Source: Trichoplax adhaerens (Eukaryota > Animalia > Placozoa). From it: DNA of 64,000 bases. The stretch spans positions 558,001-622,000 of the forward strand of contig NW_002060954.1 of assembly GCF_000150275.1 (NCBI RefSeq), given 5' to 3'. The notes beneath the pieces were generated by a model, which was not told the origin of the DNA, did no database searches, and saw only the letters and a list, made by a program, of their open reading frames with translations. This document shows positions 1-64,000 of the stretch, one piece after another (position 1 is the first letter of the stretch; each line of letters opens with the position of its first letter). A program made the translations under genes and the position numbers.

Positions 1-488
1 ATAATTACATAGCGTACTGTGCTCAGGATGGGAAAGTTACTAGTAATACTCATGGGTTATATAATTTAGCGATGTAAATCAGCTTTTTATAATATAAATC
101 CGCGACATTCCGTTCACAGAACTATTCAAGCCTAGAATGAGATGCTTTGTACACTGCTTTCCAAAGCAATCTTTATACATGACGTAGTTTTTAATGTCAA
201 CTCGATTGTTAAGATCATATAGATGTTTTGCTAATGTTTATGCCACAGCATTAATGTAATTGCTAATACTATTACTGTAGTCTATAAATCTACTATTTGA
301 GCAACGATTGGTATTTAAAACCTAAACGTGACATGGCAATTTCATCTTACTAATAAAATCAATTTTATTTTATATTATTTTACACTACTAAAGCTTCCGT
401 ACCGTGCATACCTGTATGTATCCGTCTAACGCAAAGTGTACGGTGTACACCTATGCGCATATACTCGTGGACTGCCATAAATATGAAC

Positions 489-527
489 CAGGGACTTCTA
501 AGATGAATTTTCTCTTAGAAGTGCCTG
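489..527. mobile_element. Mini TIR element (39 bp), same family
   Basis: cagggacttctaaga...tcttagaagtgcctg (14/15); flanks atatgaac / ttatgaat. Confidence 0.65.
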
Positions 528-643
528 TTATGAATTATGCAGTATAAAGTACGACGTATGTGAGCGAACGAAAGCTATTAATCCCTGTGAAGGCTTACTA
601 CTCAGCTCTAAACAGTAAGCACCAATATTGCACAATGTACAGT

Positions 644-681
644 CATGGACTATTAAAGTTATGGTATTTTAGAAGTCCATG
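644..681. mobile_element. Mini TIR element (38 bp), same family
   Basis: catggactattaaa...tttagaagtccatg; flanks gtacagt / gtgcagt (7 bp, 1 mismatch). Confidence 0.65.
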
Positions 682-1500
682 GTGCAGTAGGTTTGAAGCT
701 CTTACAAAATCGTGTACTTAGTACGTGCCGAAATTTTAAGGCGATAAATTTATGAAACTAATGATACGAGCATCAATGCTACGATTATAATAATTAATTT
801 AATACTGTACGCCAACTAAGCCGACATATTTACGTATCTCGCTAAATAAATGCTTGCAAAGTACATATAATTATATACGTATATAAGGTTGCATGACCAT
901 TTAATTACACAGTAATTGCAATTATAATTATCCAAGTAATCAAATTCTGCACCGTGCACACCGGAGCACTGACTGCACATAGTAACTTAGAAATATTATT
1001 AATTATTCAAACCAAGTTAATCGTTATAATAGCTACTATACTTATATTTTTATCATCGATTTTTCTCTTATATATATATATTATTATGCCCGTACTGTAT
1101 TTTTGTATCGCTTCATTCTACTTTGCGTACGCGTATAGTAATTACAGGATTTGCTATTTATGACTTTGAGTCGTTATGAATAAGAAAGTTAGTTGGAGCA
1201 ATTTCAAAGAGTATTTATGCGAGTAGAGCTGGCATATTTATGTTCCTAACATTTGATGTATTATTACAGAAAATACACAGATCTAAGATACTACGCGTAT
1301 AGTGTAGATTACAGTATACAAAGTCCATTGTGAATTTCGTTATATGTTAATAACACCACGATAGCTGTATGCAGGACGAGACCCTCGTAGTGATAGAGTC
1401 ATAACGCCAGACGTTGGAAAATTACAGGAAAAATAGTCCTGTAAGTCTACCTGCGTGTCTATCCTATGTATTTATAGCTCTTTTATCTTCAGTTTCAAGG

Positions 1501-1761
1501 TTAATGAGTCTTAAATTTCCATGACTGGCGGCACATTGGACAAGTCTGATCTTGATAATTCTGTGATTGCAACCATTTCAAAATACAATGTACATGAAAA
1601 CAATGCGAACATTCACCCCATACTATTGTACAATCATCACCAGGTAGTTTACACTCCGGGCAGCAAGAATCGAAGGGCATTCTACAGATACCACAATTGT
1701 CATCATTCACTTGCCATTTCCAACTTGCTACACCTATCCATTTCTGTATAGTTACTTTCAT
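1501..1761 (-). CDS. ANAPC11: Anaphase-promoting complex subunit 11 (RING-H2), 86 aa, intronless CDS
   Basis: MKVTIQKWIGVASWKW..DDNCGICRMPFDSCCPECKLPGDDCTIVWGECSHCFHVHCILKWL..QTCPMCRQSWKFK is the characteristic APC11 sequence with all RING-H2 ligands. Confidence 0.97.
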   Translation of the reverse strand: MKVTIQKWIGVASWKWQVNDDNCGICRMPFDSCCPECKLPGDDCTIVWGECSHCFHVHCILKWLQSQNYQDQTCPMCRQSWKFKTH

Positions 1762-1839
1762 GATAATTTTGACTTTAGGTTCACTACCGAGTAAAACGTT
1801 CGCCAGATATTGTACTATATCTTGATCTTTTAACCGTGG

Positions 1840-2390
1840 CTGTACAGTAAGTACGGTTCTGTGCTGAACTGCCTAGTGTACAGTATCATGGACTACTTAC
1901 TACAGTACTGTACAGCGTGGACTGCACCGGAGATGTCGTGCACCCAGAGGTCTTCATGGTCTAGTCCGAACCCTGTGTACAGTATAGCGCGTTTAACCGC
2001 CACTCAAATTTGAAATCACGCATGCAGAATGACTGGTTAAATCATCACAGCGATAAAAGAAAAAACTTTTTATCTTGGGTTCGGTACTACACAGTACAGT
2101 ACAGTACAGTACGATAAGTTAGCACTGTACAGTACAGTACAGTACAGTACTGTACAGTACAGTACTGTACAGTACAGTATGCTTTTTTCTGAACTCTACA
2201 GTACAGTATGCTTTTTTCTGAACTCTACAGTACAGTACACTGTAAATGTATGTACTGTACTGTACAGTACTATGGAACCAGTCTTTTTGCCTACGGACTT
2301 TTCTTTTTCTTGACATTTTATTGGTCTCTATGGTACAGTACAACACTCGTTTGGTTTTAATACTCGCGTGTACAGTACTTCACCTACAGT
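1840..2390. repeat. (TACAG/CTGTA)n degenerate pentamer array in the ANAPC11/PRR11-like divergent promoter; includes a 29-bp tandem duplication at ~2173-2236
   Basis: Runs such as acagtacagtacagtacagt and actgtacagtacagtacagtacagtactgtacagt lie between two divergent start codons. Confidence 0.85.
1994..2015. promoter_or_regulatory. Candidate Myb + CHR cell-cycle element in the ANAPC11/PRR11-like bidirectional promoter
   Basis: TAACCG (YAACNG) overlapping CCGCC, followed by CTCAAATTTGAAA with a canonical CHR TTTGAA at 2009-2014. Confidence 0.45.
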
Positions 2391-2483
2391 ATTACATTGA
2401 GCAACCATATTATTCAATTTGAGTGTCGGCTTCAACGTTGAAACATTTCGACTTGGAACTAATCACTGAGTTCAGAGCTAATA

Positions 2484-4572
2484 ATGGAAGTAACTTCATC
2501 TCCAGATAAACTTGGCAAATTTGAGGATGCCCCTCCCTTGTCGAAGACTTATTGCCAACGTATAAGTGTTGAAGAATATGAACAAGTAGGAGAAGAAGCT
2601 ACTCGTACAGCGTTAAAAAACTTAGTGTCCAATTTAGAAGCTGATTCGGAATTATACAAGCGAGTGTTGCGAAAAAGAAAGCAGGAATCTTTAGAAAATT
2701 CCGGCCTTTTTAGCTATGTGAAATGTAAAATATATTCGTTTCTAAATTACACTGAGCATTTGCAAATATCAGATGAAGATTACCACAATGAAATAGAGCG
2801 GTTAAAGTATAATATTATAAATGCCTTCAATTATGCTCAAGGTGAGGATTGTAGCAAAGTGACTATCATTAAATCGTCTATATTTATATATATATATATA
2901 TATATACAGTAGACAGCACATACAGTATACAAATTTCTATTACATTCATATGGGAATAACGGGACACATTATGCAACCACACTACTATGCTTACAGCAAT
3001 TGATCAGCCTAGCCATAACCACAGATTTCTGTCGCGTGCAATCAGTAAGGGAAAGCAAAAATATTATTAAAATCAGCTAACAACAATTATAATCATAACT
3101 AGTGTATTACTTCATAATAGCAAATGAAATTGAAAAATAAAAACATCTTAACACAGTCCAAAGCTTTCAATCGTTGAAGAAGAATGTAGCATCGTACAAC
3201 AGAGCGCGACATTTATCATATGCAGGGATACTACAAATATAGATTGTATACGGATAATATAACGTTTTAATTATAATTATGACACAAACGAAGGTAATAT
3301 CGAGTTAAAAACTATATAGTGACTTTAAACAATATAAGATACAACAATGTTATAGATTATACAGTATACAGTATACTATACAATATCCTATCAGCATTGA
3401 CGACTATATTATATATAGAAGATTACTGGAAGAAGTCTCCAGGAGTCCTTATACGCACCTAAATTTAGTTAAAAATTTTCAATGGAGATCCATCAAAGGT
3501 ATAGAAAGTAGTTATAATTCATCATTGGTACTTTAGTTACGAGTAAAACATGAAGCAAATTCATTGAGAGTAAAACACTATTACTTGTATTGAGTAGCAG
3601 CTTATCTTATGTTTATGGTTAGAACAATAAAATAGAGCCTCACTTTATCGTATAACTTTACTATGCTTGAGCACAACCTTTGACTTGGTAAGTCACACAG
3701 AAATCTAATTAGCCTCTTAAGATAGGAATGACAGCTTCTCATTCAGATCTACAATAAGAATAATAAATAGAACGATTTAGCGAATTTATGCATTCGGACT
3801 ATAAGTGTAACTTCAGGTATTATTGAATTAGTTAATTAATTTTATTTTATTCGCCATCCTATGTAACAATTCGATAACGATTAGACACGAAAACTTTAAA
3901 AATAATAGGACAGTCCTTTATTTATAATGTAGTCGAAAGGTTTGACATGGGTGTACTGTATGCAGACTACTCACTGCATAGATGAAAGGTATTACATTAC
4001 CTTATGCATATCTAGACCTCATTTCTATACCATGAATACTACTACAAGTATTATCTTTTTGTTGTAAGACAGATATCATGAAATAGACATACTTTAAATA
4101 TCCATCGCTAGTAGTGTGCCATTCGTTCGTGTATGCGTCTGACTTTCTGTCCAGTATCATGAATTTCACGAATGATGCCACGAAATCATTACCACCGAAT
4201 TTGAAATTTTTAAGATTCTGATCGTCCATGTCTTATTACTCTTGATTTTTTTTTCGTCCATGTATGCAACTACCAGATAGACGTATTATTTTAAGCTAAT
4301 CATCTAGAATAAATGATATATAATTATTTATATTGTGTTAGTAAAATTGTTGTAATGTGAAAATGTCGACGATAAAGAATATCTACATCTCACTTTTGTA
4401 GAATCTAAACTCAATAAAGACCAGAGATATTCCCGCAGATTAATAGAAAAAAAAAGTAAAGACATGATTGAAAAAATGATCCAGTCTTCTATAACTGAAA
4501 TAGAACAAAAAGCCGAATCTTCCTCTTCATCTTGTTACCAACAAAGGGAATCTGCTCAAGTAACTCTTAAAG

Positions 4573-4603
<31 letters not shown>

Positions 4604-5425
4604 ACCACCACCATTGCCCAGCGCACCCATTATGAGTAGCACTGATGGAAATACACGTAATCCCGAAAAGGTAAATGAATTTACTAGAATATCTGCACCT
4701 CCCATAGAAGCAAGCACTTCCATTTATACTATTTACATGAATCAGTTTGAAACCTTATCGCTTGTAGGTTACTGTAAAAAATTTAAAAAGCCTAACGATT
4801 GCTAAATTTTATTTTATTTGTAAATAAAGAAACTTGGCAATCAATCTGAGTTGGACAAGAAAAATGAGTAAAATTTCCTAGTTGTATTTATATTTTGATT
4901 GGGATTACGTTATATACTATTTACTGTAGAGTAAATAAATTTAATTTTTTTCAACTTTAATCTTTTTAAACAGATTTACAACAGAATCAACCAAAAATAC
5001 CTCTTCTATTGAATCTACGAATTTAGAAGCAAATAAGAAATGTCCTAGTGTCGACGAGACTTCTTTGCACGATTCTATAATGTCTGTAATTAAGGATGGA
5101 TCTGCTTTGGCAAGTTTGCGTAAAACGAGGTAAGATGTTGTTTTCCCGGGATGAAACAGATTCTGTTAACTGATATAATGGCTTTAAAACTTCTAAATAG
5201 TTTACTTCCTATCTTAAACAATTAAACAGTGCCGATGATGATCAAATTGAAATCAAAAGACGTCGATTGCAACAAGAGGATAATGACGCTATGAAAAAAT
5301 TTTTTAACGAAAAGCTCATCGATAAATTTAAGAATGTCGCTCGTAGTCCGGAAGTTTCTGACATATCCAATAATTCAGGGTTCGATGATGTCGTAAATAC
5401 TCATAATGGTAGTTGGTTACAGTAA
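2484..5425 (+). CDS. PRR11-like proline-rich protein with WH2-like motif; 5 predicted exons (2484-2841, 4402-4670, 4830-4867, 4974-5129, 5230-5425)
   Basis: GT-AG introns join in phase. The product has a helical N-terminal region, a poly-Pro tract (CCA repeats at ~4575-4620), a WH2-like LHDSIMSVIKDGSALASLRKT and the C-terminus DAMKKFFNEKLIDKFKNVARSP...GFDD...GSWLQ*. This resembles the PRR11 end as I recall it (ALRRKF...RSP...SFDE). The family assignment is by eye. Confidence 0.7.
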
Positions 5426-6465
5426 CCATTACAAAATACTCATACGGTATAAATATGCGTTTATATGCATTATACACTCTCTAGTCAACACTTTCTTCTT
5501 AAGACATGTACTAACATAAAGCTTGTCCTAAGAAAAGTTATAATCAGTCAAACAGTACCAATTGATACCACAAATATGCTATATCGTATTCTAATACGTA
5601 TTCAATTTTAATGAACTTTTCGCAGAAAATTACGTAGATAGATTTTAACCAATGTATTAAAAGAATCATTATTCTTAATCAGTTCACAGGCAATAATGTA
5701 ATTATCTTAAGTTATTTTGCTAAATCACGACACAGAATACCGCATACAATTATATTTTCACTCTATATCATTTATTTCCCTTCCGAGTTGAATCATTGTC
5801 CATAAAACAATATTAGTAGCTTATCATTATTATGATAATGAAGCACATGACTTAGCATACAATTTCCTATACAGCAACTGAATATTAGCCCCTAAATACT
5901 CTTGTAGGTATCTGTACAAAAACTATACACGTAAATAAAATGATCTTTCCAATATAGCCTCAACTACCTTTCATTACTAATTTTTGAACTACTGCCATCA
6001 GGTTTTGGATATGATCCTTAGCAATGATATTTAAATATGTTATTGATACACTGTACATCATATAATGTATGATGTTCGATATTTGTAACTTTGAATAATT
6101 TTTATTACAATTGTTCATCGCAACCCTAATTGTACTTCGTGCGGGTTATACTAGGGACTCCCAAGAATCTCTAAATATATAAGTAACCATGTTATTATAT
6201 GTACTCCATACCAATATTAGGTTAATACTATAGATGGTAATATTATAAATATCCAGTAAAAACAGGTAGGAGTAAAATCAAAGACTACAATAGCACTTCT
6301 CCAGACGTACTTACTACTACTTATCAGTCAAAATATACTATTTAGGAGCGATATTACTTCCAATTGTTGATCATACATAGTAAAGACTCAAAACCTGTTC
6401 ATTTCGTCAAGGACAGCACAAAAGTCGTGTAGTAAATTAGACAATTACAACAAATCCGTTCATCA

Positions 6466-9400
6466 TTAAACGGACGCGCCAAAAAAACCGTGATTCTTGA
6501 CACGTTGCCCTCTTAAAGAATAGAAGGACCAGATCAAAATCTGTATAACAGATGCTACGATAGGGACCAAACAAATCATGCTGAACATGGCTTGTCTTAA
6601 TTCCGGTTTAGCGGGAATAGTCACTGCTAAAAGTCATAAAATTCTTTGTAAGATAAAATTTGTAATTCTATAGATTTCAGAATATATTAGTCGACGATAG
6701 TTTTCTTAAAAACAATCCTATAGAACTTATCTAAATATTAATAATGCTTTATTACAACCTTGACTTCCGTGCTACCAGGGCAATCACCGAAAAGAATTTC
6801 ATGCAATAAAATTGAATTAAAATATATTTGCATTGTACTACTACTTTTGAAATTTAAGTAAGATAACGAACCTGGTAACCATAGCCGGTTAGAAAACTAA
6901 CTACAAACATGGGAGCTAATGATTGGGCAGGCTTAGTAAAGAGAGCATTGGTACCAAAAATCATAGAGGAGATTGGAGCCCTTACAAAATTTTAAAATTT
7001 TAATTTCACCATGGTTAACAATTTGCCATGAAATTATAGTGAAGCACTACTATAGGACAAGTTATTTACATGGATGTATTGCAATTATTATACCTTCTCT
7101 TATATTTAGCCCTGTCATCATCAATGATATCCGAGACGGATAAATTGAATAAAGAAAATGTGGCTTCTGGTAAACTCCTACAGATCAAAATTAAAATCAA
7201 TTACATATTGAAACAAGTTTGGTAAGACAATTCTTTTTATACAGTACAGTACATACCTATCCAATACCATAAAGAATATTAAAAATATCATATTACTAGG
7301 ACCACTTAAAAACATTGCTAGTGCCAGTGCGAACTAAGTGTACAAGCGAAAGAACATGAGAGTTAATACAGTAGCATATAAGCAGATTTCTTGAGGTAAA
7401 GTTGAGTATATTTCTTCAACAAATTTACCTTGATGAAAAACGAAACCATTATGCAACGGTATGATCCGAATCTTGCCAGCAATGGGGAAAACAAAAGAAC
7501 CAGTATCTTATCCGAGAATTAATATAACCTTAACTGACATAAACTTATAATAGCTTCCTTATGGTAAGATTACTAAGGCACCTGAGGTAAAACGAAGGCA
7601 GAACCAGCCATAATGCTCCTTGCTTGCTATTAAGATATTAAATATGTTTTTAGGTTAATAATTTAACAAGATTTGCGCAGTAATTCATTACACTTACGGG
7701 AAGTAAAGACGAACCAATCAAGTTGTCCGCGAAAATTGAAAAGAAATTACTGCCAATAGTATTATGAAAAATCTAGGTTGATACAAAATGGTAATAATGT
7801 AAATAAACTTAAATATAAATATAAACATAATATATATATGTTCTGTTGGTATAATTTCTCTAATTGCTATAAAACTAATCAATATAATCTCAATTGAAAG
7901 TAATTTTCTTGAGAGCTTTAAGCTCTTACCTGTAAAAAATTCATCAATACGAATAAGGCTATCATTATAGAGTAAAACATTGAAGATCAGAACATTATTT
8001 TTACAAAAGAATTAGTACACAAAAGCGGCATCTTTCTTAAAAAATTGTATTGTATATCAAATAGAATAATAAATTTACCAAACTGCTTGTTGGTTGTAAT
8101 TTGCTTAAACAAGGTGTACAATGTAATATCTGATAACGGATTGTCATCTTCGCCTAATATTTCATAGAAAGGTAGCATCATTGTAACAAAATATGAAGAC
8201 ACTATATGGATCTAATTTTCAAGTTTATATTCAACTTCGCAGTACTAATAAGCTCTTACCGCTATCAATCAGGACGGAGTTAGAGCTTTCTGCATCAGAA
8301 ATATTAATCGCATATCTTGCTGTGTATGTCATTGCAAAGTAGCTGATACTCGCAATAACAACACAACAGATTTGGAAATATCTAAAATATTTCAACTAGT
8401 AATAAAAAATCTATTCAGTAAATCAAAATAATTCATTTTGCTACAATTTCAGATCCAAGCAAAGCCTAGAACCTGATTGCATTGTTCCTCTTATCAATGT
8501 ACACTTGTACAGTATAGCATTCGAAATTACGAATTCAGATATCGTAAGTTAGTCAATATAACAGCTGACTACTACTGTAGACGTAAAATTATTACTTTTT
8601 ATTTGAAAGAAAGTAATCGCAAAGACATACATTTTGAGATATAAGTTCAGTAAATAAAACGGCGCTAGATCCAATTATTGATGCTATTTGGCTGAAGTGC
8701 AATAGTATAACAAAGATAGTTAATCTTTAGCAAACTTCGAACGAATAGACCTAAATAATGATAAATTATCTATATTGGTGTGAAAAGTGAGAGTTAAACA
8801 TTAATTACCTGTATTTAAGGACTGTTTGTCTGTCAGATTCCTTGGTAGCGATTTCAGCAAACAAAGCACATTGTGCTAAGAGAACTGTTAAGAAGACATA
8901 CAATACATTCAAATCAATTCACCAGAGGTGTGTGAATGTTATACATGTGTGCCTTATACTGTACATATACGACACGTATTTCTAAGTTTATACAGTATAA
9001 CATTACCATACGTAAACATGCCATCGTAAAAACAGAGAGAGGTAATCAAATGCATTCCAACTACCCAATCGCTGTCACCAAAGGCCGTCCAAGGTATCCA
9101 AGGAATTAAAAAGCTATAAATTTACAGGTAATTCAAAACATTGAAATATCAATTAGAACATAACAAGGCTATTGCCTCTATAACAGGAGAAAGTTCATCA
9201 TTATCATTAACGGTCTATCACAAACACTATAAGGGTGCTAATTTCCTAAGTAGTGCAGACCTTAACGCAAATATGGGAGCTCCATATAAAATTGCAGTCC
9301 TGCGGCGGCGTGAGAAGGCAACTTTGGAACTATCCTGAGTAATAAAGCAGAACTTTTGACTTGCAACAAAATACTGTGCATGCTTAAGATGGAAATCCAT

Positions 9401-10310
9401 TTATAATTGCGAATCACCGATTTCCATTTAACTGTAAGTTATGTCCTTTTGTATCTTATAGTATTATAACCACTTACAAAATTATAATATAAAATCAATT
9501 TCACTAACTCAATTTTACTTAGTAAGGTTATTCTTACTTGTAAATAGCCAAATAATGGATCATTAATTGCATTCCACACCAAGTAAATGAGCTGAGCGCG
9601 ATAAAACCAGGTATTATTAATTCTAAAGGGCAAATGATTTACAAGAAAACGATTAAAGATGGTGTCAGAAACATTATCAAATGAAAATCCTTCTGAAAAA
9701 GAAGCGGACGCTAAACTCCAAGTTAATACAAGCAAGATCTCAAGCGGCATCTTATGGGTACTTTAATCTTATTGTGGCTCTGACTTAATTGCCCGTTACA
9801 TTTATGTGCTTAATAATAATTGACAGTAAAGTTAACGTCAATCAATGAATTATAACTTGGAAAAAATTCTGATGGACTAACAGCTTTAAAGATTGCTAGC
9901 AAATATGAAACTACAGCTCCACCTAACGTTACTTATCAGTTCCAGAAATTCTTAAATCTATCTATGCATATGCTATTGCTAAAATAGATTACATAGAGCT
10001 TCACGTAATGTATTTTAGTAGTATCAATAGCAGAAAAAGATAACATACTACTTTTCAATGGATATCCTATTAAATAAGATCTAATGACAAGTCATTATAT
10101 GCCATAGTAGAGCTAAGTTATAAACATAATAATAAATATTCAAGTTACTTATTACATGAATAGATAGACTGAAATTAATACAAGAAGCACTATAATCTAC
10201 CTGTAGCCATTGAGAAATAATTTGATGTAATAGAACTGAAAGATAGAGTTCATCATGGACGCAGCCAAGGTCGTCGACGCATATGCAATAGCACTCTTGG
10301 TAATCGACAT
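6466..10310 (-). CDS. MFSD13A: MFS-type transporter MFSD13A/TMEM180, ~17 coding exons
   Basis: Spliced translation: MSITKSAIAYASTTLAASMMNSIFQFYYIKLFLN..LVWNAINDPLFGYLQD..AILYGAPIFALSFLIPW..CFYDGMFTYVLLAQCALFAEI..FNLSVSDIIDDD..SSMIFGTNALFTKPAQSLAPM..QILIWSFYSLRG. These are TMEM180-family motifs, and all introns are GT-AG. Confidence 0.9.
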
Positions 10311-10965
10311 TTTTTCATTCCTGACGTTAGAGAGCGTATACTAAGTAAAACACGTTAGCCACGCGCTTTATGTCATTTATACAACATATACGAAATACTA
10401 TACTCGTATAAACGCGAATATATATCCGTAAATTCCTTACGTTTTACTGTAAGAATAGGCAGATTAGACCAGAACGTAATTAAAAGTAGAGGTTCCACAG
10501 TTCAAATGCACAAGAAGCGGTAAATAGACTAGAATTATGGCATAACGATAAAGAGAGAAAGCGAATGTACACAGTTAATTTTTAAAGTGAATAATAGTAT
10601 ACAGTACTTTCTGTGTTATGTTAGATTAGATTTTAGATTTTATTACATTTTATTATGGACGTGAAACTAATACAAAGTAGATATCTAATCAACCAACGAG
10701 CCACTTTGAACTTATTCCCATTGCGTGGGTTATGTACTGTTTCGCTTACGATAGAGATTGTACTCAGTAAGTACTGAGTGCCTTTAACTCGCATTTCATA
10801 TATCGCGAAAGTTTCTATATTTCTCCTTTAATACTACATACAGTTCAGTAATATTGAGGGTTTATTGTGTATAATAGCATGAGTGCTATGCTGTACTGGT
10901 GTATTGGACATCCATTCATACGATCCGTACTGTACGCGTATATTGTATGTACATGTGTTACTTAC

Positions 10966-11008
10966 CAGGGACTTCTCTTATTGATGAATGACGAACGAGA
11001 AGTCCCTG
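10966..11008. mobile_element. Mini TIR element (43 bp), same family
   Basis: cagggacttctc...gagaagtccctg (12/12); flanks tacttac / tactaac (7 bp, 1 mismatch). Confidence 0.7.
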
Positions 11009-12004
11009 TACTAACTAATGCTAGCATCCATACAGTATAACACCTGCTGCCCAGATTGTATAGTACAATAATTAGCAAGTAGTAGCTATGCAGTACATCG
11101 TAATCTCTAAAATAGACAATGATAAGAATTCTTCCGTGTTGTTGCTTCGTCGGCATACGACCACTGTCTATATGATCATACACTGTATACCACAAACTTC
11201 GATATATCTAGATTTGATTTGATTTATACCTAAATCACTTCCGTTCCAATATCTAGCTAATAAGAGTCGCAAATTAAATCATACCCTAAGTTCTCTAATA
11301 CGATATCGAGAATGTACGTTTCACGTCACCAGTCCCAAGCGCTGGGGTATACTAACATAACTATTAGTTACCTTTACTACAACTGAAATCGGTAGTTCGG
11401 TACACCTCGTCATAATTATAGTTATCACAGTCATAACTAATAGCTATAGGGTCACCATTACCGTATGTTGTTGATAATATTGTACTGTATTTTTAGAACT
11501 CCAGGTTCGTGAGAGTTTCATTTCTAGATTTGCATCATGCTCATACGCGTATACGTCTAGAGTGTACAATTTTTCTTACTCACGTATGAGTCAGTAAGTG
11601 CAAGGCATATACAGTAGTTAATAAATCAAATACTGAACATTGCATTTAGTATTTGTTGTCACGCAATCCGCTGAACAATGTTTTCGGTATTTGTGCAAGC
11701 CCATGAATCATGATTCGTACAGTATCGTATATGGTAGTACGATCTTGTGTACTTATAGTATATTGATATCTACGTTACTTAAAATAATGGTCCAGTCTGT
11801 CTTGGTGTCGGGTAGACAAAAATATATGTAAATGTAAATACTGTATGTACTATATGTTAAATAATTTTACAATGTCAAATATATTTTGCTCTAGCATAGA
11901 ATCATCAATTACCTCAAGTTTCTACATCCAATGTTCGCCTTTGATCCTCAAGATGAAATAGTCACAGCCAAAGTTGCATAAAATTTTGTAATAATTATAA
12001 TTTA

Positions 12005-12510
12005 CTATACTATATACTGTACACTGTACTGTATACAATAGTTAGAATTCGTTTAGTCCTCCAACAAAACAGTCATAACAAATCAAGTAACAAGCTGATC
12101 GCCGATGCACGCAGATTCATATATTCTGCACATCTAACAAGAATTCAACATTAAATACAGTACAGTACATTCCAATTCTAGCATACTGTACATATACGGC
12201 ATACTAACTACTGTATTCCAATCTATAGTATACTGTATACCTTATTCAGCGAACAATTTAGCAACACCAACCACATTCTTGAACACTCAAACATTTAACT
12301 AGGAGCAGCGACATCGTCGATCCTTATGGTACTGTACTGTACAGTACAGTATAATCGTAATAAGTACTGCTATTAGTTAAGGTTCACTAACTGATTTCAT
12401 GCTATTGTTGTACAGCACAGTACTGTATCAGAACACTAAAGTCTACAGTACAACAGTACAGTACTATACTGTATTTTACAGTAGTTCGGACTCTCGCATA
12501 CTGTACAGTA
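12005..12510. repeat. (TACAG/CTGTA)n array upstream of TRAPPC11 and of the probable MFSD13A first non-coding exon
   Basis: Dense tactgtactgtacagtacagta-type units ending ~90 nt before the TRAPPC11 ATG. Confidence 0.8.
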
Positions 12511-12598
12511 GATCTCTACGATCTCGATGACGCTACCAAATCTGAAAGTCGTAGAGTTTAGTTACGCATGCTTATTGATACGATCGATTCTTACCAAG

Positions 12599-15500
12599 AT
12601 GGACGGCCTTATGCAGCTACCTGAAGACTTTACATCACAACCGCTAGGATTTATTGCCTTAACGGGGCTCGATATTAAGTACAATGCTATCCATAGATCT
12701 ATCTGGGATTCCTTTACAGTCAATAGACGACCAGATAGAGTACCATTACATTTCAATCTGCTTAGCGGAGATTACGAGTATCGAAAGCCGAAATCCAAGG
12801 TACAAAAGTTTCTTAATTTTACTGTTACTTGATGCGGTGTAAGATAACTTGTGATCGGCTAGACTTGCGGTTGCGAATGTGCGTACACAGTGTTTGTAAA
12901 GTGTCTGTAAAACTAATTTTCCGCATATCTGTTATCTATTTACACTGTATAATAACAGTTTTGACTAGATTGGTGCCAAAATTGGCATAGTTTCCGTGAT
13001 CTTTCATCATATCACGTAAATAACTCACTTGCTCTTACGCCTAACCTAACTATTGAAACCATAGACGATTGAAAGAATACCGATAACATTCTTCCATTAG
13101 CCTAAGTTTAATGCCGTACTTTACCTTCTTTTACACAGCACGAATAATTTTAAAAGCTGCATAATATAGTGAATATTGTAGGTGATCGATAATTATAATC
13201 GACGTCAATATCGTAATAACTTCATTCAAAATATTATTCAATTATTGGAGAAGAGCTACAATTACAGATTATTACTTGCGACTTGCGAGCGTATCCAGCA
13301 GTAAATCTGCAACTTTTAATCATGGACCTCTAGATCCTCTAGAACTTCAGGTTCCAGAAGTCTACGCTTTAATGCACAGCACTAAGCCCCATACCTAAAG
13401 TGCCATATATTTATTTGAATCTCGTTGTATGTTACATTCGCTATACATGAGAAACTAGATTAAGTTAAGTAGCGTTGTGACTGTATGTTTGTCTCTGCCA
13501 GCAGTAATTGTATCCTGTAAGTTAATATTAATTAATTAAAATACGTGCAGTATATTTCTTTAGAAGCTGACCTTGATTTTAATAATTCAGAGATCGACAT
13601 ATGAATGGTATATCCCAAAAGGTATTATTAAAATGGACTGGATGCAGAAACATATCAACGAAATTCCTTCTGTCCTTGTGATATTCTACGACTTAGACTG
13701 GAATGATCCCCAATGGAAAGAGAAACAAGTTGAATGTGTATCCCGTGTAGAAATTGCGAGGTCTGCTCTTCTTCATGTTGGCTGTCCATGTATATACAAT
13801 CTTATAACTACTCTATACAAGTTTACTTGTCTATTAATATATAATCTTGCTACAACTATAATAGGTCAAGCTTACAGGGTCGAAATACAAAAATTGCTGT
13901 CGTCCTCATTCAAACTGCTGCGCCATTACCTCCCGGTATCTTAGAATTGTCATAGGTTTATAGTTTAGCAGTTCACATTTTGTTGATGGTAATGATGAGT
14001 CAATAATCAAAACTAGCTCTCTTATTTACTAACTAAGATATATTATATTCCTGAATCAGGTGAAGACATGGTCGCTGCTGAAAGGGCTGCTACCCTGTGC
14101 ACTGCTTGTGAATTATCCTCCAAATCTTTATTCGTTTTACCACATAACCCAGATCACCTATACGGCTATATTATTAGGTTTATCAATATTGTAGCGTGCC
14201 TTAATTGAATTTTTAAATTTCACTATACCAATTCCTTCTTTTACCTGTAACTCCCGAACCATATTGATAGACTGGAAAATGCATATTATGAGTTATCACA
14301 AGCTTATTACCATGGTGAATGTCGTCGAGTTAAATCACGCAAGGTATATAACTTGCTGTGATAAAATAATTCTTACACTTGATGATGATTGAACAACTAA
14401 AAATCTAATATTTATAAATGTTTAAATTATTAGGAATTATTAAACAAGCAAAAACACGAAGTATGTAAAGAAGATAGCCATTAGACTACCAGCACGTTTA
14501 ATAGACATTTGGATAATGCTTTATTAACCGTAACTGATACGAGATAAAGTTACCTTTAAGTGGTTATTTGACAGAATTATAAATATTTCGTAGGTTTTAA
14601 TCGTGCGTCATCAATTTAAGATTGCGTTCTTCTGCGAGCTTAGGCAAGATCGAACATCCGCATTAAAGTAATTTGAGCTGACAATGGTCACTACGAAATT
14701 GTATAAAATCTAAGAGGCTATTGCAATATTTGACATAAACGAGTTAGCTTAAATGGTAAAGCGGATACATTTCATTTCTACAGACATTATAAACTGGCTT
14801 ATAGCAACTTAAAAGAGCTCGAACCCAATTACCGGAACATGTTGGAAACCAAACTGTGTGCTAGTTTTTTTAATTACAAGGTATAAATACCATTGAATTA
14901 AATTTTATGAAATTGAATCCATATTATAGTTAGACTCTCTGTATTAGTATAATTTAATCTATTATACCCTCTACGATAAGATTTGTAGATTATGCTTTTT
15001 GGATGGTAGCCCAGTAGACGCTATCGCACAATTTCGTAGCCACGTAGATTACTTTAAGAAAAAGAGTGGCTATGCAGAACTAGCATTCATTGATGCTGCC
15101 TGGATATCGCACCAGTAAGATAATATTCCAATAAATCATGTTTTACTGTCTCTGTATAAAAATTTTTAATACTATAATATAGGTATAGTATATTTGGCGA
15201 CCTCTTTGATGAAGCTGTTAAAAATGGTTTAGATGCCATCCAAGTTAGTAATGGCTAGACTAATGAAGTTTTCGTACCATTTTGATCACGTATATTTCAC
15301 AAAGCATGGGATACAATGATATTTATACGTATACCTACTTTCCAGACTCAACATCCAGGTTTTTATTACCAATACGCCGCCTGTTGTGCTATATTCAGGA
15401 AGCAATTATGTTACGATCTATGCCAGGTAAAATTAGACTATTACAGTAGCATACGCAATCGTATTTAGTGCATTCGAATCAACCTAATGCAAAATGGAAT

Positions 15501-18500
15501 ACTAATTTAATAGGCGGCTGCAATGTTCCCTGTGCAAAATACATCTGAAACTACTAAATATGTAAATTATTATGGGCAAAGAGTATGGAATCAGGGATAT
15601 CATAGTATGAGTCAATGACAATACTTAAATATAGAATTTAGATTAAATCGTTAAAAGATGTTAAAATTAATTTAAATCTCATAGCGGAAGCCTCTGATGC
15701 AGATTTCGAGAAAGCTGGTATATTGGCAGTTCAAACTGAGGAACTAAAAGTTGATCATTCCTATATCATAATTCAGTTATTTAGTAAAGCAGTTAGTCAA
15801 TTCAAGAAGTACAAGTCCAGTCGAATGAGAAGACATCTTAGTAAATATTTAGTTTCGTATACAGATAGCTACTCCACGAATTCTTCACGTACGCATTTTT
15901 ACAACTTTATGTTCTTGATAGCTTTTTTGTCATACTGTTCAATATTAGTGATTAAAATGGCAGAAGAATACTATCATGCCAAGGATTATGTCAAAGCTTT
16001 GGCGTAAGTAAAATTTTATCAGTTCTAAATATTAATCTGTTATTTAGTGAGTATGCTATATCTTGGTATTATCAGATTGCTTGATCGCGTAGCTCCGGAT
16101 TATCGTAGTGAGAAATGGTGGGATCTATTAACTGCCGTTCTAAATTTATGGTTAAAGTTAGTTCGTGACTTAACTCTGCATGTGTTTTATTAAGCGAAGA
16201 GACGTTAACTTCTAAACTAGCTGCTAGTTAATACTGTATTGTCTATCACATGGTAGATGTGCATATCTCCTCTCTGATGTACAAAACTATGTCACTGTTT
16301 GTGTTGAAATGATATCAAAACGTAAGTAAACCTCTATTTAGCCGATTGTGATGGCTATTACGTTAACTATTAAAGTCTTTCTATTTCAATGTTTCAGCAT
16401 CTATAACAATAACAGTTTCTTTTCATGTCAGATTCTACTAGTGATATCAACAGTAAATCTCGAATTCAAAAAAATCTTCTTAACATCATCCAGGTAATAA
16501 TGACCTTATAATAACTATAGACTTTAATGTAACGAAGTATCTAGAATTTGAGATATTACTATCATTAGGGAAAACAGCCTGATCCTGAGAGTGATTTAAG
16601 TGCAGTGTCGGTTGAGGAAGCATCTAAACTCTGGATACAAAAATTTGCTATGATTATGGCTCCTATGCCAGCTTTCGACATCGACATCTCTCAATTAGCA
16701 TCATTTGGTAAATGGTGTAACTAAAATTCTTATTAATTCTATCCCTCAACGCAATAACCAATGATCAAATTTAAAAAACTAATAAGGATGAGTAACACTG
16801 ATGTAGCTCATTTTTGAACATCGTCTTCTCAATAATTTTACGTTACATATTAGTGGAATGCAAAGTTAGCTTCGGGACTTCTTCATTCACGGCAGATGTT
16901 CCTATTATCATCAATGTATACTTGAGGTAATTCTATGCTTTTTGATAAATTCCCATACATAGCAAAACTTAACGTACATGATTTTTAAATTTTAATTGTA
17001 AAATCTTCTGGCTAGGTCTTCTTCTCCTCTGCCAATACGCTTTCACAGATTGTCGCTGAAATTCAATATTGAGGTATAAAAATCCGCATGTTAATAACAT
17101 ATCATTATCAATATGGTGGTGCAAATAACGAAGTGTTTTGACTTTATAGGAATACAATAATGTATGTAGTATAATAAATAAAGATACTGATAACGAGGAA
17201 AGTCTATTACTGATTCCAAATCAGTTGAAATGCGTTACGTTTAAATTTGTTGCTCGCTCTGAAGATGTTGGTGAGTCATTAGAGGTGAGTGTAAAATTAA
17301 CATAATGCACTTTACTCTTATCAGGTTATAAATATACGCTTATCTTATTGACGCATAGTGTCAGACTGCTTCTTTACAACTTGGGGACGAAAAATCCTAT
17401 AATATTGTCATGACTTGGAATACCAGTAGCTCAGCTCTTACTACCCCCACTCCAACTTTACTGTCAAATGTTACTAATCATCCGGAGGTTTTGTCTTTTG
17501 ATCAGATTCAAGCAAAGCCTGCCACCAAGTATAGTTTGACTAATTCTATTTAAATCATTGTTAAACTAATTCTCATTAAGTCCTTTTGGTTTCTATTTGT
17601 TCTTCAGGCTTACTTCTAGGAAACCGTTAATTGATCTAAAATTGCAGCATGAACCTCCTGCTTTAGTGAATGAATATTATTCAGTTAAACTATTGATTCA
17701 AAATGATGAAAAGGCAGAAATTTCGGATGTTAGGTCAGTTGTCATTGACTGTATTTTATACAAATCTAAGAGCAATAAATTTGATAAAAAATTTGCTCGA
17801 TGTATTGGAAATTTAAAACTAATTATATGGGTACGCTCTGATTTTACTTCATTAGCCTTGCGATTGGATTTTCTCAGAACCAGGATGGATCTCAACCGCC
17901 AAATAGTAAGACAACAGTTTAATTTTTTTGCTGTTGAGCGATTTATTAAGTGTGATTTATGCCTTGCATTTACAGCATGGCTTTGTATAGATAACATATC
18001 AGATAGCTCAACACATTCGAAATCAGTTAAAGATATTCATATTAATAACATTGCATCAGGAGAAAAGGTACGCAAAAAATAGATAATTGTGATTAAAATT
18101 ACAATAATTCATATCTAATCGATGAAGAGATAATTGCGACGTTTCTACTTTATTCTTATATATGATTGGGTATTGCTAGGTATCAAAATTGCTGTTCGTT
18201 AAATGCCAAAGTAATGGACAGAGGGTTATTTCAGTCAAGGTAAGTTACATTATTTACAGTTGTTCTATAGTACACTGAATATCGCCTTCGCTTTATCACC
18301 GGTTAGCGTATTGACCAATGAATTAACTTATGTGTAATAGATTACCTACAAAATTAATATTGAAGTTGACGGCAAAGTTACTGAATGTAAATGTAAACAG
18401 GTCACGATCAGTAATTTATTGTATACTGTAATATGCTACTGATTGTGTATCCGATAACATATTTACCTATAGCCACTTCTGTTTAATTTTACATAGACTG

Positions 18501-19840
18501 ATAGTGTAACGATTGAAACGGCCATCCCTTTTGAGACGGTAATCAACACGGTAACAACGGAGGTAGGACCAACTAAAATGATCGACATTTAAACTATTAA
18601 TTTTTGGATACTAAATTTATCTTAAATTTTTGAATTCAGTTAACTAAAGTTGATGCGTTATGTGCCAATGAACCATATTTCATTATGGCCTGCTTAAAGA
18701 GCGTTTCACCTTGGCCTATTACCATCCTTAACTCTACTTTCAACCTAATCAACCAATTCGAATCTGTTGATACTGATACACAGTCACAACTATCCAACGG
18801 TGCGTACTAGCAACTGAGGTCCTATAAAATTCTTATAATTTCATAGCAAGCAACTTTGTAAGTAATACTACAATGACAACTGTTACATTTTAGTTTCACT
18901 ACAAAAGAGTGAAGAAGCTAGGGAATGCTTCGCTATAAAATATAAGGGATCAATAGAAAAGTCAAAATTAAACATTGGAAAATTACGTATTAATTGGAAA
19001 AGGTATAGTTGAGAATTTAATTGCGGTCGTTAATATTACTTTTGCTGACCCCAGAATATTTTCGTAATAAGGAGTAAACAAGAATATCAGCAACCTGAAG
19101 TTGAAACTGACATTACACTACCTACTGTCCTAATTGATACGTCCCCAATATATATTGTTATAGGTATAATCAATTCATGATATCTACTACAGTAATTACT
19201 GAAATAACGATTAAATTTCTATTACTGAAGTAATTAAATAAAATATTTCTCAGTAATGTATATAACCTAATTCTATACTGATCTTCCAAGATAAACCAGC
19301 TTATGGTTGTTTGAGGACAGCTCTACCCGTAACTTACGAACTTCATAATAGAACTAATCTGGTGCAAGAAGTAGAAATAAACATTGATCCATGTGAATCT
19401 TTCATGTTTACCGGACTAAAACAGGTAAAGCACGTAATTTGAAGTAACCATGTTCATTCTAAACGTACTTTCATCATTAATTCGACTACGTGTACGTACT
19501 GTCACTTCTAGGTCAACCTTCGAATTCTACCTTCTGATATCCACGCACTTAGGTACGTAATGTATCCTCTAACGACGGGCTACGTAACTTTACCTCGCCT
19601 CAAGTTAAATCTACCAAGATATCAAAGCAACGATTCTTTAGGCAAAGCCACAATTGCTGCGCAAGTTCTGGTTAAGGTAATAATTTGAATAATAATACAC
19701 TGGTACTCCCTTCCCTTATCAATATTATAATTCTGAAGGGTTATGTAAAATCTATGCCTAACTGGATCATTTTTCTATCCATTTTGCAGCCTTCCAGTCG
19801 AAAAATTCAAACCGATAACAGTATTAGTAACACAATTTAA
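12599..19840 (+). CDS. TRAPPC11: Trafficking protein particle complex subunit 11 (foie gras/gryzun), ~34 exons
   Basis: Exons translate to [128 protein letters not shown]. This is collinear with vertebrate TRAPPC11, and phases are consistent to TAA at 19838-19840. Confidence 0.96.
13321..13366. mobile_element. Mini TIR element (46 bp), same family, in TRAPPC11 intron 1
   Basis: catggacctctag...ccagaagtctacg (degenerate); flanks ttttaat / ctttaat (7 bp, 1 mismatch). Confidence 0.55.
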
Positions 19841-21991
19841 AAATAACAGTAATAATGCCTAATAGTTTTTACTAAGCATAGAAAAAATGAATATTTATAT
19901 TATTGAGCGAATTATTATTGATGCAACGATATTGTAAAGAAAAGCTTAATCCCGTCTGTAAGACAATGCACGTTCATTATGTGGGGTAACGGCATTTTTT
20001 ATGATACTTTAAATAATCAAGATTTGAAATCAGAAGTGACTTCTAAAGATTATTTTACGCAAATTTTTTACATCGCACCTTTCCATTCTACCTCTTCAAC
20101 AGCAATTAAACAGCTATGTCTTGTTTACATATATAAAATGTTACGATAGCAATCTCAGTACAGGTCTCAATCTGCAAAACAGGTGTAAGTAGTTTTACTT
20201 TTTATGTTGTTAAGCTACAATCGAATTAATCTCGTTGCCGTCTTACTTTGATAATGCTATCATTTACATATCATTCTCCTAATTTCTAATTATATTTCGA
20301 ATATTACAATAAATCCTGTCTGTGGAAATTTTCTAACTGTGATAATAGCGCTCCTATCAATACTTGATGTTATGTCATATCACTTTTTTTTTAATAGTCG
20401 CTATAACGATATACTGTAAATACAAGAAGATGCAGGCGTTCTGATTAGTAAACGTACATAGAAAATCTGTAAATAAGCAATAAGCATGTTTAGTAGCAGC
20501 ATTTCGTTTTATAAATATGAACCTCTGCTTACCGTATTCTCCTCCATTCCCCATTATATCCATACAAAATTTCATTTATAGTAATCAAGACCGACTACGA
20601 ATGATAATTATAATTTACTAAATGTTTTAATAAAAGACTCCTGCTTATACAGTAGTTACATGCACACGGCACTATTATTATCCAAGTAGTTGTAGCATGT
20701 AAATGATCTTAACGTACGTTAACCATGAATAATTAATGCAATCCCCCACTGCTATAAATAGTTGAATTCGTTGTCACGCCACGAATAGTATATAGTATAA
20801 TGAAATAATATACATGGCAATTCTTAAGCTTATGCCAGACGCCTTACATCGTAAACTGCAAAGCAGCCTGTCTAATTCTATATATACTGTACAGTGTGTA
20901 TCAATTATGTTGAACATTCTAAAGAACATTAGCATCAATATTGATCTGAAACGTCTATCAGTGAACGAATTAGACTATGGCTAGTATCAATTTGAACAAC
21001 TTTAAATTTATTAACTTTACTAACACAGATGAAAATATTAAGCAAACGCTAACAACGAACATTTCAAAACTTTTGTTATTCTTTATCTTGATTTTGATTT
21101 CGCAATTATAGAATTCAATTAAACAAAATCTGACCATAAAACATCAAGGAATTACCCATAATTGCTTAATTAATCATATATTATTCAGATATGTATTTAA
21201 TACGCAATTTTAATTTAAACTTTGGAGTCATTTTTATCGCGATTGTTGACCGCCTGCAGTATAACCAATTATCTCTGCGCTCAATTTACCGAGAATACGT
21301 GATTCTATCGTTGTTTGCTAAATAGAGCAACAACTTATTGTACTTTTATTGTGCAATCTAAGTTACTATAGAAGAAACAATCCTATTCAGATTCTCTAAA
21401 GCTTAATCAATATAATTTTACAATTAGTAAACTATAGTAGATTTTGAAAACATTGACAACGCTTTACGCGTGATAAGAGGACAATTTCAGCAAAACTGTA
21501 TCAATGGTTATAAACAACCATCCGCAACACTATCATCTATTTCTAACCATAATAACGTATCGTACGATACACAGAAAGTTGTTATAAACTTAAGGCAGAT
21601 TGCATAGAAGATTAAGTAAAATACTTGAAATCATTTATGCCTAAGGCTATATTCCATTGATAACGTTTCACTTCAAAACAAGCCCCAGACAACGTCGAAT
21701 AATTTTCAAGACGCGTGATTGTCTACCTTCTTCTCAGCAAGATGGCGCCTAATAGCGCATTACACAATAGACTATTCAAAAAACTATTACGATGAAAAGG
21801 AAAAATCACTATTTACTTTATTTTGATTTTATGTTAGATTAATAAATCCCATTTACAGTTTATCATTAACCGATTAGTTCATTACTTCATAAATCGCTGT
21901 AACAATACATTGCTAGCCACAGCACAAAATCTCCCCTATTCGTGCAAAAAACTACTTTTCACCATTTCATCACCAGTTTTACGAGCTCAAA

Positions 21992-24900
21992 ATGATCCCC
22001 AAATTTTATATTTTCCTCCTGGTAATATACTCTTTGACAGGTAAAGATAGATTAAAAAAAGCCTTATCATATTACAACTAAATGCTTACAATTTCAGGCT
22101 TTATTCAACAGCATCAATAATCACAGATAAGTATCCTTTTTATAATGCAATTAGATCATCAGAGAGTCTATTACCAATAAAAAAGTAACAATTTATTCGT
22201 AAACTATATAGCGAACTTCGTCTTGCTGTTAATATTGCTTTCGCCTGATAGATAAATGATTTAATTAGTGAGAAGTTAAAGAATCAGAAATCATTACTTC
22301 TCCACAATAACTATGTCATAACAATGATCATCATTATAATGACCACGGGAACAACCAGTTTATGTACAGATTTCATCGTTCGAAGTCGCCATTTCTCTTC
22401 ACTCTATTGAATTATCTATCCACTATTTTTACACAGTAAAAAGAAATTAAGAATATTTGTTTTAAACCATCCGAAATTGTTTGACAAGATTTTTATTTTA
22501 GTATCTCGCTTCTTTGAAATAAGGAATATTACTAAAAGCTAAAAACATATAGACACTAAGAGCGGTATCAGCACACCATCTTTATGAGTACTCCCTCATT
22601 TGAGCTGCAATATACAATTACAGTATATCTCACTTGTTGGCTTACTTCTAACATCACCTCTAAATATTCGTTACCATCATGAACTTCATTTAAACGAAAA
22701 TTTGGGGATTAATATGAAATCCGCTATAAACATGTGAAAAATAACGTATGCACCCATTTGGCCGGTTGCATATATTCGTTAATAATCTATTTTTAATAGC
22801 TATATAAATGTATCGTTATCTACCTTATCCTTAATATATTACGTATACCGTATACGTGTACCATGTACATAAAATTCTATTAGTAAGATTTAACAGTTTA
22901 TATCCTGATAACGATTAGAAAATTACATTATTGGTAACTTCTTGGTTAAAGTACCCGGCATAACATGAGATTATGTACGAAAAATACATTTTACAAATGA
23001 GCACGTAAATCATCTATTATCTTGTATTATTTAGCATGGGGACAATGTCCTACCCAGTGCTCATGTCCTAATTCCCATACAATCTCCTGTACTGGACCAA
23101 ATATTACCCAAATGCCAACTGGATCAGATATTGTGGCTGGTGCTCGAGTATTGTGAGTGTATTTATTTAATAACTTGATAAAAATATATCTATGTGTCTG
23201 CATTAATCTAAATAAAGTGAAGAAAGATTATTGATTAAATATGATAGTAAGGCTAAAGTGAATAGATAGATGATCAGGTATGCATTTTTATAATTCTAGC
23301 ACTCTTAAGATGAGACTAATAATGTCTTGCTTCATGCATACTTAGTCTTATAACTCTAAATTAATGCTACTTGGTTATTCAAAGTCTTATATTTGATTTT
23401 ATAAGCTACATTTCTGATAACCTTTCCATAAATCAAAATTTTAAAACGCTATGTGTTGTATTTATATCTATTTTACATATATAAATACCTCTTAAATGAA
23501 ACTGAATTAAAGGTTTGTAAAGTATCTTGAGTTTTGTGTAAAAACTTGTTTTCTCCTTTATTAGCTATCTGAAAAACACGGCTATAACAACAATTGCTGC
23601 CAATAGCTTCCTCAACTTTGCCAATATAACAGAATTGTATGTATTCTTGATATAGATATTTTAGATTCATGTCAACTGGTCATTTACCCTTGAGTTCTGT
23701 TGTAATATTATTTCCCTTTCACAGAACCATCTCCAACAACCTTATGTTGGGCAGTTTCGATGTGGGTGCTTTTAATGGTCTAAGTAAATTGGAAATACTG
23801 TAAGAAAGCAAGTCAATAGATGACGATAATTTAAAATGCTTTCTATAAATTAAGTACAAAGGAGACTTATTTTAGTTGAGTTAGGGTATTTAGTTTACGC
23901 TTTACCTAAACAGTTAAATGACCTACTTTATAACCGAAATAAAATAAATTGGAGCAAAACGATATAAATTCCAGTTACCCTAGATGTGACTAAAGTCAGA
24001 AAATGAATCACCGTGATACAAAGAAATAATTTATTTAATTAATATTGATTATTGCATTATCAATTCTACCGTTACGTTTTAGCCTTGCCACTAATAATAG
24101 ACTAAGTCAAATTGGTAACGGCGTTTTTAATGGCCTTAACATGGTTAACACGATGTAAGATTTTCATATTTAACACAATTACTGCATAGTTCTTTAATTA
24201 TACAGAAAGCTAACATTTACGTAAAAAATCTCATAAAGGTAACTTCTTGATTCAGGTCTATAAAGCGTTAACACATGATATTTATAAAACTTTTTGAATC
24301 GATAATTTTATTATAGAGATTTAAGTCATAACGTCATTGCTAGCCTGGATACTAAAGCTTTCAACTTCACTACTAAACTTCAAACTCTGTAAGGCTAGCC
24401 ACACCGCTACTGAATATTTAACTTACAGTATAATACGATAAATTAAAATCAGTAAATTAACAACCTGAAAGAAAGTTGTGATTTAACTAATATGACTATT
24501 AGGCAAGAAGTTAATCCAAGAAGAATAATCTTAATCATTTATTACAATAAACAACGAAGATATGTTAAATTTTCATTAGGATTCTTATGATAGAATTCAT
24601 GATATTAATTTTATAACAGTGTATTGACAAATAACACTCTACAAACCATTCAAGCCAATACATTTCAAGCCTTGAGCCAGCTATCGATACTGTAATGGCA
24701 ATAAGAGAATGATTGAACTATCTAAAAAGATTTGTTTATAATTACATTATAATCCACTAATGACATTCAACCAATGCAGCCGACTATATTCAATTTAAAT
24801 TTTAAATTAGGAATATCGATATGAATCAAATCACTGCATTTGCCGACAATGCCTTTACCGGACTTGTTGGATTAAGCATCCTGTGCATAAACTAAAATTT

Positions 24901-27900
24901 GCTTTACATAAAGTTTTTCAGCTTTTTGAACTGAGATTGCTATAGAATTTTAATTGACTCTCGCTTAATAATTTGTTAGTCGATTGTCCGACAATATGCT
25001 GACATCTTTAAAGAATGCAACATTTGCTGGAATTGGAATAAGTTTATCAACGCTGTAATACCAATTTATGTCTGTTTTTAACTAGCCAATTCTTTGATCG
25101 TTTTCGAATGTATTAGGAGAAAGACTATACCCACCTATACATCTACTTTATCTTCATTCTCTAGGTCTGTGAATAATAATCTTTTATCCTCAATTGAGCC
25201 CGGATGCCTATCTTCTTTCACTAGGCTAAGATCATTGTAATATAAGCTAGCTCTCCTTTATAATAATTTATTAATTTAAATTATTTAACTAGTAAATTTC
25301 AAATACACCACACTACAGCATTAATTTTTGTTTAGGTTTATGCTTCTTAATTTTTCTAAAGTAATCAGCGCCTTAGTTGGTATTATTTCGAAAATAGCTG
25401 CAATTCGCAATACTATTTGATTTTGATTCTCAATCGGCTTTATAATTTATTTGTTCATCACTTACTGTAGTTATTACCTTTACGGATAAAAACAAATATC
25501 AATATCATATAAATATTTACAATCTAGAATAGATCGACACATAATTGCGTTAAAACGTAAAGTGAATATTGTACGAATCAACATTTTTTATCACTTTCAT
25601 ATGAATACGATTATTATTTCAGAAAATTAGTAAAACTTATAAAATAGAACAAGTATAGATTGTTAAAACCTATGATGGACTTCGTAATCGTCCGATATTG
25701 ATCGTATCTATCTGATTAATTATAGGTACCTAAAGAATAATTCTTTGAATCAACTTCAAGACGGATCTTTTGGGAGCTTAACTCGATTATTTACTCTGTA
25801 AATTGATACCATAATTTTTTCGTTAGTCATTATGCTTCGATATCAGAAATATTAGTCTGCTACAGGCTTAATGAAGTGAAAAAAATACTATTCCATTTTA
25901 TTGTCAGTAGTAAAGTTGCAGATCAAAAAACAATTAAGATGTTTTGTAAAATACAACTATTAATTGCATTATCTTCTGTTTTTATATTATGTAACAGAGA
26001 TATCAGCTACAACAGGCTTATGGTCTTTAATAGAAATATACTGGGGAGCGCAAGCAATTTAAGGGGACTGTATGTTGACTATATGTAGCTTTGAGAGCTG
26101 ATTGTATAATAATTATAGTGTCTATTAAATATCAGAATTTGTAGATTCTGTAAATTATATTTTTTATCAATATCAAGTAAAGTAATTATAATAGCCAACC
26201 ATGTCAAAGTAGTGCACGTCAATAAAAATACTCGAGACAAAAATTTACTGCTATAGATGTACATACCCGTATTACGAAAGGGCATAGGAATAACACTATT
26301 AGAGTATTAGATTTCTTGCTTCTGTTTCTCTTCTTGTAACATTGTCACGACTAATTTAAAGAAAACTGTAAGTAACATATAATAACTTAGAGAAATTAGT
26401 GTGGTCTTAAAATTTTCATGACTTGGTAAGAAAATTATTTACTAGTTTTTGTTTTCGTGTGACTGCTAAACATTAACTATGATTAAATAGATGGGAAAAT
26501 TACTGATTTGCCACTATATAATTTCACATTTACCAATGTGCCATTACAAATTTCATATTTACCAATATGCCATTGCACTCATTTCCTTTCGAGGAAGCTT
26601 CATTACCTGAGATAACTCGCCTAGTTCCCGCGTTGTGCTAAGTCACCTTGATAATTTACTAGCATCGCTAAAGTTTTCCGACATATTTTTAAAATTAAAT
26701 TACGTCTTAATTCATTAGATAGTGGTATTTGTAGCTCTTTCTACAGTTCAGAAGTAATAAATCGTATGTAGTTTCTAATTGAAATGAACGATGGAAAAGC
26801 AATATATTGTTCTTGAGATATAATGAAATTTCAATATTCTTCGAATCTTTGAAGACGAAATTTTAGAATACTCGATGATACATATCAGCTTGATGCTCAT
26901 AACCATTGAAATCTTGCTAAATAGACCGATATCCTTATTCTAACAGCTATCTTAATGGAAATAAATTATCTAACTTTAATGGCACCGGATTTAAAGACCT
27001 AAACAGATTGTCAGCATTGTATGTATTTGCTATTAATTTATGCAAGAATTTTTAATTTTGACTGCTGTGATAAGAACTATTATGAAAACATTTTATAAAT
27101 ATTCTCAAGGATTGATATTTTTAATTCATATAATAAAAATACCAAAGACTTTCTTTTATTAATTTTTCAAACGAAAGGTACTTGGATCACAATGATTTTA
27201 CATACATCAAGGCTTCAGATTTTAGTCAACTTAAAATACGATCTTTGTAAGTAATAATTTTATAACCGTGCGTGTTTGTAGGTACTGTATATATCATAAT
27301 ATAACGCATACTACTACTACATATACTTAATTACTGCACATGACATGATTAAATTTTTAATTAAATAGGTTACTGACACTATCAGTAATTTCTATTAATA
27401 TACTTTTTATCTTTCAATTTTAATAAAAATTATAATGGCTTATATGAGTTTAATGTGATATTCAACAACATGGCTGCAGTAATAATTAATACATTACTAA
27501 TTTGCTAAAAACTTGTTAGTAGAGAGTACATATCTCAATCTAATCATTCTATCTCATGTTTTATTATAGCTTTAAAACTTGATGTAATAAAATACCGTTT
27601 ATTTGCTTTGAGTGTCAACATTGTCGAGATTTTAGCTTAGTAATAGGCTATGAATTTATATTCTATTTACATCACGTATTGTATAAAGTGAAATTTATAA
27701 TCCATTTCTTAATAAACATTTTAAATGTTTCTAGAACTATGAGCCACAACAAAATAGAACAGATTGAGAATCAAGCATTTGCTGGAATGACTTTCCTATC
27801 ACAACTGTATGTTGCTACTGTAGTAATTCGCCTGCTGTATAAACTAGAATACGGTATCAATTATCAGGTTAAAATCACATGCGGATAGTACATCAGTATT

Positions 27901-29713
27901 TTGGTTAATTAATTAATTTAGCTATTTAAACGTTTTTATATAAATAATTTCACCATTAAAAATAGAACTTAGCATTTCTTCTCGAGTGACTGGAGCCCAC
28001 TGCTTATTTAAAATAAAATAATTTTTATCCTATAGAACTCTCTCTTACAATAAAATTAAAACTGTTACTGCCGATACCTTTCATCAATTATCTGGTCTAT
28101 TTACATTGTAAGAATTTAACTTTCTACTTTTTCTAAAGTGAAAGCCGATAAATAATATATTTCGAGATATATCTATTCCTAGAAAATTGGACTATAATAA
28201 TATTAGCACAGTAGCAGCTCGAAGTTTTGGAGCGATGCAACGTTTGACATCGATGTGAGTTAACGATTAAAATATCGTCATTCATATCAGCGTCTGTAAC
28301 CAAATTACTTTATTAATAGATGCTGTTACTGTAATGATCTAAGTTATCGCTCACTATTTCTATAATGGAAATCAAATCTTTTCGTTTATACGATATTACA
28401 GATATCTGAATAGCAATAACTTGATGGCCATCAAAAATGATACCTTTTCTGACGCCGTCAACATTGGATCTCTGTAAGTAAAAGATTTTAGAATATTTTA
28501 AACAGTTTCCTACATAAATTCAGAAATAATGAATTCTATCGGTTCTAGTAACCCTATTGCAATTGTTGTATTAAGGTAGTGCTAATAATTTAATAGATTA
28601 TCTTTCACTATCGATATTAGTTACTTACAAAATAATCAAATCAGAAATATTGACGATCGATCTTTCGCATCTATGAAAATGTTACGAACGCTGTAAGTGA
28701 TTAATTACCAGGTTATTATAATGCGTTTATCAGCTTTTTAATAATTGTACTGATTTTCCTTGATGAAAATATTGATATTGTGTGATGAATCTTGTTAGTG
28801 TACTATGTATATGTTAAGAATATTTTTAACATTCTTGATGATCACCACTAATTCCAACCAAAATTTCAAATCAAATCAAAATAAGAAATTTATCCTATAA
28901 CCAAATTTACGTGATTAATGATAAAACGTTTGCTGGTTTAGAAAATCTTAACACGATGTAAGAATTTTAATGTTTGAGAACTTAATAAGAATGGAGCGTA
29001 ATTTATGGCTTATTTTTCGATGACTTATATTGATGAGTGATGTAAAAATTACATGCTAATAGTATCAATTTATGCGTTTAATATTTAAAACTACAGAAAT
29101 CTGAATGCAAATCCACTGATATGCGTTTCGTCCAATGCATTTATCAACGCAACTAATCTGAGAGATGTGTATGTTGATTAATCATTTCTTTAATTTTTAC
29201 GCTAGCGTCTTTACGCATTCAATGTGGCGACTCACCTACAAGGGGGTTGATTTATTGTAGTGACTACTGCTAGATTACCATGATTTTCTTTTCTTAGGTA
29301 TGCCAACTTCAATCAAGTCTGCTGTGCTACACTCCCATCAACAACAGCATGCTCAGCAGGAAGCTGTGCCAATAATGCAACTATCTCCTGCAATAGTGTA
29401 ACAGTATCAAGTACTAGGTCAGTAGAAATAATCATAAACCTCTTAACAGCTGGATATTGTTATAATATGGATATATCTTCCTCTATTTGATAGACTGTAT
29501 GAGTAATAAAATTTGATGGCTAATTCAAGAAAAAATATTTTAATTTAGTTTTCAGTACTACTTGTACTTATGATTTAAATTCTTTGCGTTCGCGATAGAA
29601 TTACAATGATCGGAACTGGTACCATTGGAGCTGCAGTGTCGTCAAATATGTTAAATAGCGAGATCCCTGTAATTTTAGGTTCTCTAATATTAGCTTTGTT
29701 ACTGCAACGCTAA
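21992..29713 (+). CDS. Predicted GPI-anchored leucine-rich repeat cell-surface protein (~590 aa): signal peptide, LRRNT, 19 LRRs, Cys-rich cap, Ser/Thr stalk, GPI signal; 23 exons
   Basis: Signal exon 21992-22040 (MIPKFYIFLLVIYSLT+AWG); LRRNT exon 23035-23152 (QCPTQCSCPNSHTISCTG). LRR exons start at 23565, 23725, 24083, 24317, 24620, 24811, 24980, 25165, 25726, 25998, 26947, 27178, 27735, 28036, 28183, 28402, 28621, 28886 and 29097; each is 69-75 nt, phase 2-2, LxxNxI..F..L..L. Cap exon 29298-29417 (YANFNQVCCATLPSTTAC...). Last exon 29599-29713 ends IPVILGSLILALLLQR*. Confidence 0.9.
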
Positions 29714-30337
29714 TATTTTGTACGCTTTAATTTAGCAGAAGCCACGTTACTAAAAATCTGTGAGGCTAATAACGTCTCTACTGTAGATCAATTTCTTTAT
29801 GAATAGCCTTGCCAGATTGAGCTTACATATAAAGAATTTAGAATTTACGTCATTACTCATTAATACTTATATAATGCATACTTTCATCATTTCGCCTAAA
29901 CATTTTTAGTCATCGTGACTTCCTTATTTTCTGAGTGCGGTCGAGTTCTTTTTTGTTAGTTATTCGCGAGAATATAGCCATGCTTACGCTGTTACAAATA
30001 TTATAAGATAATCTATTAAATGTACGTGCTCAGTCTAGGTCTAGGTTGAGATCATCTCATAAATCTATCAAGCTATAGAAGTAATGCAGTAATTGACGAT
30101 AATTTTTAGCTAGTTATTATGCAGCTGCATACCCTGTATCGTTTAACTTGTCAGTATTTATTAATTCTACCTTATCCTTTCAAGTAGTTAAGAATAAAAT
30201 GGTATGTCATAAAAAAACTGCAATCTTAGTATTTTAGTAAATAAGTTATGCAATTGCTTTTAACTGATCCCCACAATAAAACACATGCCATTCCTTAAAC
30301 TATTAGTACAAAGTAATTTATGCAAAATAGCTCCATG

Positions 30338-30865
30338 CAGTACTGTACTGTACTGTACTGTAGGTGCCGATGTACTGTAATGTACAGTAGGTATACTGTA
30401 TTATGTTAGTTAAGCTGTCATTCGGTTTGCATGCGGTTCCAACCGAACCTTTGATATGTCTACCCTACTGATACATTTTAGATATGCCAATATTAAGTTT
30501 TTCTTTTTAGATATGTCAATACAGCATGCTGTAAACTGTACTGGACAGTGTACCGTATGTACAGTATAGTACAGTACAGCACCAAGCAATTTGGAGGTCT
30601 TCATGGTCTGGCCTGGATCTTGGTCAGTAGAATACTGTACTGTACAGTACAGTCGATAGAATGCAAAGATTACAGTACAGTGTACTGTACACTCTAGTGC
30701 ATCCGACTGTAAAGTGTACAGTACAGTACTGTACGTACAGTATACTGTACACTGTAGTAGAGACCCAAGTGTACAGTACACTGTACTGTACAGTGTACAG
30801 TACAGTGCAGTATGCAGTTACTGTAAGCCATAAACTCTAGGCAGTACAGTACTGTACTGTACACT
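30338..30865. repeat. (TACAG/CTGTA)n array upstream of GPR143
   Basis: Very dense pentamer units just before the probable 5'-UTR exon (donor at 31200, acceptor ending 31876). Confidence 0.85.
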
Positions 30866-31882
30866 AATAACAAAACACAACTTTGTTTGGTACTCGCCCT
30901 TATTTACTGTTTATGATCACCGTAATTGACAATCGAAAGGAAAGAAGTTGACGTAGAGTATGATGAAATTTAGCTAATTCAATTTTACAGCTTACTTTGG
31001 ATACTATGATAGCTAGAGAATTATAGTGTGCTGAGCTAAAGGCTCAACGGCAACGATAGAATCATCGGTTAGCGTTGGAGATAATAAAGTGATAATTTAC
31101 TGTCAACTATTATCTCTCATCAAGTACTTTTCATGACCTATCGACATTAGAAAGTGATACTGGATTTATCGTAAAATAACAAGTGCGGATGAAACGAAGG
31201 TAAGAATCAACTTTCGGATAATTGTACATCATGCATTTATCATCATAGCTTGAAATAATTTTAACGAATGACTCCTTCATTGGCTTTACGATACGCTATC
31301 TTCTAGTTTAATGATAATAATCATGAATCAGAAGTCCAATCTAAATTTTTATAACATACCTGGGGAGAGATAGTAAATAAAATAAAAAATACCATAGTAG
31401 ATATACGCGTGCTGTAGTGTACGCATATTCACGTTCTTTCAATCGAAATACAGTAAACCTGACTATCGAATAAGGGATAAAATAAAAATTATTAATTAAC
31501 TACATATTTGGAATTATATTTGATGATGTAATATTCTGCTATATTGTACGTATACAGTACAGTACTACCGGACAACTTACTCTTCTTTGTTAGTTGAACT
31601 CCTCGTATGGGATGAGTTTCCATTCTAAAGCAATACAGTAAGACAATTGTAATGTTAATAATTATAATTGATCGCTTAATCTCATTGCAGCTTGTATATT
31701 CCATACTTTCACAATTAGAATTTATAGCTATAGATGTTTCTCCTTTTACACTCTAAATACGACAAATTAAGGCGATTTAGCGATATTGTTCACCTTGAAG
31801 TATCCACTACAGTATGTAATCATACATCATTCCTTTTACTGATTTGCTTCTTTGGATATATTCTTTTCTTTTCTAGTTTACC

Positions 31883-34800
31883 ATGAGTTCCGTTCAGTTA
31901 GCACTTTTTTGTTGTGCTAATTCGTCTTTAAAAACGGATGATCTGATCAATTTCTATCCTTTTGCATACAACGGTCTATGTGCAGGAGTCAGTTTAATTA
32001 GTATGTTCGGCGCTCTCTACACCATTTTCCTTGGATATCGACATCAAAGCAATCAATCAAGATCGCCTGAAAACCATGGAGAGATTGATCAACATTCCAC
32101 GACACCATATAACAGTGATATTTGGGAGAGGAGTGCAGCATCTTCCAATCAGTCTGCTACCAACAACGAATCATATTTAAATCATCGTAAAATAATTTAC
32201 TGGTTAACAATTGCCGATTTCTTAGCTGTATCTGGTAAGATGATCTAGGGATAACGATAAGTCAATATTTTCACTTATTCTGTAATTATGCAATGTACTC
32301 GTTTAAATTTTCTGCAATGCAGGTCGATTTTTCCATATCCGTAATATGTAGCTTCCGTAAGCGATTTACGTACGGCATGGCAGCTAGTAATAACTGCAGC
32401 GGTTAATTTACTGGCGTAATTGCATGCTTTCGTGTAACGGTAACGAAATTATGACTGCTACGACCAATATCAGTCTATACGTTGTAGTGATAGGTTACGC
32501 TTAGATAGAATTGAGCCCACTGCATACTGTATGTACAGTACTACATAAATAGAATACATTTTACTTGTCTAAGAAGAGAATTTGCAGGCACAAAAATATT
32601 CACGGTCGTTCTACTACGTCATATCTCGCTCCAACGCGAATTTGAATCCTAGGAAATCTACTATATCGTACTACCTAATAATTGAAGACTACTGTTTCAG
32701 CCATACTCAGATTTTATATGATTAGTTTTACGTCTTTGCATGGCGTGACTTACTTCACTTCTCCTTTATTTTCAATAGCTGTGCTGATTAAATCTGTCCT
32801 ATGGATGGTACTGTTTAGAGGTTATATTTTGGAAATTCCTACACAAGACGGCTCCAGTGTAGGCAATTTACTCTGTGCTATACTAGCTGTAAGTCCATAT
32901 GCACTTATATAGTATATTCTTATGTAGCAATTCCCCGATTCATTGTTTTGTAATGTAATCATTTAGTAACAACGATATTTGTTCCTATCATAGTGCATAA
33001 GATTGTGTCATAATGTCAGGACACAGCTAACTGATACTGTACATAACTAATTGAGATGATGTAAAGTGATGATAAGATACCGTGCCATTTTAACTTTTGA
33101 TAAACCGCAAATTAGTCTTTATTAAGATCCATATCTGCACAATAGCAATTGTTGCACTTTGCAGGTAATGTACTAGAAACAATAAAATACCTCATTTCAC
33201 AGGACTTTCAGAGATTTGTTGATGATTTTATACAGTACAATGCATATCGCGTTCAGTTAAATATTAATATTCTAAAAGCACTAATCACATTCTTCGCATT
33301 ATACTGTAATGCTTACTTTTAAATTGATGCAGGTACTTGCATTGATTACATAGTATTAAGGTAATTACATTAACATCGGTGTAATAGATTGGTATCAATA
33401 CGCTTATCAAGATGTATTTTTGTAAAGAAAACTGATGTTAGTAATTGTGAATCAAATACAAGTTCATCTTGACCATTCTTTTGTTTTGTGCCTCAATTTG
33501 AAGTACCGTTACCGGAATAATATGAGTTTGTTTAACAATGAACCTAAAGAGACCTATTTTAAAAGCTCCACTATGATAGCTAGTAATAAGCGAGAAATAC
33601 TGGGAAATAGAATGAAAATCGGCGCAGTAAAGTTACTTTACTAGCTGTATATTAAAAGTAACACACAAACTGCGCCTGTAGAAAATCTTGCCTTAATTCA
33701 GTCTTAATTATTAAGACAAATTACTAAAATACACTGCTTACTTTTTACATAATATCGCAAAGCTCATATTTAAGTAAGGAAATTTACAATATACTGTAAT
33801 GAGATTATGAGTACGTAAACCTAAAATAAATAGTGTAATATTTCTTGTACAGACCGTAATACGCTTCTTCTACACTGCTACTTTCTTTTGGACATTATGC
33901 TACGCTGTGGAAGTCTACCGAAAAATCGTACGTAAAGATGAAAGGAAGTAAGTTTCAGAGTTTACTATCATTTCACATTTATTTTAACTGATCTTGTACA
34001 GCATGACTAGAAAGCCATACTTATGATTTATATCATAATACTTGTCATAGCTAGGGTAGCTAACGGAAACTTATTTCACCATATTTTAAAATCATGCAGT
34101 TATGCGATAACTCACTTTTCATTTTTGCTGTCATAGTTACCTGTATTATTACCAAATCTTTACATGGGGCCTTTCAACTGCCTTAGTCAGCGCTAGTGCG
34201 ATAACACTTTATAATCCTGGGTTAAAACGGTAAACTATTGATTAAGTCATTTAATATTCTAAGAGCTTATCATATAGGATATTTTTGCAATACATTAGGC
34301 AACACGGTACAAATATTTCACGTACTAAATTAGTCATGATGACTATAGTACCATATTTAACTGTACTACGAACTGTACATAACTTGTCAAATTGCCCTTC
34401 TAGAATTGAAGTGACAATCAACTGTACCATTACTTCTAAACAGAGCTGAAATAAATATACAAAATTATTCTCTTGCTATCCTACTAACCTCAATAATCTG
34501 ATTTACTTTATAAGGTGCTACAATAACATCGATTTGCTTTTGCTACTGTATATGACATGTTATTTGCCAGCTCTTTTGGTTATGATACTAATTCCAATTT
34601 TCTATTATTTTGTATCTCGAGAAGGTAACGTGAAATTTATCAATTCAGTATTGAGCTCATTGATTTCATTCTTTAACAGAAAGAGTAAATGTGGACATAA
34701 TATACTAGCGGATACTTTCATGCTCCCGTAACGAATATCGTGTTAATAATTAATCATAATGTAATGACGAGATATTCGTTGAATTCACTCAATCTATCAC

Positions 34801-35705
34801 ATAGCTTATTTTCTTTACTGTATCTGCTAATGTAATAGTGCATTCATCAAGAATAATTTTGTGCAACTTTTAGCTATCTTCGTAGACATAAAGAGACAAC
34901 TGCATGTTATAAAAATGTATACATAATAGTGAAAATTCTCAATAGACCAAATATTATTTTTTTGCTCATTTATGTCGCTAGTGCAACCTATGATTGCAGC
35001 TATCAATGGAGAATTCAATAATCAACTGCGTAAGAGAATAGAATCACTGCGGTGGAAGTTTCGGATGATTGTTATTATTTTTTATATTTGGTAGGTATCA
35101 ACTATTGATGTAAATTTCCATTAAGGATGTAGTTATTGAATACATAGCTTAAGTTTGCATGGACAAGCATCGCTGATATTTAAATTAATCCTATACAATA
35201 TAACGTAATAAAATTGTCGGAAATAACTGCAGCTATGACGGATAGATCTATATGCAGGAAAAAATGGAACAGAATGCATACTATACTAAGAGAAAATCAT
35301 CTATTTTTAAATTTGATTAATGGGTTTTACTTATTTTAATAGCTGGGTACCCAATATCATTGAATGTTTCTTTGTATATACCGATGCTCAAGATTTCAAG
35401 CTTGTATTATGGATGGTTATGGTTAGTCCTTTATTTTCTTTTCATCACATTGTTCCTTTAGGGATATTCTTTATTAAATGTAACTCTCAAGAAAGGTGCA
35501 AGGAAGATTATGTATCTTTTGTCATACAAATTAACATGACAGTTGGATTCGTATTTATTGTACGGTAATCATATAGGGTTTAGTAAATCCATTGCAAGCG
35601 TTGCTGAATGCCTTTGTTTACCGAACTGATACTCACCTAGTACCCGTAAGGAGATATAGAAGAGTTCCATTCAGTGATGGAGAAGAAAATTCAATAATTT
35701 CTTAA
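31883..35705 (+). CDS. GPR143: G protein-coupled receptor 143 (ocular albinism 1) orthologue, 8 coding exons
   Basis: The N-terminus MSSVQLALFCC...INFYPFAYNGLC matches OA1 MASPRLGTFCC...LSFQPRAFHALC. It continues ADFLAVSAVLIKSVLW, FYTATFFWTLCYAVEVY, YQIFTWGLS, LYNPGLKRC, YMTCYLPALLV, ICWVPNII, WMVMGLVNPLQALL, giving seven TM segments collinear with OA1. Exons: 31883-32234, 32779-32888, 33853-33947, 34137-34229, 34515-34624, 34982-35089, 35343-35421, 35577-35705. Confidence 0.92.
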
Positions 35706-36631
35706 CTTTTTCAATATGAGATGTTATAATGTGAAAGGAATCAAATCATATCTCCACACTATAGTTTAAACAAGTTTATAATTTTTCAATCTAAAATCTA
35801 TTAGTTTATTCCAAATATAAAGTGTTTGCCCTTTTAAATAGAAATTATTAAATGTTCAACCCTTTAACTTATTCTACGTGTAGAGTAATTAATTACGTAT
35901 TTCACTGTTAATGAATGTACTGTGTAATCTTTACAATTGATTCGATTTTATCTACCAATCAAATTAGATATACTATTTCACTTTTAATTCACCAATACAG
36001 TGCAACACTTGATTTTAAGTGGAGAACCTGAGAATATTTTAAGACCAACTATCTTAATGTTTATCAAAGCATGTATTGATTATTGTACTGTATATTGCAT
36101 TGTTCCAAAAGTTGTTAGTATGTACGACATTTTAATTCCGATAGTCTTTTTAGTGAAGTTTCTCAAATTTTTATCACATCATTGCTAAGAGAAACATTTA
36201 TTGATGTGTCTTACAAAGTAATGCATTCTTGTTATTTTTATTAAAACCTGCAGGAACGAAATGTGAAAAGATATCAATAAAATTTTTGGAGTTTTCTTCT
36301 CAGTTAAACTTTTGCTTCAGCCATAGTATAGTGACATACGGAATGTGCTATCCAAGATTTAGATTATTTAAATTGTAATACGAAATTTCGATGACTTAAT
36401 AATAAAGTTTCCAAACGATTCAATCTCATTTCAGCATGGTAAAAGATTGGTAGTCTGTAAAGTACAAAATATTTCAGCCGCAATAATATGATCTTCTTAT
36501 GGGCCTCATTTTAGATATGAAAAATTTCAATTTGGACCACGTTTAAACCAAATCTAATAAGGATAAGTGAAACACTTTCGTAATACACAATTACAGTATT
36601 TATGTTATACGGTATGTGTATAGGGATAACC

Positions 36632-37012
36632 GGATGAAAAGCACGTACAATTTAGCCCTCGGCGTTTTGTAGTAATGTCTAATAATATACGGTATACCAT
36701 TAGACATTGTTACGAAATGCCGAGGTATACAGTAAATTGTGCATGTCATTCCTTACAAGACATCCCTTAGGAATGACCGGTTGATCTTTAGACTGACTGT
36801 ACAATGTACATATCTACCGAAAGAGTTATAACTTTACTGTTACGATACACATTTATTCTTACTATGGACCTAATTAATCCACATTTCCACATTGGTTATC
36901 GCAAGATAAATCAGTCAGCGGTATTAACAGATACACGGTTAGTGCACTGGAATTGACTCGGACAATCCTTAGAATTGTCCTAAGGGGTATGTTGTAAGGA
37001 TTGACTTGTACA
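36632..37012. repeat. Overlapping inverted-repeat (palindromic/MITE-like) element between the convergent GPR143 and TRAFD1 genes
   Basis: A 27-bp stem at 36657-36683/36699-36725, plus a second inverted pair at 36738-36771/36979-37012. Confidence 0.75.
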
Positions 37013-38512
37013 TTGCTTAGGATTGTCTAATTCTAAGATTTGACAGCAGCAGACATATCAATTATCCTACTCAATACGCCGTAATATACCAATTTGTTGA
37101 TACATAGCTCTTAGTGATATGAAATACCTATACCTTGTCCTTGTTGGCCATCACTGGCAAACAAATATAACTAACCTAAGTTTATATCTTCATACGTTTC
37201 TATAACGGCGAAATGATAAACTTGAAACCATTTCTAGAATTACTGTCACTTAAAGGTCTCCACATATAATAACGTATAGTACTGTACCTTCCCCTAGTTT
37301 AATTAATTATAATTATCGGTATCTCTTACGTAGATTTGTGATAAGAAAACAACTTACAGTATATAGAGTTCAGCCCTTAAGGCAAAGTACATAAAAAGAG
37401 CTTGTTACTCTAGGCTTACAATTGGTGACTGATTTAATAAAAAGGTATAAAATTACAACACATAAGGAACTGCAGTTATGAAGTCTCAGAAAAAGTATAT
37501 CCTTCCGCTTGATATCGGCTCGGATTCATAAAAGTATTACTGTAGCGATTATTATTGATATTATTTCCAACTCGTGGTTACCAGTACACACTGAATGATA
37601 ACATAATTACATGTAAGCAAATTAATCGAGAATGACTAGTTAGCGAAGTAAACCTTTTACGACTTTGTAGTCATATCTAGGTATGAAGTACAAGTTAATT
37701 ATACGAAAAATTTCAGGGGTGCATCGTTGCAATAATGCCTATTGTAAAGCAATTGTTTCTATTAAAATAGTTTTCAAATACAGTAATACATCTACCAAGT
37801 ACTTTTAATAGTAAAAAGAAAATATGTTTGATACTAATTAGCCTTAAAATTGTCCATATTTGCAACTCATGAATTAGTTATAGCAGCCGCACTGTACAGT
37901 TTATAAATGAAATGTAAGCATGAATGAAAACGTCATATACAATATAACATACTTAATCAGCAAGTATAATACAAATTAGATTTTAGTCTTGTTAACGTAA
38001 TATACAGTAGCTGTTCTACTTTTATTAACGGTTACGGTTGATTCATAATTAAAATTAAGGCTAAAGGCACAGATATCATAAATACTATATTTTCCTTTAA
38101 CAAAGATAGTTCGCAAATCAACTGCTTTGTAGGGTGGTGACGCGTATGAAGATCTATAATATAAATACCCTCTTTCAAATATTTATGCCAAGATATGCAA
38201 ATTACAGCTAAATCTTACGATCATATATATCACCAGCCAACAGGCTCCAATGTTTTCATAAGTTACTTTGCTGTTAAACCACTCAATACAACATTTTTTA
38301 ATGTAAATCCGTAAAACTGTCTCTTTAAATACATATTGTTCACCTGGCACAAAGGCTTAACATAGAGAAATCTGTAAGTATTTTCAGAGATGTCTACTAC
38401 ATCTGCAATGATCATAAATATATCATTACCCCGTCCTTTATATGCTGCATGTAAATATATAACTTCAACAATATCGTATGCTCCTGTACTGTATCAAGCA
38501 GTTTCATTCCAT

Positions 38513-41500
38513 TCATTCATGGCCAGAGCGAGTCTTTTTTGAATGTTTCTTATTCTTAGCTGATCTAACGCTTTCTTCAAATGGCAGGCGATCCCTACTT
38601 ACGTAATCGCGTGATAAAATTTGTGATGTCCTCCATTGAGAATTTAATGCTAATTCCTCATCATTCCTGTCATAATGACCATCATATCCATCTTTTGGAT
38701 CTCCAGCACTTTTAGTTTCTGTGGTATTATGGCTGCTTTGTTGCGCACTTCCGTTAAATAGTGATCGAGATTTCTCGCTCTTTTTATCATAAAGTGGATT
38801 ATGAAGACCATTAACTGTGGATTTTCTAGGTCTAACTACACCGCTGGATCTATAACCACTTGAGGTAATGTTACTATCGTGCTTACTAATAGATGTAACT
38901 GAGGTATTTCTGGAAATAATTGAGTTATTGTGAGAAGGGAGTGGGTTCGAACGATTTGATTTCTTAAGCTTCTCTGAGCGTGTAGTTGTGGGTACTTCTA
39001 CAGAGATTTCGCGGTCTTGATATAAGTGACTACTATTATCAAAAGCAGAAGCAATATCTGGACCCGATAATTTAGCAGAAGGTTGAGAAATTGTACGTAA
39101 TTTATCTTTCTTCTGGAAAGGTAAATGAGAAATTTTATCTTCATCCGATGTGTAGTGTACAGCATGAGATGGCATTACTGATCCGCTCTTCTTATCATTT
39201 GGTAACCCTGTAGATTTCTGTTTTCGAGTAAAAATTCGCTTATTGATATCCTTTATAATGGTCGACGATATTTTAAGATCACTATTAGTTGTAATCCTAT
39301 CTTTAGGTTCCTTGTATTCTCTATAATTATCATTTTCATTTGTATAATTCCTCCGTTGAAACGTAGGGGAAATATGATCCAAGGACAATAAATGCGATAA
39401 CTCCACACCAGTGTTAGGCATATCATTACTAGTTGTTTCTGATACAGAATTAGTCAATCCTATGCCTTCGTTCATGGAATGGTGTTTCCTATAACATAAC
39501 TTTAGTGATATATGTTAATAACTTGAGCAACTGGCAATTAAAGCCGAAACTAATTGCATCATTACCTCTTCATGTTCCTTAAAATGTGTTCCAGGATACA
39601 ATTTTCTACAAAATTCGCAAGGAATAAATACATCATCTTCTATAGCAAAATAAAAAGGAATATAGCATAAGTAGAAAGACCGTTAATAAAGCGACTCAAC
39701 ATCGCTAAGAGACACGAATTATTAGTTAATAGGAAAATAATCCAGATTTCATAGCTGTAAAATATTTCATTAAAAAGGAGTAATATCGTACATTAGGATG
39801 ATATCAATATTTATTTGTATCATAATGGTAATTAGCAGTGCCTGGCTCACATTGTTACTGAAACCTCTAATCACTAACGGAAATAATTAGTCTTTAAAAG
39901 TAGTCGATCGACAGATATTACCACTAAATTATGTTCGAAAAATAGATACAGCGCACTTTACCCTGATCTCTAGGAGAGGTGCAAAATTCTCGACACTGGG
40001 AATGATGCGATGTGATATTGGAGCTTACATTGTCGTTGTTTTCAAGATCATTACACGTATTCGAAATTGATGTACGGCTCAAACGTTGCTCATTATAACT
40101 AGAGATATCCGCCAATTGTGCAGACTCATCCTCCAAAAGTTTACTATTATTTGATTGACCAAAAGTTGTTCGGAAGATATTATCGATAAATTTCTCATTT
40201 TCCTGTTGGTCCCATTTTATACCTTCTCTAACATCCGTCTCAAGTTCTGTTGTATTACGCGATGATGTTAGAGGCATATTAAACTTAGTCGTATTGTTTG
40301 TTGGGATATCTGCTGCTTGCATCGAAGATTCCTTAGATGAATGATCACGCTTTTTGCATACCTGTTTATCCTTACTGCTTGGAATGTTGTCTAATCCTGA
40401 CTCGGGGACCTCCGTATTTAATTGCTCATGTAATTGCATAGCGAATTTCCAATCAAGTTGTTCTTGTGCGTTAAGTGAGCTAATTTGAGGTTGAGAAGTG
40501 CCTAATGTTGAGGAAACGGTAGGATCTGCCAATTTTATAGGGTGCAAAGGTTTTGTTTTACTTCCTAATTGGTCAGCTGGAATAGGAACACGTCGAGTAG
40601 TGTCTCCAGAACTTGGATCTATTGCATCTTCGAAGTTATCATCATTAAGTTGCATGTGTAATGCCATCGCGTATTCATGATCTAATTTATCCTGATCTTT
40701 CTCTTTAACGCCAACATCCCCTTTGTCACGATCATGTACTTGCCGTTTATTAAAATTCTTGTTTTGAAAGTGACGTTTATTAGACGATTTGTTACGATCC
40801 AATTGATATAAAGTCCCTTCTTGGTTAAGAAGTGATTTTGGCCTTTCATAGTTTGTAGTTTTACGTACATCTATTTTAGTTCGATCATTACCGTATTGAT
40901 TGCTAGCATCAGTACGTGTAACAGCAGTCGCAGTAGACTTTTGCTTACTATCCGATTGGTTTGAGAAGCGTAAATCTTCATGACTACTGACAGCTCCATT
41001 AGTACCTATTCCGTTTTTGCCATATCGCAACTTAGGTGATCCCGGTGTTGACAAATACTGTCCTAAGTTTCTGTTTACTCGTACCACGCCTTGTTCATCA
41101 AATCGGTCATTTAGTGAGGCTTTATCATTGAGCTTTCCCTTTCTTCCACTATTATTTGCATTGCGTGTACCATCATCAGAGGCCTGAAGAGATTGCGAAT
41201 TAAGTGCGGGGATATTTTGATATAATGCCTCTGATGACGAAATTATATCGTCAATATAGTTGTTGGCTTCGGACTTCGTAGCATATCGTCTCAGCAAACT
41301 ATCAAGAGGGGTATTCCCAAACTGAATGTTTGCATGACTCGAACTGGTATCATTTTGCTTATTGGAGAGTTTAAGCTTTTGCTCCTTACGACTATCTTTA
41401 GATCTCAATTTTTGAATATCGTTTATATGTGCTGCACTACTACTATGTACGCCATCAACGGACTGATATGTTTCCTCGTTACCGAGTAAATTAGTACGAA

Positions 41501-43734
41501 AACTAGGATTTGCATCTTTATTGGCTAAGAAAGGTTTGCATGATCTTAAATTCTCAGCTTTACCCTCTCTATCCACGCAGTGTCCATTCGAAATGGTTTG
41601 ATCTTGTGATTTGTCTCGAGAAGCTTCCGCACTTAAATTCATCGAATTTGCTATTTCTCTTTTACCACAAATCATTCGATGACTTGCAGTATCTTTTAAC
41701 ATGATCAACTTTTCGCAGTAAGGACATTTGTCTGTACGAGCTCCACAAAATATAACATGGTTATCGAATTGATTAGCCTTTACTTCTATTTCACAGTAGT
41801 CACAAATCCTTAGTCTTTCAGGGCACAATTGTTTCTATTACAACCCAAAATTGAGTAGTATTATCAAAACAATACCATGTATTTAAAGTAATACGAATGA
41901 TGTACTGTACGGTATCCTACGATCGCAGTTTCTTATAGAAATTGTTGTAGCATAGTACTCGAACTTGCTACTTTCTGACTTCTGATTAACTATTATAGTA
42001 CAGATACTTGTATTTTCATTCCTCTGCTAATCGAAGCTATAGTCATTAGACTGTAAGTGACGTCGAGATTCTACTGTAATCGTAATTAAGAGATATGCAT
42101 TACTACTGCATCGACTACCAACATATACCAGTATACCACTCCTAACATTATAATTATTAATAAAATTGTCAATAATTTATTCATTTTTGATTATGATAAT
42201 TAATGGTTACAATTAGAGTACCACTCTAAAAATTAGATGTATAGTATACTGTAGCTGTATATGATTCTATGCAATATGTTGCTCTAACCTGGTGATCTTC
42301 CATTTCATATTTTTCCATAATTTGATCACATTTACTGCATTTTACCTAGATTTAAATTGGGATATTGAATGGATTATTACTTTCATTAAAAGTACCTGAT
42401 AATAATGAAATGAATTACTCTGCTCTTATGATTATGAATCAATTCATACGGACTTACAGATTTACACATACAAACTTGGGAATTATATTATGGTTAGATT
42501 GATAACAGTAACGAGTGACAATCGTAACTGCGTATAGTGTATCGTAATTTTACGAGCAGTTCACTATTTCAACCCTTTGTCTATCTCTTATAAATTATTT
42601 TAAGATAAACATGCTGTACTTAGTTAGTAATAACGGTTAAGCTAATTTCTTACTTTGATGTGATATTCTTCAAAGTGACTTTCTTCTTGAGTTTTTGCAA
42701 TGGGTTCGTGACATAATTTACAGTTAATGATATTACGGACACAATGTAGGTGATGCATTTGAAAATTTCTCGCAGGGATATCCCGAGCGCTGCAATCATA
42801 AGAATTTTGCAATCAACGAATGCAGGTTAGTAGACATCGTACAAAAAATGATTTAGATTTTCCAATCAGAAATTTACGCATGCAAAACTATCCTAAGATG
42901 AACTTCACCGGTTCTTAAGACTAACATAATATGAGGAAATGGATGAAATAGAAATGAAAATATTGATGATGAAGTACTGTTGACGCATAAATTGTTAATT
43001 TTCGGAAGCGATCTTGCAAAAGACAAATACGCATTACTACAGAATTCATTATAATAAGATGAAGAATTATCGTAAGGCGGTAAGCAATAAACATTACTAC
43101 TATACATAAGTTTAATCAAATTGCAAAAGCTGTTTTTGGTTAAGCAATTACTATGACTATTGAAATATTAATATTAAAGTGCCTAGTCATAGCTAACCAC
43201 GCGCATTCTTTTAATTCCTATAAAATGCGTTATCGTTTGGCAGTAGTGGTTTCATCAATTCTGAATCAAGGTACTGTACCGTGCTAGATCCAATGCGAAC
43301 AGCGCGAGGTACAGTACCCTATCAGTATCACAACGAAAATCAACGGTATGGTCTTTGTAGACAACGTTATCTGATGGAGTCGAAATTTAATGTCATATTT
43401 GACTAATCAAATTGCAGTAGAAAAGAGATGAAGTTATCATTTAGGATTCAAACTTGAAGGAAATTGAATACCTTACAAATAATATGATGTAAATGATTCT
43501 AATTAACTTATCCAGCGAAATCGAAAATAAACAACACTAGCATTAGGAAACGAAGTTTTTTAGAAGAAATTTTTCATGATATAACTCATAGATTGAATAC
43601 GTTTAGCAATCCATAATAATTTAATAATCATAGCGATCAGTTAATAAAATATCGTACGGTAACTCCAACATCATAATCATTCAGCTGTATCCTTACCAAT
43701 TAACGCAGTGCTCAGTCTCTTCCTTTACTTCCAT
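38513..43734 (-). CDS. TRAFD1: TRAF-type zinc finger protein of the TRAFD1 (FLN29)/XAF1 family with long low-complexity regions, 6 exons
   Basis: MEVKEETEHCVNCARDIPARNFQMHHLHCVRNIINCKLCHEPI..HFEEYHIKVKCSKC..CPERLRICDYCE..HVIFCGARTDKCPYC..HRMIC is the TRAFD1/XAF1 N-terminal zinc-finger array. A late finger FIPCEFCRKLYPGTHFKEHEELC is also typical. Whether it is closer to TRAFD1 or XAF1 cannot be resolved by eye. Confidence 0.82.
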
Positions 43735-43981
43735 TTTGTCACTGTGGTTTGAAAGGTTGGGCTGCATCGAATCCACAGATCAAGGAACCCGAAAATTCGA
43801 TTTAACTGTAATTGATTATATTCTTAACGGACACATGATTTAGTTGCAGTTACTATACCCTAATGCAGCCTCAAAGATTTCATCTCACCTGATATTCTTA
43901 CTTAAAATTTCGCAACTGATTTTCATTTAGGTTCGACTAAAATCTACAGACTGGAAATTTTTATTGTTATTTCGCAATAGT

Positions 43982-44133
43982 TAGTACTGAACTATGAATG
44001 ATTGTTAGTAATTATTAATAAGTCGTACAGTAGTACTGTACTATGAATGATTGTTAGTAATAATTATTAATAAGTCGTACAGTACTATGAATGATTGTTA
44101 GGAATTATTTATTAATAAGTCGTACAGTAGTAC
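43982..44133. repeat. Minisatellite, 3 copies of ~45-52 bp (actatgaatgattgttagtaattattaataagtcgtacagta)
   Basis: Three near-identical tandem units ~250 bp upstream of the TRAFD1-like ATG. Confidence 0.9.
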
Positions 44134-44274
44134 CAAAATTACAAATTTCTTAGTTGATACAATATACAGTATGCTAAAACTTCGCAGCTCTGCATCAACC
44201 GTGTAATAAATGATAACGCTTAAACTTTACAAAGTAGTAAACTACACGCTAATTAATTATAGTCAGCCTGGTCA

Positions 44275-44600
44275 TACAGTACAGTAACGAATTAGTACTT
44301 GAGCCTGACAGATTCACGTTACATTTACGCCGTGGGTAAAATAAATTATATCTCGTATCCAATACCTCAAGTAATAATTTTTCACTTGTAGCCGTAAGTA
44401 ATAAATTTCGACGTCCTGTGCATAACTCGAAGGACTAAAATATTTCATCGATAGAAAGCCAAAAAGTGCTGACGTTGTCATAAAGAGTGACAACACATGC
44501 AAACGGTGGACCAACAAGCGTACTGTACTGTACTGTACGGTACATTCACAGTTCTGTAACTGTACTGTACGTACAGTACAGTACTGTACAGTAGTGTACA
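44275..44600. repeat. (TACAG/CTGTA)n array upstream of the TRAFD1-like gene
   Basis: tactgtactgtactgtac...gtacagtacagtactgtacagt, densest at 44520-44600. Confidence 0.75.
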
Positions 44601-45238
44601 GTTCTATAAATAAAATAAAATCGACAGTATGGTGCAGACGTGCGTCAAAGATTCTGTATCACAGTCACTTGTTATATAACAGTGAGTATATTCACAACTA
44701 TGCTATTAAATTGCTTCTCCGATGGTATTCAAAAGTCAAGCACTTTATAAGGGTGGGGATGACAGTAGCGTAATCATATAGTATAGTAATCCGTCAGCAA
44801 CGCGACGGATGATTGTACTAGTAATAATTAATTGACACCGCGAACGAGTAGTTCATTGATCGCTCCTTATACTTCGCGTACTTAAACTTTACTGTACATA
44901 GTACAATTTATCACTGACTCACAACTATCCCTGTCGTTTCTATACTTTGGATTTGACAGTATTCAAAAAATTAATTACTGTAATAGCTCAGTGGAGAAAA
45001 AAAGAAGCTGTCATTGGCACGATATGGTGTGCGGGTCTGGCTAGTAAAGTGGGCGGGAACAATATACAGTACTGTATATTCGGAGGATCTGGTAGCGCTT
45101 ACTGTTTTCTCTTCAGTACTCACTCAATCTGATCTCAAGTTCGAATGAAGTCATTTGAAAACGGTTTTCATTATTAATAAAATGTTAAATAACGCTACTT
45201 GAATTAATTAATAAGGGTCATTTAAATCAATATTTAAC

Positions 45239-45548
45239 AAACACTTCCATACATAGGACATAAAGACACACTGGGCTTATGATATTCTTCTAATATTTCT
45301 GAATTCTAACTGCTAGGTTGATTTTGTGTAGTATGGTATATAGTTGCGTTATGATGAGGCCCAAAGCAAGTGTCATCTAACTCAAAAATTAATAAACACT
45401 TCCATACACACGCATAGGACATAGCATAAGACATGCAGGTCTTATAATGTTCCTTTAATATTCTGAATTCTAACTGCTAGGCTGATTTTATGTAGTGTGG
45501 TATATGGTTTCATTGTGATGATGCCCAGACCAGTAGTTACATCCTAAC
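45239..45548. repeat. Diverged tandem duplication, 2 copies of ~145-155 bp
   Basis: Both copies contain acacttccataca..ataggacata..ctgaattctaactgctagg.tgatttt.tgtagt.tggtatat..tgatga.gccca (45239-45381 and 45394-45548). Confidence 0.85.
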
Positions 45549-45549
45549 A

Positions 45550-45637
45550 AGAAACGTTTGCTCATTCACCTGATCCTCACTCAAACAAGAAAAAACTAGG
45601 AAAATTGTAGGAGTCAGATGAATGAGCAAACGTTTCT
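45550..45637. other. Long stem-loop (~28-bp stem, ~31-nt loop)
   Basis: agaaacgtttgctcattcacctgatcct pairs with aggagtcagatgaatgagcaaacgtttct; the outer 19 bp are perfect. Confidence 0.8.
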
Positions 45638-46795
45638 CATTGTCATGTAACCATATTCTCCGTAGCAGATATTTACTGGTAGTAACACAAATTTATTAAA
45701 ACGTGAGATATTATTATATCAAGTTATCTATTGCAAATTGCTTATCTTGATCCTCAAAGGAAATCCAAAATGCTACAAATATACTCTGCTTTCATCTAGT
45801 TTTCAACAAATTTTAAACATTAAAATATACGTATGTCCGTAAGAATCTTGCACATTCTTAATAATTAATTTTATAGTACAACCTGCGCTGGTATTACTGT
45901 TCTAGTAAGTACTGTACGCTGCCTTATATGGCATCCAATATCTATTACGGATGCAGAGTTATTACTTATAGTCGTATTATGGAGATACAAATAACTATAA
46001 GAATCTGGTGTGTATCAAATTAATCAGGACGTGAATTAAAACAATATTGATTTTACTGCATCAAATAGGCTGTAATACCGTAATAATTAATACTTATTAT
46101 TACTGCAGATGATATAATTATTCGTAAAAAGAAACATCACAGCACTTAAGAACCACTAGGGAACTGACCAAGGATCCATAATACAAACACATACGGCAAG
46201 CACACAATGCAGAAAGTTTTTATCAAGTCCAATCTTATAACGAATTGTAGCTGCTATTGGGTAACCCGATCATAAAAAAACTAGTAATACGGCAGCGTTA
46301 CCATCTAGTAGTCATATATACGAGTAAATTTATATAGTACAGTAAGAAAATTAGATATGAATTTCACGATAGACATACGAGAGCTAAAATCCAAAATACA
46401 GAAGAATTGGTATATCAGATTTGTAACATGTATTGATAACTACCAGCACTTTCCGGATGATAATATTCCGTATATGAAATAATATACCATTCTATAATAT
46501 CAGATTTGAAAGCTTCCGTATAAATCTTAACGTTAAGAGTCATACTAATCAAGCTGTTTTGCTCATAAAGGCGAAAATGATTATAACCGTCCGACTTACA
46601 TGTATCATACAGCACAACATTCTTTGAATAAAATTGCATTGTTCGCATCAACTTAAGTAACGCTATTAAAACTTTAATTATCGTGACGGTGTAAAATAAC
46701 TAAAACGGTACTAAAAATCTTTACCATAATGATAATACATAAAGGTGTAGAAAATGTGACCAACTGAAATTTCATAGTACCAGATCTCAAACTTA

Positions 46796-49700
46796 CTATT
46801 GAAGTGCTTCTTGAAGAAGATAGGCCTATAACACAATGGCAAATAAATCACTAATTGAAATAGCTTCACTAACATGTTTATAAAGCAAAAAGAAAGGAAA
46901 GTACCTGGTATTCGTTTCCTGTCACATTTACTTCCATAAATCCAATAGTGGGACAGCAAGTACTGGAATAATTTTGTTTGCATATAATACAGTAGATTGG
47001 TACGTAAACTTTATTATCGACTTCTGAATAATAACTATTTAGCCAATACATTCCTATAGTATAATATTTATTGCATAGAGATTTAAAATAGTTAATAATT
47101 ATATTATGAAAGTCTATAAATTTACGGAGAAATGAGATTATATCAACATTTATTCCATGAGCGATTCTATACGACCTGGCTCTGTATTCTGTGATAGTAG
47201 CTTGCCATTAGCAGCAATACATTCTTTTCCACATTTGTATACATTTGTGGATAAAATCCTAAGATCTTTATCAATCTTACGACCAATTGAGCAAAGAAAC
47301 TCAAGGTGCATTTTTCTAACTACTTCGATAAAAACTAATTCACACGAGCATTCCTGTATGTCTTCTACCATGAAATAGTATTTATTAAATGAACAGGTAA
47401 CATTCAGAGTATCAGTATTTAGTCGAATGCCTAAAATTAGAGCAGAAAAGCTCAAAGCAGCTATAGAAGTGTAAAGTAACAATACATCATGTCTTACCTC
47501 CACTATCACTTTCTTTAAGTAATAAAGATCCACAAGTAATGCAACATTTATTAATTTTATGCTTCTCATTCATTAACGTCTGAGATGTCCTAGATACTGC
47601 AGAAGAAAATTACTTACAGGTCGATCATAAATTAACAATTACCTTCCGATTGTACTAGCTATTAAATGATGTATGATGTGCTCAGTTAGGCTATTGAGAT
47701 TAATACCCGGTCCAGCAGTCTCAAGAATTAATTCGTTTTCGGAATCAGAAAATTGCTCAATGTTAACATTTTCAGATTCCGGTGTCATAGTACCAGTGCT
47801 AGAACTATTACATGAAAACAGCGATGAAGATCCTGAAGCTTGACTAGATATGTCATTGGCAGGTGCCAAACACAATTCTTTATTATTAATACTGATATTT
47901 GCGCCAACGTGGAAACTACTATCGATTACATTTATGACATTGTCATCGTCGTTTATAATCTTATCAGTCGTTATCATGGTCTGAGAGTGATACTTTTCGG
48001 AATTGGGGCTTGAAAGCAAGTGAATATCATCATCTTGTCTAGATTTGCATGTGTTACTACATATAGTTTCTAGCGAATAATGAAGTAGAATAACCTTAAA
48101 TCCTCAATCCGCGAACGTACGCGAGAAATAAACGCACGTGTTAGTTCAAAATTAAGTTCATACCGGCGACCAGCTTCCTAGCAGAGACAAATCCTGTGCA
48201 TAAATTTAAATTTGGCTTGCTTACGGGAGAGCTTAAGTCTACCATTAAGGGGCTTTTGGTGCACTCAGGAGAAGTTAGTATTGACATTTTCTTTTCAGGT
48301 GTAAGGTATTTCGAGACTGATTCTTGAGTACTGATAAAGTAAGCGTAACGCCAATAAGTTATATTTATGGCTTTACTAATATATATATAGACGAATAAAA
48401 CCTTAACTACAACAAACTTAGATGATAAAGGAGTTTCGCAACTTTCAATCCTCCCAGAAACAAATGACGATAAAGTTGCTAAAGTATCCGAAGCAAGACT
48501 GAAATGTTGGACTCTCTGCCGCACCCACTTGGCTAATCCTAAAATGAAATGCAAAATTTATATCAAGAGTTACTTGAAGAAATGTATATTGCCATTAAGT
48601 GTTCGAGACAGATACTACTGTATACCAGCGGTATATTTTGTTGATTTTCCAAAGCGGTCATCCAACAATAACAATGCTCCCCAATCGTTCCTATCCACAA
48701 AAAGTTATGTAGAAAGATGAGAACTGGGTAACTAGCAAAAGGCTTGATAATAATCTTACCGATTTCTTATACAACGACCTAACGCCTAAAAAAGACGTAA
48801 TAATGAGTTCAACAAGATAAAAACTAGCTCGAGCATGAGGACTTCAAGCTTACCTGATTAAGAGCTCGATATGCTTGAATTTCATACCATTCCTTACCAG
48901 TTAATAAATTTCTTTGCGCACTGAACTTGTCATTATATTTTTTTTTTAATTCAATTTTTAAGTCTTTGATATTGGGATATGGAATCCCGACTGTTATTAC
49001 TGCTCTAGCGTTATCATCAGCAAAATCTAATCCTTCGCTAACTTTTCCTCTACAGACAGCTAAAAACAGTCCTCCGGATGGACCAGACATCATATTTAAA
49101 GCAGCTGCGGATTAAAAACTAATAAGTCACAGAGGAAGAAGATTCACTGAATATGCGTATCATGGTTTGAAAAATGTAAACTCACCATTTGAATTACTAA
49201 CTGAATCGTAAAATTTTTGTAAGAGATCGTCAAAATCTAATGTGATTAAACATTCTCGGATTACTTTGTCGTACTAAGTAAGTAAAATTTGCACGCTCTT
49301 TAAATTTACAAGACATAAATAATACCTGATTTGTTACCGCCTCTAGGCTCAGCAATTACTATTTTTACGGCATTTAATGAATTCCAAGTATCCGTATTCT
49401 GAAATTTACGCTAAAGTTACTAAATAGACATTATTAAAGAAAATATTGTAGACTAACCTGCCATCTCTTAACCACTTTGTCCAACAAGTTGTATGAGGGA
49501 AAAAAGCATAGTATCCCACCTGGAATAATCTGTTAGGAGGGACGTAACTATTAGGCTGTAATCTAACAGTTTCAAAATCGAAATTCTCAATACCCTGCAC
49601 GCTTCCAAAATGATATTGCCGAGTTCATCTTGAAATGCAAATGTCTAACAGATAAGTTCAAATAACAATGAATGCTACCTGATAGTGCATCTTATTTCAA

Positions 49701-52700
49701 TTTAAGTAATTAACTCTATTGATTGTTCAAAGTACGTTAGAGTGTAGCGTTACCTCTGCTGATCTGTACGAGGCATTTAGGGATACACCATTAATTCCCT
49801 CCGACAATGTAGCCACTAAAGCTTGAGAATAATTTATTATATGTGCAGCTTCCAGACGAATCGAAAAAGCTAGGCCAAGTTCGCTCGAGAACGAATTCAT
49901 CGGTGATAAAGTGCCGGAAGTTAATATAACGGAATGAGCAGCAGGTCCAATGTCGTCGAACGCCTGGACAATAGAAGTGCAATCAATTCATTGATATACG
50001 AGTACATATGCAAATCATCGCTGAGAATGCGCAAAGATGGAATGGTCGCAATAATGAATTTAGAAATTTAAATTCTCATCACATACTACGGCTGGATTCA
50101 TACACCAGAAGTTCAGGGAATATGTCCACTGTTTCCTCGTCTCTAAAGCAGACGTAGCAAGTTTCAGCTTAAGGAAGGGTAACAAAAGTTTAAATCACAG
50201 GAAATTCAGCAAAGTTTCATAACTTACGGCCAGTCCGCCATCTCCTTCTCCCTTGAGTCTGTAGGCGTAGGCATAAAATAATGTGATACTGCAAGTTACT
50301 ATGAAATAATATATAAACTAAATTATACACTAACCGCTTCTACAGGAATATTTACGACGCTTTTAACGAGGGTGATTCTGTAAAAAATGATCATGTAACC
50401 GAAGATCAGTGATTGAATAATTTGCAGCATCTATAGTATCAAAACAAAATCATTGATAGTGACTAACTTGTAATCCGTACAGTATTTTTTGTCGGTCCGT
50501 AAAAGATATCCAAAGACAAGCATCATACCCTTTAAATAGAGAAGAGTCTTTCCAGAAGCCGCCAGGACAACGCCTGTTTCAATTCTTAAAATAGGTATAT
50601 GCATTACTGTGAGCTTATAAAGGTAACAGATGTCTTGAACAATTCTTAAGTATTCTCAAATGTAATAGATTGCCAAGCTTACTTTTTAGAATACTCAGCG
50701 TGTTCATATTCAGCAATCTTATTAACGTGATGCTAAATGATAAATAGCACAAACATTTAAATTTTATTAAAAGTTTTTATGATATCATCATTATCCCAAC
50801 ATTTAATCCTTTATTATATCTATATACTTGTATGGTTGGGTATGTTTCAACAGATATATCCATACGTTCAAATATAGCCAAAATCTCGATCGCAGACCAA
50901 ACTTTTGATGCTTGTTCAAACCCGGTATTTTTTAGAGAATGCGATTCATCATTTATCCATAACCATAACTTGTGACACTATGAAATCAATATGAATCTAA
51001 CTGTTTGTAACTTAATATTTTTATAACTATAGAATAGAAAATCGAATACAGTTTATACCATTGCGTGTATAGGTCCATGGTGACCCGTAAGTATATCCCG
51101 TTCGACTAGAAATGTAACAAAATTAACAACATTAGGGCCCCTGTCATTTTGTATCTGTAAATGGTAGTTTGCTTTCCCTATTTCCGTATCTTACTTAAAA
51201 AATTTAAATCATCAATCATCTCTTTGAGAGTTAATGCCGTAATTTCAAAGCTAGTAGCCTCTCTTGCACTATCTTCAATATTATGAGCTTCATCCAATAT
51301 TACAATTTGATTTCTTAGTGTTATATCCATCTAATTAAATTAGAGTATATTATACAGTTATCTATACCGATATTCAATCATTTGATGTGAAATAATACTA
51401 GACAATACGTATATTACTAGATCCCGAATCGAAGATTCAATTAAGTAATTATATGGACAAAATATAATTTCTGATTGATCTATTAAGCCCCGTGCAGCGT
51501 AATAAGGACAAGCCTAAAATAAAAAATACATGATTGTACTGTTTCGGATTACAAATATGCCAGCATACATACTTGTCTAAAATCAGATAAATATATCTTT
51601 ATTCATAAGATATAAATAACGTGTTACCTTTGACTTGTTGCATACTTGCACAAACTCTTCTATATCCCAAGCGGAATTAATACCTCTAGCTTCCAGTGCT
51701 TGATGGCTTTTGAGTCTGGGTACGTTATGGTGGTAAACACAAGATCCTACCTGGAAGTAAACCATATTATTCAAAAAAGTGTTGCTGATACTAAATTAAA
51801 TATAGGACGTTTAAAGTCATGGCTTGAATTAAAAATTTCTTAAATACCTCAATAGCTAAACGGCAATCGTCATTTTTTGATGAAGATTTGGATATCTTCG
51901 GATGGATGCAAGTAAAATCACGACTTGATAATATTGTCATTCTATTTTTAACGAAATGTTTTTTCACTACAGTCAATATTGCAAAGTATCAACACCAAAA
52001 CACATTATACTAGTCCTAACTTGACATTTCTGTATGCCGTTTTCTTAAGCTCTCTGATAATTTGAGCTATTTGCTTATGTGTTCTTGTGCCAAAGAAAAT
52101 CTTTGGAACACTGCGTAACAATACGAGGACGTTACCAGCAAAGTCACAACGTTTAAAAGTTATTAAAATGAAATGAAATATGTCCTCTCATAACTACTGT
52201 ATTTTACACTATATCTCGACCATGTACCTAGGCGTGTAACTTTTCGGAATTGATTTCTTCGAGCTCGATGTGATTTCCGTGGCAGTAGAAGCCTCCACTT
52301 GTGATTGCGCTTTGTCATCGAGCAAATTCTGGCTACAAGTTGGAACACGCTCGAATACTGACGTGATAGCTTGAGTCGATGGATCTTTATTGCTATTCTT
52401 CTTAGCTTTTCTCCCCTTCTAATTTTCAAATTGTATTACACAAAAAAATCATGTCAAAAAGCACTCAATAAGCTTTGGCTTAATGAAATATATACTATCA
52501 ATATACCTTAATATCATAGTAATTAATCTGAAATTTAAGCATTAGGAGTATGCTTAGAATGCACAGAGGTACATCGACCTACCCTAGAATCAGTCGGTGG
52601 GCGAAATCTTTTCTTATCAGGCATAAAATCGTCTTCATCGTCGATATCACGAGTCAGATCTAATTGAATGTGCTTTTGCACTAATATATATTTTAGTAAT

Positions 52701-54202
52701 ATTGAGTTGGTGATATATATCTGTATATATGTATACTTGTGTACCGTATTTAATAATTTTCAATGGTCAATTAATCTAAATCTAACAATCCTAAAACTAT
52801 TAATGTACGTACCTCCACTAAAGTTTTCAATACCATGACCAATCTTATCAGAAATACAAGTACTCGATGTTTTCCTTTCTTTACTTTTAGATAAATTTTT
52901 ATTTTCCAGTTCAGCAGTATTTGACGTAGTATTAGATTCAGTATTGCAAGAGGTGACTAGGGATGTGATTTCTTTGTGTAGTGTGAAGGAAAGATGTAAA
53001 ATAACATGAAAGACATCAAAACGGTGGTCAAGAGAATTGTGATAGTACAGCACAATAGCCTCTGATACACCGTGAAGAATAAATGCAAAGCTAACGAACT
53101 TCTTAAATTACATATATTACCAACTGTTAAATAGGCAATTAATGCTATATACTCTATATATATCGATAATCAATAGTTAAACGTATAAAATTAGACTAAT
53201 CATAGTAAATCCAACAACGATTTGCAGACCTTTAGAATCATAACTGTACTGAGTTACATAAAGCAAATATCTTGAAATAATTGCCTTTACCTTCTGTAGT
53301 GCTAGCATCGAAGGCCTTTAATTCTTCTTTCTCTTCAAGCATTTCTAGTAGGTATTCCTGACGACACTTTTCTGAAAAAGCATAAGATGAAATAACTTAA
53401 TAAATATGCGGATATTATTTTTCCTAAATCAGGTTAAAACAGTCAGGAACTAAAAATTTATGATTATATCTACGTAATTATAGACCATATTCATGGGCCT
53501 GCCATGCCAAAGCAGAGCATAGTAAAGCTAAGCTTTTACCACTGCCAGTAGGGCTTTCCAGCAAACAATGTTTTCTCTGCTGCAATCCTTGGATTATCTG
53601 TAAGAATTTATACAAAATACAATATTCATAAAGTTTCTGGATTACCCTCATTAACTAAACTAATATCTCATCACCTAGTGTAGTATATTAATGCAATTAT
53701 ATCATGTATAATTTCACTTTCTACGGTAATTATAAAGTTATTACAGTGTAAATTATGAATTTATTTATAGGAAATTTAGTGATCTACATAAGTGTAAGTT
53801 GCTCATTTCGCACAGATGGTACATTTTGCATTCGTATACGGTATGTATTTATCATCCACAATAATTAATCAACGGTACATAATTATAAGCTAACAGCAAA
53901 GGCCTCATAAATAATTACCACTGCTCATCTGCCATTAGAAAGTTATATAGCACAATGTAGCCAATCAAATTTGATGCAAAGTTTCACATCCAGATATTTA
54001 AATTACTACTTACACTGTACTGTACTGCAATTCAATTATTAACTTTAACAATTTTTATTTTTTTATCACTTACCTTTGACATCATGGAGAGTTGTGAAGG
54101 ATATGCTTTGTACGGAAATTCTACCTGTACTCCGCTAATGGTGTAAGATCGATTATTATCGATATTAGTGACGGATGTTTTGACATCGTTTAAATTGTTC
54201 AT
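46796..54202 (-). CDS. BRIP1: Fanconi anemia group J Fe-S DNA helicase (BRIP1/FANCJ), many exons
   Basis: [22 protein letters not shown]; [24 protein letters not shown]; [19 protein letters not shown]; four Fe-S cysteines (TCIHP, DDC, GSC, ACPYY); [10 protein letters not shown]; [12 protein letters not shown]; ILTSGTLSP; [22 protein letters not shown]; [19 protein letters not shown]; [12 protein letters not shown]. The 3' end at 46796 is inferred from five phase-consistent small exons. Confidence 0.95.
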
Positions 54203-54312
54203 ATCGAAATTGTCGAAATTTTACTTAATGATCAGTGCCTAATTAACACATCGAAACGTTTATAAGTCAAATGCAACCATCAAATCCTACAGTAACTCCC
54301 ATGCATATATAT

Positions 54313-54660
54313 TGTACTGTACAGTCTACAACCGCCCTTCTGCTGTACAGTACAGTAAAGAATTTAATTTAAATCAAATTAAATTCACTTTTCAGGGAAC
54401 TTCAGCGCCGAGATAGCTGAGAAAGAAAGTGAAGTTGCAAACACGCCTGTTGGGCAGTGTTCACATTCCAAGTCTCTATGTTACAGTCCATGCAAGAGTC
54501 TGCACTGTACTGTACAGTACTATACTGTACCGCAATGCAATGGCGGGAGTCCATTCAAATTTAAATTAAATAACTTTTAAAAAAGTACAGTACTGTATAC
54601 AGTACACTAAGTACAGTACAGTACAGTACAGTGTACTATATAATACAAAGTACTGTACCG
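54313..54660. repeat. (TACAG/CTGTA)n array upstream of BRIP1
   Basis: Pentamer runs 110-460 nt upstream of the BRIP1 ATG, mixed with E2F/CHR-like motifs. Confidence 0.8.
54541..54565. promoter_or_regulatory. Candidate E2F + CHR (DREAM/MuvB) element in the BRIP1 promoter
   Basis: TGGCGGGA, a 5-nt spacer, then TTCAAA TTTAAA, ~340 nt upstream of the ATG of a DNA-repair gene. Confidence 0.5.
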
Positions 54661-55028
54661 TATAGCAATTACTGTGAATTCGAGTGGCAAAACTACAATA
54701 ACTGGTATTACGACATGACTTATAAAACGGTTGGAGCGACCGTACATATAACAGCGACTTATAGTTTGTATAAGAAACTTTAAAGAAATTTAATTAATCA
54801 ATACTGCGATAAAAGGTAATAAAAACATCAAGAGCCAATTGCTCAAGGTTGTAGTGATCTGTCTGTGTGGAATTGGAGCCAAATTTAAAGTACATTTCTT
54901 CAAAATTTAAAGACATACTTTAAGGCAACACATATAGCTGAATATCTCTCAACCATTTTAGCTTTCTCACCACGCCCTTATAATAGTGGTCCAAATATTC
55001 ATGGTGGATACTAGACAGTGGACACTCC

Positions 55029-55337
55029 CAGGGACTACTAAAAAGAAAGAGATGAGACGGGACAGGAAACTACCACGGTGTAAAAATAATGTAGAGGCTT
55101 ATTATTTTTTCGGTCATTCTACTATATGCTACCGATGAAACTAGCGTTGTTGATAATATAATGTTTAATAACTTAGCTGGCTAATAGCAGCTAATTTGGA
55201 CGTCAGTCGTAGACAGTATAGTGTATCGTTACAGACGTGCGATACAGTTGAAATGACCAGTAAAACAATCAGCCTCAACATTATTTGCATAGCGAACAAC
55301 CGTTTCCTGTAATGTCTCTTACTTTTAGAAGTCCCTG
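55029..55337. mobile_element. Non-autonomous TIR element (MITE), 309 bp
   Basis: TIRs cagggactactaaaa (55029-55043) and ttttagaagtccctg (55323-55337) are 14/15 complementary. They are flanked by the perfect direct repeat acactcc (55022-55028 and 55338-55344). Confidence 0.8.
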
Positions 55338-58300
55338 ACACTCCCCGTACTAGCAATACAGTATATAATGTTTTATTACATTCCTACAGTATACGCAGCG
55401 TATATTATTACTATTTTTATATAAAAAAGGATGCAAGTTACGAGAAAATATAGTAAAGTTCTAAATATAAATTACAATTTGATGATTCCTGATGAAAACT
55501 TTCATATAAATCCTTTTCGTGTAGTAAGTACTTAATTCAGTATAGTAAATCTTAGCATATATCGCACAGTACAGAATAGTACATTTGAGCAAAATGAATT
55601 CATATCCGCGCACAGCCTTTCTTTGATTACGTAAATAAATTATAACTCTTATATTTGTACTTTATCTGCAGTGTCAAGTAAATCTGTGATTGCTATTGAA
55701 GATATTGTGAAGTACTGTTTGTTTCTCAAGGAACAAAGAAATTGAAAATTACTTATAACTCAATCATTGACAGGTTCTTTGCCAGTCAAATCTACTTTGA
55801 TTCCAACTATTTTTAAAGACTTTAAATTGTTGTCACGAGAGTATCAGCATAAAAGGAAAATTAGAAAAACAGAAGAAATAAATACAGTAGTAACTGTACA
55901 ATGTATATCTAATAAAATCTAAATTTTTTAAATCACACCTTTTGGATAGCCATTAATAATTATAATTATATATAACATATATATATATATAATTAATTGA
56001 TATCCGTTACTGTATTTTAATAACTACACTTCGCTTGAAATCACTTTAACCATCTTCCTGGGCTCTATAGACCGCCTCTGTACTACGTAGTCCATCGCCA
56101 ACGAGTATACGTACTATATACTCGTATTCATTTTTACAATCAGTTGACAATGCATATACTGTATCAATAATTGTCATTTCTACTCGGCATCTATTAATCA
56201 TTAATTTTAATTAAAAAGAGAAAAGAATTTGGCTAAACTGAGATGCTGATCTCTACATATTAACTGGTGATAATTTAAAAACCATACTTTTTAACTTTCA
56301 ACCAAGAAGTAAAATTCAGTACGCTAATAATAATAATCAAATACTCAAAGGTCATTAGTTGTCCACAAAAAAGGTAAAAAAGTCATTAAATTATATTTAA
56401 AATGGCCAATATAAAAAGGGAGGAAGCTTTCAAAAGTCTTATTGCTTCAAAGCATCCCTTGTGTCTCTTTATCTGTCGATTCTATATATAGATACCGTTA
56501 TGTTCTCTCGGGCGACGCTAGGTCGATCACGCAATACTAGACATTACAAGTCTATCATACATAAGAGATGCCGTGTAAAGTACAGGCATACTACCTGATA
56601 TCGCATATTTAGCTCGGTATTGCTTCTAATTAATTTAATATAGCGAACGTGATCCACTAAGACATGATTAAAGGAACCCGTTGACTATGCCTAATCACCA
56701 AATAAAGACAGCTTTGACGACACAATAGACTAATACCGGGCATATTATGATTAATTTACTATAGAAAATTTATTATTTAAAATCCAAAATTTTCAATAAT
56801 CACATCTATTCAAGAATTGCGAAGAGAAATTTAATCAATTACTATAAAGAATGACTACATTGAGTAAAGTAAATAGAGGTGCAGTCACTCGAAACAGAGT
56901 AAAATGTTCGGAATCTATTTCATCCAATTCTGTAAATACAAAAGGGCATATTCTGCTGGAAAATTGATTTTAACACTTTAATACCTGTCGAACCCCTAAT
57001 AAAAGTAAATGATTACACTTTAAACCAGTGGTCTTGTTAAACTTGGCCGTAGAACAGGATTTAATGTCTGCGATTGTAAATATAGTAGTGTAATACGTTT
57101 TTTGCGGACAGAAACGAGTACAAATTTTTCATTTTTAGGATTTATCTGCATTAGATATGACATCTTAAAGCTAGCTATAAATAACGCCATTATTTGACAT
57201 TAGCACAAAGAACGCCCCTCTCTTAGTGTAATAATACTTTTAAAAACTAGCCGTAGTGAATACTATCGTTCATTGTAAATAATAAATAACAACTTCATTG
57301 TTTCCTGTTCGTAAAACAACCATTTTCATATAATTGTCAGAGTAAGGTTATTACGCCTTTCTCAAGTATTTTTCTGAAATTATAATGACAAACAATAGAT
57401 GGAAAGAGCATACACCAAACGCTCAAGCATAAAGGTGGCTTATTTGCCTGCTTCTATGGCATCGTAGTATCAGATCGTAGCGTACAATAGCCAAGTTACG
57501 ATATTGTACTCTCTTAACAGTGAGAATTTTAATTTGTACTAACCTATGCATGTAGATTGTAAATAAATTTATTAAAGAATAATACCAAAATAATTTATGA
57601 GTATATTCAAAAAGCATGGGTTGGCTTGAAACAGGGAAATCTTTATGTTTTAGAAGCTACAGTTCAATTCAGAAATATTAGTTCACTTAATTAGAAGCTG
57701 CAGCTCTTCATCTATAGAAAATATTTTCGTAGTATTAGCCAATTTTGATTAGCGTAGGTAATAGTGATTACGATACGACCATTTCTTAAAGGGGTTATCT
57801 ATCGCTGTAGATCGTATTATAATTTTAGGGTAGCAAAATGTATCAGTGGTTGTTAAGCGATAGTTTCGATTGTAATACATCTTCTTCATGTTCGTGTTAT
57901 GAACTCCACTAAAATTTCCTATTAAGCAATAGGGGTTGAGTTGTCTTAGTAAAATTAGGGTGATACTGTACCTTTACTTCAAATTAGTATACAAAATTAA
58001 CATCATCATGCCTTCACAAATTACAAACTTTGCTCAGCTATGCTCTATGTAAAACAGAAAACTATATGAAATTCAGTGCATTATATATAGATTAATTGTG
58101 GATTGATGATTATATCATATCAATATTGGCTAAATGATATTAGCCTTGTACGTAATTTGAAGTTACTATTGATAACACCAAAGAGATAACACAAATACAT
58201 TAAGTTTGATAATAAGTAGGAATGGTTAATAACGTGAATAAGTAAAAGTTGAAACAATAATTTGAATATCTTCAGTAATTCTTTAGGATATTGAAGGACT

Positions 58301-61300
58301 AAGTAATTATTTAATTATTATAACAAAAATAATTGACAATCAAAAAATAGTATTGTCCTTAAATAGATAGAATATCGCTAAAATAACGCTAATTGAAAGT
58401 CAAAAAGCGCCTTCAGTGAAACAAGTAGACTACGGCAAGTGACGTTACTAGATAATCTGTCGCCATACGCATTTAATTAAATATTTGAATAGCCCTGATG
58501 CATTCAAATTGCGTTAGGGCACAGTGACACTATATCTTAAATTATCACTAAATAATCTAATAAGATAAACCGTTTTAGTATATCTAAAAAAATCTGTCAT
58601 TGCAGACTTAACAACTTTAAATAGAGAGGTTATAGCCCATGAATAAAAATATTTACATATCATTACAGAGAATGAGGCAGACTTAATAAATAGCGGCTAC
58701 ATGCCATTCAAATGAAGAGGTTGTACTGAATAAGATAATTGCACAGCGATGCAGCAAGTATAGATGATGGCCATCTCACGAAAGTTAGCTAGAGATAAAT
58801 GATCCCATTCTAAACACGTACAACAAAAATTTGAAAATCGCTATTTAATTTACTCAGTATTAGTAAAATGAGTGAAAAATTATGTATAACAGAGCTGATA
58901 AATTAGTAAAATTACGATTTATTCAGGCTTTTGCAGCCTGTAGATTTATGAACATACTATAAACATGTAATCATGATGTTTACAGTAATGAAGAAAGACC
59001 AGGTGAAATCGCGTATTTCAGTAATGATAGTTCAATCTAATGTATAGTATATCAGCTACTGTGCAAATTTACATCAAGATAAATTACGCAATTTAAGCAA
59101 TTATATATAATTATAAATGATAATGTTCCCTCTCCCAATAATGAAGTCTTCATTAAAATCTAGATGAAGAGTATAACTATCACTGGCGCTACATAGTATC
59201 AAACTATCAACACGTTACATAAATATAAAATTTCATTACGACTACTCTTGCTAATTCTAATACATGTCGTAGTTAGCCTGCACTTGTTTTACTGATCATA
59301 TGTACCTTAAACAAGAATAATGCTGCCTCGTATATTTAGTGGAAGGTTATGGGTAGAACTTATGATCACATCCTCTATTTCAAAAATGTCAATCACGAAC
59401 CATTATTACCACAATGATACTAGCCCAATTAATATACAGTATTAATGCTAAACTTTAACAGTCTATCATTTTCTTGCCTTAAATACAATTAAACTTTATG
59501 CAATATACAGCCATGCTAAATAGAAGCTATCTATAAAGTACCTAGAATCACTAAAAAAATTGCCTTTAATAGCATAAATAGAATAGCTTATTTTCTTTTT
59601 CTATTACAATACTGTCAAAGAGAATCTTTTTTGGTATATTATAAATAATAATTGAATAAATCAATTAATCAGACAGATCTGGAACAGATGATAATACAAT
59701 CATAAGTATAGTCTATAGAGCAAGCTTGTTAGAAAATTTTCAATGTTGTGTAGACATTGCTTTGCATCTAATTTGATATCAATTGGCTATATAGCTCTGA
59801 TCTCTAGAGTTCATCTAAAGTCTGGGGCTTTCAAAATTAAGACTTCCTTTTCGCTATCATATAAATGGAAATTATAGCAATACTTGTCCATCCTACTATC
59901 ATCATAGAACATTTTAACAATTGAAGTTGCTATTATATGATAATTATCTTACTTAACACTGATTAATTTATTTAAATCATACCCGAAACTTATGCGACCT
60001 GCTTAGGTATGAAAGACTAGAGATGATAAAATTTTTATCTTTTTTAATAAATTTTGATCACGAAGAAATATTGTAAACTATTGTACTGTAGTTCTAGAAT
60101 GAGGACTTCCAAATCATTAAGGCTTTATACATATTTTAATTAATAAATCTAAAATTTTATCGGACACCTGCAAGTCTGTTACTGCCTTAGCTTAAATTAA
60201 AATCTAATCTACTTCGGTACTATAACGTACAATTATACTTCATACCATAATGATCACATATTTATGAATGTCTGTGCACATAAACATGGTTAAACTATCA
60301 ATGTGTGCCAATTTTATTGTCATGATTAGCAAAATAATTAAGAACGTAACTAAGAATGAAATACATAAGCTTTGGCACCCGTTGTCCTCCGTGGTGCATG
60401 AACTGCTCTTATACAGCAGTACGATGGATGCAAGTCCAAACACAGCTCATTTCCTATTCCAAAATATCAGTTTTACTTATTTATTGTAGCGTACACTAAA
60501 TAAATTTTATTCACTCTACTATATTGTGCAAAGTATGGATACTTTTAGTTATCATCTATTGCATACGAGTACAGTACAGGATCAGTCTGTATCTAATTTT
60601 CTTATTATCATACTGTAAAAGTCCTTACACTTAGTAATGTCACTTCCAGTGTTACAGAATGCTACAATTATAGTGTTATAGCATTCTTTATGTTGTAACA
60701 CGTTGCTAACCAATAAAGTGCCATATTGCAGGTACCATATCTTTTTAAATGTAATTTAAGTCACTTTGCCACTAGCAGTCCTCACCTACAACATCGAAAA
60801 AGACTGTAGCTGATCCTCTTTTGTATGTAAAGATCTTGGATAAGCTCATCCCAGCTTAATTAAGCTTCATGGTGTCATTAGTAGCGATGCATGTCAAATG
60901 TGGAGAAATTGCTTTATCATTAAAAAAGGAAAGAACTACTGTACCATTTAGGATTTTACATAGCTAGGAATTAAGGCGAACTTAGAAATAACATTTCGTT
61001 TTTAAAGATTGAAACAAATTAATGATACATATTATTTTTGTATATTCTACATAATTCATAGTTGAGTTTTAGGCTCGTACTCCGATATTAAACTTGCCTG
61101 TCTTCCTCACAAAATATCATGATACGCATTTTCATGATGCTACCGTAGCGCAATAGTACATATGAGTATCATACACTGCATTAGACCTGTTAAAAGTTAA
61201 CAATGACGATTTTCTATACGAAGAGCGATTACGCAGAATACTATAGGAAACTAAGACTACGAGCAGACTTCTGCTAATAGCACTATAATACTAGTTAAAT

Positions 61301-63029
61301 TAGTATCCGAATCATATGAAATCCTAATAACAAGTGTTAACCAGTGTACTATTTTCTAGTCTTGAGCAAATTTCTCTAAATTTTATAGTCCAATCCCAAA
61401 GTATTAAGCGTCGCAAATAAACGTAAGTAACAACTGGTACAAATCAAATGATCAGTTACGGATAACTGATACTGTTTTAATGTTATGTGTAGTACTGTAC
61501 AATATCGTAGTTTATATATATCATGATCACATTGTACTGTACCGCAATTTATATAAACAATAATTATGATCCTTGCAGTAATAATACAATTTTGATTTGT
61601 TACTGATATTTAAACTCTGTCCAGTAGCAAACAGGACCAGTGTTACCTGATACCTTAACAATACCTATATTTTAAAGTACGGTGACTTCGTTGGAATCGT
61701 GCTCATGTCATATTCATATATGTACAGTATTGAAAGATATATGTGATAATATATCCTCGTATTAATAATGGCAGTAGTATTATTTATTAGTGCATTCCCC
61801 ATATTACCCTTTCTCGAATACAGATTTACTATTTTTCTTCCTACGGTCCTTAACCTAGTGTTACGCACACTCCAGTCCGATATTAATGTGGTCGTAACGT
61901 CTCGACACGAAATAGTACGTTTTCTTAGCTAAGATAATTTGTAAATTATATATTTACAATCCATTCAAAATAGCGTTAGAGACATATAAGTAGGAAAATT
62001 GGATGTAATGTTCAAAAGTGGGGGAGTTAATTATTAGAAAGTAGATGTTTTCATAAGATGAAAGTGAAAATTTCACGGAAAATAATTATTCTAGGACAAG
62101 AATAAGAGACAAAAATATGTTGTGACTCACTCCATTGCCCTCACTAGGAGAATATATTATTTTTTTAAAAGATTCTATTACTAATTTGATCATAAATAAA
62201 TAATCTATCAGGAATGAATTTGTAGGGTAACAATTCCTAGAAATCCAACGAAAGCGGTTATTATGTAATCAATTGCATAAATAAAACCGAGCTTCAAGAG
62301 ACATTAATCTATAAGGAAGGTAACAATAATCAAGATTGTCAATGATACTAGAATAAAAGGACAATATTTATTGCTGATTAGTTTTGAATAATACTCTGTT
62401 TTTCTTTAATAGAAAATATAGTATTAGATCCCGGTTCCACTGTTTCTCACAACATATAACTTTGGAGCAGTAAACATCAATAAAAACTTTTGTACGCTAT
62501 GAAGGAATAAAAATTAGTAGATAGCTCAATATCTGGCGTAACGTACGATATACTTGAGGGATAAATAACGATTGCTTGTCTAATAATAATTATATAATGA
62601 CCCTAAAGATACTATCGTCAATTTTCATAATACTGTATATAGTTCGCAAAATTTTATTCATTTACCTTGATATGTTTATACTATACAATAGGTATTTGTT
62701 TAAGAATAAGTAATAAATATTTGATGCGAATAAATCATCTGAAACTGATTGTAGTATTGAAATGTAGACAAAAATACATGTATTTTTAGGCAACAAAATC
62801 ATTTTCAAAGCAACTTTATAAAGTATTATTTCAAAGCTATATATAGATTATTTTTTTCAATAATTGGCGTTGAATCTGTAAGAACAGCTTTGAGAGATTT
62901 GCATAATTACTGAACATGACGGTAATTGAGTGATCAATTTCAATGATTGACGTGATCTATAATCATCATAATTATTTTATCCCCATACTAAAGCATTATT
63001 AAAGGTATCTTTTGGTCTTCTTTGTTCGG

Positions 63030-63850
63030 TACTGTACTGTATGTGCAGTACGTACCGATGTTACACCCTTTTATTATTATTATTTATTTATAGGTACTGT
63101 ACTGAAATGTACCGGCATCGGCATGGCGGAGAGACTGTACTGTAAGATTGATATAAGGATTGAACAAAAAGAATTTTATTTATTATTAATCCAGCTGATT
63201 ACTGTGTGATTCGATACAGCCACAAAATTAGAATAACTTTTTTTTAATATGCAGTATATATTAAGTTAAGTTAAATGAAATAGTGATAACACAATCAACG
63301 CCAATACAGTACTTTCATCTTACGTGTACAGTAATAAGATGTGAAATACTGTACAGTACAGTATTTGCACCTGAGCATGCAAAGTGTACAGTACTGTACG
63401 TACAGTACAGTAAAGTACAGTATACTGTAGTGAAAGAGAGAGTCAGAGATGGAGGCTGAATGTACAGTACTGTACTGTAGTGTAGATTAGATTTGATGAA
63501 TATTCAGCTACACGGATCGTTTTTAGCAACTGAAATTAATTAATAAGAATTAGGTATGATATCCTAGATAGAGAGTTTTCCCGATACGTTCAGCATGCAG
63601 CCCACCAATAACAGGAAAATACTTGTATTTTAGTATTTTATTCCTTTCTATTCACAATTGCACCATAAAACTTAGAAAAATAATCCGTAAATTTGTTTAT
63701 GAGCAGTGCCAAAAATAGTACTGTACTGTACTGTACAGTACACTACACTGTATAGTACAGCGTACAGTACAACAGATTAAAATTTGCAGTATTATACCAA
63801 CAAAACATTGATTGCGAATGCTACAGTACAGACTACAGTAGTACAGTAGA
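63030..63850. repeat. (TACAG/CTGTA)n array near the window end
   Basis: Pentamer runs at 63030-63145, 63345-63480 and 63715-63850. Confidence 0.8.
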
Positions 63851-64000
63851 TTGTTAAATAAATGAACGTTAATTATTGCCAACAAATCACTGTCCATTAT
63901 TACGTAACCAGGACTGCGTCATCTCGGCGCCGTATCTAGTAATCCGGTAATCATTCCCGTAAGTGTTTTAAAATGATACGACGCATCGTACAAAAACTTG

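Follow-up and report, generated by a model that had tools for sequence, protein, structure and literature searches.

The diversity of agnathan variable lymphocyte receptors (VLRs) is generated by somatic, gene-conversion-like assembly and not by splicing. GPI-anchored ectodomains composed of LRRs only are known from the Nogo receptor, CD14 and Drosophila chaoptin and connectin, and these proteins need a partner in order to signal. In gonadotropin-receptor genes and in the LRR-ROCO genes of brown algae, the LRR exons are about 72 bp long, the introns are all in phase 2 and each exon encodes one repeat (PMC11378527); according to the same study, the brown-alga ROCO genes undergo exon shuffling and alternative splicing with transcript support. 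Trichoplax adhaerens has 46 LGRs, 41 of which are placozoan-specific and have many LRRs (2022 review, PMC9545775). In Trichoplax sp. H2, LRR-only proteins with a C-terminal TM called solely by Phobius have been listed, and three of them are encoded in tandem (PMC6321704).

Here, we describe an LRR gene on the + strand at positions 21992-29713 of a 64-kb stretch of T. adhaerens DNA (the window). By exon scan and model check, the gene has 23 exons and every splice is GT-AG. The predicted CDS comprises 1773 nt and 590 codons, and a frame check of the spliced model found zero internal stops. Because about 8% of random codons are expected to be stops in DNA of about 31% G+C (our estimate), 590 open codons over 22 splices are not a chance outcome. 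The initial annotation had claimed 19 exons of one LRR each, and its counts are exact in this open model: 16 exons of 72 nt, two of 75 nt and one of 69 nt, with phase 2 in and out throughout. A cassette scan gave no matches on the reverse strand, in the remaining approximately 54 kb of the window on both strands, or in 20 shuffles. The locus is an intact, real gene for a cell-surface LRR protein, and its expression and each of its splice junctions are predictions. Its features are as follows, with splice-site percentiles from a PWM whose reference is 142 one-LRR exons from paralogous genes:

21992..22040, +: exon 1, start codon and signal peptide (beginning MIPKFYIFLLVIYSLT), phase 1 at its end; donor CAG/gtaaag
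23035..23152, +: exon 2, LRRNT cap CPTQCSCPNSHTISC with a 4-Cys pattern and the beginning of the first repeat; acceptor at the 79th percentile
23565..23636, +: LRR1 exon, 72 nt, phase 2-2; position-conserved with LRR1 of the paralogues (L.NTA..T..ANSF.NF.N)
23725..23799, +: LRR2 exon, 75 nt, phase 2-2 (exon scan, model check)
24083..24154, +: LRR3 exon, 72 nt; weakest acceptor by PWM, 1st percentile
24317..24388, +: LRR4 exon, 72 nt (exon scan, model check)
24620..24691, +: LRR5 exon, 72 nt; weak acceptor (6th percentile) and weak donor gtaatg (1st percentile)
24811..24882, +: LRR6 exon, 72 nt; donor gtgcat, the weakest
24980..25054, +: LRR7 exon, 75 nt (exon scan, model check, PWM)
25165..25236, +: LRR8 exon, 72 nt; carries the lone Cys 240
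25726..25797, +: LRR9 exon, 72 nt (exon scan, model check)
25998..26069, +: LRR10 exon, 72 nt; the next intron has 877 nt and contains a dispersed repeat
26947..27018, +: LRR11 exon, 72 nt; weak acceptor, 4th percentile
27178..27246, +: LRR12 exon, 69 nt; acceptor caaacgaaag, 23rd percentile and thus ordinary
27735..27806, +: LRR13 exon, 72 nt (exon scan, model check)
28036..28107, +: LRR14 exon, 72 nt (exon scan, model check)
28183..28254, +: LRR15 exon, 72 nt (exon scan, model check)
28402..28473, +: LRR16 exon, 72 nt (exon scan, model check)
28621..28692, +: LRR17 exon, 72 nt (exon scan, model check)
28886..28957, +: LRR18 exon, 72 nt; purine-rich acceptor, 5th percentile and thus truly weak
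29097..29168, +: LRR19 exon, 72 nt; family-typical Cys (N.NPLIC.SSNAF)
29298..29417, +: cap exon, 120 nt, YANFNQVCCATLPSTTACSAGSCANNATISC, then the start of the S/T linker; phase 2 at exit
29556..29598, +: alternative 3' acceptor ttttcag/TAC in the last intron; the protein would end in STTCTYDLNSLRSR and a stop, with no anchor signal
29599..29713, +: tail exon, 115 nt, S/T/G linker, candidate omega region GAA / SSN, 14-residue hydrophobic stretch IPVILGSLILALLL, QR and stop

The encoded protein agrees with the order proposed in the initial annotation, i.e. signal peptide, LRRNT, 19 LRRs, Cys cap, stalk and a hydrophobic end of GPI type, with no 7TM region. Judged by rule of thumb only, the putative signal peptide has a basic residue (K4) and a hydrophobic core of 11 residues, with small residues at -1/-3 ahead of QCP. 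The LRRNT exon has the C-x3-C-x-C-x7-C pattern and matches Pfam LRRNT weakly (E 0.0014; 18.6 bits, under the 25.8 cut-off). Pfam LRR_8, which is independent of our own profile, is matched by 11 of the 19 LRR exons taken singly (best E 3.3e-4). The repeats share 9-35% identity and are therefore old. In the 590-aa model, there are 12 N-x-S/T sequons and 11 Cys, and the N-terminal signal and residues 574-588 are the sole hydrophobic segments. The Ser/Thr stalk is present as claimed, but it has just about 24 residues (NSVTVSSTRITMIGTGTIGAAVSS). The cap exon has no match in Pfam, and no chain was matched when the cap profile was compared with PDB sequences. The C-cap is not an LRRCT and has a CC..P..C pattern of the LGR-hinge kind.

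Public protein sets seem to lack the gene or to have it in incomplete form only, and a corrected gene model therefore has some annotation value. With the cap exon (39 aa) as query, a large HMMER search of 1.84 billion representatives gave no matches, not even to its own gene; little weight can be given to this negative result, as even a representative with 50% identity would not have reached the threshold. Nor did a word search yield a candidate when the query was the open frame of 68 aa that surrounds the cap exon. A second copy or haplotig, sought for analyses of polymorphism or dN/dS, was not found in the genome search.

The initial annotation had also proposed a genome-wide search for paralogues with the same exon phases. 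An LRR-profile search of the 105.6 Mb T. adhaerens genome, combined with reading of the loci, gave at least 150 exon-sized LRR matches and six paralogues of the same build. Together with the gene described here, the resulting family comprises no fewer than seven genes without a 7TM, of which five lie in tandem at C1410:366-412k and one lies at C1389:499-506k. All six paralogues have an LRRNT exon, single-LRR phase-2 exons, an 'N.L.C' last repeat and a CC cap exon that exits in phase 2; the last repeat reads 'N.L.C[VI]SS.AF' in 6/6, and scans found a 69-nt LRR exon in most of them. While a genome search with the single cap exon matched only itself, a search with the cap profile returned exactly the seven family loci, and CC, C, C, C are invariant in all seven caps. 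The LRRNT, the phase-2 LRR exons, 'N.L.C', the CC cap and the hydrophobic C-terminus are all found in the present gene. Because colinearity between its internal repeats and those of the paralogues is not clear (z -0.3 to 3.0), its assignment to the family is based on LRR1, LRR18-19, the cap and the general build. The gene is a divergent, solitary member: its cap profile score is the lowest of the family (E 7.7e-9, 43 bits, versus 58-74 bits), its cap is the shortest (39 versus 47-49 aa) and lacks the last Cys, its stalk is much shorter, and it has 19 repeats versus roughly 11-15 detected per paralogue, which is a lower bound. The C1410 and C1389 paralogues are probably among the 'LRR + TM' candidates described for strain H2 by Kamm et al. 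2019 (PMC6321704).

The placozoan LGRs are similar in architecture. A genome search with Pfam 7tm_1 was swamped by ordinary GPCRs, and an LGR 7TM exon, which is a rhodopsin-family 7TM (E 3e-23), was used as query instead. This census gave about 50-60 copies in the genome, with none on contig C1403, which carries the gene, none at C1410:356-416k and none on C1389. A verified LGR at C1413:9583-9613k has the same single-repeat phase-2 build, with about 59 LRR-exon candidates versus 19 LRRs in our gene. Like placozoan LGRs, the gene has an LRRNT and one 24-residue LRR per 72-nt phase-2 exon, and its cap has the CC..P....C...C motif of their hinges. Unlike them, it has no 7TM exon and stops at 29713, a separate exon encodes the hinge-like cap, after which come a linker and a hydrophobic end, and there are extra Cys in the last LRR and in the cap. 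The best solved match of the LGR hinge profile is RXFP1 residues 379-413 (E 0.0014), and when seven caps and nine LGR hinges are aligned together, CC, C and C are conserved without exception. Comparison of cap and LGR hinge by hhalign gave P 0.0033 but a probability of 9.7% over a short alignment of 29 columns. At the level of the motif, the family cap thus resembles the initial portion of the RXFP1-type hinge in the many Trichoplax LGRs.

Based on these data, we suggest, with a probability of about 0.68, that the gene encodes a constitutively or nearly constitutively spliced, 590-aa surface glycoprotein that is most likely GPI-anchored and belongs to a 7TM-less placozoan family. In this model, removal of the signal peptide would leave an LRRNT cap and a curved solenoid of 19 'typical' 24-residue LRRs, followed by a C-cap rich in disulfides and then by a short S/T/G linker; the C-terminal signal would most likely be swapped for a GPI anchor. 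The family would then consist of LGR-like ectodomains on a lipid anchor. The function of the product is purely a matter of inference: we infer that the concave face binds a protein or peptide ligand, and that a partner membrane protein might be engaged for signalling or ligand trapping, in analogy to CD14, the Nogo receptor and GFR-alpha. The arrangement of one LRR per phase-2 exon reflects the growth of LRR arrays by exon duplication and does not point to a splicing device.

The mode of membrane attachment depends on the last intron. The hydrophobic end of GPI type that the initial annotation had described is there as a 14-residue stretch, but it requires acceptor 29599, which is outscored by acceptor 29556. 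By inspection, this end resembles a GPI signal, with the small residues GAA/SSN, a 9-residue spacer, IPVILGSLILALLL and QR, and the protein is probably anchored in this way. If the last intron were joined to 29556 instead, the protein would have a 14-residue end (STTCTYDLNSLRSR) without a hydrophobic tail and would be secreted, or both forms would be made and anchoring would be regulated by acceptor choice. Soluble LRR ectodomains are common, and by PWM both 29556 (80th percentile) and 29494 (71st) score above 29599 (39th). We nevertheless consider a secreted product unlikely. The tail exon keeps 37 codons open and finishes in a clean hydrophobic stretch, and we estimate a chance of about 5% for this number of open codons at the local base composition. 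Moreover, of the six paralogues, at least four (L001, L002, L007 and L011) finish with an S/T/P stalk and a hydrophobic C-terminus, and it can therefore be argued that selection keeps the tail.

In these same four paralogues, the stop follows directly after the hydrophobic stretch, which also argues against a type I membrane protein in which this stretch stays as a helix with QR as a two-residue cytoplasmic tail and is not exchanged for GPI. Such a topology would agree with the Phobius 'SP+TM' calls on H2 LRR proteins by Kamm et al. (PMC6321704) and with a 19-residue window of Kyte-Doolittle >1.6 at residues 570-571. However, the hydrophobic core has just 14 residues and is at the extreme C-terminus, GAA and SSN are small residues 9-12 positions upstream as in GPI signals, and the tandem H2 genes have no TMHMM TM call (PMC6321704). 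We therefore regard a transmembrane helix as quite improbable here.

The initial annotation had gone further and proposed that the gene could be a recognition receptor diversified by splicing. In this reading, splicing would omit the 19 symmetric LRR exons, as cassettes, in many combinations, and a single gene would give a repertoire of receptors with different concave faces, a splicing analogue of lamprey VLR or insect Dscam. The premise that any subset of LRR exons can be skipped in frame is true: all 210 junctions of a donor with a later acceptor are in frame and never create a stop, and a hydrophobic residue is kept at the junction (L 169, I 17, F 16, M 7, V 1). Weak splice sites could allow regulated skipping and, as a consequence, surface receptors with differing binding faces, perhaps also in the six paralogues and in LGRs. 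The two purine-rich acceptors that had been named as skip candidates both exist and 28886 is weak, but 27178 is not, and weakness is not specific to them: equally low or lower scores are seen for acceptors 24083, 26947, 24620 and 24980 and for the donors of LRR5-8. Some of the low scoring stems from the fact that the PWM was built from other genes. In brown algae, the 72-bp, phase-2 LRR exons of ROCO genes have been suggested to be alternatively spliced (PMC11378527), and for placozoans, which have no canonical TLRs, LRR-only surface proteins have been proposed as recognition modules (PMC6321704).

By contrast, at least 150 exons of the genome are symmetric in this way, including those of hormone-receptor-type LGRs and of the six paralogues, and the symmetry is therefore not informative about this gene in particular. 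Dozens of receptor genes in Trichoplax are normally built with one repeat per exon, and the initial annotation was right to caution that this structure is also normal in constitutively spliced genes. In addition, the low identity among the repeats leaves no trace of recent cassette duplication, the terminal repeats are position-conserved among paralogues, the introns contain no alternative or mutually exclusive exon copies, and the diversity of the family visibly comes from gene duplication (five tandem genes) and not from within one gene. If skipping were regulated, an animal from the base of the animal tree, without canonical TLRs, would have a recognition repertoire generated by splicing. 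The case for such a repertoire comes down to exon symmetry, which is general in LRR genes here and elsewhere, and the finding is therefore far less surprising than it first seemed. With symmetric exons general, the repeats old, and neither flanking cassettes in the window nor an LRRCT, a splicing-diversified, VLR-like receptor is unsupported rather than refuted, and we consider it very unlikely.

Finally, it is extremely improbable that the gene is the 5' part of a longer receptor in which the cap exon is spliced to a 7TM exon, either the GPR143-like one 2.2 kb downstream or that of a distant LGR: the cap resembles an LGR hinge and there is one in-phase AG at 31886-31887, just past the GPR143-like start codon, but about one such AG is expected there by chance, contig C1403 lacks an LGR-type 7TM exon and the paralogues are 7TM-less too. 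A fusion with the downstream 7TM ORF at 31883 (GPR143/OA1-like) was rejected, as its own Met aligns to position 1 of the Ocular_alb profile and the frame is closed two codons upstream. By homology, this ORF is a separate GPR143/OA1-like gene.

If the model of a constitutively spliced, GPI-anchored ectodomain is right, Trichoplax has a small family of lipid-anchored LGR-like ectodomains beside its very large set of LRR-GPCRs. We speculate that such proteins could be co-receptors, decoys or adhesion molecules for the LRR-GPCRs' own ligands. A bipartite TLR-like receptor has been discussed for placozoans (PMC6321704), and these proteins are further candidates for its 'extracellular half'.

Compared with known systems, the gene shares with agnathan VLRs the order of signal peptide, LRRNT, LRRs, C-cap, stalk and GPI-type signal. 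Unlike a VLR, the germline gene is complete, with 23 exons and 19 fixed repeats; no LRR cassettes that could correspond to flanking donor arrays are present elsewhere in the 64-kb window on either strand; and the C-cap is not an LRRCT. Given acceptor 29599, the short S/T/G linker and the 14-residue hydrophobic end with small residues upstream may correspond to the Thr/Pro-rich stalk and GPI signal of a VLR. The build of one repeat per phase-2 exon is shared with gonadotropin-receptor and brown-alga ROCO genes, although proteins and lineages are different. By functional analogy, an LRR-only ectodomain on a lipid anchor would place the protein beside the Nogo receptor, CD14, chaoptin and connectin, with a cap that differs in type from the LRRCT of the Nogo receptor.

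The 23-exon LRR gene at 21992-29713 (+) of the window is real and was well described in the initial annotation, and its predicted sequence suggests that the product is probably a GPI-anchored LRR protein resembling the ectodomain of an LGR, i.e. of an LRR-containing GPCR with hinge and 7TM. The window (C1403:558001-622000 in an assembly of 105,631,681 bp and 1414 contigs) is AT-rich (~31% G+C) and its introns are small. Scanning for units of 63-81 nt that are preceded by AG, followed by GT and open in phase 2, we identified 19 exons of LRR shape within 23565-29168. As originally claimed, 16 of these are 72 nt, two 75 nt and one 69 nt long, and all 19 begin and end in phase 2. Together with four further exons, they make up the joined CDS:

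From ATG at 21992, + strand: first exon, 49 nt
Upstream of the repeats, + strand: LRRNT exon (N-terminal LRR cap), 118 nt
29298-29417, + strand: Cys-rich cap exon, 120 nt
29599-29713, + strand: tail exon, 115 nt

The joined CDS of 1773 nt has 590 codons and no internal stop, and all 22 introns are GT-AG. It was used for frame, composition and hydrophobicity; searches were run exon by exon. A control scan with the 19-exon profile gave no hits on the reverse strand, elsewhere in the window on either strand, or in 20 shuffles. Independently of this profile, 11 of the 19 single exons match Pfam LRR_8, and the LRRNT exon has a weak match to Pfam LRRNT (E 0.0014). A permissive search of the long introns detected no further or decayed LRR exons, and searching the organism's own genome revealed no second copy or haplotig of the gene. 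The intron that separates LRR10 from LRR11 is long (877 nt) because it contains a dispersed repeat of ~90-100 bp (26482-26582), which has at least 12 other copies (78-90% identity) on many contigs and may be a small mobile element.

The caveat originally attached to the symmetric one-LRR exons, i.e. that they are normal in other genes, is borne out genome-wide: the 19-repeat profile matches at least 150 full-length single LRRs of exon size, spread over many clusters. For instance, the cluster at C1413:9583-9613k has 59 LRR-exon candidates followed by one exon carrying hinge and 7TM, and this gene is one of the placozoan-specific LGRs described in 2022 as “with an unusually high number of LRRs” (PMC9545775). 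With an LGR 7TM exon verified as rhodopsin-family (E 3e-23) as query, we found ~50-60 LGR 7TM exons genome-wide, in line with the 46 LGRs published for T. adhaerens (PMC9545775). Similarly, gonadotropin-receptor genes have phase-2 introns and a single LRR per similar-sized exon, and the LRR exons of brown-alga ROCO genes are 72 bp long and in phase 2 (PMC11378527). Several small contigs (C866, C922, C935, C939, C987, C1288 and others) have match scores equal to those of spots on large contigs; they probably represent haplotigs of LGR clusters that were left unmerged, and could serve to compare alleles of the genes therein.

A genome-wide look for genes with the same exon phases, as envisaged in the initial annotation, yielded six paralogues in addition to the LGR clusters. 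One of these non-LGR genes is at C1389:499-506k, and five are arranged in tandem at C1410:366-412k:

C1410:366001-412000: tandem loci L001, L002, L003, L010 and L011, LRR genes that lack 7TM and encode a CC cap followed by an S/T/P stalk and a hydrophobic C-terminus

In each paralogue, an LRRNT exon and ~11-15 single-LRR phase-2 exons were detected, the latter number being a lower bound. The final repeat contains a Cys (“N.L.C[VI]SS.AF”), and the cap exon (“NF..aCC..P....C......C......C”) exits in phase 2; next come a stalk rich in S/T/P and a hydrophobic C-terminus. The paralogue regions contain no ORF of at least 120 aa and no LGR 7TM exon. The stalk of L011 (6144-6413), the fifth tandem gene, is a mucin-like run of ~70 residues. 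A second LRR gene near the C1389 paralogue (L008, C1389:515500-519000) has at least 14 single-LRR exons and extends past the stretch read; its cap is not matched by the family cap profile, and LGR 7TM exons are absent from its contig.

The window's gene and the paralogues have in common the first repeat (L.NTA..T..ANSF.NF.N), the last repeat and the cap, and a seven-cap profile recovers exactly seven loci genome-wide. Thus, the window's gene belongs to a group of at least seven such Trichoplax genes. Within this group, its cap scores lowest (E 7.7e-9), its internal repeats have no significant one-to-one match in the other six genes (z from -0.3 to 3.0), and the pairwise identity among its own repeats is only 9-35%, so that we regard it as a member that is old, divergent and solitary. 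The group has been partly noticed in the literature. In Trichoplax sp. H2, Kamm et al. (2019) described LRR-only proteins that have a signal peptide and, according to Phobius only, a TM segment; three of them are in tandem. The authors proposed that such proteins could supply the outer half in a bipartite TLR-like receptor (PMC6321704). Orthology between these proteins and the family described here is a lead.

The predicted 590-aa protein has a signal-peptide-shaped N-terminus (MIPKFYIFLLVIYSLTAWGQCP), 12 N-glycosylation sequons and a single other hydrophobic segment, IPVILGSLILALLL (residues 574-588), after which only QR precedes the stop. The small residues GAA and SSN lie 9-12 positions upstream of this segment. 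In the paralogues L001, L002, L007 and L011, the frame ends directly past the hydrophobic stretch, a statement that covers these four loci, the end of L010 being ambiguous and the tail of L003 not identified. Based on the shape of the C-terminus and these abrupt stops, we consider a GPI signal more likely than a membrane helix. Splice sites were scored with a matrix derived from 142 one-LRR exons at the paralogous loci; being trained on other genes, it somewhat lowers the scores of the window's gene. By this matrix, the tail acceptor at 29599 is at the 39th percentile. It is outscored by rival acceptors at 29556, 43 nt upstream (80th percentile), and at 29494 (71st percentile). Splicing to 29556 would end the predicted protein after 14 residues and without the anchor signal. 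As to the putative GPI signals of the paralogues, L001, L002 and L007 have a common motif, “A[WN]xNQ[LI]” (KANQIM, AWTNQL, AWANQL), directly before the hydrophobic end, which may be a conserved omega-site region; this motif is absent from the tail of the window's gene.

It was proposed that the LRR exons are cassettes from which splicing makes a receptor repertoire. In-frame skipping of any subset of these exons is indeed possible: each junction splits the codon for the conserved hydrophobic residue of the repeat, and every one of the 210 joins of a donor to a later acceptor encodes L, I, F, M or V rather than a stop. The repertoire idea leans on an exon symmetry that is common to more than 100 exons of the Trichoplax genome; it is unsupported, and we consider it very unlikely. 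Of the two purine-rich acceptors highlighted as candidates for skipping, 28886 is weak (5th percentile) while 27178 is ordinary (23rd), and acceptors about as weak or weaker are present at 24083 (1st), 26947 (4th), 24620 and 24980 (both 6th); the donors of LRR5-LRR8 are at the 0-3rd percentile. The weak sites are at most a hint of possible exon skipping and do not single out two cassettes.

Downstream of the gene, the window contains the following features:

31883-35568, + strand: GPR143/ocular-albinism-1-like 7TM gene of several exons, from Pfam Ocular_alb and TM-like ORFs
38513-39475, - strand: second low-complexity ORF, 320 aa, just downstream of the zinc-finger ORF and on the same strand
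39924-41828, - strand: long ORF in a single exon, encoding a TRAFD1/XAF1-type zinc finger at its N-terminus (Pfam PF21366, E 8e-10)

Across the window, recurrent microsatellites of the (ACAGT)n / GTACAGTAC type and derived minisatellites lie at 2091-2237, 30671-30807, 43982-44133, 44520-44602, 54583-54632 and 63386-63422.

The multi-pass ORF at 31883 (+), 2.2 kb downstream of the LRR gene, was rejected as its 7TM exon and is a separate gene because its own Met aligns to position 1 of Pfam Ocular_alb (GPR143/OA1) and the reading frame is already closed two codons before this Met. This first ORF (31883-32248) matches Ocular_alb positions 1-58 with an E of 6e-5, which is below the cut-off, and more TM-like ORFs follow at 32682-32912, 34534-34731 and 35320-35568. 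In the whole-genome search, contig C1403 had no LGR 7TM exon. In the ORF at 39924-41828, the zinc finger precedes ~580 low-complexity Ser/Asn/Lys-rich residues, and the array at 30.4-30.9 kb yields spurious Tyr/Ser/Thr/Val-rich ORFs on both strands.

The layout of the gene had been likened to that of the agnathan variable lymphocyte receptors (VLRs). VLRs owe their diversity to somatic assembly rather than to splicing. The likeness holds for the order of modules; by contrast, the germline gene in the window is complete, no LRR cassette arrays flank it on either strand of the 64 kb, and its cap is not an LRRCT, the C-terminal LRR cap, according to Pfam. The gene is not a member of the VLR family.

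The cap itself seems to be missing from public protein sets, since the cap exon had no matches, itself included, among 1.84 billion representative proteins and a word search with the 68-aa open frame around it gave none. In an alignment of the seven caps with nine LGR hinges, CC, C and C are invariant, and both groups have the motif “CCx[VI]Pxx[VI]TxC ... [ST]Cxn[IV]L”. Comparing the cap and hinge profiles gave a P of 0.0033 across 29 columns, but the hhalign probability was low (9.7%), and the best solved-structure match of the hinge profile is human RXFP1 residues 379-413 (E 0.0014). Unlike LGRs, the family has an extra Cys in the last LRR and another in the cap, and these two may pair with each other. 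Given the alignment and the RXFP1 match, it is reasonable at the level of motifs to regard the family as LGR-type ectodomains in which an anchor would replace the 7TM domain.
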